11,638 nucleotides of DNA, taken from contig JAHQWH010000003.1 of the NCBI GenBank assembly GCA_029856105.1, positions 1 to 11,638 on the forward strand, given 5' to 3'. This document shows positions 1 to 11,638 of this stretch, piece by piece (the stretch's first letter is position 1; the number at the start of each line of letters is the position of its first letter). The DNA is from Promethearchaeia archaeon (GTDB taxonomy: Archaea > Asgardarchaeota > Lokiarchaeia > Sigyniarchaeales > SOKP01). The notes beneath the pieces are model-generated. The model made no database searches, was not told the DNA's origin, and was given only the letters and a program-made list of their open reading frames with translations. A program made the position numbers and the translations under genes.

Positions 1-6519: not shown

Positions 6520-9500
6520 ATGGAAACAAGCTCAAGCGAAAAAATAAAAATTAAACTTGGTGGAATGACATGCGCTTCTTGTGCCCTCAAAATTGAAACT
6601 AAATTGAAAAATTTAGAGGGTGTTAGCGGTTCTGTTGTAAATTTTGCTAATGAAGAGGCTACTGTCGAATTCAACTCAAATAGGACTAGTTATGATGAAT
6701 TTCATAAAATAATTAAGGACTTGGGATACAAAGCAACCTTAGCAAAAATTGATATAAGAGTAGTAGAATCTCTTTCAGAGTCCGATTTCAACGATTTTGT
6801 CGATAATGTTAGGAGAATTGAAGGTATTTATGATGTCAGAGGAAATCTCAAGGCAAGCAAAATGTTTATCGAATTCAATGAACTACAACTTGACGAGAGT
6901 AAACTTTATTCAAAAATAAAACAATTAGGCTATAAAATCGAAAAAGCTGCAGGAGCAATAGATAAAGAAATCGAGAAACACAAAAAAGAAATGAAATATC
7001 GGTTGCGAATCTTGCTAATTGCCCTAGCGTTTGCTTTTATAATTACTCCTATTAGTTGGTTTGTAGCGGAATCTTTCACTAGAAATGTTATTCTTTTCTT
7101 TTTTGCGATAGCTGATTTTAGTATTGCGGGATCCTTCTTTCTTATAGGCGCGTATAAATCCTTAAGAAATAAATCTACCAATATGGATGTTTTAGTTGCT
7201 TTAGGAACTACAACTGCCTTAGTGTACTCAATTTTAACTACATTTCTTATTGAAGGGCATACTTTTTACGAAGCAATGAGTATGATTCTTGCTTTCCTTT
7301 TAATTGGAAAATATTTCGAACACAAAACTAAAGGTCAAACTTCAGAAGCAATCAAGAAACTTATCGGTTTACAACCAAAAACCGCTACTCTTTTAAAGGA
7401 TGGAATAGAAATTGAGATTCCCATTGAAGAGATAGAAGTAGGAGATATTTTAGTTGTTCGGCCTGGTGAAAAAATACCTCTTGACGGAAGAGTAGTGAAA
7501 GGAAAAACAAAAATAGATGAGTCTATGATTACTGGAGAAAGCAGATATGTGAAAAAGGAAATTGATAGCGAAGTAATAGGCGCAACGCTTAATCAAACTG
7601 GGCTGATAAATATTGTAGCCGAAAAAATAGGGAAAGATACTCTATTGTTTCAAATAATCAATTTCGTAAAGGAAGCCCAAAGTAAAAAAGCAGCAAAACA
7701 ACAATTAGCAGACAAAGTTAGCAATTATTTTGTCCCTGCGGTTATTATTATTGCCACTGGAGCGTTTCTCTACTGGTTTTTAATAGCAGGTATAGGATTA
7801 GAAATATCGCTACTAGTTTTTACATCCGTTGTTGTAATCTCATGCCCATGTGCTCTTGGTTTGGCAATACCTACCGCCGTTATGGTTGGTACTGGTAAAG
7901 GCGCTGAAAATGGAATTTTATTAAAGGGTGGTGATTCTTTAGAAGCGATTAGCAAGATTAATACAATTGTCTTTGATAAAACGGGGACTTTAACCGTAGG
8001 AAAACCAAAAGTCTCAGCAATATTTACCGAAAAAGACTTAAAGGGGAAAGGTTTCGATGTAGACGAGTTATTATATTTTGCAGGAAGCGCTGAAATGGGT
8101 TCGGAACACCTTCTTGGACAAGCGATTATCGAAGAAGCAAATCAAAAAGGGTTAACGCTCGAAGTTCCTACCGAATTCGATGCCATACTCGGGAAAGGTA
8201 TAAAAACCAACATTAAAAGCAAAAGCGTATTGATAGGAAATGAAAAATTAATGGAAGATAATAACATTTCTATCGGTTCGTATAAAGCTAAATTCATTGA
8301 ATTTCAAGAACAAGGAATAACAACGATATTAATTAGCGTTGAAGATGAGATCAAAGGAATTATCGGAATTTCTGACAAAATAAAAGATCAAGCGCCTTAC
8401 GCATTAGAAAAACTGAGAGAGAAGGGATTAGAAATTTTTATGCTTACTGGAGACAATAAGCAAACTGCCTTAAGCATAGGCGAACAGTTAAAATTCGACG
8501 ATCAGCATATTTTAGCGGAAGTTTTACCGAACGAAAAAGCTGAAACTATTAAGAAATTACAAGAATCAGAAGGAAATAAAGTTGTTGGCATGGTTGGAGA
8601 TGGAATAAACGACGCTCCTGCTTTAGCTCAAGCAGATGTCGGAATTGCGATAGGTTCAGGTACCGATATTGCTATGGAAACTGCAGATATAATACTCATG
8701 AGGGGAGACCTTCGGAATGTGGTTTCTGCTATTAACCTATCTAAAAAAACTTATCGCAAAATGATAACAAACTTGTTTTGGGCTTTTATATACAATATTA
8801 TTGGAATTCCTATAGCTGCGGGTGTTCTGTATTACGCAACCGGATTCTTTTTACCTCCCTATTTAGCTGCCTTTTTTATGGCATCTAGTTCAGTTTCAGT
8901 TGTTGGTAATGCGCTTTTATTGAAAAGATACGAACCAAAAACACCGCAGCAGATCGAAGAAGAAAGATTGTTAATCTCCCAAGAAAAGGTTGTAGACCCC
9001 GTTTGCGGTATGGAAATTGATCCAAGACGCGCTTTAGAACAAAAATATCAAGGAAAAACCTATCATTTTTGCGGTTCGAATTGTGAAGCTCACTTTAAAC
9101 AAGACCCTGAAAAGTTTAAGAATTACAATAACATGAACCCAAAATTAATGCAAATGAAAAGCAGCGAAGAAGATTTAGTAATTGATCCTGTTTGCGGAAT
9201 GAAGGGAAAACCCGAGGATTGGATTGAACACGAACACGATGGAGAGAAATATTATTTTTGTAACGAATCGTGTTTAGTTGAATTTAAGAAAGACCCTCAC
9301 AAGTATGTAAAACCTGAAAAAGAGAAGGAAATTAAAGAAATTGATACTATAAAAGAAAATAATGAGGTAGATAAAAAAATGGGAAATTTAAAATGTGCTG
9401 AATGTGGATTGGAGCAAGATTTACCTACTCATTGTGGTAAACCTATGCACAAAGAAGGCGAAGAGTTAGTTTGTTGGATGGGGGCGTCTTGTGGAGCTCA

Positions 9501-9546
9501 AAAAATCCCCGAACATCACGGTAAGCCAATGGAAATCATTAAATAA
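6520..9546 (+). CDS. copA: Cu(I)/Ag(I)-translocating P1B-1 ATPase with N-terminal HMA domains, two C-terminal YHS/TRASH-type domains and a Cys/His-rich terminal domain
   Basis: GMTCASC HMA, TGES, CPC, DKTGT, TGDN, GDGINDAP, and the transmembrane YN and MASSS motifs diagnostic of P1B-1. Tail has DPVCGM...YHFCGSNC and DPVCGM...YYFCNESC. Confidence 0.95.
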   Translation: METSSSEKIKIKLGGMTCASCALKIETKLKNLEGVSGSVVNFANEEATVEFNSNRTSYDEFHKIIKDLGYKATLAKIDIRVVESLSESDFNDFVDNVRRIEGIYDVRGNLKASKMFIEFNELQLDESKLYSKIKQLGYKIEKAAGAIDKEIEKHKKEMKYRLRILLIALAFAFIITPISWFVAESFTRNVILFFFAIADFSIAGSFFLIGAYKSLRNKSTNMDVLVALGTTTALVYSILTTFLIEGHTFYEAMSMILAFLLIGKYFEHKTKGQTSEAIKKLIGLQPKTATLLKDGIEIEIPIEEIEVGDILVVRPGEKIPLDGRVVKGKTKIDESMITGESRYVKKEIDSEVIGATLNQTGLINIVAEKIGKDTLLFQIINFVKEAQSKKAAKQQLADKVSNYFVPAVIIIATGAFLYWFLIAGIGLEISLLVFTSVVVISCPCALGLAIPTAVMVGTGKGAENGILLKGGDSLEAISKINTIVFDKTGTLTVGKPKVSAIFTEKDLKGKGFDVDELLYFAGSAEMGSEHLLGQAIIEEANQKGLTLEVPTEFDAILGKGIKTNIKSKSVLIGNEKLMEDNNISIGSYKAKFIEFQEQGITTILISVEDEIKGIIGISDKIKDQAPYALEKLREKGLEIFMLTGDNKQTALSIGEQLKFDDQHILAEVLPNEKAETIKKLQESEGNKVVGMVGDGINDAPALAQADVGIAIGSGTDIAMETADIILMRGDLRNVVSAINLSKKTYRKMITNLFWAFIYNIIGIPIAAGVLYYATGFFLPPYLAAFFMASSSVSVVGNALLLKRYEPKTPQQIEEERLLISQEKVVDPVCGMEIDPRRALEQKYQGKTYHFCGSNCEAHFKQDPEKFKNYNNMNPKLMQMKSSEEDLVIDPVCGMKGKPEDWIEHEHDGEKYYFCNESCLVEFKKDPHKYVKPEKEKEIKEIDTIKENNEVDKKMGNLKCAECGLEQDLPTHCGKPMHKEGEELVCWMGASCGAQKIPEHHGKPMEIIK

Positions 9547-9568
9547 AATAACCTGAAAAAAAAGTTGA

Positions 9569-9757
9569 ATGTATAAAATGGAAAACATGGAAATATACAA
9601 ATGTAGTGGATGTGGAAAAGTAATTGAAACGCTTCCTCAGTGTTGTGCCCAAGATATGGTTTTTAACGAAGAGAAAAACGAATTTGAGTGTTTTATGGGC
9701 GAAGACTGCGGATATGTAAGCCTATCTGAATTAAAATGCGACGATTGTTGTAAATAA
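9569..9757 (+). CDS. Small Cys-rich metal-binding protein with desulforedoxin-like N-terminal half; start may be 9578 or 9587
   Basis: 62 aa with 9 Cys: YKCSGCG...PQCCAQDM...ECFMGEDCG...KCDDCCK. Lies 22 nt after the copA stop on the same strand and aligns with the CopA C-terminal domain. Confidence 0.8.
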   Translation: MYKMENMEIYKCSGCGKVIETLPQCCAQDMVFNEEKNEFECFMGEDCGYVSLSELKCDDCCK

Positions 9758-9772
9758 TAAAATCCTTATAAA

Positions 9773-9780
9773 TTTTTTTT
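9773..9780 (+). terminator. T8 tract, candidate terminator of the copA-small protein unit
   Basis: TTTTTTTT 15 nt after the stop at 9757, in a convergent gap. Confidence 0.45.
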
Positions 9781-9789
9781 CTATTATAT

Positions 9790-9859
9790 TTAAATTACAT
9801 TGTTTTTTGAGGACACCTGTACTTAGTAAGTGTGTGGTTAAATTACATTGTTTTTTGAG
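9790..9859. repeat. Perfect 22-bp direct repeat (9790-9811 = 9838-9859) overlapping a second 26-bp repeat (9805-9830 ~ 9966-9991)
   Basis: TTAAATTACATTGTTTTTTGAG occurs twice; TTTTGAGGACACCTG(T/C)ACTTAGTAAG occurs twice with 1 mismatch. Confidence 0.95.
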
Positions 9860-11136
9860 CGAGCTTTTTTCTTAATAGACAATATAATTTCTAATGAAAT
9901 AAAAATTACCAAACCAAATAAGGTAATCAGCGCTCCTAAAAGAAATGCTGCTTGATACGCTAATGTTTTGAGGACACCTGCACTTAGTAAGGCATCTATC
10001 ATTGGTCCAGATATTAATGTACAAGCAAGACCCCATGACAGAAAAAATGTAGTGTTATAAACTCCGAATAATCTGGCTCTGATTTCTTCCGGAATTAAGT
10101 TAGAAGCAATTGCATAAGATGATGCATAAATAATAACTTCTCCTGTCCCTATTAAAAAGCTGCCTAAAAATATAATACTTAAATCAGTGGCAACTGCGGT
10201 AATGATTAATGCCGAAATTGCTATTAATGAACCTAAAATTAAAGTCCTTGAATGTCCCAGTTTTTTGCTTAAAAAAGCTGCTGAAAATCCAATTAATAGA
10301 ACAGAAATCGATCTAGTATTTGCTATCCAACTAATCATGATGCTATCTGCTGCAAATCCAGTTTCCAAATTAAGATATTGAGAATAGGGGACAGAAATAC
10401 TATTTCTTCCAAAATTAATGAGAAGTAAGGAAATAATGAATATAATAAAGATATTTTTATAAAATTCATTACCAGAATTATTTAATTCGTTATCTTTCTC
10501 ATTTATCTCAACCTGATGATGGATTCCTCCTTCAGATGTTAATAGCATAGGAAATGTGGAAATGAACATTACTAAGGCTGCAACAATAAATAGTGGACCC
10601 TCTCGAAAACCAAATCCATAATTATATAATATTCCTCCAATAGAAATTCCAAGAATTCGACCAATTCCACCAAGACCAGTTAATCTTCCCATAATTTTAC
10701 TTCTTTCGGAAGAAGGATATAAATCACTAATTAAAGCAGACCAAGCAATATTGCTCATGCTCCAAAAGATCTCTACTATCATTAATCCGATTATAATTAC
10801 ATAACCAGCAATATACAGATCTGATATTGCATAATGAACTAACCAAACCAATATTGTACCTATTCCAGCCAATATTTCTCCAAGTATAATCAAAGTCCTT
10901 CGTCTCTGCAATTTATCACTTAAAGGACCCCAAACGAAGTTTTGAAAGATTACACTCACTATCATTGGTAGAGTGGCATAAAGAGTTGTTTCAGTTATTG
11001 TTAAGTGTAAAAATGTTAAAAAATAAATTGATAAAAACGTGTAAAACAACCCCCTACGAAACATGGCTAACATTTGAAAGGATGATAGCCCAAGAAATGA
11101 TTTTGAAAAAAATGATTTAGATCTGACTTTATCCAC
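9838..11136 (-). CDS. Major facilitator superfamily transporter, substrate unknown
   Basis: 432 aa, about 12 hydrophobic segments in two halves; motif A GPLSDKLQRRR and its degenerate repeat AFLSKKLGHSR; SDLYPSSERSKIMG and IPEEIRARLFG loops. GTG start. Confidence 0.92.
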   Translation of the reverse strand: MDKVRSKSFFSKSFLGLSSFQMLAMFRRGLFYTFLSIYFLTFLHLTITETTLYATLPMIVSVIFQNFVWGPLSDKLQRRRTLIILGEILAGIGTILVWLVHYAISDLYIAGYVIIIGLMIVEIFWSMSNIAWSALISDLYPSSERSKIMGRLTGLGGIGRILGISIGGILYNYGFGFREGPLFIVAALVMFISTFPMLLTSEGGIHHQVEINEKDNELNNSGNEFYKNIFIIFIISLLLINFGRNSISVPYSQYLNLETGFAADSIMISWIANTRSISVLLIGFSAAFLSKKLGHSRTLILGSLIAISALIITAVATDLSIIFLGSFLIGTGEVIIYASSYAIASNLIPEEIRARLFGVYNTTFFLSWGLACTLISGPMIDALLSAGVLKTLAYQAAFLLGALITLFGLVIFISLEIILSIKKKARSKNNVI

Positions 11137-11183
11137 AATATATCAAAAAGTGAAATGATGTATACTTTATTTATTCATTCAAG

Positions 11184-11638
11184 CTATTCAAAATCAAAAA
11201 CATCAATATCCTTTTCAGGAAAAATTTTGATAATTTTTGGCAAATCTTCCCCTAATCTCACTCTTTCAAGTACAGCTATATGTAAAGGGTAATGATTATT
11301 CAAAATTTTATATAGCGTGTTCCAAACTTGTTGCTCTTCCGTTTTATTACCCATTTCTTTCCTAAGCTTAGAAAAAATAGCTCTTGCTTTCTTTCTTTTT
11401 AGAAATTTCATGTAATTCTTTATTACTTTACTTCTAACTTTTTTGTATTCTTCAGGTCTGAAATTTGCAAGTGTATAGCTTAAATCCTCGTCTGCAACTG
11501 GGAAAAAGCTGACTTTTTTATCTTCTGGTTCTTCTGGATTTTTAATTAAACTTAATTCTAAATCTGATTCGTTAATACTCTCTAAAATTGGATAGAGTTC
11601 ACCTGGAGAGATACGGGTTTCCATTTGAACTTGAGAAG
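11184..11638 (-). CDS. Hypothetical protein, probably 5'-truncated by the window edge
   Basis: 146 aa from the ATG at 11624, but the frame stays open upstream (TCT CAA GTT CAA ATG) to the window end. Host-like codon usage; no family recognised. Confidence 0.7.
   Translation of the reverse strand, partial: SQVQMETRISPGELYPILESINESDLELSLIKNPEEPEDKKVSFFPVADEDLSYTLANFRPEEYKKVRSKVIKNYMKFLKRKKARAIFSKLRKEMGNKTEEQQVWNTLYKILNNHYPLHIAVLERVRLGEDLPKIIKIFPEKDIDVFDFE

Follow-up and report, generated by a model that had tools for sequence, protein, structure and literature searches.

The window, i.e. the whole stretch of 11,638 nucleotides analyzed here, contains on its forward strand the gene copA (6520–9546), which encodes a P1B-1 type Cu(I)-exporting ATPase of 1008 amino acids, followed by a small cysteine-rich reading frame (9569–9757, forward strand). 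CopA scores 598 bits against the NCBIfam model TIGR01511 (cut-off 397), which places it among the P1B-1 Cu(I) ATPases, and matches the Pfam families E1-E2_ATPase, Hydrolase, HMA and YHS. In its translation the motifs C-P-C, Y-N and M-x-x-S-S are visible in the membrane helices, which we take to be the Cu(I) signature. The polypeptide is organized as an HMA domain, a second, weak HMA domain, the ATPase core, two YHS domains and, at the very C-terminus, a new module. The two YHS/TRASH-type domains (8989–9315, forward strand; 8989–9123 and 9178–9315, PF04945 with 53 and 47 bits) precede this module and are the only YHS matches in a profile search of the whole genome; likewise, all HMA matches in the genome search are located inside CopA. 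A run of eight T read from the sequence (9773–9780, forward strand) lies 3′ of the small gene and may represent an archaeal terminator. As no such run is found between copA and the small gene, the two are probably co-transcribed. A scan for sigma-70 promoters and intrinsic terminators is uninformative here, the host being an archaeon.

The last 55 residues of CopA (954–1008; 9379–9543, forward strand) constitute the His-type twin module, with unit 1 encoded by 9379–9459 and unit 2 by 9460–9543. Invariant residues of this tail are C6, C9, P16, H18, C19, M23, C32, W33, M34, G35, C38, G39, P44, H46 and M51, and position 47 is either His or Cys. The conserved candidate ligands form one Cys3His set plus a second set of either Cys2His2 or Cys3His type. 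The AlphaFold2 model (pLDDT 94.4) is all-beta and two-fold. A two-fold repeat had been read from the single sequence in the initial annotation, and comparison of the two halves as profiles bears this out (97%, E 7.6e-11; score 39.4 against a shuffle maximum of 16.1), so that the tail is described as a tandem duplication of a unit of about 26 residues.

The small gene, the Cys-type free paralog, starts 22–40 nt downstream of copA and comprises 62 amino acids from position 9569 or 56 amino acids from the Met at 9587, the latter being the probable start since most homologues begin at that Met. Numbered from 9587, the Cys-type invariants are C6, C9, G10, P17, C20, C35, C51 and C54, the six cysteines being conserved down to about 40% identity. 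The C-x2-C-C ending noticed earlier is present and is kept as C-x2-C throughout the Cys-type family. In the protein of the window the candidate ligands make up two Cys4 sites, and its fold is predicted with a pLDDT of 84.

The two proteins had been proposed to share one module, and both the assignment and its positions proved correct. BLASTP aligns the tail with the small ORF at 36% identity over 44 residues (E 1e-6), and a profile of 28 His-type members (A2) compared with one of 26 Cys-type members (A3) yields 98.5% with an E-value of 3.4e-15 and a score of 68.6, as opposed to at most 20.7 in 100 column shuffles and 0.2% in the reversed control. In each unit a Cys knuckle is followed by an element of the type P-x-[H/C]-C-G-x-x-M. 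As judged from these profiles, the two forms are one domain family of about 50 residues built of two shortened desulforedoxin-like units. A chance likeness of cysteine-rich strings, or a small ORF that is not a gene, might be suspected as both stretches are short and rich in Cys and single-sequence searches return weak family matches, but this is refuted by real profile scores that exceed the highest of 100 column shuffles three- to fourfold and by an ORF that conserves six invariant Cys and keeps its place after copA in several genera.

Desulforedoxin (Dx) is a homodimer in which Fe is held by four Cys residues. Compared with 22 genuine Asgard Dx domains, the Cys-type profile reaches 94.7%, unit 1 of the His-type 93.7% and the whole His-type 94.3%, and none of 100 column shuffles attained the real score, which speaks for common ancestry. 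By these comparisons both forms are remotely related to desulforedoxin and shortened with respect to it. Resemblance to the Dx/Dfx N-domain (PF06397; 1cfw, 1dfx) is found in the N-terminal Y/L-K-C-x2-C-G knuckle, of which C-x2-C-G is invariant in both forms, and in the following [C/H]-C-G-x-x-M element; furthermore, the twin arrangement would recall the Dx homodimer. In contrast to Dx, the module contains two units per chain, and only 7–8 residues separate the knuckle from the vicinal pair where Dx has about 15 forming a beta hairpin, so that aligning the module to genuine Dx domains requires a deletion of 6–7 residues between the ligand pairs. The vicinal pair itself is C-C in the free protein of the window and H-C in the tail, its first position being occupied by C, H, S, Q, N or Y across the Cys-type family. 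Contrary to Dfx, the module is attached to a copper pump and not to a superoxide reductase domain.

The distance is also apparent from the individual scores. Against Desulfoferrod_N (PF06397) the free ORF obtains 19.1 bits (17.1 from Met 9587), below the Pfam cut-off of 23, and in the genome search 23.8 bits only with neighbouring pieces summed, compared to 44–78 bits for genuine Asgard Dx; the tail has no match to this family in the Pfam scan, and at E ≤ 0.1 the family is matched by two of the 26 Cys-type and none of the 28 His-type members. Foldseek against the PDB returned nothing at E ≤ 0.001 for either model, the best hit being a non-significant 1dfx (E 1.9). With VIA-align (48,161 chains) the best match of the tail is desulforedoxin 1cfw_A (Z 3.2, rmsd 2.4, 33 of 36 residues), while that of the free form has a Z of 2.4. 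These scores are too weak for a fold to be assigned from the structure searches. In the protein atlas, too, the named cluster closest to the module is Dx/Dfx. The earlier description of tandem desulforedoxin-like mini-domains, His-rich when fused and Cys-rich when free, is upheld, the His form being mostly fused to CopA.

Further families were compared with the module. HMA/CopZ proteins possess a ferredoxin-like fold with an M-x-C-x-x-C loop, whereas tail and free ORF have no match to PF00403 and the predicted fold is all-beta. Matches to the YHS/TRASH families (PF04945, PF08394) stop at CopA residue 932, with none on residues 954–1008 or on the free ORF. Zinc ribbons, defined by two C-x2-C knuckles on beta hairpins, produce scattered sub-threshold matches (Zn_Ribbon_1, Zn_ribbon_3 and others, at most 7 of 28 members) and appear in the structure searches at non-significant scores. 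Metallothioneins are Cys-rich, low-complexity metal-thiolate cluster proteins without a fixed apo fold; no such family is among the Pfam matches, and both forms are predicted to be compact with regular strands. When CopA, tail, free ORF and all 54 aligned members were scanned against Pfam and NCBIfam, the module exceeded the cut-off of no family; no PDB sequence matched either profile with an E-value under 0.1, and no description of the module was found in the literature, a survey of Asgard transporters treating copper ATPases in general terms only (PMC7997004). On these scans the module is an unnamed domain family outside Pfam, NCBIfam and PDB entries, in keeping with the initial annotation, which had considered that it could be undescribed.

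In a genome-wide scan with two strict peptide patterns, 259 of the 400 genomes from the phylum carried the module, whose taxonomic range so far comprises almost only Asgard archaea. Matches are also present in single-contig genomes of the order. It occurs as a CopA tail, as a doubled tail, at the CopA N-terminus and as a free gene beside the pump. More than 141 CopA clusters carry it as C-terminal tail, some of them with two copies; it is the tail of a YHS-first CopA in locus L042, resides at the N-terminus of CopA in L043 and immediately follows CopA as a gene of its own in L044–L047. Among 29 loci selected solely for the presence of the tail, 24 have a Cys-type gene less than 400 bp downstream of copA, and of the 80 Asgard loci that are named, 61 have it as the gene directly following the tailed copA; these counts, as all those across related genomes, are non-independent. 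The suggested link to metal transport is thereby strong as far as the fusions at either end of the P1B ATPase, the split genes and the conserved pair are concerned, but it does not extend to family f31, where a free His-type gene lies between acyl-CoA dehydrogenase and nitroreductase genes and not beside a pump, nor to Cys-type modules that head SCP2-domain proteins. From the latter it follows that the fold is not copper-specific. A CopZ-size HMA protein was found in none of 61 related genomes of at least 90% completeness, every HMA match being part of a long frame.

A new observation is the conservation of a Shine-Dalgarno-like motif and a start codon immediately ahead of the tail module within copA. 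In the window, GAGGT (9364–9368, forward strand) is positioned 10 nt before the ATG at 9379, whose Met is encoded by the first codon of the module and constitutes a candidate internal start. An ATG or GTG just before the module is kept in 66 of 67 distinct tails, and a GAGG motif at −16 to −5 in 59 of them, while the corresponding figure for other in-frame ATG/GTG codons in these genes is 36 of 1701 (2.1%). The residues encoded over GAGG vary (E-V, E-D, E-E, K-E, Q-E) while GAGG itself is kept, and GAG accounts for only 19% of the Glu codons. Motif and start codon together suggest that the tail may also be made as a free protein. Tentatively, copA could thus give rise to the tailed pump and to a free 55-residue twin-Dx-like protein which, with the Cys paralog, would form a new chaperone system in place of CopZ, a possible but rather doubtful independent parallel to CopA(Z) of E. 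coli.

The reading preferred here, with a probability of roughly one half, is that tail and free protein are the tethered and the soluble member of a metal-handling pair of CopA, namely a new pump domain and its chaperone-like partner. The pair, its metal binding being putative, probably replaces the usual copper chaperone. In such a pair the free Cys-type protein, possibly together with a free tail copy from the internal start, would acquire metal from the cytosol, with Cu(I) as the most likely candidate; the loaded protein would dock on the homologous CopA tail and would either supply the pump with the metal or activate it. We infer the identity of the metal, its transfer, the docking and the use of the internal start. 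Against a copper pair it can be held that the candidate ligand sets are no less characteristic of structural Zn or redox Fe than of Cu(I), that the free His-type gene of f31 is not adjacent to a pump, that Cys-type modules also head SCP2 proteins, and that an SD-like motif is absent ahead of the small gene in this window. Chaperone pair, metallothionein-like store and Cu(II) reductant, the three functions put forward initially, are not separated by sequence alone; the store is the least likely of them since for both forms the prediction is a small beta domain with a definite fold (pLDDT 94 and 84).

Alternatively, the module could be a structural two-zinc domain making protein contacts only, the CopA tail then being a regulatory or autoinhibitory element that pairs with the free paralog and transfers no metal. 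The ligand sets are zinc-finger-like, sub-threshold zinc-ribbon matches are scattered among the members, the SCP2 fusions demonstrate a copper-unrelated use, and it has been suggested that autoinhibitory tails of P1B ATPases are controlled by their terminal domains (PMC11970713). We nevertheless regard this as unlikely: fusions of the module to Cu(I) pumps arose independently on repeated occasions, N- or C-terminally and with one or two copies, next to other metal-binding domains (HMA, YHS). Given these repeated fusions and the lack of a detectable CopZ-type chaperone in the 61 genomes, a metal-handling role is the simpler explanation.

A redox function, in which a Dx-like Fe in a Cys4 or Cys3His site carries electrons and either reduces Cu(II) to the transported Cu(I) or reports the redox state to the pump, appears unlikely. 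It would be consistent with the relation to Dx and with the free protein of the window, which holds the full Dx set (C-x2-C and vicinal C-C) plus a second Cys4 set. The only archaeal cupric reductase described, A. fulgidus CopZ, is fused to an iron-sulfur domain (PMC7558416, citing Sazinsky 2007). In f31 the His-type gene is preceded by an acyl-CoA dehydrogenase gene and lies 16–37 nt before a co-directional gene for a nitroreductase-family flavoprotein (L035, L039, L051, L052); in some f31 genera, however, the nitroreductase gene is convergent. Further arguments to the contrary are the replacement of the first vicinal Cys by His in the tail and its variability in the Cys-type family, the hairpin shortened by 6–7 residues, and genuine Dx and Dfx genes that exist separately in related genomes.

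To our knowledge, nearly all cytosolic metal-binding domains of copper pumps belong to the HMA, His-rich or YHS/TRASH types. Throughout this archaeal lineage the copper pump instead employs a different, unnamed domain, which is fused, doubled, split off or accompanied by a paralogous partner gene. Asgard archaea are the closest known relatives of eukaryotes. The module would represent a new chaperone/acceptor fold should it bind Cu(I) and hand it on, and a built-in cupric reductase should it contain Fe. Either outcome would provide the databases with a new domain family and hundreds of "hypothetical" microproteins with a function. With its conserved internal ribosome-binding site, copA can moreover be used to test directly whether a single archaeal gene gives rise to both a membrane pump and its soluble partner.

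Among known systems, the N-terminal Zn/[2Fe-2S] domain of A. fulgidus CopZ, credited with Cu(II) reduction (PMC7558416, citing Sazinsky 2007), resembles the module in being an archaeal metal domain that is rich in Cys, distinct from HMA and fused to a component of copper export, but it is larger, carries a cluster and is fused to the chaperone rather than to the pump; PDB sequence and structure searches returned no sequence or fold match to it. The N-terminal metal-binding domain of Legionella pneumophila CopA, a proposed sensor, is also non-HMA and combines a C-P-x-C-G knuckle of the rubredoxin type with a trigonal sulfur site (PMC11970713). It differs from the module in its single knuckle, His-rich disordered tail and N-terminal position, and did not match the module profiles in PDB sequence searches. 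CopZ and the HMA domains of CopA share with the Asgard pair the proposed logic of a soluble small protein homologous to the tethered cytosolic domain of the pump and encoded beside or within copA, while fold and ligands are unrelated and the module has no HMA match. In S. pneumoniae, CupA and the cupredoxin-like N-terminal domain of CopA form a donor/acceptor pair (PMC7558416), thus a non-HMA chaperone and a pump domain sharing one fold, as proposed for the Asgard proteins; CupA is, however, a membrane-anchored bacterial cupredoxin without sequence relation to the module. Finally, a single copA gene of E. coli yields both chaperone and pump (Meydan 2017, cited in PMC7558416). There, CopA(Z) arises by frameshifting near the 5′ end, whereas the candidate Asgard product would depend on translation initiating internally, close to the 3′ end.

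The window is a complete contig (11.6 kb) from an Asgard (Loki-type) genome bin of 3.66 Mb and encodes a Cu(I)-type P1B ATPase of 1008 residues (copA, 6520-9546, + strand; TIGR01511, 598 bits). Pfam and NCBIfam scans depict, in this order, one clear and one weak HMA domain, the ATPase core and a YHS pair covering residues 824-868 and about 887-932. A Lys/Glu-rich linker precedes the C-terminal tail, a His-type module of 55 residues (9379-9543, + strand) that is matched by no Pfam or NCBIfam model. The next gene starts 22 nt after the copA stop codon (9569-9757, + strand) and codes for 62 residues; counted from the Met codon at 9587, the start in most homologues, the length is 56. Since the sequence contains no T-run between the two genes and eight T are found 3′ of the second, copA and the small gene are likely co-transcribed. 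Further on, a 22-nt direct repeat without mismatches, spaced by 48 nt (9790-9859), and a 26-nt repeat (9805-9830 and 9966-9991, 96%), by which a piece of the MFS transporter gene's 3′ end is copied into the spacer behind the small gene, look like a small duplication scar.

The resemblance between the CopA tail and the downstream ORF noticed in the initial annotation is genuine. The two align by BLASTP with an E-value of 1e-6 across 44 residues, and profile-profile comparison of 28 His-type sequences (alignment A2, CopA tails and free copies) with 26 Cys-type sequences (A3) yields 98.5% (E 3.4e-15, score 68.6), as compared to a best score of 20.7 among 100 column shuffles and 0.2% for the reversed profile. 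In an alignment-free protein atlas, only the Cys-type protein's own cluster lies nearer to it than His-type clusters.

The CopA copy had also been described as a two-fold repeat, and its halves are indeed a duplication (97%, E 7.6e-11, score 39.4; shuffle maximum 16.1). Each unit thus supplies two knuckle cysteines and, ahead of G-K-x-M, an H-C or H-H pair. Invariant in A2 are C6, C9, P16, H18, C19, M23, C32, W33, M34, G35, C38, G39, P44, H46 and M51, while position 47 is either H or C. The Cys-type family retains six invariant cysteines (C6, C9, C20, C35, C51 and C54 in A3) and varies in the residue preceding C20 and in the cysteines of the second knuckle; the copy in the window has the full set and hence two potential Cys4 sets. 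AlphaFold2 predicts a confident, two-fold symmetric all-beta structure for the tail (pLDDT 94.4) and a free form of lower confidence (pLDDT 84).

Tandem desulforedoxin-like (Dx-like) units had been proposed, which holds for distant ancestry but not for plain family membership. The small ORF scores 19.1 bits against Pfam Desulfoferrod_N, under the threshold of 23, whereas genuine desulforedoxin and desulfoferrodoxin domains, frequent in Asgard genomes, reach 44-78 bits, a gap that sets the module apart from ordinary members of the family. Against a profile of 22 genuine Asgard Dx domains, however, the Cys-type module (94.7%, E 5.7e-8, deletion of 6 residues relative to Dx), His-type unit 1 (93.7%, E 1.8e-7, deletion of 7 residues) and the whole His-type module (94.3%, E 1.1e-7) attain scores reached by no shuffle. 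Weak independent pointers in the same direction are the top rows of Foldseek (1dfx, E 1.9) and of VIA-align among 48,161 chains (1cfw_A, Z 3.2, rmsd 2.4, 33/36 residues), and the closest named atlas clusters, which are Dx-domain proteins (0.81-0.83). The module is read as a derived form in which two shortened Dx-like units are paired, distantly related to the family but outside it. In the window's own bin (92% complete) the small ORF is the sole Desulfoferrod_N signal; among 34 genomes sampled from the family, 32 carry a match at E <= 0.01, mostly far stronger and located elsewhere. No family in Pfam or NCBIfam, solved PDB structure or paper was found for the module, in keeping with the earlier suggestion that it is undescribed. 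The known kinds it varies are rubredoxin/Dx-type metal sites and the accessory metal domains of P1B ATPases.

Of 400 genomes from the phylum, 259 contain a tail match; in the window's own family the figure is 122 of 134. More than 141 CopA clusters bear the tail, some in two copies. When 185,579 species genomes were scanned with strict patterns, the best 80 matches carried an Asgard label, with the exception of one 1.9-kb contig labelled Bathyarchaeota. Scoring the copA neighbourhood, as had been suggested, reveals, in 24 of 29 loci selected by the tail alone, a co-directional Cys-type ORF less than 400 bp downstream; among 80 named Asgard loci the module is fused in 76 and tandem in 8, and the downstream Cys-type gene is present in 61. 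The arrangement varies: the module is a separate gene directly after the P1B ATPase (L044-L047), lies at the CopA N-terminus ahead of the HMA domains (L043), or belongs to a CopA beginning with a YHS domain (L042). Five free His-type proteins of 86-88 residues (P0171-P0175) have an N-terminal extension of about 30.

The fused tail may also be made separately. In the window, a Shine-Dalgarno-like GAGGT (9364-9368, + strand) lies 10 nt before an in-frame ATG at 9379; translation from this candidate start would produce a 55-residue protein detached from the pump. The sequence upstream of C-terminal modules was compared in 67 distinct versions, whose relatedness makes the counts overstate independence. 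An ATG (58) or GTG (8) in frame precedes the first cysteine by 3-7 codons in 66 of them, and 59 contain GGAGG, GAGGT, GAGGA or something close to these between -16 and -5, mostly spaced by 10-11 nt; elsewhere in these genes, such a motif accompanies 2.1% of the 1701 other in-frame ATG/GTG codons. The residues encoded at the motif change (E-V, E-D, E-E, K-E, Q-E) while GAGG is kept at the nucleotide level, which argues for selection; GAG accounts for only 19% of Glu codons in tailed copA genes. A start codon is absent from six of the seven first copies of doubled modules. In the window, GGTG-type motifs also stand upstream of copA, of the IscU gene and of the gene for the LVIVD-repeat protein (3777-6143, - strand; 788 residues, 14 LVIVD repeats, 530 bits).

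Other contexts have no copper link. In genome family f31 (L033-L041, L050-L052) a free His-type gene with an H-C ending is conserved with an acyl-CoA dehydrogenase gene on one side and a nitroreductase-family gene on the other; the distance to the nitroreductase-family gene is often 16-37 nt, and no copper pump adjoins. Related genomes also encode proteins of about 180 residues (P0161, L076, L079, L080) in which an N-terminal Cys-type module leads into an SCP2 sterol-carrier domain (E 5.5e-8); no such fusion was found in the window's bin. The fold is thus a general small metal module, with predicted metal binding, which was recruited in the lineage of the pump. Such settings also keep two alternatives alive, of which a structural two-zinc interaction module appears rather unlikely. 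A Dx-like iron redox centre reducing Cu(II), paralleled by A. fulgidus CopZ with its iron-sulfur domain (PMC7558416), is improbable.

We put at about one in two the chance that the tail acts as an acceptor or sensor domain tethered to the pump, with which a soluble homologous partner would exchange Cu(I). Across the window's bin, HMA and YHS matches are located only within this CopA. In 61 genomes of family f1, each at least 90% complete, all HMA matches fall in frames of 255-1070 residues, and no free-standing HMA gene of the size of the soluble chaperone CopZ was found. A precedent for non-HMA sites is the knuckle-type domain of Legionella CopA (PMC11970713). The free protein and the tail would follow the same logic as CopZ and HMA, and as the pneumococcal chaperone CupA and the cupredoxin-like domain of CopA (PMC7558416).
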